The notes under the pieces were generated by a model. The model searched no databases. It was not told where the DNA came from and saw nothing but the letters and a program-made list of their open reading frames with translations. Of a DNA stretch of 64,000 nucleotides, positions 1-64,000 are shown in pieces. A program made the translations under genes and the position numbers. Position 1 is the first letter of the stretch; each line of letters starts with the position of its first letter. Origin of the DNA: Girardia tigrina (Eukaryota); contig MQRK01248900.1 of assembly GCA_001938485.1 (NCBI GenBank), positions 1 to 64,000 of the forward strand, given 5' to 3'.

Positions 1-150
1 TTGCCATGGTAACCGCGACCGTAACTAAGGTAATCGCGACCGTTGCCATGGTAACCGCGACCGTTGCCATGGTAACCGCGACCGTTGCTATGGTAATCGC
101 GATCGTTGCCATGGTAACCGCGATAACCTATACCGTTGCCATGGTTACGG
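1..150. repeat. 21-bp minisatellite (ACCGTTGCCATGGTAACCGCG)n, ~7 units, truncated at the window start
   Basis: GTTGCCATGGTAAC-type cores at 1, 42, 63, 84, 105 and 135, plus a degenerate one at 21. Confidence 0.92.
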
Positions 151-907
151 CTAGGGGGGGGTGTAGGCCGAATGCCCATTTTCTCCCTACTGATTAGGTG
201 CATGTTTGTATGTTCAATTTTGATTGGTGGATGTTTTGATTGATTATTAATTTACCAATTGTGTGGGAATTGTTATTTTTTAATGGAAAAGCTTTGTTTA
301 AATACATTAATAAATGAAAACATTTTCAGTCTTTTAGATTTATTTTGACGAATTTTCAAAAAAAAACGTTTTATACGTGATCAAAAAATAGAAAGAAATC
401 AATTTTAAATAAAAAAATATGGTGAATCCAAATATTTTCAACAATTTTATATCACGATTGGCTGGTGATGAGTGTTTTCAAATAAAAAATCGAATAATAA
501 TTATTATTTTTATTATCCTAAAAGATTTTGATTTTTAATGTAATATAATATTATTTGTAAATAAAGTTCTTAAATTTATTTAAATATTAAGGATTAAACT
601 TTGATTTCTAAATATTTTAAAATTGATTTTACCAAGAAAATCAATTCTTAAAAAACGATTAACTTTTAATAATCTGGATTTTTAATTTACAAAATCACTT
701 AAGATTTTCTTGAATATATTTTGCAATGAAAAAGTCTTAATCATAATAAAAAATCATCAAAGTTGTATTTCATATTTGCCTAAAATTTCATTTGTTACTT
801 ATAGATTGACCCTATTTAATTGCTTCATAATTTTTTGTTCTTTTTTTTACAATTTTTTGATATTAATCGATATTTTTCATTTATAAAAATAACGTTAAGA
901 TTATTAA

Positions 908-1138
908 CACTAGAATGACCAAGCAATCATTTTTGACTACAAGGCAATTTTAAACCGAGCCTATTTTAAGGCAATAAATCCTAATGACTTGATTTTTTCA
1001 AGCTCATATCAATATTTTTAATATCTACAAAATTATGAAGACTATTTCGGTCGTCAGGTGGATAGAAATTATTGTCTTAAAATAGGTGCTCATTAAAATT
1101 ACTTTGCTGTCAAAAATGACCACTTGGGCGTTCTAGTG
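908..1138. mobile_element. piggyBac-type MITE
   Basis: TTAA at 904-907 and 1139-1142. Imperfect TIRs CACTAGAATGACCAAG...TCATTTTTGAC / GTCAAAAATGA...CTTGGGCGTTCTAGTG. Confidence 0.85.
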
Positions 1139-1249
1139 TTAATAATATAATGAAAATCAATTTTTTCTTTTATAATTTTAGAACAAAAAAAATAAATTAT
1201 AAATTTTGATTTTTATCGTCTAATTATTAGTATTATTGTTTTTATACCA

Positions 1250-1825
1250 ATTTTTGACTATTTGGGAAGTACAAAATCTTCAATTTTAATTTGACCAATT
1301 TACCAAAATGCTAAAGACTTGAAATTTTGCATTCGTACTCATGTTGCCTGACAAATTATATTGAAAATTTTTTTTTGTAAAAGTACAATTAATAATTAAT
1401 TAATTGATTAATAAAATTCATTAGTAAATGGCTGCCAGCTGCCGGACCGAGTGGCGACGGCCAGAACCTATTAATTGTGCGGGAAGTTGCTAGGCGAGGA
1501 AATCGAACTGCCGTTTGAGTGAGCGCCAGGAACCGTACGAGCCCGATTGCCATCGGTCAGTGTGGTTCGACCGGTCGAGTCAGAGTGGTGGATATCGTCA
1601 TTTTTGTGATCATGCCTTCCGTGAAATAACAATTGGAATCGATCAATACCAATAATTGATATAATTGCCAGACATTTCGCAGTGATACACGGGAAATAAG
1701 AACCGAATTAAAAAAAGAAAATGGCTACGTTTTTTTTGAGAAATGAGAATAAAATATATTATATTTATTAAATTCAAATCTGTCTCTGTTCGGGATTTAA
1801 TTAATTTCATTATTTATAATTCAAA

Positions 1826-1873
<48 letters not shown>

Positions 1874-2245
1874 ATATATGTATACACGAAATTAAAATGG
1901 ATCCTGTGCTCCCTCAATTAAAAAATGCAATAAAAAAACTTTACCTTTAATTTACTTTATTTTTTGTTAATGGTTGGTATAAAAAATCGTTTTCTTGTTT
2001 TGATGAAATATTTTGATGTTAAAAAAATTGAATAAGTTTTGTGACAAAGATTTGTTTTATTAAAGTAAATGTAAATAAAAATGAGAGATGAAATTTGGAG
2101 AAAAAATAAAACGATGGAGATTTCGAGTTGTATTTTTGATATTTTTAAATGGACCCAGCAAACCAAAGAAATTTCCCTGCGCAACCCTGCCGCCTCCGTC
2201 CAATACTCGGGGCAACCTGAGTGTACAGGTCGGAACAGTCTTAGT
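1250..2245 (+). mobile_element. Putative non-autonomous Helitron/DINE-like element (3' part)
   Basis: GC-rich core at 1430-1690; internal (TA)n(TG)n tract; terminal hairpin ACCTG-agtgta-CAGGT (2215-2230) followed 10 nt later by TTAG|T. The 5' boundary is uncertain. Confidence 0.4.
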
Positions 2246-3025
2246 TTTTTATAATTTCTTTAGTTTATTAAAACACCAAAAATCAGTTTTTTTATTTCGG
2301 TCGTTTGACCGGAGCACCACAGTAAATAAATTATTTATGTTTTAATCAATGATTATTTTTTTGACTATTTAAATAATTATTTTTTATTTTATCTTTTCAT
2401 ATATTTTTTCATATATTTCTTTTTACAAAAAATATAGATAATAAAGTTGGTGATTCTTTTATTATGTGCAAATTTCGTTGCATTTTTTTAAATAAAATAA
2501 TCATTTAATAATTTGTTTTATATATATTTTCATAGAAAACATTTTGCTTTAAAACTTATAAAGAATTCAAAATACCGGATATTTCTAATACGGTATTGAT
2601 TTCTCGCTAAAATTTTTAGTACCAGTAATACTGGTATTGATCATGAAAGATGAAACTGTTTAAAAATCATTCATCTATTTTGATCTATTATAAAAATGAC
2701 AGTTTTTTTCTAATAATCTTAAGTGTTTAAGGATAAGACCATCTAATTATTCAAAAACTAATTAATAATTACTATTGGTTCTATTAACAACATCAATATG
2801 AGGTTTACAACATTTATTAATATTACAAGCGCATTCACTATTTGACATCTCTCTTGATCAATTTTTTCTGAGTTCAAACTAATTATTTTCAATAAATNNN
2901 NNNNNNNNNNNNNNNNNNNNNNNNNNNNNNNNNNNNNNNNNNNNNNNNNNNNNNNNNNNNNNNNNNNNNNNNNNNNNNNNNNNNNNNNNNNNNNNNNNNN
3001 NNNNNNNNNNNNNNNNNNNNNNNNN

Positions 3026-3142
3026 TTTTTAATTAGTAAGAATCAAAGAAAATATCAATCATCCATCTGTTTAGGAGAGGCACAATCCGAATCAACATTC
3101 TACATGCACAATATCAATACACAATTCAAAACATTCCTCACA
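3026..3142 (-). mobile_element. Gypsy LTR 5'-end fragment (TGTGAGG family)
   Basis: Ends in ATTCCTCACA and shares the CCATCTG..GGAGA..TCAACAT motif with copies ending or starting at 38914, 43969, 50726 and 54898. Confidence 0.7.
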
Positions 3143-3224
3143 GGTTCAAAAAATATTATCACAAAAATCTCAAAAGAAGAAGATCAAAACTAATTAACTA
3201 ATTATATTGATTCAAAAATATGAG

Positions 3225-3880
3225 GAAAAGAAGCACAAGTAATCTAAAGTAGAGTCATTCATTCTCGATCTTATCTTGATAGAAAACAAACTCGAAGCAG
3301 AAAAGGCTCTCTCTGCTTCAAAACTTGATCGAGCAATGGTCAATAGAGTTTGTTTTCCCTTTGTATTTGCTCCATAAACAGTTTTAGTTCTATTTTAAGG
3401 ATGTTTTGGATATTTTGTAAGAGCCTTTCAGCTTCAGTACTTTCTGTTGAAGAAATTTTTCTTTTAATCACGAAATGTAATTTTTCCTAAATTGACAAAT
3501 TATCTGATTAAGATGGCTGCGCTGTCTTTGGACTGTTAATGATTTGAATTAGTAAATCCAGAGCATTATTTAACTTTTTTTCCACTGGATATAAACGTTC
3601 CACCAATTCAATAATATGTTTTGTTAAAGTATTCCTCAGCTTTTTTTTGAAGATTTGATAATATTCATAGTCGTCTTTTGTATAACTGTTTGAATTGTAT
3701 AAAAAAAGTCAATAAATCTGAGAATATTGTTCGTCTTTCATCAGTGCGTTGAACCAAGCTATTAACTTTTAAATCTAAGAAAGGTTTCCTAACACAATCA
3801 TATAATTCATGAAATCTATTAAGCATGTCAAACAGAGTATTTCACTTGGTTTTAGAATCATGTATCAAACATTTTTTTTC
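3225..3880 (-). pseudogene. Degenerate hAT transposase, C-terminal half
   Basis: Minus strand reads LIHDSKTK*NTLFDMLNRF (TRWNS..ML.RF motif) and LLTIARSSFEAERAFS...KIRSRMNDSTLDYLCF (hAT dimerization domain). AATACCG-type subterminal repeats at 2570-2640. Confidence 0.8.
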
Positions 3881-3894
3881 CTTTTCTAATTAGA

Positions 3895-4181
3895 TTGTAA
3901 CATATTTTTTGACCGCATTGTAATGTGCCAGGAAAAGTGGATTCTGTATGACAACGGGAAGAAGCATTTTCTCTAGTGGTTGGACATAAATGATCCCCCA
4001 AAACATTTTTAAAATCTCGACCACCAAATTATTTAAATAGAAATTAATCGACTTGTGACTCGTTGGCAAAAATGAGGTGATTTTCATGGTGGTTATTTTG
4101 ATTAGGTTGAATAAAAATTATGAAAGAATGACATTTTGAAATTAACAACCTAAAAAGTGCAATTTTTGTGCTCACATAATA
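3895..4181 (+). mobile_element. Internally deleted mariner remnant with right end
   Basis: Reads FFDRIVMCQEKWILYDN and INRLVTRWQK...HGGYFD*, followed by a TIR-like end at CACATAA-TA. Confidence 0.7.
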
Positions 4182-5053
4182 AATAAAAATCAATTAAAAA
4201 CAATAAAAAAGAATATAAAAGCAATGAAAATAGAAAATATAAGAATAGATAGTTTTCTATTAGACAAAAAATTATTTTTCTGTAATTTTGTATTAAACGA
4301 TTAAAAACACTTTTGCAAACTTTAAAAATAAGGTTCGCTAGAGTTTTAAACTCACATTTACTGAGAACAAATGAAAAGAAGGTTTTAAAAATAGTTTTTA
4401 ATTCTATTTGTTTTAATTTTTTTAAAATTTTTAGTTATAATGATTATGGTAATTTTATTGTTAATAGTTATTGTTAATAGTAATAGTAGGATTACAAGTG
4501 AGTTTTATATTTTAGATAATTTTTACTTTATTCATTTACATTTTACTCTTCTTATTTAGAATACCTTTAATTTTTAAACACGATGCATTACATGAGATAA
4601 ATTTTAGACGTATTAAAATATTACCATTTTATTATTTCATTAATTTTAGATAATAATAACTGAAATATTTTAAGGAACAAACTAACTTATTTTAAAACAA
4701 ATCTTTCACATTTTCGTAAGATGATGAAAATAATAATGTTCATTTTCGTTGATTCAAGGCATTATTTATTAATTTATTGTTAATATGAAGGATCTTGAAA
4801 ATGAAACTCAATTAATCAAATTGGAAAAATATTTTGACAATCATAATAATGATATTGACGCCCTAACCATGATTTCCTCGAATGACGTTAAGATTATTAA
4901 TTTTAATATATAATATAATGAAAATCATTTGTTATTTATATTATTATTTTTAAATCAAAATTTTTACATTAATAAATTAAAAAATATATTTATCTTGATT
5001 AATAATAATTTGGCGTATATTTTTGTCATTTAAAATATTCTTTGTAAACGTAT

Positions 5054-5500
5054 TGTGAGGGATAATTTGAAATGTTGTAAGTTTGTTATTTGTATGCTGT
5101 TTAGATTTTTGATTCTCGTACTCAGATGGGATTGATATGTTATTTGATTGATTATTTGAATCTAATTAAATTAATTTAATGATATTAATTTTAAGTACTA
5201 ATTAATTAAAGTTTTATAATTATGAATTTTAATAATATTTTAGTAAATGATTTTAACTTATTAAATTTAATATATTTTAAAAATTAATTTTTATTTTAAA
5301 AATTACGTAATGCCTTTCTATCCAATAAAATTATGAGAAATTAAAAGCTAATATTAAAAAATTTCCATTTATTGTTTTTTAGATTTGAATACATAAACAA
5401 GAACTATATCAATTAAAGAAAGATGCTTACTGACAATTACTGTGAAGAATCTGTTTGTGTTGTCAATAAATGTTTACATTCAAATTGTAATGTTGTTAAT
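5054..5500 (+). mobile_element. Diverged Gypsy LTR 5' fragment (TGTGAGG family)
   Basis: Starts TGTGAGGGATAATTT...GATTCTCGTACTCAGATGG, collinear with the copy at 50726. Confidence 0.6.
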
Positions 5501-6718
5501 AGGTATAGGTATACATCCAAAATAATATTATCAAACCATCACAATTTTACTCAAAAAGGAAATATACTTAGATATCCCGAAACTGTTATTTAATCTTCAA
5601 AAATAAAACAATTTTCCTCTTTAAAAAATTTTCTTACTGTAAATGATGACTTTAAAATGCTTTTTTTTAATTGGTTTAGTTATAAATTAAAAATGGTATT
5701 TTAAAAAATGAATAGAAGTATTTATAAAATTAATAAAATGAATGATTAAAAACGCTATAAATAAATTTATGTGAAATTGAATTAATAAGTAATGCATTTT
5801 ATTTCGTTTTAAAATATTTTAATATATTTCTGAGAAGTTAATAATAAATTTTTTTCTGCTTATAAATATAAAAAATTCCGAACTTATCAATTTATGTTAA
5901 CTATGTTAAAAAAATAAAATGATTCTAAAGTAATCATCAAATAATAAAAAATCGGCTAAATCATTTGCTATTTTACAAATAAAATAAAAGAAAAATTTAT
6001 TTTCTTAAAAATAACAAATATCATTTTACGATTCTTTAGTTATAATTATTCAAAATAAAATTAATTAATAGAAAAATTCAAATTAAGAGACAATTTAATT
6101 ATTTGATTGTTCAAAAATCAAACGAAAGATTTTATGAATCATAATTACTTTTCATTCATCTTAGATAATTTTTTTCTTTAATTAAACGAAAAAAAACGAA
6201 TCTTTAGTTAATTATTTAATTGATCTCGGTTTGTTTAATCGCATCAAAATCAATATCGAAAATCAATCAATCGATATTTAATTTTGCCGACGTGACCAAA
6301 TTTACTCGATTGATTTTTTTTTCAACCAAAATTCCAATTTTAAAACTGAATATTGTTAAATTTATATTAATCCTTTTTTTAAAAAATATACATTAATATT
6401 TATTTTTTTCTATAATTTACATTAGTAGAAAACAAGAGAAAACATTTCTCATCAAATAATTTCCAATAAACTTAATCTACCAATAGGAACTGATGATATG
6501 TGCTTTCCAATATTGTTTGGTTGTACTTTTCTACAGATTTCATTATACTATTCATTGTTCAATTTAAATCAATTGTGTCAAAAACAAATTTTCGTTGTGA
6601 TTACATATTGTTGTTATTACCGATTTGTTTTATTCTCTTGAAAAATGATCTTTGTGGGTGTTTATCATGTCGGTACATGAGTGTGGTTGTTTGTGTGGAT
6701 AATTCTCAACTTTAAAAA

Positions 6719-6794
6719 ATGCCTCAACGTAAAGGATTATTAACACCGCAAAATACGTTTCTCGATACAATCGCCACGAGATTTGACGGAACAC
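6719..6794 (+). CDS. elk: ELK (Kv12/KCNH8-like) K+ channel, coding exon 1 (PAS-cap)
   Basis: Translates [25 protein letters not shown](H), the diagnostic ELK N-terminus. In-frame TAA just upstream (6713-6715); AAAAATG start context; phase-1 donor C|GTGAGA at 6795. Absent from the ORF track because it is short. Confidence 0.97.
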
Positions 6795-6999
6795 GTGAGA
6801 TTGTTTTTTGTATCGTTTTGATTTACTATTCGGTTGGCAGATTCAAATCTCTATTCTAAATTTATGTCAAATAATGATTAAAAATCATTGTAGAGTGCTA
6901 ATTTTAAAATTTTCAAAAAGAAGTTCGTGTTTTTTAAAATTGAGTTGTCAACCTCAATCTAAAACTTTAAAAAAATTGAAAATCATTTTATGTATACCA

Positions 7000-7790
7000 T
7001 GATCGTCAATATATTAAGATCACGCCGATATTATCAAACAATAGATGATTTGAAGAATCCTGAGCAAATATAAACAAATCGGTTTAAGAAGTTAATATTT
7101 AATGTTACCGCATTTCTCTTGAAAAACTGTTTGAATACGACGAGGTATTGAGCCCATTAAGGATGATAGTCCAAAATTTATCTTTTGGATTAGGATCTTG
7201 AAATGTTCCTGATAAATGTTCTAACAGGTCATTGTACATGTTTCTGAGCCAGTAATTCACACCACGTACCATGTGATATGGTGCACATTGTGTAGGATCA
7301 CAGAAATGACTTACAAAACCACAAAAGGAATAGAATTGAAGCATCAGACTTTCGTAGAAGAATATAACTTTTTTCCAATCTTGTATTATCTATTTCAAGT
7401 TTCGGTGTGATCAGATCTTATGATTTGTAATGCTCTTTAAAGATCTTACTAGTTTAAAAGCAGAATATATTCTAAGTTTGGAATCATAGTTTGAAAACTC
7501 AATTTCCTGTTGTGGCTTGGATTCCTCATAAATTCACACTTTATTATCCTGTCAATTCTAGGAGCTGTTAACCACAATATACTACTTTTTCTCCTGGTTT
7601 CATAGTAAACATACGAGTGGAATTTTGTAAATTGAATATTTTTTTCTGTTTTGCAGCATTTTATATACAAATTTCATTGCAACTTCCATGTTCTGTAAGA
7701 CATTGATCATGTAAAATGCAACTATGAGCTCATTTGGCAATTGAAATGTCACTGTAGGGTCCATCTACAACTGGATACAGGGAAAATGAT
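7000..7790 (-). pseudogene. Highly degenerate Tc1-like transposase
   Basis: QDWKKVIFFYES (~7352-7385, minus) resembles the WKKVIFSDES motif. Boundaries are approximate. Confidence 0.45.
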
Positions 7791-9627
7791 TACCCCTAAA
7801 TGCTAATAAACGTAACTTTTGTCTGTCATTATTTCATTTCCAATCTATCAAAAAACAAAAGAACATTGTAAAACGTATATATTTAGATATCTCTTAAAAC
7901 TGATAAAAAATTGTATGGAAATTGTTTGATCAGTTTTATTTAAATAAAATGATTCGAGCGTTTTTGTAAACAAGGAAAAATAGAGTACTAAAAGATTAAT
8001 AGAGTATTTATTTTTTAATCTGATCCATCATTTACCACTGTAAAATTTTCGACAGGTTAATTTTAACGTTAACAAATCCACTTATATGATTATGAACTCG
8101 CCAGTCAGCAAAAACTGCAACCACAGATATTACTTTCGTTAAATTTTACCAAATAGTCATGGACAATCGTAGAGTTAAGTCTTCAAAGACAGTTAAGTCA
8201 TTAAACATGTTTAGAGAACATGTTTATTACGTATTAAACAAAGATTTAGTCGCTAGAAAGCTGACCACATTAGCACTGTATATGAGACTTGGATTCATCA
8301 TGCCACTCCAGAAACAAAAATTTAACCCAAATAGTAAACTACTGAAATTTATCAACCCAAAAAAAGCAAACTGTTGCTTTGACCGGGGAGATATTTTTCG
8401 GATAATCATTGATTTATTTTCACTGATTAGTTAGCAAATAGGAAAACTAATACATCAGGATCTAAACATCAATACGTGATAAACTGTAGAGTACGTTTGC
8501 TAATGAATAAATTTGAGTTTTTAAATAGTGGACGGTCTCACAACCTCTCCAGTCTCATATTTTCTTAGCCGATTCTCAATCTTTTTTACTCATCAGATCT
8601 GGCTCCGAGGGACTTTGGTACTTAAACTAAACGTTGCACTTGGAGGACAAAGATTTATTATCTAATTAGGACAAAATCTCCTTTAAAAACTACTTTTTAA
8701 GGAAAAGACACTAAGTACTACTTAGATGGGTTGCAGAAGTGTATGTGAAGTGTATAGATCTTAAAGCATACTCATATCATTGTTAGATTTAAAATGTGTT
8801 TAGACTATTTTAATATATACTTAAATAAATATAGTTTCAACGATAAAGCATTTCCTTTCTTTGTATGGACCAAATATTGAACTATCAATGCTTAAATTAC
8901 AGTCATTTTATGAAAAATAATAAAAAAAACATTATACCAATGTAATGACAATCAATTACAATATTGGATGCAAGTATACAATATATAACAATATATAAAA
9001 ATTAGTTATTTTTCGTCTAATATATAAAGCTTTCTTTTCTGTAGTTTTAAATACTTTCTATAGTGTTTTGTGAATGAGCTGACCAGAAAGCTAACTGATG
9101 GAGTATGATAAAAGTAACATTTTGTTGTTCCATCTGTGTCGTAATAATTCAAAATTTTGAAAAAAACAATCTGAAATGATAATAAAGAATAAAAACCGTT
9201 CAAAGAGTTTATATTAAGCTTTGTAATTTCTACCTTTGACTAAGAAATAAGAAGCAAAACAAATATTTATGTAACAATTACAACATCAGACTCTCAAAAT
9301 GTTGTCTTGAAAGAACAGAGCAAACAACATTTACTTTTCATGACTCTTATCTATTTAAATAGAATAATATTATTAAAATATAATCAAAAGTAGTATTAAT
9401 AAATAATATAACTTTATATATAATGAATATGTGTTATATAATACGTTATATACGTTTAATATGAAGAAATTTATGAAAATAAATATATTTTCCTTTGAAT
9501 ATATTTTTGTAAAACTAAATGAATTTATTTACTATAATCAACTACCTCATTATAACATGCCCTGAGGAGCCAAGGCTCAAGAGTAACCACATCGCTAGCA
9601 TTATGAAATTATGATATTTTTGAATAT

Positions 9628-9629
9628 AC

Positions 9630-9681
<52 letters not shown>
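9628..9681. repeat. (TA)n microsatellite; others at ~1831, 20428, 21215, 40013, 41820, 46168, 46757
   Basis: Read directly from the sequence; several abut N gaps. Confidence 0.95.
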
Positions 9682-9684
<3 letters not shown>

Positions 9685-10357
9685 TTCAAACTAAAGAGAA
9701 CAATTTATGTATTTTTAAAAAGCATATATAAAATAGAAAACGTTAAAATAAATGTGTTTATTTAAATCGAAAACTTTTCCATTTTGCAAAACGAAGAAAT
9801 AATTATTTACATCTATTATCTTAATTATTTGTACGATTTTTCAAAACGAAAATGAACACATTTGTTAATGATTATTTAACATTTTTTTCATTTATTATTG
9901 TTTTCTTAAGAAAATAATTTCCATGTTTTTTATATTTTTTAACTTATTTTTATGTTTTCATTTGTAACACAAAAAATAAATTCCAAAATATCGATTATGA
10001 TGTTATTTTTACTTTAAAATAAGAAACGTTTTAAAGGGTTTCTTAAAAGAAAGATATATACAGCCGTATTTGTATCATTCCCTTTTTAAAATTTATTAAT
10101 CGATTTTGAAATCACTAAAAAATGTTTTATGATAAAAATTAGTTACTAGGATTAAAAGATAAAAAATAAAATTAAAAAAGGATATTTCTATTTTGTTAAA
10201 CCATAAAGAGTTTAATATTGTACGTATTAATATTTCTTAACCCTAGAACCCTGTACCACAACACCCCATCAAATTTAAAATTACCGCTATTTTTGTGTTG
10301 AATGTAATAAAGAAAGTAAATAAATTTCATATTTCATGTATTTTTGTTTATTATCAC

Positions 10358-10540
10358 TAGTGCACGGCATTTAATGACCTTAAAAATTAAAAAAAGACTA
10401 TTTTATTTCCTCTCTTCCCGATGAGATATTATTTTGTTCTTTTCCTCTGCCAATAGAGTCGCCACCGTCACCAATCCGCCGCAGTCACACCACGGCGCCA
10501 CCCACTCTGTTATCAATGATTATTATTATTAATAATAATG
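10358..10540. mobile_element. Truncated hAT MITE, same family as 62492-62739
   Basis: Collinear with the 62492 copy from the TIR TAG(T/G)GCACGG to the (TTA)n tract; the right end is replaced by mariner sequence. Confidence 0.85.
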
Positions 10541-10554
10541 ACCAGCCATGAAGT

Positions 10555-11158
10555 GGTGGACCGAAAGAAATGGAGGACGAAGAGCTTCTGGTTTTCTTAG
10601 AAGAGGATGATGGACAGTCAAACCGTGAACTAACCAAGCGCGTCAACGTTAACCAGTCGAAGTCCTACGGCGTCTGAAAATGGTTATCACACAACGAAAT
10701 TGTGATTAGCTATCTTAGCTGAACGAAAAAATCAGCGAGTTAGGGAAAATGTGGGCCATAATAGACGCAAGGTCATACTACTGCATAATAACGCTAGACC
10801 AAATGTTTTGTGGGCGACAAAAGTATGATATTAGCACTTGGATGGGAGGTTCTACCGCATCTGCCATATTCACCGGACTCGGCTCAAACAGATTTTCATA
10901 TATTTCGGTCTCACCAACATTATCTCGCTGAACAACATTTCAAAACATGCGATGAAGTCAAGAAATGCATAGATGACTTTATTGATTCGAAAGACAAAGA
11001 CTTTTTCACCAAAGACATTCATCTATTGGTTGCCACAAAGATAACAAAAGACCACAGATGCTAATGGTGAATACTTTGAAGATTAATCGTACTCCACTTT
11101 GCTTTAAAAAATAAATAGTTTTAATTAAAAATGGTCGGAAATTTATGCATCACCCTAA
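10555..11158 (+). mobile_element. Mariner remnant (DD34D C-terminus and right TIR)
   Basis: Reads GPKEMEDEELLVFLEEDDGQSNREL and LGWEVLPHLPYSPDSAQTDFHIFRS; ends GGAAATTTATGCATCACCCTAA-TA. Confidence 0.88.
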
Positions 11159-12389
11159 TAAAAATGAATAAATGCCAAACTTGATCAATATATATATTTA
11201 ATTATATATTTAGAGCACGAAATTAATTTATTATATACTGACCTTAAATGAGGACAAAGAGAGAAAAAGAGTTAAAAACATAAAGTTTTTTTAATATGGT
11301 TTTTAGCTTTGAAAAACTTTTCAAGCATAGTAATATATACGTTTTCGTGATTTTTTCAACATGGAATATTTATTTTGCCTTTTAATGCTAGTTTATGACT
11401 CTATCAGGGTCTGCTTTGATTTAGAAAATGAAGAGTTTATGTAGGTTATACGAGGTAGAACTCGAGCTACAATATAATTAGTTTTCTAAATGAACTTTCA
11501 AGCATGCTTGAATGAGTTTTCTTTTCAGTACTCTAAAGAATTCATAACATAAAAAAACCTTTAGAAATTGAAACAAGAATAATTATTGTAGCCATTTTTG
11601 AGGGAAAATTGAGTTTAATACACCTATTATTCTTTAATATTTATAACTGCCCTCTAATTCTAATAAAAAGCTTTTTTCTATATGGTTAAAAACATTTTCT
11701 CTATAATAAGTAAAAATCGAATGAGGGTGTTTCTTATTATTCATTGCTTTTTCATTCTTTGACTAAAGATAAATACAAATGAGTTGAATTTTTATTATTT
11801 CAACACTTACAAACTATGATATTAATATTAAATGCAGAACTTTAATCCTTCAAACATTTTTAACAGCGCGGTTAGATTTTCAGAAAAAAATTGAAGATCC
11901 GTTGCTCTAGGAATATATCTACTGTTCTACTTGATCTCCAGGTTGCACGCAAGACCGGATGGTGGTAGCAGAGGTTCGCAGTAGGAGCTTGAAATCAATG
12001 TGCTAGGCCCGTTTTGTAATAGGATTATGTGGACAGTTCATCTTCGAAATTAGAAAATTAAATTTTTTTGAGTGAATTCGATTTTTTCATTCAGAATTAT
12101 AATCAAAATTCAAAAAAAAACTCTTTCAAAATAAATTTTCAATTCAAAATAAAATGATATCGATTTTATCACAAATTTTCAATCGAAGATGTAAAAAATT
12201 AACTTTATTCAACTTTATTTTTACAGAAATTCAATCGCATTTGTCTTAAATAAACTCAAAACTTTTCGTCACAAAAAATTTCAAAAAATTAATCGTGAAT
12301 AAAAAAGTGTCAGTGAATAAAATCTTTTAAGTTCTCCAACTACTCTCTGATTATCTAGCCAATTCTAAATTGAATAAATAACAATAATA

Positions 12390-13985
12390 ATAAAATATTT
12401 AATAATTGTAAATGAATTTGAAAAACAATGGCAATTCGTTAAATTTAAACGTGGAAAGCCAATTGAAAATGTTTATTATTTTCGACGGCTTAACCGTCAC
12501 CGTCAGAACAACTATTGGGTGGAGGAATAAGTTCTCGCCGTTTTTTGAAAAATTAAAATTTTATTTTTTAACAAAAAAGTTACTACAAATTAATCACAAA
12601 TATAATCTCCGCCATTGTTCACGACTTCTTCCCTACGTTCAACGAGTTTTTCAATGCCTCTTTGATAGAAATCGCCCGTTCTTGACTCGAAGAATTCAGC
12701 CAATCAAACTTGCAGTTCTCCATCATTGTTGAACGAAACACCACGTAAAGCGTTAGAAAGCGAACGGAAAAGATGAAAATCAGATGGAACCAAGTCAGGT
12801 GAATACGGAGGGTGCGGTAACACTTCCCAACCAAGCGTTTGTATGGCTTCTTTTGTCATTCTGCCAATATGAAGACGTGCATTGTCGTGTTGCAAAATAA
12901 CGCCATGTTGTCGATCCGGATGTTTTTGTCTTATAGCGGCGTTGAGTCTATGTAGCTGTTGAACATAAAGTTCTGCGTTCACTATTTGGTTTCGAGCAAG
13001 CAATTCATAATGAATAATCCCTTTCCAACCGCACCAAACGCATAGCATTGTCTTTCGTGGATGAAGATCCTGTTTTGCTAGCGGTGTCGATTGTTCTTCT
13101 CGGCTACGCCATTCTTGGCGCTGTTTCATGTTGACGTACAGGCACAATTTTTCATCACCCGTTACAATTCGATAAAGAAATTGTTGCTTATGACCGTGAG
13201 TAGAGTGATGACGGGCAAGCAAACTCGCCGAAATTGTGGATCGCTGGTTTTTATTGTTTTCGGTCAATAGATAACCCAAAAGATTTCCTTAATTTTCCTA
13301 ACCCAAGCTCCCATTTTTTGAACTTTTCCCATTGATTTCAGGTGGTTCACGACAGTTTTTTGATCACAATCCATTTGTTCCGCCAATTCTCGAGTGATTT
13401 GACGCGCCTCTTCATGCAAAACTTTGTTCAAACGCTCTTCATCGAATTCATTTAGTCGTCCTGAACGAGGTGCATCCTTGAAGTCAAAATTGTCAATTTT
13501 AAATTTTGCGAACCAATCACGTGCGGTTCTATCAGCTATAGCACCTTCTCCGTATACAGCACAAAGCTCTCGGGCAGTGTCTGCGGCTTTGGCGCTTCGA
13601 TTATATGCAAACAATAGATGGTGTCGGAAATGCTCATTTTTGTCGACTTGACACTCCATTTCAATGGTCTAAAAATCGAAAAAAATTAATCTGAATAAAA
13701 AACAAAATACACCATTTTTTAGAGCAAAACAATAGCTTTCAAATAACATATAACATTACATCAAAAAATTTGATTTAAATATTAAATTGATTAAAAATTC
13801 GAAAAACAGTGGGAACTTATTCCTCAACCTAATATTTTTTTAAAAAGAAATGGACTTATATACTGCCAGTAATGATTATGTAATCAATACATCATCAATA
13901 AATTATTTAAAAACCCTCAATAAAGTTGTTGAGAGTGCATTTTGAACGTTAATTTTAGAATCCTATAAATAACGCGTCACATATA
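12390..13985 (-). mobile_element. Penelope-like 3' end/pseudo-LTR split by the mariner insertion
   Basis: Flanks 12390-12514 and 13833-13985 rejoin into a reverse-complement copy of ~46470-46720, carrying the GIY-YIG tail and a hammerhead-like motif at 12470-12507. Confidence 0.8.
12515..13832 (-). mobile_element. Full-length 1318-bp mariner element with frameshifted DD34D transposase (ATG at 13659)
   Basis: TA TSDs at 12513-14 and 13833-34. ~30-bp TIRs TTGGGTGGAGGAATAAGTTC / GAACTTATTCCTCAACCTAA. Motifs: HTH, GAWV, TGDEK, LQHDNAR, HPPYSPDLVPSDFHLF. Two frameshifts (~13290, ~12710). Confidence 0.97.
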
Positions 13986-14048
13986 TAAGATATAATTATG
14001 TATAAGATCCTAAAATTAACATTCAAAATAACTCATCAGAATAATAAT

Positions 14049-14088
14049 TTGCTTAGGAGGATCAATTATTTGATCGAAACACGTTCAA
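14049..14088 (+). ncRNA. Degenerate minimal type-I hammerhead ribozyme (Penelope-like)
   Basis: CUUAGGA (one mismatch to CUGANGA), stem II GAUCAA/UUGAUC, GAAAC-AC-GUU, 3-bp stem I UUG/CAA. Lies downstream of a PKINIQN endonuclease-tail relic. Confidence 0.65.
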
Positions 14089-15199
14089 CGATAGTTTTTC
14101 AAAATGTACTTTAATAAAATATCTATTTAAAAATATCACTAAATCATTAATATAATATTATACATTATATCAGTAAAATATATTTTAAAATTAAAATTTA
14201 TTTTCAATATTTTTTTCATTATATTATTTCATTGTATTCTTTTAGTATTGATAAAAAAAATTTTTTTTAATTATTCTTCATTTGTAAATTAATCTTTAAT
14301 AAAATTTGTCATTCAAGGCTTAAAATCTTATTTATTTTAGAATTTTATAAATTAAAAGCTTTTTAATAATGATTTAAACTTTTACTAAAATTCGGAATAT
14401 CCGCCGAGAAATCTTTCAGACATGAATTAATTAATAAAAATTACACTACGAAAATAAGGCATGTTATTTTTTATCAATTTTCCTTTTCATTAAATGATAT
14501 AATGATATAATTTTTCTAATTCTTTTTTTTTAAAAAAATTATTTATTATTCTAAAGAAGAGAATAACTTAAAAGACGTCATGAAAATAATTGACAATTGT
14601 AATAATCTTTAATTTTCCTTCTCAAATGTAAAATAATCATCTGGGAGTCTGTCTGGTGCAAAGTTTATGACAATATAGGAATAATAAACCACTAATATTT
14701 TTTGCAATTAAATAAAATTATTATACAGAGAAATATAAAAGTGATACCAGTTTTTCTCGGAAATCATTTACTTGATTTATTATATCTTGATACTTTAAGC
14801 ACTGCAATTCACAATTTTTTTAACCCGATGAAAAATTATCTTTATTTTATTTAAAATGAGTAAGAATTGCCCACCCTAATTCTTTGATTTATTCTCATTT
14901 AATGTTTGCAGTATGCGGTCCTGCTATGTAGATGTTAAACGTCTTTCCCGTAATGTTTTTAAAATTAAATGCGATAACTTATGAGTGTTAAATTTAGCAC
15001 GAGTCATTTGTTCATGTTTTAAAAGTTCGAAAGGAGCCACTTCCATTTATGCTTATTAGACAAACATTCAAAGGTTTCGAAGTCCCATTGGATATTTTTT
15101 CTGTCGAAATTAACTGTTCATTTTTTTTAAAATAGCCATTTATTGTGATAATACACTCTACATATGCTTATTCTTACTGTCAAGAGAGAAGGTATACGA

Positions 15200-15560
15200 A
15201 GTCAAGGTATTCGATTGTCGATGGCATGCCGCTGCGCCCCGGATAAATTTTATAAAAAATTTTGTTGCTAGGACCGATAGTGAACTTTGTCTCAGTCGCG
15301 AAAAGCTGTACAAAGGACCATGGTGGCCAAAAGGTAAACTTATGTTGTCTATCCAATCACGAATTTTGGTTTACCACTTTATTGGGAATCGTTGAACAAA
15401 CTGGTGATCTGTCTCTTGTGGTTCTTTAATAATGAACAATAAGCTGACGCTTTTTTCACTAATTTTTCGACTGTAGGAACGTCAGAATATGCTCGAAATT
15501 CTTAGCCATATTATCACATTTGACATTTTTATCACTACGATCAACACTGTCCCCATCGAC
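15200..15560 (-). pseudogene. Possible Helitron PIF1-helicase C-terminal relic
   Basis: Scrambled RFPIKV and FGHHGPLYSFSR resemble the QFPIRL and FSHGQLYVAFSR motifs. Confidence 0.4.
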
Positions 15561-15578
15561 GATTTTAATCAAATGATA

Positions 15579-16400
15579 CAGGGTTTTCCAATAAGAGGTG
15601 TTATTTTGAAATTCAAAGAAAAATCCATTTTTATAAGATAAATGATCGTATATTTATTACATTATAAAGAGGAAGCAATGTCGTTAGTCATGGTAAATAA
15701 CATCACTCAAATGACCACCACAACCACGCATACAGGACCACATCCGTTTTTATGAAATTTCGCATAACCAAATTGCAATGTGACTGCCCTATGTCCTCGA
15801 TAGCCTCATGAATTCCATATTTGAGATCTTGAATCGACGCTGGGCTGTTGACGTAGACCTCCTCTTTCATGTGGCCCCAAAGGAAGAAGTCGCTTGGTGT
15901 CACATCATAAGATCTCGTTGGCCAACTGTGATTACCTCTTCGAGAGATAACATGATTCAGAAACTTTTCCCGTAAAAGATTAATTGTTTCTTTGCTTGTG
16001 TGGCACGTAGCGCCGTCTTTTTGAAAGTAAACGTGATCCAGATTAATACCATCCAATTCCGGTCATAAAAAAAATTATTAATCATCTCTCGATAGCTCAA
16101 TCTATTCACCGTAACTGTTGCTCTAGCCTCATCGTCGAAAAGAAAAGGTCCAATGACCCCACCGAACCATAGACCGCACCAAACAGTCACACATTGAGGA
16201 TAAAGAGGCTTTTTAATAACAACTCTGGGGTTTTCTTAGCCCCAGATGCGACAATTTTGTTTGTTGACGAAACTACCAAGGTTGAAATGGGCCTCATAAC
16301 TAAATATGATTTTCTGGTGGAATTTCGGATCATTTTATACATTTCAAGGATCCAATCAGTAAAGACACGGCGTTGTTGATGATGTATATTGAGATGCAAT
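15579..16400 (-). mobile_element. Truncated DD41D (rosa/VS-type) Tc1/mariner element
   Basis: VWCGLWFGGVIGP; FQKDGATCHT...WPTRSYDVTPSDFFLWG with 41 residues between the 2nd and 3rd Asp. TA|CAGGGTTTTCCAATAAG TIR at 15579; frameshifted. Confidence 0.9.
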
Positions 16401-18699
16401 CATTTGCAGCGCGATTTTATTATTCACATAAATTAATCCATTTAAAAATCATGATCTAATTTCATCGTTCCTTCTGGTAATTCAAGGATAATTTTACTAT
16501 CAAAACCTATAACGTATTATTTTGCGACAAACAATTTTCTACATCAATAATACCTGATCAACAACTTTTTTCAAATAAAAAGCTTAAGGTCAATCCAAAC
16601 AAAAAACAACTTTTGGTAAGCTAACAAAAACAAAAATGAAATTAATTTAATTTTCTTTCCCTTTAGACAAAATCAAAATCTCAATTTAATTCATCTTTTT
16701 TTAGTTAAATTTATTTTTACAATTATTTTTTTTAATTTTATATTTTTTGAAATAATAATTATGAGAATAATTTGTAACGTCAATATCAGAATTCATTTTA
16801 CTTAAATTATATCTTTATTATAAAACAACTTTCAAACAAATTTTCCAACTATTTTCTTAATTAATAATTAATCCGCTGATCTCTATTTTCAAATAATTTT
16901 TCATCCATTCATAATTTTAATCAAATCAAAAATAACATTGAACTTTTTTAAACTTCTAAATAAAAATAGTTATTTTTTTAAATATTAAAATATTAAAAAT
17001 ATTATTAATAAAATATTAATTTTAAAGAAATATTTAATGTTTAAATTTGTTTTTTTACTTTAATCCTTTTATACTGTTTTTATAATTTCGTTTTTCAACT
17101 GAAATATTATATGCTGTTTTTTTTAATTTTGCGTTGTTTTTTTAACCATTTTAATATTTTATTATTTCAGAAATTTTTTGAAAATATATTATACTTAATA
17201 TTCAATTTTTTTATTTTTTTTAAATATTTAATTTTTAATCATATCATTAAATTAATTTAAAATAAGAAAATACATTTTTACAAATATCAAAAAAAATTTA
17301 ATATGATTTAAATTATTAAAAAAACTGTTTTGTCTGTTATCTGTTTTGATCAACTCATTTTGCTATTAAAATTTATTTTAATTCAAAATAAATTTATACA
17401 AAAGGTTTTTAAATTCAAATCTAAAATATTTAATATATTATAATTTATTTTTAAAATTTTCAACTTGATTTTAATTTAAAATAACCTGTTTAAAACTATT
17501 TAACTTTTGATCAGTCAACCAAAATTAATTACTTCCTCATAATAATAATTGATAAATTAAAAAAAATTTCTAATAACAATATATGTATGCGCAAAAGCTA
17601 TTTATAAGAAGGAAAATAAAATATGAAAAGTTATGATAAAATATAAAACAAATCATTTATTTAAAGTTCATATTTATAAAATAGTATTTTTACTCTTAGT
17701 CTGATAATGTCGAATTACAATTATTCAACAAAGTTATTACTTTTATTTTTCCCATCGAATTCTCTAATTGAATTTTGTATCTCCCCAACTTAATGTAATT
17801 CAATTCTAGTTGATATAGAATGCCAACAGTAAAGCGATAAAGAATTTCAGGCATGTTTCATAACATTATCTGAAGAAACGTTACAATGTTTCAAATTGTC
17901 AACTATTAGTTACCTTTATAATTTTTTTAAAAAAATTGCATGTACAATTTTGATTTTAGTGTCAAATAATATGTATACAACGCCCTCGCAAAAGTATTCA
18001 ACCATCCGGTATTATTATAAATTATTTTTTTGGTACCTGTGGGACTGGCATCCAACGGAAGTCGCTGGTTTTCCAGCCACTCAAACATGAGAAGGAACGC
18101 TGGAACAACGCTCGTCTTGCCGCTCGACACAAGTCGTCGGTGCAGCCGGTTCATTATCGGTTCGTTCGTTCGATTGGGAGCGACGACACCGTCGGTCGAC
18201 TCTCCTGTCGACTGTTGCGTGGGGCTCTCAATCCCAAATAACGCATCGATCGGATCGATGCCTGTTGTCGAGGGGAGCACTCTGGTTGGTTTGGCGATCG
18301 GGTGAATCACAAGGGACGGAGCGCGCAAACCCGGCGCGAAGTCCGAGTATCGGTAGGGACCGATCTGAGTTCTGAGACGAACGATCAGAATCCAACGGAA
18401 TTAACCGGTGCGACCGCAGTAGACAGCGACCGTAAAGTGGAGCGACGCCTCGTGCAAAGGTCCGAGCGGGAGATTCCCGTCAGTGGTGGGAGTGCTGTTT
18501 GAAAATAGCATAGTGTTACGAATTAAATGACATTAATAAATTAACATAGAGTCAAAAAGTATTCATCATTTATTAATTCAAATTTCTAACATTAATTGTA
18601 ATTATTTAAACAAGGTTGAATTTCTAACAGTCATTATTTTTAATTTCTAATCAGATTTTTTCGAATCGTATTTTTTTTGGTTGATTTAGAAGATCACTA

Positions 18700-19125
18700 C
18701 AGTACCGTAGCCGTTGGGCTGTGGGTGCACTCAATTATTAACCAGCATTATGGCATATGTTTGAGTGTCTCAGTAGAAAAGAAACCTGGTGGCGCCTATC
18801 TCTTCTCAAGGTATGGATGGCCGTTGGCTCCAAGGAGCTAATCCGCCCTTTGCTTGATTTTGTTTTTCAACCTGCTAGGTGTCCACACACTCTCTTCACC
18901 TAGGTTGCATTGGGTGAGGGAGCCGATTTCGTCGCCAACCATTCGACCATGGGACAAGTATTACAGGTTTATATGGTACCTGCAGCAGACAGCTTGCCTG
19001 ACCTGACCTGCAGTCAATGGCCCCGCCATTGCCTATTAGTCACCCATATAAGTACTAACGCGGCCGTTTGTTCCTTAACTTTCGAGATTGGACGAGATCC
19101 GCTGTACCCAACTGCGACCATTGAC
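18700..19125 (-). mobile_element. 5S rRNA-derived SINE (SINE3-like), ~425 bp
   Basis: Head 19125-19013: CGGATCTCGTCCAATCTCGAAAGTTAAG...GTTAGTACTTATATGGGTGAC matches the 5S A box, intermediate element and C box. No oligo-T terminator; continues into a ~310-nt non-5S body. Confidence 0.82.
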
Positions 19126-19569
19126 TACTTATAAATTACAGTACAACTCTAATTGCTTAAATAAAACAAAAGATATATAAAACAAGTTTTTTAAAGTATT
19201 TGTTTAAATTATATTAGTAATAAATCTTAAATATTAACAATTGTTTATAAAATTATATTTCATTTTTAAATATACTTTTATTTATTATAAAAAAAATTAT
19301 ATTTCATTTAATTTAATTTTGAGTTTATGTGTTAATTTTTAAATTACAGCAAATTTGTTTAATAGTTAAAAATGTTTTTAATTTATTAAAAGTGTATTTT
19401 TTGAAAAATATATTAATACAATTTTTTTAGTGTTTTAAGAATATTTTAAAATATATTTAATATATTTAAAATATATCTAATCAGAATTTTGAAAAATATT
19501 ATGTGTTTAATACATATTTCCTTTTGGTTTTATTTTTGTAATTTTATAAATCTGTTCTATCAATGGACG

Positions 19570-19615
19570 ACCAGCAGATGATGTTCTGATAAGAACGAAA
19601 CATGACGTAAATTGT
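19570..19615 (+). ncRNA. Degenerate minimal hammerhead motif (Penelope-like 3' end)
   Basis: CAGAUGA-U-GUUC ugauaa GAAC-GAAAC augac GUA, followed by AATAAA. Core U>A mismatch; stem I is weak. Confidence 0.5.
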
Positions 19616-20422
19616 TAAATAATAAATGGTTCCTTCGTTTTGGACTATATTAAACCAATTAAATGATATATATATTGTTGACTTGAACAGAGAAAGTGTT
19701 ACGGGAAATAATTATTTTCATTATTAAGTCAAAATCCTTCATGATTTAGTGTACACATAAAAAGATAAATAAATTTTAACGAATTTTGTTTTTTAAACAT
19801 TTATATGCGAATAAAAGCTGAAAATTAAAAGATTTTTGTTGAAACTAAGTGCATAGTGTCAATAATCATTTTTTTAGAATTGACCAAAATTATTTTTTAC
19901 AGGATTTCTCTAGCCTCAAATAGCTATAAGACACTTTATCAGAAAGTTCAGTTGGTTTGCGTTGATGAAATTTCAGATTGTTTGGGATTTAATGTGAAGA
20001 TAAAAATTACATGCGTGAAATTGAGAGTTTCTTAGAGATTGTTTATTGTTTGGTTATCAATTGTAATAAATGATGAAAAGATAAATTTATACATTTATAT
20101 ACAAAAGAACTAATCAATTAATTTCAGACATATCTTATGAAATATAGAAAATAGAAATAAATTATTAATTATATAAATATTTAAATTCGTAAGTAACGTA
20201 AGAAGTAATTTTTATTACAAACAAAATTCAAACAAATTTTCTAATTCCTTTAAAAATTTAATAATCGATTCGCCGCTCTTTATTTTTTAAATAATCTTTC
20301 TATTTAAGATCACGATTAAATGTTAAAGCTTATTATTAAAAACATTTAATCCAATTTTTAATAATAAGCCCTTGCTTCAAATGATGAATTTAATCTGTTT
20401 GAATTTAATTTTATTTATTCTA

Positions 20423-20468
<46 letters not shown>

Positions 20469-21210
20469 TATATATATAATTTTCTAAATATTAAGTTCAA
20501 ATGACTTCCATGTTTCATTAATTCAAATTTTTATTACAATTAATCATTCCAATTAACCTTAAATCATCAAAGCCAGGTCTAATTAAAGAGACAATAAATA
20601 ATGGAAAGGGCTGAGGTCGATGTAACAGTGGAAAAAATAGATATTTCATTTCCTGTTTTTCATTTATTTGTTATATAATGAATTATTTAGCAAAGTTGTT
20701 TAAAATATTAAGCTTGGTAAACTTGTACTAAAATATTGAACTGAAAAAGAATATAATATAAATTCAATGATAAAATCATGAAAAATATTTTTATTTATAT
20801 CGCCATAATTATTGAAAAAATATAATTTATAATTTTGTATAAATATTTGTACATAAAAATATTCTTTTCACCATTTTACATTGTAAAATCAGAAGCTATT
20901 TTCCTAATTTTTATTGTAAATAAAATTAATTTTTTCAACATATGTGTGTGTTTATGTGTGTGTGATTATGATAATTTATGATTTCAGACATTATTTATGA
21001 TCTCAGAAACTGATTTTTAATTTCAAAAGATTTTATCTCATTATATATGTTCTAATATTATTTTATAAATTTCAAAAATATAATTTTTTATTATAATTTA
21101 TCAATTATTATTTAAAACATACACTTAAATCTAAGAATAGTAGCGTAGCTCTATCAACTTAATAATGATTGGAAATTGTGTCTGTTAAATCTTCTTTCTG
21201 TCAAATAATA

Positions 21211-21261
<51 letters not shown>

Positions 21262-21311
21262 NNNNNNNNNNNNNNNNNNNNNNNNNNNNNNNNNNNNNNN
21301 NNNNNNNNNNN

Positions 21312-21357
<46 letters not shown>

Positions 21358-22341
21358 TCTAGTTTAAGTATATAATTTACGGTGCAATTACACAATGATA
21401 TTGAACATACGAGAGAAAAAAGACTTATCACTCATTGTTGGGGAGATACTTTTGGATGGAGACGCTGGAGGTTATTCAAATATAATTTTTATTAATGAAA
21501 ATTTGTTACGAAATTGAGAAAATTAATAACATTTAATTAGTATTTCTGGTCATACATTTGAATTATTATTTTCAAAGTTTTGGACGTCACATGGAGGGGG
21601 AGTCAAGATAAAGTGCAGTTTGAGACAAGAGGTAAAGACTTGTCTTAAACTCCTTTTTTCTATGCACTTCATAGTTGAACTTCACCAAAAATATTTTAAA
21701 TTAAAATTTGTAGTTTCTACAGAAAAAAATCAATATTTAGAAACATTCTAATCAATAATAAATAATTAAACATGAATGAAATACATTAATCTTAAAATAA
21801 TTACTTCTATTTAAGAAAATGTTACATCGTTTTATATATAGATATATATAAATTTTATATATAAATTCAATTTATAAACTGATTCAGCTTCATTTCAATT
21901 CTGTGGAGTGTTTACATTTTTCAGTCATTTTTCAAAATTAAATTATGATAATATATCTTAATTATATTCTAAAAAATAATTTATTAATAGAAATAAAAAT
22001 GAATTATTTTAATCAGTTTCCTTAATCGTAATTAATTACCATTTTAATTAATAATGTTCTCATTCAACGTCAATTAGAGATATTTTATTCAAACAGCACA
22101 TTTTATTATTAATAATAAATGAATGATTATTTTCTTCTTTTCTGGTTATTTTAAATTTGATTTTCTTTCCCTTTATAAAAATTTTCCCAAATAACATCAA
22201 AATCAAGTAATTAGAATGTATTTTAAATTGATAAAAATAATGATAATAATAACGATAATAATTACTAACAATAAATTGTTTACTAAGAAGCTATTTTTAA
22301 TTATATATTATTTTTAATAAAGTACACAATAATATAAAATA

Positions 22342-22621
22342 CAATATTTTCCGGTAGATAATGCGCACCTATTGTATAACGCGCAGCTCTTACTTTTTGG
22401 CATCTCTTTTTTATGTATAGATAACGCGCATAGCAAGCGTGCTGGTATACCTAAGAGTTATACATCATTATCCCGAGTATACCTAAGAGTTATACATCAT
22501 TATCCCGAGTATACCTAAGAGTTATACATCATTATCACCAGTATATTTTGACAGTTCATATTTTGACAAAATTTAACATTTTTGTATATATAACGGTGGG
22601 CGTTTTTACCGGAAAATACGG
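22342..22621. mobile_element. pogo/Tc1-type MITE with an internal 32-bp x3 tandem repeat
   Basis: TA flanks; TIRs CAATATTTTCCGGTA / TACCGGAAAATACGG. Unit GTATACCTAAGAGTTATACATCATTATCCCGA at 22445, 22477 and 22509. Confidence 0.8.
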
Positions 22622-23179
22622 TACTTAGTTGAGTCAATGAAAATATTTTGTATCAAATTTCTGACAACAGAACGTTGCCTGAATAATAATATTAATTTAA
22701 TAGTTTCTTTTCAAAATATATTCTTTTATTTATTCCCCCTTAATCGTTTCATTAAATTACATGAGTCATTTTTCATATGTAGAATCTTGATACAGCCAAT
22801 TTTATATTGTTTGATATAATGTACTATATGCTCAATTTAAAATATATTCATTCTACATATATTCTACATATGTATGATCATCAGCAAATATAAATTGTTT
22901 CAACAAATTATGAAAATAAAACAAAGAACAAAAAAAATTGTAAAATAAAATTATCAAATTTTACTTCATGTAAATATTATGAAATAATATTGAAGAATTT
23001 TATTTATTTAAATAAACACAGTGATGTCTTAAGTTACCAATTCTGAAGTTTAATTAATGGGTTGAATTGGCTTATCAATAATGATTCACAGAACTGTCTC
23101 TCAAAATGTGAATAAAAATCCTTTTGTAATATAGCAAATACATCCTTAGAAATAGAATAGGTTCTATTCTTACTATGCA

Positions 23180-24870
23180 ATCAATTATCAAGATCGATTT
23201 GTCTCTACTATGCAACCGCCCTGACAACGCGTATTAGTTTGTAGATGCATTAGTGCACAGAGTAAAAAACGGCATGACCAAAGGATGCAGGTATGAGAAC
23301 TTTCAGAGCCCTCGTTTGTCTTGGCATACCACATCTTAAAGACCAGTTATTATTTCTGTACCAATGATTTAACAATTCTTCTGTTGAACCTACACTTTTT
23401 GTATAATATGCAATGCGATAAAAAGTCCATACCTATTTCATGTCGCCAAGCCGGATAATTTTCTTTTCATTGAATATTTTTCCTGGTCCTTTTTTAGTTA
23501 AATGCACATTTAGTTGATCAATCTGAATTTTTTATCATATTTTTTGTTAGCTATCCACTTGTTTTATAATTCTGACTCAAATAATGCATTGAGCATAGAA
23601 ATAAACTGCATCATATTATTGGTGATGAGATGTTCAAGTTGTTCAACACCCGGATATAGTACAATCAATCATAGCTATACAATGTGGAATCATTTTCAGA
23701 TAAGTAATATTGTTTTTTCTATAAATCGTGATTTCTATCTCGTATTAAACCGTATTAAATCTCGTATTTAATCCAATGTTTGAATTCCTCCCCATTTCGA
23801 GATTGAACTGCGATGTCTATACTTAAACTTTTTAATTTCTCTTTTACATCAAAGTAACTATAGCACATCCTGATCCATCCTTTCATATGTCAACACATTC
23901 TTACGCCCGCTGATTTCACTTCTGTCCGATATGAATTATGTATTTGAATTGTGTAAATATGTTTCGTGTATTCATTGAACTAATTACACTTTTTAAGTAA
24001 TATAATTTTCGATTTACTCAGTTTAATTTATAAAAAACCATCAGAATATGGCTTTTTCACAATTGGTTTAAAAGTCTCTTCCAAATCAACATTCTTGATC
24101 TTACTTGTTTAACTTTCTTCATTCTCTTTGTTCAATACTTCCTTCCACATTTTATCAAAAGCACTTTCAGAGTTAATAATTTTATTCAGTCTTTTCTTCA
24201 AAATATCAAAACCTTTGTGAGCTAATTTAAAGGTTGGAGATAAAGATCATACTTTGTTTATCAAATCTCTGATAAGACCACTTGGAGCGGAAAATGATAT
24301 GGTTGACCGAGCATTCATAACTCTGTAGAAGTATATCTTCACTTTGAAAATCCTACTATGAATTCGTGCCATATTTCGTCTGGTTGTTTATAAATTCAAC
24401 TCAATCAAAACAATCATGTAGTATAGCATCCTTTATCATTTCATTGAAGACAATGTTGAATAAACAAGGTCGCATTAGATACCCCTGCTTGACATCCATA
24501 TTCATTTTGAACTCACTTTCTTCAATGAAGGCTGTAAAAACCAAACTTAAAAGCTTTATCCGATCGAGCCTTTTTTCCGAAGTTACCAATGTTTTAAACA
24601 TGCTCAGTGAACTTATTTAGGTGCTCTGTTCAAGGTTTATCGTTAAATCATGCTGAGAATACTAATTACTTTCATAAGGCCTCATTAAGGTCTGAAACCG
24701 CATTGCTATTAATCTAATATATTTCCCATTAAAAGTGTTTGTTCATTTACAAAATTCTTGCAAAGATTTTACCTTTCCACTTTTACAGAAAAAGTTACTG
24801 TAAATGTTTGCATCTGAATGACTGCCTTTTTTTGAATAGGGATTTTACTCTAACTAACTTCCTTTCAACC
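23180..24870 (-). pseudogene. Degenerate non-LTR (RTE-like) reverse transcriptase, probably interrupted by a Gypsy fragment (~24000-24260)
   Basis: FKMNMDVKQGYLMRPCLFNIVF matches the GVKQGCxLxPxLFN RT motif. Boundaries are approximate. Confidence 0.6.
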
Positions 24871-25429
24871 AGATCAATTTAAAATCCTTTTTAAGTTTCT
24901 TGCATAACCGGTCGCCTCCTTTCTTGATAATATCCACTTCATTCGTGCTAACCCAATCCCCTCAATCAACCGTTGCTGCATACTCATCGAACACTGACAA
25001 AAAATAAGTAAAGTGGGAGTTTCCGTGGCGGTTCCCATTTGCAAAAAAATAAGGATAAGACATAATCGGATACAAAATTTATTGATCACAAAATAAATTT
25101 TACACGATTTTTCGGCAGTTCGCTCACGGTTAAAAACATGTCTAAATTGGTTTGAATTTGTGACACTCGAATTATCTCCTTTGAAACATTAAAACAATTG
25201 TTTTCGTTTCTTTTATTTACATATTTAATTTCATGTGGAAAAATTCTTGGGTCGATTTATCCCGATATTCATTGTGAAAAAAAAACTTCTGGGAATTTTA
25301 ATTTTGTAATTATTAAATAGTTTTGCCACAACAAAAAAATAAAAGAAATTTAAATTACATTTAAATAATATTTAAATTTGTGAAAATTTTAGCGTGGTTT
25401 GATTTTTTGTTGGAAATGTTCACTACAAT

Positions 25430-26460
25430 GAGAGTCCAGGCTTGAAAGAGTTTTTGAAAGTGTTTTGCCAATTCTTTGTTTTGATCGTTGATAAAACCGT
25501 TAGTATGTATCTTAGATTCCTTGTAACCAAAAACTCTTAGCTCTAAATAGGCATTTTCCTTTACTATGAAATTTCAGTAGTCTTTCATCTTGGTACATTA
25601 TCATTCAGAGTAATCTGAATTTGATACTGGAACTTTATTTCTTTAGGAACTTTAGAAATTCAAATGCCTTTTTATTAAACAGTTAGTACAAATAATTGGG
25701 AAATATTGAGTTTGTGTTCCCGTTTCGTCCACTTGCAATTAGCAAGATTTCAATACTCTAACTTCATTGAAATTGTCTTTCCAATTCTTATTTTTCCATC
25801 TTCTTTCTGTTCAGTCATAATTTCATGTCTGTTGGGAAAAGTAAAGAAAGTAGTAAAATCCGGAATTCCTATTTTAAATTTAAATCGAAAATTTAAAAGT
25901 GTTTCTTCATACATTATATCACAATAGTTTGTTTTTTCGTGTTGCATTTGGTGAAATGTTTAATACTCTAATTTATTGTTTGATTTTTCCAAAAAAAAAC
26001 CAACATATGTTGGAAAACTTTAATTAAAATGCATGTGTTTGTAATAAACCGATTCTTTTCTTAAAACATTAAAATTCAAATTGGATACATGTGTTGTTAT
26101 TTGGAAAATATTCAGCAAAATCTTATAAGCATTCCAAGTCTGAAAAGCAATCTACAAAACTGTTCAATTGCTTTGATTATAGCCAAAAGCTGTTGGAGAT
26201 CTCTTAAGCAATATAACCAATCGATATGGCAGTCCAGAATATTAAAAACTAGCTAACATAGCTCTTCTAAAATATGAAGAGGTTTGTCATAAGCACTAAG
26301 AAAATTAGCATATCGAGTCGAGCAACAGAAGTAGACCAATTCCATTTTTTATTTACCATGTTTATTCTATGAATGAACCTTTTTCCATTTTTTATAAAGA
26401 AATATTTAGTAAAGGACCTTAATAAAAAAGTATGTCTATTTTTACACAAATAAATGACAT
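25430..26460 (-). pseudogene. Degenerate Gypsy pol (RT-RNase H) relic
   Basis: KWNWS, YDKPL and QLLAIIKAIEQF (RNase H ELLAI motif) lie in scrambled frames. Confidence 0.45.
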
Positions 26461-26723
26461 TATCGGTATAAGATTTGAGGAAGATGAGAATTAGAAATGT
26501 GAATTTGTTATTTTTAACATTTATTCTAACTTATTAAAGTTTAAAAAGCAAAATAGAAATCATAAAAACCTTATAAAAACTCTTCAACTGGAATGCAAAA
26601 AATGTATTTTAAGGGTCATTTGTGATCATGGGTCTCGTTTTTTTCATCAATGAGAATTTTACTTTTAAAGAATTATTTTTTGGTCTTAAGATCATAAAAG
26701 ACATTTAATTTTTATTATTTTAG

Positions 26724-26954
26724 ATAGTAATTTCGTGCTGGGCAATGCGCAAGCAAAGGATTTTCCCATTGTGTACTGTAGTGACGGATTTGTGGAGTTA
26801 ACGGGTTTTAATAGAGCTCAAATAATGTCTCGGTGTTGTTCCTGCTGCTTTCTGTGGGGTGAAAATACATCACAAATAGAGAGGGATAAAATTTTAGAGG
26901 CTTTACATATGCAAACAGAACTGAAATTAGAATTAATATTTTACAAAAAGAATT
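26724..26954 (+). CDS. elk: ELK channel exon 2 (PAS domain)
   Basis: Acceptor ttttag|AT completes His with exon 1. Translates SNFVLGNAQAKDFPIVYCSDGFVELTGFNRAQIM...LIFYKKN. Donor T|GTAAGA at 26955; 231 bp, phase 1-1. Confidence 0.97.
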
Positions 26955-27415
26955 GTAAGAATAATATTTTTGTTATAATAATCTCACATTATAAAGTGTT
27001 TGATTTAAAAAAAATATTTCGAAAGATTGTTTTCAGTTATATACAAGTAACATCATTTAAAAATATAGAGTGACTCGTCAGATACACCGGATTCAATTTT
27101 AAAATAGAGCACAGAAAGTTTTTATTTAGTTAAAACATTTTTCTTGATTTATAAAGTAGACTCGTATAGGTAACTTATGGAACATAATTAAAGTCAAATG
27201 TTCCCAAGAATGAACTGGTATGCTCGAACTATTTTGGTTCGGAATTTAAATACGGATAATTATTATATTTATATTATGATTGTTTATGATCCTCATCGAT
27301 CCTCTCAAGAGAAATTTAAATCGACATTATGATCGACTGATATACTTGAATGACAATGACTAGTATTCTTAATTTGCTTTCTTTCGCTTTTGTACTGATG
27401 TATGATAAATAAGAT

Positions 27416-27920
27416 CAGTGCTCGAAGTGGGAAAAAATAAGTACCGGTATGCGGAAACCGGCCATACAGTGATTTTGCTCCTCCGCTGCCCAACGCCAAC
27501 ACCCTGACGTCAACTCCAACGCCCCCTCCCCGATTTTTTAATATATTTAAAAAAAACAGTGGTTTCTTTTCATTTCTGCTCGCCCAAAATTGTATACAAC
27601 CCCCACATATTAACGAACCCTGACGGAAACCAAAAACCATTCTCCGTTTAAATCTTATAGACTACACAATAAAGTTATTCACCAGCGTGTGTAATGGTAA
27701 CTATAGTAACTACAGATCTCACTAAGTGTCCAGTCAACAATAAACTGTCTAGAGGTGACATATTTTGTAAATGCAATCGACACTAACGTCGGCATCCTTT
27801 CCACTACCCCGAAAACAAGTGCCGGTATGAGCCGGTATTCCCCTTAAAAATCATACTACCTTAAAATCAAATAAGTGCCGGTATGTCATACCGGCACATC
27901 CCGGCTCACTTCGAGCCGTG
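27416..27920. mobile_element. hAT MITE
   Basis: Perfect 8-bp TSD AATAAGAT; TIRs CAGTGCTCGAAGTG / CACTTCGAGCCGTG; subterminal CCGGTAT repeats. Confidence 0.92.
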
Positions 27921-28197
27921 AATAAGATATATGATTAAAATGAAAATTACTAATAAATTAATTTTAAAAGAAAAAGATTAAATAACATTTAAATAAAATT
28001 AAAATAAGTAATTAAATAAAATTTAAATTAAAAAATTTGAATGTTGTAAATAATGTTCATTATTTTAAATGGAGAAAAAAATGGGTTCGAACGATGACTC
28101 ATTGAGTCACGTTTTATTTCTGTTCATTTCGAGTCGGCAGTATATTGAATGGAGAGAGAGTCAGCGAGCCAGTGGAGACTGAGAGTTGTACCTAGAG

Positions 28198-28615
28198 CAG
28201 TGGTTCTCAACTAATTTAAAAACGCGGAACACAATTCACATGAATTTTTTTACGCGGAACACTGACAAAAAATTCATTGAAAAATTCTCTATCGAACGTA
28301 TTATTTCGTNNNNNNNNNNNNNNNNNNNNNNNNNNNNNNNNNNNNNNNNNNNNNNNNNNNNNNNNNNNNNNNNNNNNNNNNNNNNNNNNNNNNNNNNNNN
28401 NNNNNNNNNNNNNNNNNNNNNNNNNNNNNNNNNNNNNNNNNNNNNNNNNNNNNNNNNNNNNNNNNNNNNNNNNNNNNNNNNNNNNNNNNNNNNNNNNNNN
28501 NNNNATTTGTATCTTAAATGCAAATTTAAAGATAAAATGTAGATATTTTCGCGGAACACTGAAAGCGGATTCGCGGAACACTGATGTGCCGCGGAACACG
28601 GGTTGAGAACCACTG
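28198..28615. mobile_element. hAT (Charlie/Buster) MITE spanning an assembly gap
   Basis: Perfect TSD ACCTAGAG; TIRs CAGTGGTTCTCAAC / GTTGAGAACCACTG; CGCGGAACAC subterminal repeats. Confidence 0.93.
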
Positions 28616-28639
28616 ACCTAGAGAGACAAATTGTCTGAA

Positions 28640-29500
28640 ATTGTATCCCTTCAGTTGAACTCAAACGAATGTTTCAACAACTGTCGATGTTCAAAATAGT
28701 CCACTATATTTTATTCCATATTTTGCCGGTTTTGACTACATATATTATTTAAATCCGGGACGTCCATGAAATGGCACTAAAGTCTTATCCACTTCTACGT
28801 ATTTATTGTGGATGAAGGGCCTAGAGAGTGTTTGAGATCATATGTCATAAAGTGAACCCATGGGAGCAAATTCTGTTTGCTATCTACGACTTTGTCTGGT
28901 ACTTGTCAAGCCGAATCGTAGTAGTAAGTGCAAATATCGAGCGAGGCATAAAATGGCTGATACAAGGGTGACCTTTTAAAGCTGACCACATTGTCCTGAT
29001 TGGTTCACCACGTCCTTTATAAACACCAAACAAAATACATACACCATAATATGTTGATAATTTTTCTCGACTAATGACCACATCAGCCTTCTCGCGTATA
29101 GTCAATAGTACAAGCCACTCTCATATATAAGAGAATCATTAAATATAGAATCATAGATAGAATCACCAGTTTTTCAGTGCTGTCTCATCACATTGACGGT
29201 GCCCAATTGCACGACCAAACGGAAAAGGTTCTTCTACCAGTGTGTTCCATCTTTACCTCGATACTCGCCACACGATATGAAACATGGCTCAGAAGGTACG
29301 TTGTTTCTTTCGTCTGTAAGTGAGTTAATGCATGCATTTTGATTGAGCAGCTCGAAATAAAATAATAAAATCTAACCTTCTGAGTTGGTCTCACTGTCTG
29401 TTGAATGAGTATCACAAATTTGAATTTCATCATTAGAAAGTAGATCGTCGTCTTCATCATCATTTTTACTGGTGGCTAATTTTTCTTCAGGCTCATTATA
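28640..29500 (-). pseudogene. Degenerate piggyBac transposase
   Basis: YYGVCILFGVYKGRGEPIRTMWSALKGHP...MPRSIF matches the PGBD N-terminal core; acidic N-terminal segment near 29440-29465. Confidence 0.75.
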
Positions 29501-29791
29501 CTAGTAGGGTATTGCTTGTGTCTTAGCAAGGTAGGAAGGGCGTTCACTACCTCCAATTATTATTCCACCAGTGTTACTAGTTTAAGTTGATTGAATATTT
29601 TGATCACTACCAGGTCCGCAGATGCCTTAACGTTACTATAATTATGTGGAAGAAGGCTTCTTCCTTGCACAAGTTGCTTCGGTGTCCATTATGTAGATTT
29701 GTTATTCAAAAGATAAGGTGTTGAGATCTGATTTGTTGCATCAATGGTGGTCGGTATTCGTATTTCTCCGTATCTTCATAACTCTCTACAG

Positions 29792-30221
29792 CAGGGGTGC
29801 TCAAACTTAAGCCATTGACGATCGACTATAAAAATATTAGACGGCAAGTAATCGACTGGTACAAATTTGGTTCTAGCTCCGTGTTAATTTAGGCTAATTT
29901 AATTTGACAGACCGAATTAAGTTCACATTGAGATAAAAATACACCACACTTACAACATAATTTGCATTACTAATTAAGCCACAAAGTTTTCCGCTCATCA
30001 CTATTTAAGTCATTTACATCGTGTGATAAAGTTCAATATGAATAAACGGGTATGTCTGTACAATGGAGAAGGATAAGCATATCACAGGCGGCATAGAAGG
30101 GAAACAGTTACAATAATAGTAAAGAAATATCCAGAATACTTTTTATAAATACGTATGCCATCGACTTAAAAACTGGTCTTGATCGACTAGTCAATCGAAA
30201 TCGACCGTTTGAGCACCCCTG
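29792..30221. mobile_element. hAT (Buster-type) MITE
   Basis: TIRs CAGGGGTGCTCAAAC / GTTTGAGCACCCCTG; TSD CTCTACAG / CTCCACAG; ATCGAC subterminal repeats. Confidence 0.92.
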
Positions 30222-30943
30222 CTCCACAGCTTTGTTTCTTAAATTATACTACTGGCATGTTCTCTGCATTTTAAAATTACTTTACAGTTTTAATATGAGC
30301 ATCACTTAATAATAGGCAATAAAAGTGAGATACTTTCAGTAAATTACAGTAAATTGACACTAACCTAAGCTGTTCTATGCATAAAATAATATCATATTAC
30401 AACAATGATGCCTGAAGCATTTAATTCGAGAATGAGAGTGATATATTTAAATACATTATAGATGAAAGATAACTTTATTGAGTTTTATTGAAAAAATCGC
30501 TACCTTCAATAAATGTCCATGACTAAAGTTCACTAGTTGTAAGAGGGGTATAAAGATAAGAAATCATGGGATTATGGGTTGAATGAAAACATAAAGCAAT
30601 ACATCAACGCTGACTATTAATGGATAAAACATTATAAATATGAAAATTATTGATTTGAAAAATTATTTATTGAGCACTATTGTCCCGGATTTTGTAAAAC
30701 TTCAATAATGTTAAAAGCCGCAGAATTTTATTTTTACAATTTTATTAAAGTTTGAGTTGATTTTATACACTTTTAAAACATAAATTCAAAAAATGTTTTT
30801 CATTTACGGAATAAGAATATTAAATTTGATTAATCTCAGTTATAAGAATGAAAAAATCAATCAAACGACTGTAGGATTTCTACTGGGAGCTGATTCATCC
30901 TCTGAAGCCACCAACGTAATTTATTTTATCCAGTGTTTAAGGG

Positions 30944-33150
30944 TTAATGAGAACAGTTATAACACAGTTTCACTTGGCATGGTTCACACATTGGTTTTGA
31001 GCACTTGCAACAAATGATGTAAGTTTTATTTTGTTCACAATTCTTGCGTATATTACATTTTACCCGTTTGTCAATTGTGAGAGACTTTGAAGGAATTAAG
31101 AGTTGAGGTCGTGGAATTCTAGCAGCAGCACATGTTTGGGTGAGTTTTGCGCCAAGCTGAAAGATAAAGCGACGACGAGATATATTTTTCTTGCTGTTTA
31201 GTTTGAAAAGAACTCTGAAAGTGATCGCAGCAATGTTTAGCAAGTTACAGAAGGCTGCCAGTGGCCATCGACACGTTCCAATTTTATTTGTCATGGCTTT
31301 GCATATTGAATCGTCCAAGTCAACTCAATATTTATTTTTATTGTAGTATTTGAGTCTGGCTTTCTTTTACCAGTTGATTCGCATGATGCTCCACGATGCA
31401 AAGTCGATAGGACATAGACAATCTTATTTGATTTTACCTGATAGCAGACAAGTTTTAGTTCTCCATTTTGTAGAAATATTTAATCATAATGATTCGTTTT
31501 GGCTTGTTCTGGTACTTTCCCTCTATTTTTGCGGATAGTTCCGACGATTGACGTTAAGCTTTCTACAAGATTCTCAGCAAACTTTTGGCCCGTGAAGAAA
31601 CTGTCTGTACAGACATTATATCCCTTATTTAGATATGTAGCTATCAGAGACATAATTACATTTTAACCAACACTCATTGTAGGGGTTCTTGATTCATCTT
31701 TACTAAGGTAAGGAATAAGATTGAGACAATATTTGTTTATTACTTAAACTACGAGGGACGTTCCGAGTGTAAGTGGAAAAAAGGGAGACGACACCACAAG
31801 AGAGCATTTATTGAAGGTATATAATGTCATTCATCATCCTCATCACTGTGAAACTTGGTAAGGCAGCAATTTGCATTGATGGTCTCCGACACTTTTTCCA
31901 CATTTTCTACCGTGCTCGTCGTTGCTGGACGTCCACTCATGTCCTCGTCGTCCAAGGATTCACGTCCATTTTCGAATTGATGCACCCAATTGTAGACGGC
32001 AGACCTTTGCAGGGCTCTTCCTTGAAATACATTTGATAAGCGGCGCACAATGTCAGACACTGGAGTATCCTCTTTCCAAAGGAAAAGATAATGGCACGCT
32101 GAGAACGTACTGCGTCTTCCATGTGTTAAACAAAAATGAAAACACTGCATATGACAGTTTCCTCTATGCTGCTCACATGTTGCATGGACCAATACCACTT
32201 TTGCTCGATTTCTATTGGCTGGTAAGTACATCACGCCACCACACCACCACGCCACCACGCCACCACGCCATCTGTCCCTCTGTAAGATGCACACACACGC
32301 GCACACCCATATATAAGTATTTCCACTTACTTTCGGAATGCCCATCGTAGCATTCAGTATTTGATACAAACTTGTTTGGCTTGTTCTTCGTAAATTGCTA
32401 AACTCAACAGCAAGCCTTGGTGGGAAATAGTTGCTCATCAGCAGTCAAATCAGGACTGGGTATGTAGGCTTTCTGAAAATTGCTTACTATTCTGTCGTGA
32501 ACCACGGACACTAGAGCATATTTGTCTTATTCGAATCTCTGGCTTCTGATAGTTTTCTTGTTGAACTTCTTTATCTGACGAAAAGGGTCTCTTGACATGA
32601 TTTTCTCAAATTTCTCACATCCATATTCACTTGACCACAGGAGATCATATGGGAAATTGGACTTGCTCGTGGTTTCTTTGATGAATAGAAGACCGATGAA
32701 TACTTCAAATTCGTATAGTTCAAGGGAAAAGCTTTCATCATCCTGATGGCGCGCATAGTCGATTTTGCATTCCCTGATAAAGCAAATAATTACATCATCT
32801 ACAAAAAAGGCGAAATACATCCACAGAGTCTTCCACACTCCGGCAGTAAGATGTAATGCCTGTCTCGACTATGTAATGTAATGAAAATCTCCCACTCTCT
32901 TCACTTATTACGGGCCGCCACTCTGTACCATTCTCTGCGAGAATAAAAGGATGGTCCTCGTTTTCACTGAGTTAATCATTGTCACAGTCACCGCTTACTA
33001 AGCTTGAAACAACGCTGGAATTTGAAGATGATTCATCACTTGATTCGCTTTCATCACCACCAGAATCTCTATTTTCGTTCCAAAAAATGCACTTGAACTC
33101 TCGTAGATAGCATGGACGAATATTCCGTCTTAATAGACCCCTTCCATTCA
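30944..33150 (-). pseudogene. Degenerate piggyBac transposase with C-terminal Cys-rich domain, interrupted by a mariner
   Basis: ELYEFEVFIGLL...LLWSSEYG...MSRDPF; RWPLAAFCNLLNIAAI...RRRFIFQL; C-terminal CNIRKNC...CCKCSKPMCEPC. Confidence 0.88.
31752..32347 (-). mobile_element. Internally deleted irritans-like mariner (596 bp) nested in the piggyBac
   Basis: TA TSDs; TIRs CGAGGGACGTTCCGAGTGTAAGTGGAA / TTCCACTTACTTTCGGAATGCCCATCG; HTH region VYNWVHQFENGRESLDDEDMSGRP. Confidence 0.9.
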
Positions 33151-34414
33151 CAATAGTTGGTTTGCCAATTGTATTAATATTAATAGGTTTATATAAGTAA
33201 ACATGAAGTGTAAGTTTTTCAAAGAAAAAAGCCTTAGAAGAACCAAAAAAATCATTAAAAAATTACATGCAATATTCTGAAGGGTTACGATTGTAGAATT
33301 AATCTAAAATCCAAAAGATCGATAGTGAACTTGAAATTACTTCTACTTTAGGGGATGTAAAAACAGAAATAAAATAGCAACACAAATTGTGATAATATTT
33401 AATTGTCTAACTTTAACTGATAACCTTTGATTTAAGATAAAAAGATATCGTGAATTCAGTATCAGTTTTGATTAAGATAATTGTTCGTAATTGATGGTAT
33501 CAAATAGTTGATTTCTTTTTTGACTTTTTGACTAGTGGCTAGGTAGTTGGATTTATTGACTGTTTTCAATAATCTTCGGGAATTAACGAGCCGTTAACGG
33601 AACAATTATAATGAATTGTCAAAAGAATCGTCAAATTATACGAAATACTCACTAGACCAAATCAGGTAGATATAAGGCAATTTATTTCTTAACTGCCATT
33701 ATCAAAATTAAATTAATGAATTTATTATTGATTTTTATTTTTATTCAAATATCCCATATTACTATGGGATATTTGAATTGTAAATTCATCAATCAATTTC
33801 AACATTATTTTTGCAAAGCGATGTTTCCTATCATACAAAAAGGAATTCGGAACCCTCTGTAAAACGAAAAATAAAAATAAATCAAATCAATACAGCTCAC
33901 AACAATAAATAAATCTGATACATGATCAAATGTTCAAATAAAATGAAAGTACACTGAGTTGATAAATCAAAGTTGATAAACCAAATATACATCACAAAAA
34001 AATGTACATTTACAACGACTATTTCAGAAAAATATATAGCGAATCTGGTTCAAAATTTTAATTTTTAAGTGGTATCATAACTTGAATGTTGGAAAGACGA
34101 GACAGATTCACGACCCAGTCGATCAAATAAGATTTTCTTCTTGCGGCTCTGTTGTAAGAAAGGAACCTCATTAAATCAAAGGATGAATTTTCTATTACAA
34201 ATTTTTACCCAAAAATTTGTGATTTAAGAAATTATAATTATCATAATGATATAACGCTTTTTTTATTTTTTTTTACATTTGTTAAAAATTATTTCTTGGC
34301 TATTAAAAATTATTAAGACTTTGTTACAAAATGAAATAAAATATAAGGGAGTATTATTGTAATATTTAAAATATAAATAATATGATGTGAATTAACTTTT
34401 AAAATTTTTTTCAG

Positions 34415-34549
34415 CAGTTCCATTTTTATGTTTATTGGATATCGTTCCTATAAAAAATGAAAAGGGTCAAGTGGTACTCTTTCTTGCGTCTCACAAGAAT
34501 CTTGATAAGTCGGATGTTAGCGATGATGACACTACCTCTTTAATGGACG
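34415..34549 (+). CDS. elk: ELK channel exon 3 (PAC)
   Basis: Acceptor ttttcag|CA; translates (S)[29 protein letters not shown]...LMD. Donor G|GTTGGG at 34550. A tandem CAGCAG acceptor allows an alternative start at 34418. Confidence 0.93.
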
Positions 34550-34594
34550 GTTGGGTTTTATTTTGAAATTTGTAATTCATGATCTTGACTTCAG

Positions 34595-34773
34595 GCTCCT
34601 GTAGTAAACAGATTTCACAGCAACCACAGTCAGATAATGAGGACTGTGATTCAGATACTGTAGAAGAACAATCTACAGCTTATAAATATCAAAGGCGGAG
34701 AAGTCGAGCAGTTCTTTATCAATTATCAGGAAAATTTGAGTCAAAATCTAAATCAAAATTAAAGTTTAATAAA
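34595..34773 (+). CDS. elk: ELK channel exon 4 (linker with RRRSRAVLY motif)
   Basis: Follows a 45-nt GT-AG intron. Translates GSCSKQ...YQRRRSRAVLYQLSGKF...KLKFNK; RRRSRAVLYxLSG is ELK-typical. Phase-0 donor GTAAAT at 34774. Confidence 0.9.
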
Positions 34774-35499
34774 GTAAATATTTAATTATTTATATTTAGT
34801 TAAATTTGATCTTTTATTTTGATAATTTGATATAATTATTTCTCTTTTATACTACTTTAAACAAAAATTGCGTAAAATAATTTTTATCTTTATTTTAAAT
34901 AAGTTTATTTAATGCAATATTTATGTAATAATTTTAAGTAATTAACAAATTTATTATCTTTTATCTGTATTCAATTATTTACTGGATTATTTGGGTTGAA
35001 AAATATTTATATTATTAGTTAAACATATTCTTTTAATTATATATGCAATTTTAATAACAAATATTAATTAGCAATGTGATAATAAATTGCTAGTTTACCT
35101 TTTTCAAGTAATAACTTTATTATTTTTCAAGTAATAAGTTATAATAACTTTAATTAAACATTTGATGTTTCTTTATTTGTTGTTACTTTGAGAAAGAAGG
35201 ATGTGAAGAGGATATAAGAAACAAAATATTCCTTACAAATTAAGATGGTGGTACTTGTGAAGGACGGGCTCAATCTCAAAATTTTTGAAACAAATAATTT
35301 TTATAAAGAATTATAAAATAATGAATTATTTAAAATCAAAAGTTTTTAAATCAATTTTAGTGTAAAAAAATATATATATCTTAATTAATTTTAAAAAGTT
35401 ATTTTCGAAAATAATCAAATTTTAAATGTAGAGTAAAAATTTAAAATGAAATTAATTGGTTAATAATGGATTTTTAAATAATTTATTTAAAAGAAATAT

Positions 35500-38400
35500 A
35501 TAAAGACCAAGATAATTATGTTGTACTAATTTTAAAAGTTATTCTAAAAAATAAAATAAGAAACTTTGTTGCCGGAGTTGTAAAGTAAATAAAAACAGAT
35601 AATTTTAAATTTTAAAGTCAGTTTGAAATTCTGCAAATTAAAGATTTAACAAATACTTAATTCTAAACAGTTTTCGTAAATAGAAATAAATATTAAGACT
35701 TTTATCATTAATGTATCATAATAATAATAAAAATTTGAATATTGTAAATTATTTTGTTGTATTTACATTGTATTTAAAATTTGTATGGTATTTAAAATAA
35801 TTGTAAGTAAAAATGCTTTTAAACTGAAATATTGATAATAAATAAAACGTTAAAATCTTTATTAATTAACAATGTTTCACAAAAAAAAGAAATAACATTA
35901 AACTAATTCTAAAATAATAAAAAATCATTATGGTTAATTTAGTAAAAATATGACTACAAAATTATATTGGTTTAAATTTAAAAATAGTGAAATGTAAATT
36001 TTCAAAATAAATAGAATAAAAAAATTTCAATTTTAAAATAACTTATCAATTTATTTATATTTAAAAATTTCATATTTTTATATAAAAAATCTAGTCAAAA
36101 AGAAAACGAAGAAAAGTTCCTCTACAAACAATTTTATTAAAAAAAATTGTTAACTAAAAAATTGTTTGAATAATTGTTAATTGTGTTAAAAATAAACTTT
36201 TGGTGTTATGAGTCTTAATCTCGATCAAGAACCCAACAGTACTAATACTTATGATTTTCTAAATACTTGAATGAAAGTTAACAACGATTAAAGCATGTCT
36301 ATGTAAGGGTTTGTGTAAAGAAAAACTAGAAACATTTGAATACTTAAGTACTTTTTAAATAAGTTTTGTCAACGTGTTTATTAAATTAAATAAAGAATTA
36401 TTTTTTTTAACTCAAAATGAATAAAAAAAGAAAATACAAGAATTAGAGACAGTTAATAATAAATTATTTTTCAATACAACAGTAATTGATGATGTCAATA
36501 CATTGTCAATTTGTTTTCAATAACATCAAATGATACTTTAGACAATAAGACAAAAACAACTATTTTAAACACGTTTCACTGTTCTTTATTTAAGTTCATT
36601 CTTCACAAAGTGTTTTACTTTATACAAATAATATCTTATCATAATTATCTCATAATATTATAATCTCAACATAGTATAAACCACAGAAAATACAACATCA
36701 AAATATTAACATGCAATACTATTAAGAAAAACGTATTTACTCTTTGTGATGAACTGCAAACAACCGCAAAAAATAAATACAAAAAAATTGAATGTGAATC
36801 GCGATATTGATGCTCAAAATTATAAAAAAAACAGTTTGTTCAAAAAAATGTAAATAAATATTAAAAATAAAATAAAGGCAAACAAAGATTGTTTGAATGA
36901 AACAACAGATGCGAAAGTTGAGGTGCCACAATTAAATAATAACGTTGAGCAAAATGTCCATTGAAGATTCGGTTGTAATAAAAATTTGTCAATCAGATAA
37001 ATATATTTTGCTAAATCAAATTTTGTGTTTTCTATTTTCTGTTGATCGTATTCAATACCGCGAGGTGATTTGTTCGTATCGACTCTCGTTGGGTCTACGG
37101 TTTTTAATCCTGACGGCAAAGATGCAAGATGGCAGCCTCGTTTACGGTTATATTGTTACTTTGCAGTTCCCGTCTTCATTATGCATAGATATAAAACAGA
37201 ACAATTCTTCCTGTGCTGGCATCTGCATGTGGTGTTTAATGATCTTAGGCAAGTCTGCATTATCGAGACGGCCGTCCCGAACGTTGTATCCGTCTTCTGG
37301 GGCTGAAGTTCTGCCACTGGGACAGTCAGCGAGTCCAAGCCCGTCAACGCGTGCGGATTACCGGCAGTTTGGCACTGGATCCGAATTTTGGATTGTTATA
37401 CTCTCTTTCTAAGATATTGTTAGGATTTCGAAAAATACATATGAACATTTTTTAAAAAATTTTTATGTAGAAAGAACTTAAAAATATTTCTTGTACTAAA
37501 ATTATTAATTTCAGACAAAATAATATTTAGTTTAACAAAATTTGGAATTAAAAAGTATATATTTTAGTTTGTTTTACTTGATCAATTTTCAAGGCCGATA
37601 AAAACTGCCATATAAACAGCAGTAAATTTAGTTTTAGTTTGCCCAAAAAATTTGCCCAAAAATTTCTTAGCTTAAATTACAAGAAGTAAGAATCGTAAAG
37701 TATATTTTATTTTTTTATTCGATTAATTTTACTCTATTGAAAGTTCTGATCGTTCGTACCCTGTATAGGAGAAGTAGACCATTTTAACTTTCAATTTTTT
37801 ACGGTTATCGTTCGTTTAGAAGATTTATAGTTTCGATATTAATAAACTGTGATCTGACTAACTCGCATCGATTATCCGTTTGTGAATACGTTTATTGATA
37901 CTATTGATTTGAACAATATAAAGCTGTGTGCTATTTTGTGTTATTGAAAATAAAGTTTTCATAAAAGAATTTGTGTTTATTATTTATATATTTATATCGG
38001 AAATCCTTACTGATCAATTGGAGTCAGATCAAAGATTTAAAGAATAAAGATTTAAGATTAAAGATTTGTGTTTTAAAAATTAAATATTTAAGTTTAAAGA
38101 TATTAATACCAAACAATTTCTTTCATATCATGATCTAAATCCAATATTTTGATAAAAACGATCTTTTATCAACAGTAAATTACTGTGATTATCAAAATTA
38201 AAAAAAATATTAAACAAGAAGTACGGGGTAAGATCAATTTAAAAACCTTAAAACAAATACTTTAAGTTGTTGAAAAATTCTTGAACTTTTTATTTATTTA
38301 ATCTTACTTTCATAAAATGAAATCTACAAAATGTTTTGGGAGGTTTATAAAATTTAGTTAAAATAAATTGACTAAGTAAAGTTTCAAAGTTTACTATTTC

Positions 38401-38914
38401 TTGTTTAAAAAGAAAGTCGCTTGTTAAACATATATTATTTTTCATAATTATTAAGAAATATATTATTATATTATATATTATGAAATATATTTATTAAGAA
38501 CACCAACATGGGTTTTCAAACTTTTATTTTCAATACAGTCAGAATTGTCTTTTGGACAATTCTCAGAAAAACTCTCGTCATTCGACATCGTTCTAAATTG
38601 ATAATTTTNNNNNNNNNNNNNNNNNNNNNNNNNNNNNNNNNNNNNNNNNNNNNNNNNNNNNNNNNNNNNNNNNNNNNNNNNNNNNNNNNNNNNNNNNNNN
38701 NNNNNNNNNNNNNNNNNNNNNNNNNNNNNNNNNNNNNNNNNNNNNNNNNNNNTGTACTTTAAAATATAAATTATACTCGAATAATTATTTATCGTGAACA
38801 TCTAAAATACCAATTTTCCATCTGGGTGGGAGAAACACATTTCCAAATACTAAACTCAACATACAAAATTCAACAAACCAATTTCAACATACCAAATTTA
38901 AAATATTCCTCACA
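35500..38914 (-). mobile_element. Long AT-rich Gypsy LTR copy (TGTGAGG family) with nested inserts
   Basis: Ends AATATTCCTCACA at 38914. 38490-38605 matches 54398-54505; 36195-36232 matches the reverse complement of 51939-51977. Left boundary uncertain. Confidence 0.6.
37418..38011 (+). mobile_element. Putative solo LTR
   Basis: Near-inverted termini TGTTAGGATTTCG...CGGAAATCCTTAC; internal TATAAA and AATAAA; TSD not clean. Confidence 0.5.
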
Positions 38915-40008
38915 ATATTATTATATTATTAAATAATTATTAAGAAACTTAAGCATGATTTTGTTGCTTCTAAAAATGTATTTAAACTCAATAATTAATT
39001 ATAAATAATATCATATAAGTCATGCTTTGTTGCAGTCGCTAATTTATTGTATCTCTAAATTAATTAATTAATTTATATTTTCTTGACATAATTTTATAGG
39101 GTTTCAGTTTCATAAACATGTTTTTTTCTAAATAATTAGTTTTTAATTAATTTATTTATTCTTTTACCGTAAATATTAATTTTAAAGTTACAGAAATATT
39201 CAATTTAAAACTAGACATAATTAATAATTTTAACATAAAACTTCTCTTATCACTCAAAATCAAAAACAATATTATCAAAACACTTTTGTCAGCAAAAACG
39301 TCTGTTTTCACTTCAATAAAATAATAATGTCAGTATATCGAATTATTTAAGAACTTTTATTGTAAATGATTTTGATTTTAAAATAGTTTATCTGGTTTTA
39401 TTTATCGTGACAATACCAGTGGCTTTCTTGCCTTATTCTTGTAGAATAGGAATATCTTTCAGATAATCAAATTCGAAAACTCAAAGAATGTTTTTGATCG
39501 AAATTATGACTGACTTTAGGAAAAACAAGTCTTCCGATTAATTTTGTTAACGCTTTTTGATCCGTCAAACTTCACGACATTAATCTATTTATTGTTTAAT
39601 GACAATTAATAATAATGACAATTAAAAAATAAAAAATTTCTTCGTGAAAATCTTTTAACAATTCGTTATAAAAAATCAATAATATTCACGTAGACGCTAC
39701 CAAAAATTTGTAATCGCAATAATAATAATTAGTGTAATCGTCAATTGCAATATTCGTATTCGAAAACGAAATTCAAAAAAAATTATAAAAATCGTGTCTT
39801 TTTTTGAAAACAAAAAAGTGATTAAATCACTTTATTCAAATGTTCGATTTTTACTCGCTCGGATTTTGCCCAATCAGAGCGAGTCTTTCTCTCTTTTGGC
39901 TACTATAAAATTGGCACACAATCTACATTAATCGAATTTTTTGTATCCTATAATGTTCGTTGTCACACGAGCTGTGATCCACATATTAACAACATCAATA
40001 TGATTTTA

Positions 40009-40051
<43 letters not shown>

Positions 40052-41818
40052 AGTCTTGTGAACGCAAGTTTAGTATTTCGAAAATATAATTTGATTAAAG
40101 CTTTTTTTTGTAAGGATAGAACCTCATCCATTTCAAAAGATGACTTTTCTGTTCTACAAAAGGGTTTTGATTCACATTACGAACGACAGTTTTGTGAATC
40201 TCTACTAATAAGACACTACAACCCATNNNNNNNNNNNNNNNNNNNNNNNNNNNNNNNNNNNNNNNNNNNNNNNNNNNNNNNNNNNNNNNNNNNNNNNNNN
40301 NNNNNNNNNNNNNNNNNNNNNNNNNNNNNNNNNNNNNNNNNNNNNNNNNNNNNNNNNNNNNNNNNNNNNNNNNNNNNNNNNNNNNNNNNNNNNNNNNNNN
40401 NNNNNNNNNNNNNNNNNNNNNNNNNNNNNNNNNNNNNNNNNNNNNNNNNNNNNNNNNNNNNNNNNNNNNNNNNNNNNNNNNNNNNNNNNNNNNNNNNNNN
40501 NNNNNNNNNNNNNNNNNNNNNNNNNNNNNNNNNNNNNNNNNNNNNNNNNNNNNNNNNNNNNNNNNNNNNNNNNNNNNNNNNNNNNNNNNNNNNNNNNNNN
40601 NNNNNNNNNNNNNNNNNNNNNNNNNNNNNNNNNNNNNNNNNNNNNNNNNNNNNNNNNNNNNNNNNNNNNNNNNNNNNNNNNNNNNNNNNNNNNNNNNNNN
40701 NNNNNNNNNNNNNNNNNNNNNNNNNNNNNNNNNNNNNNNNNNNNNNNNNNNNNNNNNNNNNNNNNNNNNNNNNNNNNNNNNNNNNNNNNNNNNNNNNNNN
40801 NNNNNNNNNNNNNNNNNNNNNNNNNNNNNNNNNNNNNNNNNNNNNNNNNNNNNNNNNNNNNNNNNNNNNNNNNNNNNNNNNNNNNNNNNNNNNNNNNNNN
40901 NNNNNNNNNNNNNNNNNNNNNNNNNNNNNNNNNNNNNNNNNNNNNNNNNNNNNNNNNNNNNNNNNNNNNNNNNNNNNNNNNNNNNNNNNNNNNNNNNNNN
41001 NNNNNNNNNNNNNNNNNNNNNNNNNNNNNNNNNNNNNNNNNNNNNNNNNNNNNNNNNNNNNNNNNNNNNNNNNNNNNNNNNNNNNNNNNNNNNNNNNNNN
41101 NNNNNNNNNNNNNNNTATATATATATATATAATAAAATCGTAAGCAAAGATCGATAAATGTTTGAGAGATTGTCATTCAAATGTTATCACGTCATTTGGA
41201 AGACGAAAATGAATATCGATTTGAATGTCATTTTGAGAGGAAAGAGATTGGAAATTGAATATATTAAATTAAAAAAGTACAATAAATAATAAATTTCAAA
41301 TTCAATTTCGAATACGTTTCAAAAGCCAAATAAAAAACTCCAATAAATATTTATATCCCTTCAAAGAACACAATCAAAATAAGTGCTATTAAAAGAAAGC
41401 ACAATATCAAAAGTATTTTATCAATGTTATACCAGTCCTCTGAATTTTCATGTTTTACCTATTTCCATGAATTATTTCCATACTTTGAGTTACTTATTAA
41501 TTGTAAATCATGATCAGTTTGTCACGGTTTATTGGATTGATGTCAGAAATAAACGCACCACTGAATTTTCTGTTTTTCTTAAATAATATCTACTCAACCA
41601 AATATTTATGCACACGATTTTGAGATAAAATAGAATGTTGAAAAATGTTTTTAATATTTATTGTTTCTATTTACGGATAAATCTCAAAAAAAATGTTTCA
41701 AGTTATATTGTAACAAAAAATTAATTTAGAATTACAAAAACCTTATTTTTAGAAACTTATGCCAATTTGTATTCTTTTTAATTAATTAATATTTCTTAAA
41801 CATTAATATTTATTATAG

Positions 41819-41854
<36 letters not shown>

Positions 41855-41869
41855 AGAGAGAGCTTGTAC

Positions 41870-43120
41870 AAAAGTTCATGTAATTTTTTATAATAATTAC
41901 AGAAGAATTTAAACCATTTATGAACATTTAGTTGCTGGGGTGAAGCAAATGTTCGTTTCATTTTTCCACTCATATTTTCAAGATAACAAAGTATGTAAAT
42001 AGAACACATTTACTCGTCGAAATACAGGCCTTTATTTTCGATGTTCTACAACTATCTTTCAGCCAGTTGCTTCATTCCCCGAGTATACCAATCTATTGTT
42101 TTGGAAGCAAAGAAATCGCGGCACCCTTGTTAAACCTTTTTTTACTGAATCGAACTTCCACCTTTTGAGAAAATGCGCCATTGCTTGAAAGACGGTTAGG
42201 GATGTAGGCAGGGTATGGCAAAACTTTGATCCCCTGCAGCTCTTGATTTTTACCCCGAGTTAAACGTGTGTTATGTGCTGGAGTATTGTCATGTTGTAGA
42301 AGAACTCGGTTGCTATTGATCAATACTGGGTAACGCTCACATAGAATGTCTTACACTCTGTCAAGCTTCTGAGAGAAGAGGTTTGCATTCACAGTACGCC
42401 CTGTGGAACCAGCTCGAAGTGGTAAACTCCCTCGAAATTCCACCATACTCAGAGCATAAATTTACAATCGAAGCATCCTTGTTTAAGCACGGGTTAGACG
42501 GGCATACCAGGGTAGAGTCACGCATTCTCCATGTTGGAATTACAGAAAAATATCGAATGTCATGGGGGTGAGCATGCAATTCTTCGCAGAGATCAAGTCG
42601 TTGTTGTGGTTCGTCAGGAATTTATCGACACCGTCTATTGACAAAGCCAAGCTGATGAAAATGACGTTGAATAGTGGGTTGTGAAGGACTTAGCTCTGCT
42701 GATAATCTACGCGTGCTGGTGCATAGCTAAACCTCCAGAGCTTGACGTAGAGTGCTATCATCAACAACAGATGGGCCCCGAGCGAGGTTGGTCTTTTAAA
42801 TTGATATCACCACTTGAAAAACAATTGAACCCCAATTGTGACACACAAATACTGATCGCCTTTACTTCACATATTTCCAGCTGCCTTTAGTCTAGTAATG
42901 TCGCAAAATGACTCAAATTCTGTATTATTTTGCTCTCCATAATCTGATGAGAATAAACAACCGAACGTTTAATGAATAAACCGAAACTATTCAAGGAGAT
43001 TCGTCATACAATACCATAATAAATAATATAAAAATCAATAATTTCAAAGTAGATTATTCATATAAAATAATTGTCACAATGTAAGGCATAGAAAAACAAA
43101 AAACTTTTGAAAGACTCAAT
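41870..43120 (-). mobile_element. Degenerate mariner element
   Basis: NRVLLQHDNTPAH...QELQGIKVLPYPAY; TIR-like sequence at ~43090-43119. Confidence 0.75.
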
Positions 43121-43700
43121 TAATAAAAAGAATTTCTAAGAATCATTTTTAATCTGAAAATATGTTAAATTTCTCTTTGATAAATTTAAATCTTAATTGT
43201 TATAGTGGTTTGTCAATTTCTCACATGAAGAAAATTGATAATTTTTGTTGAAAAGTTCTTCAATTCTTGTTTTTATTACACTTTCGTTTTCATATGTCAG
43301 ACAACAATGAAAGTTAAAAAGTTAATTATATGTTTGTGTTGATTCGGGCCATGTTGAATTGGGAAGACCTTTTCGGCAAATCTCTTCGTGCTGACGATAT
43401 GAGGTAGAGCATTGTCATACTATACATAAAGAGTGATTAATGTAACCTATTAAGAACACCAATTTGACTTTTTATATTTTTATTTAAACAACAATTTTGA
43501 TTGTCCTTAAGACAATTTTTGTCAAAACTTTCGTGCATTTGCATTCTAAACGAAATTGATTAATGAATTAATTCTCATTATTTTTTTAGTAAATGGGGAA
43601 ATAAATATTTTATTAAAATATTTACTCAAAACTTATTATATAATAATTAAAATGATTATTAATTATTTAAAAAATATTAATTTGATTTATTTATTAAATA

Positions 43701-43781
43701 CAGTGTTTTAAATACGACGTAATCAAATGCAACAACGTCGAGATAGATTGCAACAACGACGTAATAGATCGAAAAACACTG
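43701..43781. mobile_element. 81-bp micro-MITE
   Basis: TA|CAGTGTTTT...AAAACACTG|TA, with internal duplicated GCAACAACG and CGACGTAAT motifs. Confidence 0.55.
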
Positions 43782-43859
43782 TATTATAAAAATTAATTAA
43801 CTTGTTTAAAATTTTAAAATTATATGAAATTAAAAATAAATTTAAAAATTACATATTTT

Positions 43860-44252
43860 TAGATAATAAGAATTCAAATATTAATCATCCATCTGGGTAG
43901 GAGAGACACATTTCCAATCAACATACACATTCAAACACAAAACATCAAACATTCAAAATATTCCTCACATCCCCCTCGATTTAAATGGCTTTAGCCATTC
44001 AACATTTCTAATAAAACTTCTTCCATCTTCAAGCTGTAACTCGTATCTTCTTTCATTATTTCTTTTCACCACTGTTGTGGGACCCATTTAACGATCATCT
44101 TCTTTTGAAACATTTTCCTTCCTAATTAATACTTTGTCTCCGACTTCAAAAATTCTTCTTGTATCTGTTTTTTGTTCAACTGCTTTCAAATTTTTGTTAT
44201 CTTCGTAATTGTTTTTCCACCAATGCCTCAGTTTTCTTCCAAATACTATCTC
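43860..44252 (-). mobile_element. Gypsy integrase C-terminus, PPT and start of the 3' LTR
   Basis: EIVFGRKLR...FEVGDKVLIRK...DR*MGPTTVV...RSFIRNVEWLKPFKSRGM* (one internal stop). PPT GAGGGGGA (43977-43970) abuts TGTGAGGAATATT at 43969. Confidence 0.9.
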
Positions 44253-45729
44253 GGCCGGGGACATACCAATAAAAAATATATTAAAATAATTAAAAATTTG
44301 GAAAAGGGCTATTTTCGGATATACCGTTGTAAATTTATAATTTTATTCATTTTTTTGTACGTATCCTTTTCCTCATATAAGTTATGTAATTGGATGTAAA
44401 AAGTTATAGTAGAATCTTGACAATATCAATATCATGTATACGTTATCTTTAAAAGATTTTGGACATATGGTTAAGGAAAAGGAAACTTTTACAGTATTTG
44501 GATACATCTAATGAATTCATAACAGCGACGAATAGTCAAATGACGACACTACTTGTTTTTATGTTAATTAAAATTATATTTTGAAAAATAGAGTCCTATT
44601 TTTGTTTTAAAAATTATTTTTTATAACAATTATAACATTTCTCAATGTTTATTTTAATTTTATTTCTGATTTATAAAATTAGTTTAAGATAGTTAACTTT
44701 TTTCATGATTGAAGAAATATTAAAGCTATTTGTAATCTACTTTTAAATTAAAATTAATTAAATAATATTACACAATTAGCAAATTTAGAATATTTCTAAA
44801 TATGTATTCTATAACTATTACCTGGTCGAGAACAGAGTTAACCGTTGACTCTCCTTTTATTCGGTATATGACTGATGTATGTGTTTGTAGTTTAGTTTAT
44901 TAAATATATTTTTGTGCAGAACCTTTGTCTTCTAACATGGTTGATTTTACTTAAGTTTCAGAAACCAAGTTGACTTTTATTACATATTACATACATAAAT
45001 AAACTTCCAAAAAGATACATACTGTATTTTATTCGAAAATAACTTGTGAATGTAACAAAGTTATCTTTACAATCTATGCGACATAATTTATCAAAAAAAA
45101 TCATTGAATATGTCCTCATATGAGGCGTTTCAATCACAATTATTTAATGACATTTTCATAAAGCTATAGAAATAAATAAGCTGCAAGTTGCATCAAAACT
45201 AAAAGAAATACGGCGGTTTGGCTCATGAGTCAGGAAAAGTAAAAAAAAAATCAGAATTTTATATGGCCTATTTCCAACGATACAATATTTTTTTAAGTAC
45301 GATTGCGATCGTTTTGACCGGCGCCGTCTTTTTATGGTTTATGAAATATCAATTTGGCACGAAAAATGTGTTGTTAATTGTTATCTTTGAAAATTAACCC
45401 ACAATACTATTTTTTTATTTATTTATTATTATCTATGTATACAATTAAGATATATTTTCTAAAAATAAAAGTTGTGGGGACTCCTAAAATATTTGTATCA
45501 ATTATGTTTTCGAAGGAAATCCATATTGATAAATATAAAATTATTATAAATAGAAAACAATTTTTATATATTATAATAATAAAATTTTATCTAAAATCAC
45601 AAGTCTGAATTTTCTTGTTAATTTAGAATCTAAATTTCAAATGTCAAATTTTTATTTTTTATAAATGTATATATTTTTATTTATCGTTTAGATATTTTTT
45701 AAGTAATACTTTTATAGTAATTGTTTTAG

Positions 45730-45955
45730 TTCAAAGGATTATCCAGAAAAAACACAGTACCCGAATACAAAGTTCAAGAAATTCGCAGCAACCATTTAAT
45801 CCTTTTACATTATAGTCTCTTCAAAATAATTTGGGACTGGTTGACGTTACTATCTACATTTTACATTGCAGTCGTCGTTCCTTACAATGCTGCCTTCCTA
45901 GGAGATAGAAATTTTATTGTTTGTGACATAATCGTTGAAGTTCTTTTTGGAATAG
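45730..45955 (+). CDS. elk: ELK channel exon 5 (S1-S2)
   Basis: Acceptor ttttag|TTC. Translates FKGLSRKNTVPEYKVQ...ILLHYSLFKIIWDWLTLLSTFYIAVVVPYNAAF...DIIVEVLFGI. Donor G|GTAAC; 226 bp, phase 0-1. Confidence 0.96.
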
Positions 45956-46164
45956 GTAACATTTGATACAATTTGATTTCTTAATATATTTCTTAATATA
46001 TAAATCAATAACTTTATGGAATAAATATTTTTCTCGACAAAAAACAATAGTGTTGATATCAGTTTAGAAAGCAAAATACGTTAAAATAATTTCTTATTAT
46101 TTATAAATCAAAAAGAACATTATTTAAATATGTTTTTGTACAACTTATATTTTATAATTTTTGT

Positions 46165-46212
<48 letters not shown>

Positions 46213-46439
46213 GTCAAATATAATGGGTCACTGAATAATATAATCTATTGTGTTTATTCGTTTCTCTTTCGAGTAATTATATCAAACACAAACAGTGAAA
46301 AAAAGAACTTTATAGTTTGAAACACAAAAAAATGAAGAATAGAATAAATTAGGCTATAAAAAGTAAATAATTGAACTTTTTAAAATTTTAATGTTATTTA
46401 TAAAAATATTTTTTCAATTATATAATACAATAAGGAAAA

Positions 46440-46720
46440 CTAGATTTTAGAATCATGGAAGAGAGTGACACGTGAAGTGTTATATATTAGATTTGTGAAT
46501 CCTAAAATTAACGTTCAAAATGCACTCTCGACAACTTTATTGAGGGTTTTTAAATGATTTATTGATTACATAATCACTACCGGTAGTATATAAGTAACTA
46601 TCTTTTAAAAATTATTTCTTCTGATGACAGTTAATCCGCCGAAATTAAGAAACAATTTTAATTGGCTTTCGAATATTAAATTCCAACGATTTGCCATTTT
46701 TTAAAATTTATTTATAAATA
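46440..46720 (+). mobile_element. Penelope-like element 3' end (GIY-YIG C-terminus, TATA, decayed hammerhead)
   Basis: ILESWKRVTREVLYIRFVNPKINVQNALSTTLLRVFK* matches the GIY-YIG tail (E..YI....P.lN); GTATATAAG; CTGATGA...GAAATTAA at 46621-46648. Confidence 0.82.
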
Positions 46721-46724
46721 TATT

Positions 46725-46755
46725 AATTTTTTTATTTTCTTTTTATTAGCTTACT

Positions 46756-46789
<34 letters not shown>

Positions 46790-47235
46790 GCTAGTCGGTT
46801 GCCCAATACACGAATTCGGTAATTATAAATATATATGTATGTATATNNNNNNNNNNNNNNNNNNNNNNNNNNNNNNNNNNNNNNNNNNNNNNNNNNATAT
46901 ATATATATATATATATTTATATATATCCATGGAATTAAGAAACATATTTTTGAAGGCCTTCTACTCAAACAATTTTCTTCAAACTTTGCACACTTACTCA
47001 TTTTCGATGACAATAAATGATTATGTAAAAGTTTGATGAAAAAAAACTTTTTAAGGTCCCAAAATGAAAAAGAAGTTCCAGAACAATATTAATTGAAAAA
47101 GATATACGTATAAATTATAAGTAGTTTATATTATTTTTATTGTGTTTTTTAATTAATATTTCTTTGGCAAAGTAGAGTTCTGTTTGCATAAAGAATGGAT
47201 AAAGAAAATTTATTTTTTTGATTTACTAGTTTAAT
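46725..47235. repeat. Dispersed repeat with an inverted copy at ~58250-58650
   Basis: CCATGGAATT...TTTTCTTCAAACTTTGCAC(A/G)CTTACTCATTTTCGATGACAATAAA is shared in opposite orientation. Confidence 0.8.
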
Positions 47236-47296
47236 CTATTTTTCAATGTTGCTTGTTTGAACTGTAATTTTGATTATTGTAATGTTTACCTTTAAC

Positions 47297-47667
47297 CAGT
47301 GGTGAGCTATGATATTTTTTACAAGGGGCTCGTTCTTTTTTTTCTCGCGAATCGTATGAACTAGTACTCTAACAATAGGTCATTGCTAGTGACATAAAAA
47401 AACAAAATGTGAATGTTTTTGATTCAAATTGATCCAAAGAACTGTTTTTTTACATTTTACTATTTCATAACAATGTACATTCAGGTTCAAAAAAAATTAT
47501 AATAAAAAACTACAAATGTATGTAATGAAAATGGTTTTAAGGTATTATATTTTCATTTTGAAAAAAATACAAGTTGTTGCCGAAAGGAACAAGGGGCTCG
47601 CAAATCAAAGAACCATTTATCAAAAGGCTCGCGCGAGCCCCTGTGAGCCCCTTATAAGTCACCACTG
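47297..47667. mobile_element. hAT MITE
   Basis: Perfect TSD CCTTTAAC; TIRs CAGTGGTGA / TCACCACTG; GGGGCTCG / GAGCCCC subterminal repeats. Confidence 0.92.
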
Positions 47668-50600
47668 CCTTTAACTATTTCTAAATGTTTAATTTATTTT
47701 TGATAAAACTAATTGGTGTAGATAAATAAAATTATTAGATGAATAAAAGTAATTTTAGAATATTGTTATTTGTTTTGAATTCAAATTAAATTCGTAAAAT
47801 TGAAACATGTTTTTTTTAATTCTACATGAAAAGAAATTCAAGTTGAATGAAAAAAAAACATAATGATTTCTTTTCTAAAGCTTTTATAAAGTTGATACAA
47901 ATTTCTGTCTGGTGATAACAGGTAATCCGTAAAACATAGACGAAATTTGTATGAAGACAACGTGTTGGAAAATGAAGATTTATTATTAAGTATCACATAT
48001 ACTTGGATCAAGATACATACAATAATGATCACACTTTTATCTAGCAAACAGTTTGCAAAAAGAATGTTTCGTTTCATGCTTCACTGATTTTTGATTTCTA
48101 GTGCAACGCTCAAATTATCCTTTGCTGACACTTGCTGATCTGTCATTATCGCATATGTTTTAATTATTAAGCTTAAAAAAGATTTAGTAAAACATATTTT
48201 CTGAGAATTTGATAAAAGAAATAATAATCTTTTACAAATTTAAAAACGAAAATTCAATTACTGACATGATATAATTGATTTAGAATGATAATAAATTAAA
48301 TGTTTAATTAAATGACAAAATCAGAACATGTTTTTGAGTAAGGTTATTTAAATAATTCAAAAGATAGTATCGATTAATAACGACATTACGTAGACCATAT
48401 ACTTCTCGCATGGTCAAGAATCATTAAGGATATAATTTCTGATCAAGTCGGTGTTCTTATTTGTTCATATGATTGAACAATACTGGCGGCAGGTTGTTTC
48501 GGAATTTCAAAATTGAAATCTTTATTTGTGATTTTGTATTCCTATTTATATTAAAATGTCCCCTTTCCTGCACCAAAACTAGTCTTTCAATTCAAATAAA
48601 AAATCATTTTAATCTTATTATGAATGGCAATATCGCTGAATTGTTTGACTTTATGAAAAGCTATATGTATTGAATTAAAATAGGATAAATAAATTAAATA
48701 ATAAATAACATTGAAACATAAAAATTTGTATTTCATATTAATAAACGAACTAAGTAGGCTTCAAGTTTTCATTTTCGTCATTAAATTCATTTAAAAATAT
48801 ATGAGGTATTTTACGTTCCCAGGTTCCAATTACATTTTGTAGGAAGAAAGACAATATTTTGAGAACATCGTAGGTATTTGTTTTTTTGGTTAATTAATAC
48901 CGCTAATTGTATTTCTTTAAGGTATATCAGTTTTTCTTTTTTGACTTTTTTGCTTTCTATCCCATGTTGTCCGTGGGAAAAAAATGTAACGGAAAACTGT
49001 TTTATGAGTAAAGCAAAAATAGAGTGCCTTTATCAAAATTATGAACATTTTTCCGATCATTAAATGTAGTATCTTGTAATACAACTTGAAAATTTCTCTA
49101 GATTACCTCACTCGCCTTCCCTGAAAACGGTGTTGTGACAAAAATAATAACATCTCTGTACCAGATATGTACTAGATATTGATGAAGAATGTCAAAATTT
49201 TCAAATTTTACAAACTTTAATCAAAATAAATCTAAAAAAATGATATTATTTATACCTACGTTCACTATTCGCTTAGTATGATCATGTTTAATATTATTTA
49301 TGGGCTACTAATATCAAATTATATATGAAACTTTTCCATTTATTAAAACTGGAATGCAGATAGTAATTTAACTTCTAAGTCTAAATTCATATCATTAAAA
49401 GTGAACACATAAACCCATTAACAATCGTTGTCCTCATTTCATGAAAGTGAAACATAAATTATTTTTGTTCGATTCACATTGAGGGGGGCCCATATCGAAA
49501 TGAACCCAAAAGAAAAAAAATTCGAAAAATTCGTGAAACAAAATTGAAGAAAAATTATTGAAGGATAAACATTCGGAAATCGTAGAATGAACAACGCCAA
49601 TCTTTTATCGAAATTAAGTATCGATCAGGATAACACATGGTGTATCGAACAGAACTTAATGACTCGACAATTGAAAATTCGTAAATTGATGAAGAAACGA
49701 TGTACTTCCTATTCGACCTTTGTGAGTCCGAGCAGTGTCTTTGTGTCGGTGACGTTGTTGGGTTGCTTTTCGGGTGTTTTCCGGAGAGGGGAGGCGTCTG
49801 AAAGTTTTGTTTCTCGTGGGTGTTTTGAAAGCGAAGATTTATCGTTTGTGTGATGGGTTTGCATTTTTGTGATTTTTGTAAAAAAAAAGATGCCAAAGTG
49901 GCTCAAAAAATTAAATAAAAAAATATTTGTCGAAAAAAATAATTAAAAATGATTCGATTTGTTTTATCGCATAAAATGGAGGAAAATGTGTTTTCGAGAT
50001 CGATTTGTTTGAATAGATCATAATTATTATGAATTTTTGGCGAAATTTAAATATAAATATGGAAAAATAAATTGTTGTTCGTGAATTTTTCCGTTTTAAA
50101 TGAGAGCAAAGTTGCATGAATCGTTGCAAAAGTTAAATGTATATAAATACGATCCGGCTTCGTTGAATCTGATTAAACAGAAAAGCATGGTGCTTGTGAT
50201 ATCTATGATTGGATCTATTGGAGATACCACTCCAAAATTGAAAGATGTTGAATTTGAGATTGAGGAAGAGATGATGGAATTGTGTGAACAGATCGATAAA
50301 TAAATGAGAGTGTTGTTTCACAATTGACGATTGATTCACGCGAATTTGACTTAATATAATCTTTTTATTATGACCAGAAAATTTGAATGATCGATGTGTC
50401 ACGAAATGTAAAACATTTCCATCTGGAGGCGCTTAATTTCCTGAGAAATGATTGTCACATGATCAATGAACTATTTGACCTCAGTCGTGAAGAGGAGTTC
50501 TATTCGTTGTATATGGTGGCCGACAAATTCCAAATGATATTCAACGGCGACGATGAAGAGCAGTATCTAAGGGATTTGTCAGGAAGCAATATTCTGGTGG

Positions 50601-51099
50601 GTGAGATCATATTTCGTCTCTCCCCACGACCTGACATCTGCCTCCAAGCACCAATGCGCTGCGCCACGCAACTACTGCGCTCGCTCTAACATCAACAATT
50701 TTCATGCTTCAAAATATAGAATGTTTGTGAGGAATATTTTAAATGGTTTGAATGTGTAAATGTATGGATGCTGTATGTTGATTTAAGTATGTTGAATTAG
50801 AATAGTGATTCTCCCACCCAGATGGAAATTGGTATTTTTTTATTTAAATTTAAAGGATTGACTATTCGAACATAATTAAAATAATCATTTGATAAGTTCA
50901 TATTTTTAATTTCACAATTAAAATTAAGTTTAATAATTTTTAGTAAAATTTAAATTAGATGCATTTTTAATAATTTAATGACATTTTTATTATTTTTGGA
51001 TTTATTGAGAAATGGTAAAAATTATTATTTTTTTAATTAATATTTTTTAGAGGTTAAATATTTTAAAAATTAACTTAGAAAAAATGTTCGAATAATCAT

Positions 51100-51619
51100 T
51101 GTAAATGTACATTTTCATTTTTTATTTTGTGTGTCATAATTTTTTTGTTATAACTTAAATTTATTTTTCAACATTGAGACGTTGGATTGGTATCCAGACA
51201 AATATACAAATATACATATCGAGGCAAATCAAATGTATAATTAAAATCAATAAAAAAATCAAAAACAAAAACGAATTAATAATATTAGATATTATATAAT
51301 ATCTGCAACAATCTGAATTTCAACCCTGTTCGAGGATAATTCCTTGGAAATAATAAAACCAATCAATTCAGTCGCGAAACAAATTATTTTGCTTTAATCC
51401 GAACTGATAATTTTCGTTCTGTGAGTAATTGTTACTGTAATTAAATCATTCAGTCGTTAAGACAATTATAGTGTTTGATTTTCTGCACAACTAAGCTTAT
51501 CAAAAAAAAGAATTTCTTTTTGATCAGCTTAGTTTAGTTTGTAATCTAACCATTTTTTTGTCTTGTAAACATAACAATAATCTCATATCAGCAGATTGAT
51601 CAGAGTTGTTACTTTTACA
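51100..51619. mobile_element. 520-bp solo LTR nested in the left arm
   Basis: Termini TGTAAA...TTTACA; perfect 5-bp TSD ATCAT; the empty site is visible in the right arm (~54521-54532). Confidence 0.9.
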
Positions 51620-52453
51620 ATCATGATTAAAACAGAAATAAGAAAACCAATTAGAACGATGGCAAACGATGAAAGACTTTCTGAGAGTTGTAATGACTCT
51701 AAATGTAATTGCAATAAAAATTCAAATGAGACTTGTATAAATGTTCTTAATAATATTATTTATATTTTGGTCAAGATTGACAGTTAAGATATTACTTTTG
51801 AATATTAAGTCAAAGATATTAAAAAAAAGTATTCTCCATTTTAGGATAGTATAATAAATATAAAAATTGTAGAAAAATAAGAAAATAATTCGGGCGTTAA
51901 TTTTTTAACCATCACCAGTATTATCATAAGTATTATAAGGTTCGAATTCAGAAGTTAAGCTCATAACACCAAAATTTTATTAATATAACAATGATTTTTT
52001 AAACAAATATTTCGAGGAACCTAGTTACTTTTCTTACGCAAAACATTATAAATAAAAATAAATATAAATATATATATTAATATCTCATTTACTAAAAATT
52101 TACTTTTATGATTGTATATTATGAAATCTTTAAAAATGAATCTTATTAAAATTTTTTGTCACAAATATTTTAGCACGTCTCCTATTACAATTTGTAAAAT
52201 TGCACTTCAGTTGTTCATCCTAATTTAAATATTAATTTATATTCGGATTTTTTATTCTATTTCAATTAAAATTTTATATTCAAATAAAGTTACATTCCAA
52301 TTTGAATTTGGAGAATTTAATTCCCAATTAGATTTTATATTCAAATAAAATTCCATTACAATTTTAATTTTATTAATTCATACCTCATTTAATTTATTTA
52401 TTTGAGAGATAAAATTAGGTTACGATACAATTTTAATTTTATACAGTTACTCC

Positions 52454-52991
52454 AAATTTAAATATTAAATTTTATATTGGAATCCAAAATTAAAATTTAC
52501 TTTATTAACTTTATAGTAAATCTTTTTATTAAATATATATTAAATTTTAATAAACTATCGTAAAATTTTATCTTTAACTTTTGTTAGGAATTAAAAGAAA
52601 TATTAAGAAAATTTTTTAAATAAGGTTAAATTAAATATATACAAATTAAAATTTAGATACATTTAAATATGTAAAGTTTGAAAAAGACATTTTTTTAAAA
52701 TTAATAAGATCTAATATTTTAAGATTATTAAATTTAAATATTAAATTTTATATTGGAATCCAAAATTAAAATTTACTTTATTAACTTTATAGTAAATCTT
52801 TTTATTAAATATATATTAAATTTTAATAAACTATCGTAAAATTTTATCTTTAACTTTTGTTAGGAATTAAAAGAAATATTAAGAAAATTTTTTAAATAAG
52901 GTTAAATTAAATATATACAAATTAAAATTTAGATACATTTAAATATGTAAAGTTTGAAAAAGACATTTTTTTAAAATTAATAAGATCTAAT
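52454..52991. repeat. Near-perfect direct tandem duplication, period 276 bp
   Basis: 52454-52715 is repeated at 52730-52991. Confidence 0.9.
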
Positions 52992-55066
52992 TAAAATGTT
53001 AAGAAGTAAGAATTTTTGAAGTAGTCTAAAATATAATATACAAATTAAAATGTATAATTTTTTAAATGTGTAACGATTTAAAAAATTAAACGAAACGATT
53101 AAATATTTTAAAATGTTATCGTAATTTAAAAATGATTTATAAAATTAAAATAAAATCAAATATTAATATTATAAGTATTTTTATTTATATCGGTTTAAGA
53201 TTTATAAAACAAATTGTTTCTGAAAATATAATTTTGTTTAAAAATTAGATTTAAACATTTTTTGTTGTGGATAATAATAAAATTTGAATGTCTGAAGTAA
53301 CTCTTAACCTTAAAATGCATGCCCAACTTTTTTTCTGAATAATAAAATATTTTTACCTACCTACACTATTGCTTCAACTACATTGTAACATTTGTTGCGT
53401 CATATTTTTCTGATAATAGTGTTCATCATTATGGATAAAACTCTCAGCAATACGATAAAATTAAAGCGGAAACCGAAACATTTCGGGAAGCTACATTTTT
53501 CAATATTTTTTCAAACGTACTCGAAGAGCGATAATGGCCACTTTAGGGTTAATACTAATTCTGAGGATGTTCCAAAAACATCTAAGAACTTTAATTATTT
53601 TTTTTTAATTTGGTAAATCTTATTTTAACAAAATCCCTAAATCTACTTTACGAAATATATTTTTTTTAATTATTAAACTTGTCAGATTTTAAAACGAAAA
53701 AAATTTATGAACTCACCAGAAAGCCTTACAAATATATTAATGTGTATAATTAAAAAAATTAATGTATTTAGTAAATACGTACTTTAATCACACTATAATG
53801 AAGTCCGTTTTAGTAAAATTTTGCATACATGGAACGAAGTAGTATGAATGATGGCAAAGAAAGGCTTAAGGCTTGAAAGGAACGCTCCATATTTTAATGT
53901 CAAATATAATGAAATTTTGCTCATAAAGAAATATTTTTAATTCGCAAATTTTATATTTTCTCAATTATTTTTGTCTTTAATTTATCTTTTTAATAGTTAA
54001 TTAAATATTTATAATTGACTTAATGATGATAGGTTTTAGTATGTAATAACTTTTACTTACATCTTTATAAGATTTTTTTCATTTTTCTACTTTTAATAAT
54101 TCAAATTAATAATGAAAACGATAATAATAATAATAATAATAATAAGTTTGGCAAGAAAGTTAGAATTGTGATTAATTGCCAAAATATTTAATCGCTTCGT
54201 TTAATTTTATTTATTTTTAAAATCGTTACACATTTAAAAATTTACACTTTAATTTGTATATTATTATTATTATTATTATTATTATTTTATAATTACTATT
54301 ACTATTAATATTAATAATATAATGACAGTGATTGTAGTAATCATGATATATTATAATGCGTATACAAGAATTGGATATTAAACATGATATTCATATTTAT
54401 TAAGAACATTTAAACAAGTCTCGTTTGAATGTTTATTACAATCACATTTAGTCATTACAACTCTTAGAAAGTCTTTCATCGTTTGCCATCGTTCTAATTG
54501 GTTTTCTTATTTCTGTTTTTAATCATGATTATTCGAACAATTTTTCTAAATTATTATTTAAAATATTTAGCCTCTAAAAATATCAATTAAAGAAATAATA
54601 ATTTTTACCATTTTTCAATAAATCTTAAAATAATAAAAATGTCATCAAATTATTAAAAATGCATTTAATTTAAATTTTACTAAAAATTATTAAACTTAAT
54701 TTTAATTCTGAAATTAAAGATATGAACTTATAAAATGATTATTTTAATTATGTTCGAATAGTCAATCAATTTAAAGTTAAATAAAAAATACCAATTTCCG
54801 TCTGGGTGGGAGAATCACCATTCTAAATTCAACATACTTAAATCAACATACAACATCCATACATTTACACATTCAAACAATTTAAAATATTCCTCACAAT
54901 ATTCATACATGATATACATGATAAAATTTCTATAAATTTATTTTATCTGTTTTAATATTTTTATTATTTTTATTTTATTTCATTTTTCTCTTTGAAATTT
55001 AAGAGTTTTAAAGATTTGACTTTGAAATTATTATCTTTTAATTATTTATCTATGTAATTTTACCAG

Positions 55067-55248
55067 ATATTGTTCTTAATTTCCGAACAACATATGTAAA
55101 TAAAGCCGGCCAGGTTATTTATGATCCAAAAGCCATTGCAAAAAATTATGCTAAAGGATGGTTTATTCTGGATCTTTTTGCGGCTGTTCCTGTTGATGTA
55201 ATTGATCTACTTTCAAATCAAAAAGCATCTCAAGTTTTCGGAGCAGTG
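55067..55248 (+). CDS. elk: ELK channel exon 6 (end of S2, S3); gene continues beyond the window
   Basis: Acceptor ccag|AT. Translates DIVLNFRTTYVNKAGQVIYDPKAIAKNYAKGWFILDLFAAVPVD...FGAV. Phase-0 donor GTAAAT at 55249. Confidence 0.95.
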
Positions 55249-55639
55249 GTAAATTGGATTTTTATATATAATTATATATATGTATATAGTGTAATAAGTA
55301 TACAAATATTTTTTTATCATTTATTTAATATTTGAAGTCCAAAAGTGTCAATTTCTAGTTTTATATTTGGTTTTTTGGAAAGAATAGTCAATATATGATT
55401 TACTAATAAAAGTCAAAACAATGAAATTCTGACTTTCTTGCCAAACTTATTTTCTTCTAGAATAATAAATAAAAATACTAAAATAATACACATAATATCA
55501 ATATTATCTTTCAGAAAACTAAATGTTACTGTCGCAATTTATTTCGATGGCTTTTCCACAATCTTCAGGGTTAATTAATAAAAAAATTTCTGTTTTATAA
55601 ATAACAAATTGAAATTATGCAAACACCTTGTGTAATAAC

Positions 55640-56670
55640 CAGGGTGACCTTAGAATTGACCCAAAAATATATTTTTAGACTTTATTATCATAGAGTTTTT
55701 ACTTTATTTTGAATTTATTTTTTATATAAAAAATTGACTATAAAACAGAGATAATATAAACCACTTTATTTTAACAACTTTAAGATAAAAAATAGACTAA
55801 ATTCAAACCAAATTAATTTTTTCTAATCACAAAAGAAGTATTAGTCGTTGCCAATCATTTTCCTTGCTTTTATTGTATGCTTTTCCTTGTCTTTCCACAA
55901 AATGTTTCCAAGAATAGAAAGCAGCGGTCAACATCATCCAAAGTTAATTGACAGGTAAGCAACATCTAATAATTGCTTGGAGAAATATCCTGCCGTTTAT
56001 GATGGACGACATCTAATATTTCGTTTTTTTCCAAATCTTTTACTATGTAACCAGATACATTGAATGAATCCTCGTGTAAAGATACCGTACTTAAGTCAAT
56101 GTATGCTGTTCCTATAGTATATGAGCTGCTTTGGGTCACTTTAACATAGTTTAATAAACTAGAATAATTTTGTGATGTTTACCAACTCGTCTTCTGAATT
56201 CTCATGTGCTAAGGCTGTTCTGACACGGGTAATAAGAACTCCATCATTTTTGATTTTTTCGACAATAAATCGAATTGCAAGCAAATGATCAGAGTACCAG
56301 ATCGCTGCAGTTAGTCATTTCCCCAAACGTGTGAGTGGCGCTGAGGTTGTTGGCCGATTTCATCAAAATGCAGACAACGAACACCGTTTGCTTTCATTCT
56401 TGCTAATAGATCATCGACTGCTGGAAAGAATGCACGAATTCTTAACGCACAAATATGCAAAAGATGTGCAACAAATGTGACGTTCCCTATTGATTGATTC
56501 ATGGTTATTAATTTAGTACCACATAATATGATGTATGCTAATGCATCTGTAAGGTGTAAATAGAAATTTTCAATAGTAATACTAATAAAACGAATAGCAT
56601 CATCAATATGCTGAACAACTAAGTTGCAGTTGATAGCAGTAGCCAACTGCACATATTCAAAAGTCAATGT
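55640..56670 (-). pseudogene. Degenerate hAT-like (DUF659-type) transposase with one TIR-like end
   Basis: VTFVAHLLHICALRIRAFFPAVDDLLA (CxAH motif), TRLGK*LTAAIWY (TRWGSW-like), DVDRCF (VERSFS-like); CAGGGTGACC end at 55640. Confidence 0.72.
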
Positions 56671-56759
56671 TAAGGTTATTGTTAGTAGATAATGACATAA
56701 AAATTATATAATAATATCTTCAAATATATATTAATAAATATATTAATAATTATAATAAT

Positions 56760-57174
56760 TCAACTACTTATAAATACAGGTAGATAATAATAATAAAATT
56801 ATTAAATAAAAAAATAAAAAAATATATAAAAAAATTAAATTTGAAAAAATTGAAAAATTAAATAAAAGTTTGTTTGTTGGTTTGTTTGTATGTTTGTCGG
56901 TCACGCTATGATCAAAATGTAAAATTTAGAATGTACCGGAGCGACTCCACGTAAGAACGTGGTCAATCTAGATAGCTGCGTCGAGACGATTCCATCGGGG
57001 CATTGCTTTCGACAAAAAACGCTGGAAAGCCAAAGAAATCGACCGACTGTTAGATCAACACGGAATTTGAAACAATAAATAATAAATTATAATAAATACG
57101 ATTAAGAATTTAAGCAGAAACTTTCAAAGACGAAAATTCAGCTCACCCGTCATATATGGCGGGTCTTTTTCTAG
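56760..57174 (+). mobile_element. Non-autonomous Helitron
   Basis: 3' hairpin ACCCGTCATATATGGCGGGT (57145-57164) followed by CTAG|T (57171-57175); (GTTT)n microsatellite; related copy at 59005-59360. Confidence 0.85.
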
Positions 57175-59004
57175 TCTAACAAATACTTAACAAAAAGACA
57201 ATACAACAATTTCCGATACAATTGCTTTTTTGAAAAAGTAGACGAAACTGTCTTTAGTTCCTTGTAGTTTGTAGCAATTATGTAAAAAAATTCCTCTGCC
57301 ACAGACTTGAACAATGAATTGTTTTTTTCTTAGGGGCCCCTTAACAAAATTAAAATCTTAAGATTTTATCGAAAATAACATTTTTATTAACATAGTTAAA
57401 ATATTAAAGAAGTAAAATTGTATATCAATTTTAAGAATAGTTTCATGATAAACTTTAAACAAATAATACTTATCGGAACATTTTTTCATGACTTCTGTAG
57501 AAATATCACAATGTTTCCCTGGACATCTTTTCTAAGAAACCCTTTATGATTATATGTACAGACTATGAAATTCTTTTGATTGGAAATTTCCCTCTAAAGT
57601 TAAACCATCATTGTCAAATGACAAAGAATGTAAACGTGATTTTAAATATATAATTTACTGAACAAAAATAATAATATAATGACTGTTGTAATGGGGCATT
57701 AAGTCGCATTAAATAAGATTCTTGTTAGAGCCTTTTCTTCTTTAATCTTTAGATCTATGTTATAAATAAAAATGTTCTTTTACAAATACTATTATTTGGA
57801 CCAATATTATATAATATATATTATACTTATACATATATTATTACTTCAAAACTAATAATAAAAACATATGCTAGTCATACACTCGGTAATAAAATAGAAA
57901 TATTTTAGTATAACATTTATCGGAAAAATTAAAAAAAAAGTCGATGGAACCATAAAAATTTATAAGGAATGTTTAGAATTTTGTTAGTTGATTAAAACGA
58001 AATTTTAAAAACTTTTTTTTTACTTATTTCTTTTAAAATTGATTTTGTTTTTTATACATGAAAAAAATTTACTTTGTTAATAAGAACAACTTTAAGGTAA
58101 ATTGTCAGATTAAATTGTTTTTTAAATATTTAAATTAAAATAAAAATTTTATTTTTGTAAAACTGTTATAAAATTAATTAATTAATTTTGAATAAAAAAT
58201 AATTGAGCCAATTAAAATATTTTTTAATTAATTTCTACGGTTTGGTCATCATTATCAAAAACTAGTAAATCAAAAAATTAAATTTTTATATCCATTCTTT
58301 ATGGCAGACAGAATTCTACTTTGCCAACAAAGTTTTAATTAAAAAACATAATTTAAAAAAACACAATAAAAAATATATATAAAATACTTATAATTATAAG
58401 TAGATCTTTTTCGAATAATATTGTTATAGATCTCAGAATTTTCAATTTTTTTCCATTTTGAGACATTAAAAAGTTTTTTTTTATTAAATTTTCACATAAT
58501 ATTTTATTGTCATCGAAAATGAGTAAGCGTGCAAAGTTTGAAGAAAATTAATTAACTAAAAAGCCTTCAAAAATAGGTTTCTAAATTCCATGGATACATA
58601 TATAGAAAGTAAGCTAATAGAATGAATGGAAAAAATAATTTTAAAAAATAAATTAACTTCAAAAATAAAGTTCGGTATGATATAATCAATTCGCCAATAG
58701 TTAATCATTTGATATTCGGAATAATGGCACTAGGAAAAGAGAGACCTCCTAAAAAATGAACCCTGACAAAGAGACAAGTCGAAATTAATTAACGAACAAA
58801 TTAATAGTAATTTAATTTCAAAGGGTGCTTTAAGGGTATGCAATCATCAATGTCTGCAAAAAGTAAAAATATATTGAAAAAAAATACAAAATAAAAATTT
58901 TTAAAAGATTCATTTCATATAAATATGAGACAAAACATCTTTATTACATAAGTCAAAATTCAGAGTAAAATTTTATTCCAAACAAAATTCAAAAAAGAAA
59001 TCAA

Positions 59005-59360
59005 TTCAAGAAATTACAACTGTCATGTATGACGGGGAAGTTAAATTTTGTCTTTGAAAGTTTGTGTTTTATTTAAAAAATCGTAGTTATAATTTGTTAT
59101 ATATTGTTTCGAATTGGGTGTTTAATTTTTCAAGTTTTTTAAATTTAATTTTTTTATTTTCTTTACAAACATAACACTAACCCCTAACACCCAACCCTAA
59201 CCCTAACATAACCTTAACCCTTAACCTAAACCATAACTTTAACCCTAACCATAACACCAAACACTAATCTTAACCCTAATCCTAACCCCAACCCGTAAAA
59301 CGATTTTTACAACAAAAAATTTAATTAATTTAATTATCTACTTACTATTGTAAGTAAATA
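59005..59360 (-). mobile_element. Related Helitron copy containing a degenerate (TTAGGG)n tract
   Basis: Reverse complement AAACTTTCAAAGACAAAATTT...CCCGTCATACATGACAG matches 57118-57164; ~20 TAACCC-like units at 59172-59294. Confidence 0.72.
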
Positions 59361-59539
59361 ATATGAGCAATACGCAGATGAAACATTGGGCTTACACATA
59401 TATATATATATAATGTAATATATTTTTGTAATTTGTGGAATAACTTAGAAACAGTCAAAATCATTAATTATATTATCAAAAAGCAAATAAAATTTAGATT
59501 ATCTAACATATTTCGCTTTTTATTGACGAAATAATTAAA

Positions 59540-60050
59540 ATCATAAAATTAAAATTTTCATATTGTATGATTAAGATGTCTTTATGAAAAAAAGTTTTTT
59601 GCGTAAAGTATTTCTTAATTATTCATAAATATTGGAATAAAGGGACTTATTTATCAACAAATTAAGAGTGGTTCATTTAAAATGTAAGATGATATTGAGT
59701 ATACAAGACAATTTTTAAGAAAGACACAATCAGTATAGCAAGAACCTATTTTTCTTGTTATGGACAATACATCTTGTCATATTTCAATCGAGGGTATTTG
59801 AGAAGAAAAAGAGTTTACAATGAATAAAATTCGTACTTCAGCTCCATACAGTACAATAATGAACTCTGTTGATCCAGTTTGGTGATGTTAAAAGGCATCA
59901 TTAAAAGGACAAGTTCCAATTCAATTACTTAAAATCTTGTCAGATAAACTAATTCAGGTTTAAGTATATTTTATTACTATATTTTGTCTTCCTCATATTC
60001 AATGTTTTAAATTTAACAAAAAAATGCAATTGCGTACCAATTTATCCCTC
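59540..60050 (+). pseudogene. Degenerate Tc1/IS630-like transposase C-terminus
   Basis: FLVMDNTSCH and APYSTIMNSVDPVW resemble the DNAxxH and PYSPxLNPIExxW motifs. Confidence 0.65.
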
Positions 60051-61559
60051 ATGTTTTAGTTTATTTTAAATTACTTTTATTGTATATTTAATGGAATATA
60101 TTTAATGGAATTTTGTCCAAATTATAATAAATAATAATTATTATCATTTGTTTGTCGTTTATTTGTTTAGGGAATCACTTTCTTCAGAAATTTGTGTTTA
60201 TGATATTTGAAAATATATAAATTATATATTTTGCTTTTATAATCAGTTTTGATGGGTTGGGCTTATTTCTTCTTTTTATGAAATAGATCATTTTACTTTG
60301 TAATTTTATTTTAAGTACTTTCAGTTAAATAATTATGAGCATTTGAGTGAACCAAATATAATGGATCAAATGTAATCTCATTCATTTAAAGAGATAATTT
60401 TGATTTATTTTCAGTTCTTTTTGGTCATTGAAGTCAAAATTCTTTTTCTATAATTTAAGTATATTATCTTATTGAATAAGCAAATAATTTTATTTATCTA
60501 AACAAATGGATAAATAAAATTAATGCCTTTTGCATATCAATTTCTTTTCAACATTTATTTTAATTTAATGTATTCAATTTTTGAAGAAATTATTAATATT
60601 TAGGTATAAATGATTTTAAAGGAAGTTAACTTTTTACATTAGAACTAATGAGTTAGGTAAGGAATAAGGAAAGTAAATTGATACCAAACTTAGGTCCCAT
60701 CCTCAAAGATAAAGTTGCTCAGTCTCTACATGTTATTATCTATTTTATTATCTATTTATTTATTTTTATTTATATTAGGTTCGTGATTGAAATCAAAATT
60801 CATAATTTGCAAACTTTTAATTCTATCTACAATTTTCATTATTGAAACAAATTTATGAGGAACTATTTCAATTTCATAATCCAGATCTAAAAATTCTAAA
60901 TATACATAATAATATCGATAAATAAATAAATATGTTATTTTATTCAATTTGTTATAAATTTAGATCTTTAAATATATTTTGAAAATTCAATTTAAACATA
61001 GTGATTATTAATAATTTAAACTATACATTATTTCTCTTTAATAAAACATTTTATTTCTTTTTAATAAAAATTTGCAAAAACAATTTACAACTTTAAGATA
61101 CAATTCACAAATTTGAAATACAGCAAATATTATTTTATTTTTGAATATAAATCACGATTTTTTAAAATACACAAATNNNNNNNNNNNNNNNNNNNNNNNN
61201 NNNNNNNNNNNNNNNNNNNNNNNNNNNNNNNNNNNNNNNNNNNNNNNNNNNNNNNNNGTTTTAAATATTTATTTTACAGATTATTTATAACAATTAATTA
61301 TTTTCAAATTAATAAAATTTTTAATATTATTTTTGATTTATTTAAAATATAAATATGATTTTTTAAAAATATCGAACATTTAAAAATATCAAAAATTTAA
61401 AGATCACCAAAAAGAACCCCGACAATTTATATTTCACATTACATGCAATATAAAAATCAATTTGAAGAGACAACAGAATATTGCTAATAGTAAACTAAAT
61501 ATTTACAAAATAGACAAAAAAATTTTGAATGTTAAATTTTTATTTTAAAGTTATGCATG

Positions 61560-63200
61560 ATTGCATTTAAGAACTTCTTTGAAGGTCTATTTCTTAATTT
61601 TGTAGAAACATTTCCAGCTAAGGAAAAAATCCTCTTAATTTCAGTACTGGTTCGTTTTATGGAAAGGAGTAAATTTTATAAAAAATCTTTTTTTGTACTC
61701 CTTCAAGTTACTTCAAACATATTGATGTAATGAAGCTATTAGATTTTGCTATATGTAATTTTTTAAAATATAAACGAATAAAATAATTAGACTGATAATA
61801 AATAATTAATATATTTTAAATAAAAGTCAGAAAAAATGTCAAATGTGTGTTCACAATAAAAAGAAAGATTAGTTCAAAAAGGGAAGTAATTCAGTAATAA
61901 TTGAAGTATTATTTTACTTTTTGTTTTAAACCGCGACCGATTATAGATAACTAATTGGGATTGGAGGTTCAACATGAGAATAGATAATGGATCGGAAAAT
62001 AGATTGAGTATCATGTTATTTCTCAAGTCACTTAACCAGTTAAAAGCCTAATTTAGTTTCAAAAGTCTATATGTGGGTGCTTAATTAAATTAGGCGAAGA
62101 CGTATATATACATCAAACGTCATAGCAAATGATATTTTTTATCTACAAGGCGTCAAACAATATATTCCAAACTCATCACAAAGAGAATTTGGCATATATA
62201 TGTCAAAATCGTTTAACTGGGTCAATAAAATTCCTTTTTAGTACTTGATATTTATCCCATTTTGTAGAAGATGGAATCATTTGAATTTATATTAAGTCTG
62301 TATAAGATTCATTTGTCCTATTTGCTGTCTTCTGGAATTTGTCTCTTTTCTGTCGCTTGAAAATGTTTCTGCATCGTAGTATTTAATATTAGATGTAATT
62401 CAGTGGATTTTGGGGCTTTTGCTTTTGCGATCAACTTTTAATGATAATTTATTTGTCCTACATATGAACAGAGTTAAAAGATAGTGATAACTAGGGCACG
62501 GAATTTAATGACCTTAAAAATCAAAAAATGACTCTTTTTTATTTCCTCTTTCCGGATGAGATATTATTTTGTTCTTCTCTCTGCCGATAGAGTCGCCACC
62601 GTCACCAATCTGCCGCAGTCACACCACTGCGCCACCAACTCTGTTATCAATGATTATTATTATTATTATTATTAATAAAGAGAGGAAATAAAATAGAGTC
62701 ATGTTTTTGATTTTTAAGGTTATTAAATTCCGTGCCCTAGTGATAACAAGCAATACTTGCAATTTCTGTAATAATGGCCCACTACAATTTTGCTGGCACC
62801 ATAAACTTTATCACAACTTACAATTTATTCAATTTATGTTAAACTTTTACGTCATTTACCCTTAAGAATTTATTTCTTTCTTAAATGTAATTCCTGAAAT
62901 ATAAGACTACATATTTTACAAAAATTCTCGGAAATTCTAAGTTCAGAAGATACTCAAGGTTATCAGTAAATAAAACCACAGTAACTCAATGGTATCAATA
63001 TTCCTACTGCCAGTCCGTCCATTTTGGGGATGCAATACAGTCATTATCGAATTGTAGTTTTTTCGTAAAGAATTTTGTTCTTTTAATGATAGGACCACTT
63101 GAAAATGTTTTATTAAGAACAAAACATGGCTCTTTTAGATTTTAAATAATTTCAAAAAATGTTTGCTGTAATACTATAGATAATTGAAGTGTCTCAATGG
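61560..63200 (-). pseudogene. Degenerate hAT transposase interrupted by a MITE
   Basis: RIFSLAGNVST (~61600-61635, minus) matches the ERxFSxAG dimerization motif; the rest is heavily decayed. Confidence 0.5.
62492..62739. mobile_element. Complete hAT MITE, 248 bp
   Basis: Perfect TSD GTGATAAC; long TIRs TAGGGCACGGAATTTAATGACCTTAAAAA / TTTTTAAGGTTATTAAATTCCGTGCCCTA. Confidence 0.95.
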
Positions 63201-63943
63201 AATTAATGTAAATTTCACAAAATATTCATGAATAATAAACTGTTTCTTATTTCTCCTCCATTATTAATCCTTGCTCGTAATTATTAATATTAAGCTGAAA
63301 TATTGAATAATAAATTAAGTTATCCAAAATTTTTTCCGGTAAATATTTCTGTTTTCATAAATATAAAATTAATTAAACAATAATTTTTATTCATTATTTT
63401 ATATTTTGATATGAAAATTTTAAAGGTACATAGGTTTACTTCTTAAAATCTTTCTAGACAAAAGTTTATACCATTAATTTATTTATCTATTTAAATTTTT
63501 CTTAAGTATTAAATATTTTCGTAAAATTGATAGTAATATATAAAATAAATATTCAGTTTTATTTTATTAGTTTAAATGAAACAAACTTAATAAATAATAT
63601 TGAATTAATAATTAAGGAATATTATTAATATAATTTAACAAATAAATAAATAAAGTAAATAATCACAAAATGTGCTTCAGAAATAGTTAAACCCCGTTAA
63701 AATTTATTGCTATAAAATATAAAAAAGTAAATATAAAAAAATTTATTGCTATAAATTCCTGTTCCTGTGGAGTACTCGCAATTCGACGAAAAGCATTCGT
63801 TTCAGAAATCTTTCTTTTTCTGTAAATAGGTAGAGATAGATCGGAAAGATAATCATCTTTTGTCCTTCCTTGATAATGGTTTATTGAATATATGCATAAG
63901 TTGATCTTCGAATTTACGATAAGACATATAGAAATCAGAATTT

Positions 63944-63985
63944 ATTGTTATTAATTTCGACGGATCAACCGTCATCATCAGACTG
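63944..63985 (-). ncRNA. Minimal type-I hammerhead ribozyme with intact core (Penelope-like)
   Basis: Minus strand: GU-CUGAUGA-U-GACGG uugau CCGUC-GAA-AUUAAU-A|AC. Perfect core boxes, 5-bp stem II, palindromic AUUAAU stem III, very short stem I. Confidence 0.75.
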
Positions 63986-64000
63986 AATTAACAATGATAT

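Follow-up and report, generated by a model that had tools for sequence, protein, structure and literature searches.

A SINE3 family in the flatworm Girardia tigrina that joins host 5S rRNA to both ends of a likely RTE-type LINE

Introduction

The stretch of DNA analysed here, 64,000 nucleotides of a Girardia tigrina contig (MQRK01248900.1, positions 1 to 64,000; hereafter the window), contains a segment that resembles 5S ribosomal RNA at one end and runs on into some 310 nucleotides of other sequence. An earlier note, written from the letters alone, had read positions 18700..19125 as a 5S-derived SINE with a LINE-derived tail, possibly of an undescribed family held under structural constraint. 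The locus thus raises the question of whether this segment is a retroposon or a stray piece of 5S rDNA and, if a retroposon, from what it was assembled. Our answer, to which we give a probability of roughly 0.92, is that the segment is one decayed SINE3 copy of a flatworm family built from host 5S rRNA, the full 5′ UTR of a LINE and the last ~45 nt of that LINE, likely transcribed by RNA polymerase III (Pol III) and likely inserted by the LINE through target-primed reverse transcription (TPRT). The copies share these modules, are dispersed, carry target site duplications (TSDs), A tails and 5′ truncations, lie downstream of a T stretch and fall into three age groups.

Architecture of the window copy

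All of the features that had been read in 18700..19125 are present in the sequence, and all lie on the minus strand. Alignment to the family consensus places one SINE copy of the intermediate age group at 18702..19128 (minus strand), with ~90% identity to that consensus; neither a second copy nor a tandem array of the SINE was found within the 64-kb window. The copy opens with a 3-nt leader, GTA (19126..19128), which lies outside the TSD. Since this leader is found in 37 of 54 copies, half of these loci having been chosen by a young-type head pattern, the true 5′ end of the family lies 3 nt beyond the end first proposed. GTA is the complement of TAC, the three letters that come just after the head in the family consensus; the window copy has TGC there.

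The 5S-derived head follows at 19012..19125, identical to host 5S type 1 at 98 of 114 positions and bearing a 4-nt deletion in loop A. Rfam model RF00001 matches 19125-19012 with 41.2 bits (E 4e-5), above the cut-off of 38, and no other Rfam match in the window reaches gathering level; a second RF00001 score obtained for the SINE3 was 57.4 bits. The elements of a type-1 Pol III promoter are present as claimed, namely box A (19069..19080), the intermediate element IE (19056..19061) and box C (19033..19050, with three changes relative to host 5S), if we assume that their positions follow those of the Xenopus 5S promoter. A linker (19008..19011) replaces the oligo-T terminator of 5S; in the oldest group the helix is still followed by TATT.

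The remainder derives from a LINE that is likely of RTE type, as described below. Its 5′ part (18747..19007) comprises a 253-nt 5′ UTR from nucleotide 1, the LINE-derived start codon (18756-18754) and a deletion junction, and contains both the AGGTG..CACCT hairpin (18901-18877) and a copy-specific TTTT (18777-18780). The 3′ end of the same LINE (18702..18746) supplies the last codons, the stop-codon region and a short 3′ UTR; the AGCC-caac-GGCT stem-loop falls within this part (18720-18709). The window copy has no A tail. The statement that it lacks a clean TSD agrees with a scripted search, which scored none for this copy; by eye, however, the 8-bp repeat GTACTGTA can be read at both 19144-19137, 8 nt off the element, and 18705-18698, overlapping its last 4 nt, and these may be the upstream (19137..19144) and downstream (18698..18705) copies of a TSD on the minus strand.

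The copy is probably dead or inert: it is 14% off host 5S, boxes A and C are changed, it has an internal TTTT and its A tail is gone. We see nothing that suggests a host function for it. Internal TTTT occurs in 14 of 71 copies and the consensus has no run of four T, which is compatible with Pol III transcription of the family but no proof of it.

A dispersed family with the marks of retroposition

Searching the genome with the element gave 3,471 first-look candidates, and all 40 that were scored are real matches; the 39 loci other than the window copy are 84-87% identical to it over nearly the full length and lie on different contigs. Thirty aligned copies have sharp ends, short A tails and, except for assembly duplicates, unrelated flanks, and the family consensus is 437 nt long. 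Exact 18-mers of the head occur 212 times in the genome and 29-mers of the tail, with up to two mismatches, 1,034 times (assembly duplicates included in both), while a reversed control gave 0; the RTE tail differs at three sites and so falls outside that limit. We put family size at 1,000-3,000 copies, which is an estimate because the counts take in assembly duplicates and miss old copies.

TSDs were scored in 30 of 43 full-length copies and in 22 of 258 mismatched pairs; with a stricter score, TSDs of 9-15 bp were found in 35 of 90 copies against 9 of 360 mismatched controls. Thirty tail-anchored loci, 25 of them distinct, comprised 8 nearly full-length copies and 17 truncated at scattered points of the 5′ side. 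Upstream of the TSD lies a T-rich stretch (T 57-69% at −15..−11 vs 38% background), and T is enriched at −13..−8, an interval fixed beforehand around a published position (p 7e-5). This resembles the insertion signature of RTE elements as set out in the available text of PMC6007223, in which Ts cluster roughly one helical turn before the TSD, at ~−10; the SINE peak lies slightly further out.

Taken together, the copies have variable TSDs, a simple tail and 5′ truncations, and are without LTRs or terminal inverted repeats, as is characteristic of non-LTR retroposons inserted by TPRT. The family agrees in length, dispersion and copy number with the SINEBase definition of a SINE, which in the accessible part of PMC3531059 is an interspersed, non-tandem repeat below 1 kb with at least 100 copies. 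Its head is 86-97% identical to 5S over 114-115 nt and has A/IE/C; the limits that we set for a SINE3 were 60% identity to 5S rRNA and a length of 60 nt, with those promoter elements present. Given dispersed copies, a 5S head and shared diagnostic changes, the proposed multicopy SINE3 family is real. Flanking motifs had also brought up a Cassandra/Ajax-type LTR element and a Helitron or CACTA end. These are rejected because the copies have A tails at their ends and their TSDs vary; the CACTA-like letters belong to the flank of the window copy and lie outside the element.

Contigs from three DNA-type or unlabelled sequencing runs, under three organism labels, also cover the element, and two of these runs cross the head-body joint. 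One run, presumed to be RNA, yielded only two short contigs, which are indistinguishable from the LINE.

The 5S head and three age groups

A tree of 71 unique full-length copies separates 9 old copies (8 of them independent) from 62 younger ones with support of 100/98. The younger copies were split by hand into 12 middle and 50 young, a weak division, and well-supported inner branches number only 4 of 68 in the whole tree; the window copy belongs to the middle group. The oldest group comprises 8 independent copies, a search for more having returned mostly younger ones. Within the old, middle and young groups, copies differ from the group consensus by 12%, 8% and 4%, respectively, and the three consensuses match host 5S at 112, 107 and 104 of 115 positions, the oldest thus at 97%. 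An identical four-base gap in loop A is common to the three consensuses.

The terminal helix grows from 9 pairs in host 5S to 10 and then to 13 when the GTA leader is counted. In the window copy the ends of the head pair over 10 bp (one of them U.G), as the earlier note had it, but the further point that helix I survived despite divergence does not hold. The best genomic 5S genes (104-108 bits) share their first and last letters with the SINE head, so helix I is inherited from the host; these genes then run into T runs and unrelated spacers.

This bears on the mechanism first proposed, in which the 5S fold is under selection because the SINE binds TFIIIA or ribosomal protein L5. Some role for the terminal stem is favoured by its growth, by helix I being unaltered in each group consensus, and by the head of the young group folding more stably than host 5S (z −4.1 vs −2.0). 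The group consensuses, however, keep 39, 35 and 35 of 41 predicted 5S pairs where random placement of their changes would keep 39.2, 37.5 and 36.7 (P that simulated equals or exceeds observed, 0.79, 1.0 and 0.96), and the chance that 11 substitutions would miss all 18 helix I sites is 0.14. Among 49 young copies, moreover, helix I changes at rates of 6.6% and 3.3%, compared with 3.6% in the body, so that decay in the helix is no slower. Loop A is a site at which TFIIIA contacts RNA, and its deletion in all groups argues against TFIIIA binding the SINE RNA. With no excess of kept pairs, loop A deleted and helix I inherited, we regard such constraint as highly improbable.

The GTA leader lies mostly outside the TSD and is absent from all 8 of the oldest copies. 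Box A starts at position 50 in host 5S, at 46 in the SINE and at 49 once the leader is included. In type-1 promoters the spacing between control region and start site is constant, so the simplest reading of the leader is that the Pol III start site would have shifted. Fold-back copying at each insertion does not account for the leader, position −4 being T in only 8 of 37 GTA copies; a single founding fold-back event may have been its source.

The genome also holds a second, divergent type of 5S rRNA (loci L037, L041, L054 and L039). In L037 and L041 it is followed ~80 nt later by a sequence whose first letters resemble the start of SRP (7SL) RNA.

Body and tail come from the two ends of one LINE

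Of 30 reverse-transcriptase loci examined, four had a 3′ end that matches the last ~45 nt of the SINE, and a search with the protein of this LINE gave 137 matches in the genome. In 27 of 34 loci the LINE 3′ end is matched by positions 391-433 of the SINE consensus, with 79-90% identity (two pairs being the same place), and in nearly all of these loci an (AGA)n-type or A-rich tail follows. The LINE origin claimed for the tail is thereby borne out, the SINE tail being the end of the LINE frame, stop codon included. What the earlier note had missed is that the body comes throughout from the 5′ end of the same partner: in 24 of 30 loci the LINE 5′ end is matched by consensus positions 120-387, with 80-88% identity, and these matches start sharply at one G with a 5S head in none. 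The SINE therefore contains the whole LINE 5′ UTR and first codons joined to the last ~45 nt of the same element.

The LINE has a 253-nt UTR and encodes endonuclease and reverse transcriptase domains in a single frame. One end-to-end copy measures 3.28 kb and has a broken frame, an (AGA)n tail and a 9-bp TSD with one mismatch; all six full-length copies that were read are broken or incomplete. The partner likely belongs to the RTE clade, which we assume from an architecture in keeping with that clade (single EN+RT frame, 3.28 kb, 253-nt UTR, microsatellite tail); its 82 homologues are single proteins, mostly of ~1,000 aa, and carry no clade name. A further locus (L164, G000:C234463) holds a partner LINE internally deleted to 1.24 kb that retains both ends and a TSD.

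The age groups also drift stepwise from the LINE, as they do from 5S: the old, middle and young consensuses are identical to the LINE 5′ end at 249, 244 and 240 of 267 positions. The old-group tail is nearly identical to that of the LINE and the younger groups alter the last bases, ending in GGTACC plus an A tail where the LINE ends in GGTCAAA(AGA)n. Because young SINE and LINE 3′ ends differ, a sister LINE may have become the partner of the younger groups; no LINE ending like the young SINE was found among the 30 tail-anchored loci. A bipartite precursor without the head was likewise absent: of the 25 distinct copies anchored by their tail, 0 begin at LINE nucleotide 1, although one begins 5 nt before it.

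Of 50 pairs predicted with confidence in the UTR-derived body, 47-48 are kept, against 42.6-45.6 under random placement (P 0.014-0.11). This is a weak test in that the structure is predicted, the three comparisons depend on one another and some of the difference had already come about in the LINE. For an HDV-like, hammerhead or twister ribozyme in the body or the LINE 5′ end there was no Rfam match at E ≤ 10. The body contains no ribozyme core motif and copies do not pile up at LINE nucleotide 1. A ribozyme of unfamiliar fold may sit at the LINE 5′ end.

Origin and later course of the SINE

We propose that the SINE arose when an RTE element lost its middle, everything between about codon 6 and the final ~47 nt; a 5S head would have been gained, likely through template switching onto 5S rRNA. 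Breakage of the 5S oligo-T terminator, of which the TATT of the old linker may be the remnant, would have allowed Pol III to read through, transcribing the element from the internal promoter of 5S. The 4-nt deletion upstream of box A likely shifted the start 3-4 nt upstream and could thus have fixed the GTA leader. The RNA would then be mobilised in trans by the LINE protein, presumably recognised through the common 3′ stem-loop and inserted by TPRT.

The template switch has a possible counterpart in the same genome. At three other loci (L252, G000:C46968; L253, C224179; L255, C193932) 5S sequence with its T tail runs directly into another LINE-type repeat at that repeat's 5′ end. These are likely one-off template-switch products, an in-genome analogue of the proposed 5S switch, and indicate that such a step does occur in this genome. 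That our family is itself a collection of such one-off chimeras, with no SINE that propagates, would be in keeping with their existence, yet hundreds of copies have in common one loop A deletion, one linker and one internal junction. Their shared diagnostic changes are absent from both 5S and LINE, and the group consensuses drift stepwise; the shared changes refute the chimera reading, for which we see hardly any probability left. Least credible of all is that the segment is a stray 5S pseudogene flanked by rDNA spacer. The identity of the head to host 5S (86-97%) would fit, but genuine 5S genes carry T runs and unrelated spacers, and among 29 5S loci fetched the body matches only those with SINE-type heads and differs from the host spacers, being matched instead by the LINE, which refutes a spacer or orphon origin of the body.

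One of the 5S-fused copies runs on, by eye, into an endonuclease-like frame. The repeat to which 5S is fused at these loci belongs to a second family (loci L256-L285; 259 pattern matches) that begins with what by eye is an HDV-like ribozyme motif, and only 1 of 30 fetched loci of this HDV-motif family has a 5S head. Many HDV-motif copies stand behind the same upstream sequence (L257, L261, L264, L268, L273, L278, L280, L282, L284 and L255), which suggests a preferred target.

Beyond the SINE3 origin itself, a more specific history can be put forward tentatively, and we think it rather unlikely to be right in full. In this history the age groups would preserve the stages by which a newborn SINE was tuned: its terminator was broken, its Pol III start was shifted by the loop A deletion, and its terminal helix went from 9 pairs to 13, sealing off the 5S head. 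The fold of the complete UTR would be kept because the RTE protein needs both LINE ends in trans. The figure on which the last part draws is the 47 of 50 predicted pairs kept, against 42.6 at random (P 0.014).

Genomic context

The window copy lies antisense within the first intron (6797..26722, plus strand, ~20 kb) of an Elk/KCNH-type potassium channel gene, between exon 1 (6719-6796) and exon 2 (from 26723). A PAS domain was detected in the encoded channel, and among 72 matches to exon 2 the top seven named were flatworm proteins. The gene model has six exons across 48 kb (6719-55266, plus strand). Directly 3′ of the SINE, in the minus-strand sense, is a separate GC-rich stretch (18040-18520) with a palindrome near 18243-18261; it is probably another repeat, with no second copy in the window. 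Broken transposase-like frames at 12704-13668, 15703-16062, 30944-32868 and 56311-56703 have motifs resembling those of mariner and piggyBac, and a degenerate interstitial (TAACCC)n array of ~20 units occupies 59170-59298.

Relation to known SINEs and significance

SINEs derived from 5S are rare, making up 2.3% of the first SINEBase release, and in the text available they are listed for reptiles, insects, fish and mammals (PMC10946416); the portion of PMC10886601 at hand has no mention of flatworms. As far as the sources describe them, several combine 5S with RTE parts: CoeSINE5, HaSE3 and SINE-1_Pmo, with Ped-1 listed as bipartite (PMC5786205). Ped-1 of the springhare, 5S plus BovB (PMC3747384), is similar to the flatworm element in combining a 5S promoter with pieces from both ends of a resident LINE, of the RTE clade in Ped-1 (PMC3747384, PMC5786205) and likely so in the flatworm, while the flatworm SINE, compared with it by description only, originated independently from flatworm 5S and LINE. 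CoeSINE5 of the coelacanth, SINE-1_Pmo of the python and HaSE3, described from Helicoverpa (PMC3272025), are likewise reported as SINE3 with RTE 5′-UTR and 3′-end pieces (PMC5786205, PMC3272025). In CoeSINE5 and HaSE3, by these accounts, the 5′ piece is an internal fragment of ~50 nt (PMC5786205, PMC3272025), whereas the flatworm SINE has the entire 253-nt UTR from nucleotide 1 and the start codon, and lacks a central domain. SINE2-1_EC/AfroSINE, given as a tRNA head joined to RTE nucleotides 1-221 and the 3′ end (PMC5786205), follows the same plan at a similar length, but its head is a tRNA, not 5S, and its promoter is of type 2.

In planarians, a 2026 preprint reports expanded SINE/5S and LINE/RTE in Dugesia genomes from automated RepeatModeler/DeepTE labels (bioRxiv 10.64898/2025.12.11.693146), and in the part available these elements are known by label, without structure, consensus or partner. 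The literature covered, which excludes subscription papers and repeat databases, yielded no structural description of a flatworm SINE3. The suggestion of an undescribed SINE3 family therefore stands at the level of the family, judged by literature and not by sequence libraries, but not for SINE/5S elements as such, which were already reported in Dugesia. It is possible, though as doubtful as the tuning history to which the claim belongs, that this is the first structurally resolved SINE3 of a flatworm.

The design is the 5S plus bipartite-RTE plan of Ped-1, CoeSINE5, HaSE3 and SINE-1_Pmo; it is already known and involves no new mechanism. What the family adds is an independent flatworm origin of that design, and it gives a concrete structure and a partner to elements of the sort labelled "SINE/5S" in planarian genomes. 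Both parents are present in the genome at 90-97% identity, and the steps of a SINE's birth can therefore be read. Should the tuning history prove true, why RTE-driven SINEs keep a 5′ UTR would become directly testable in animals that are tractable in the laboratory.
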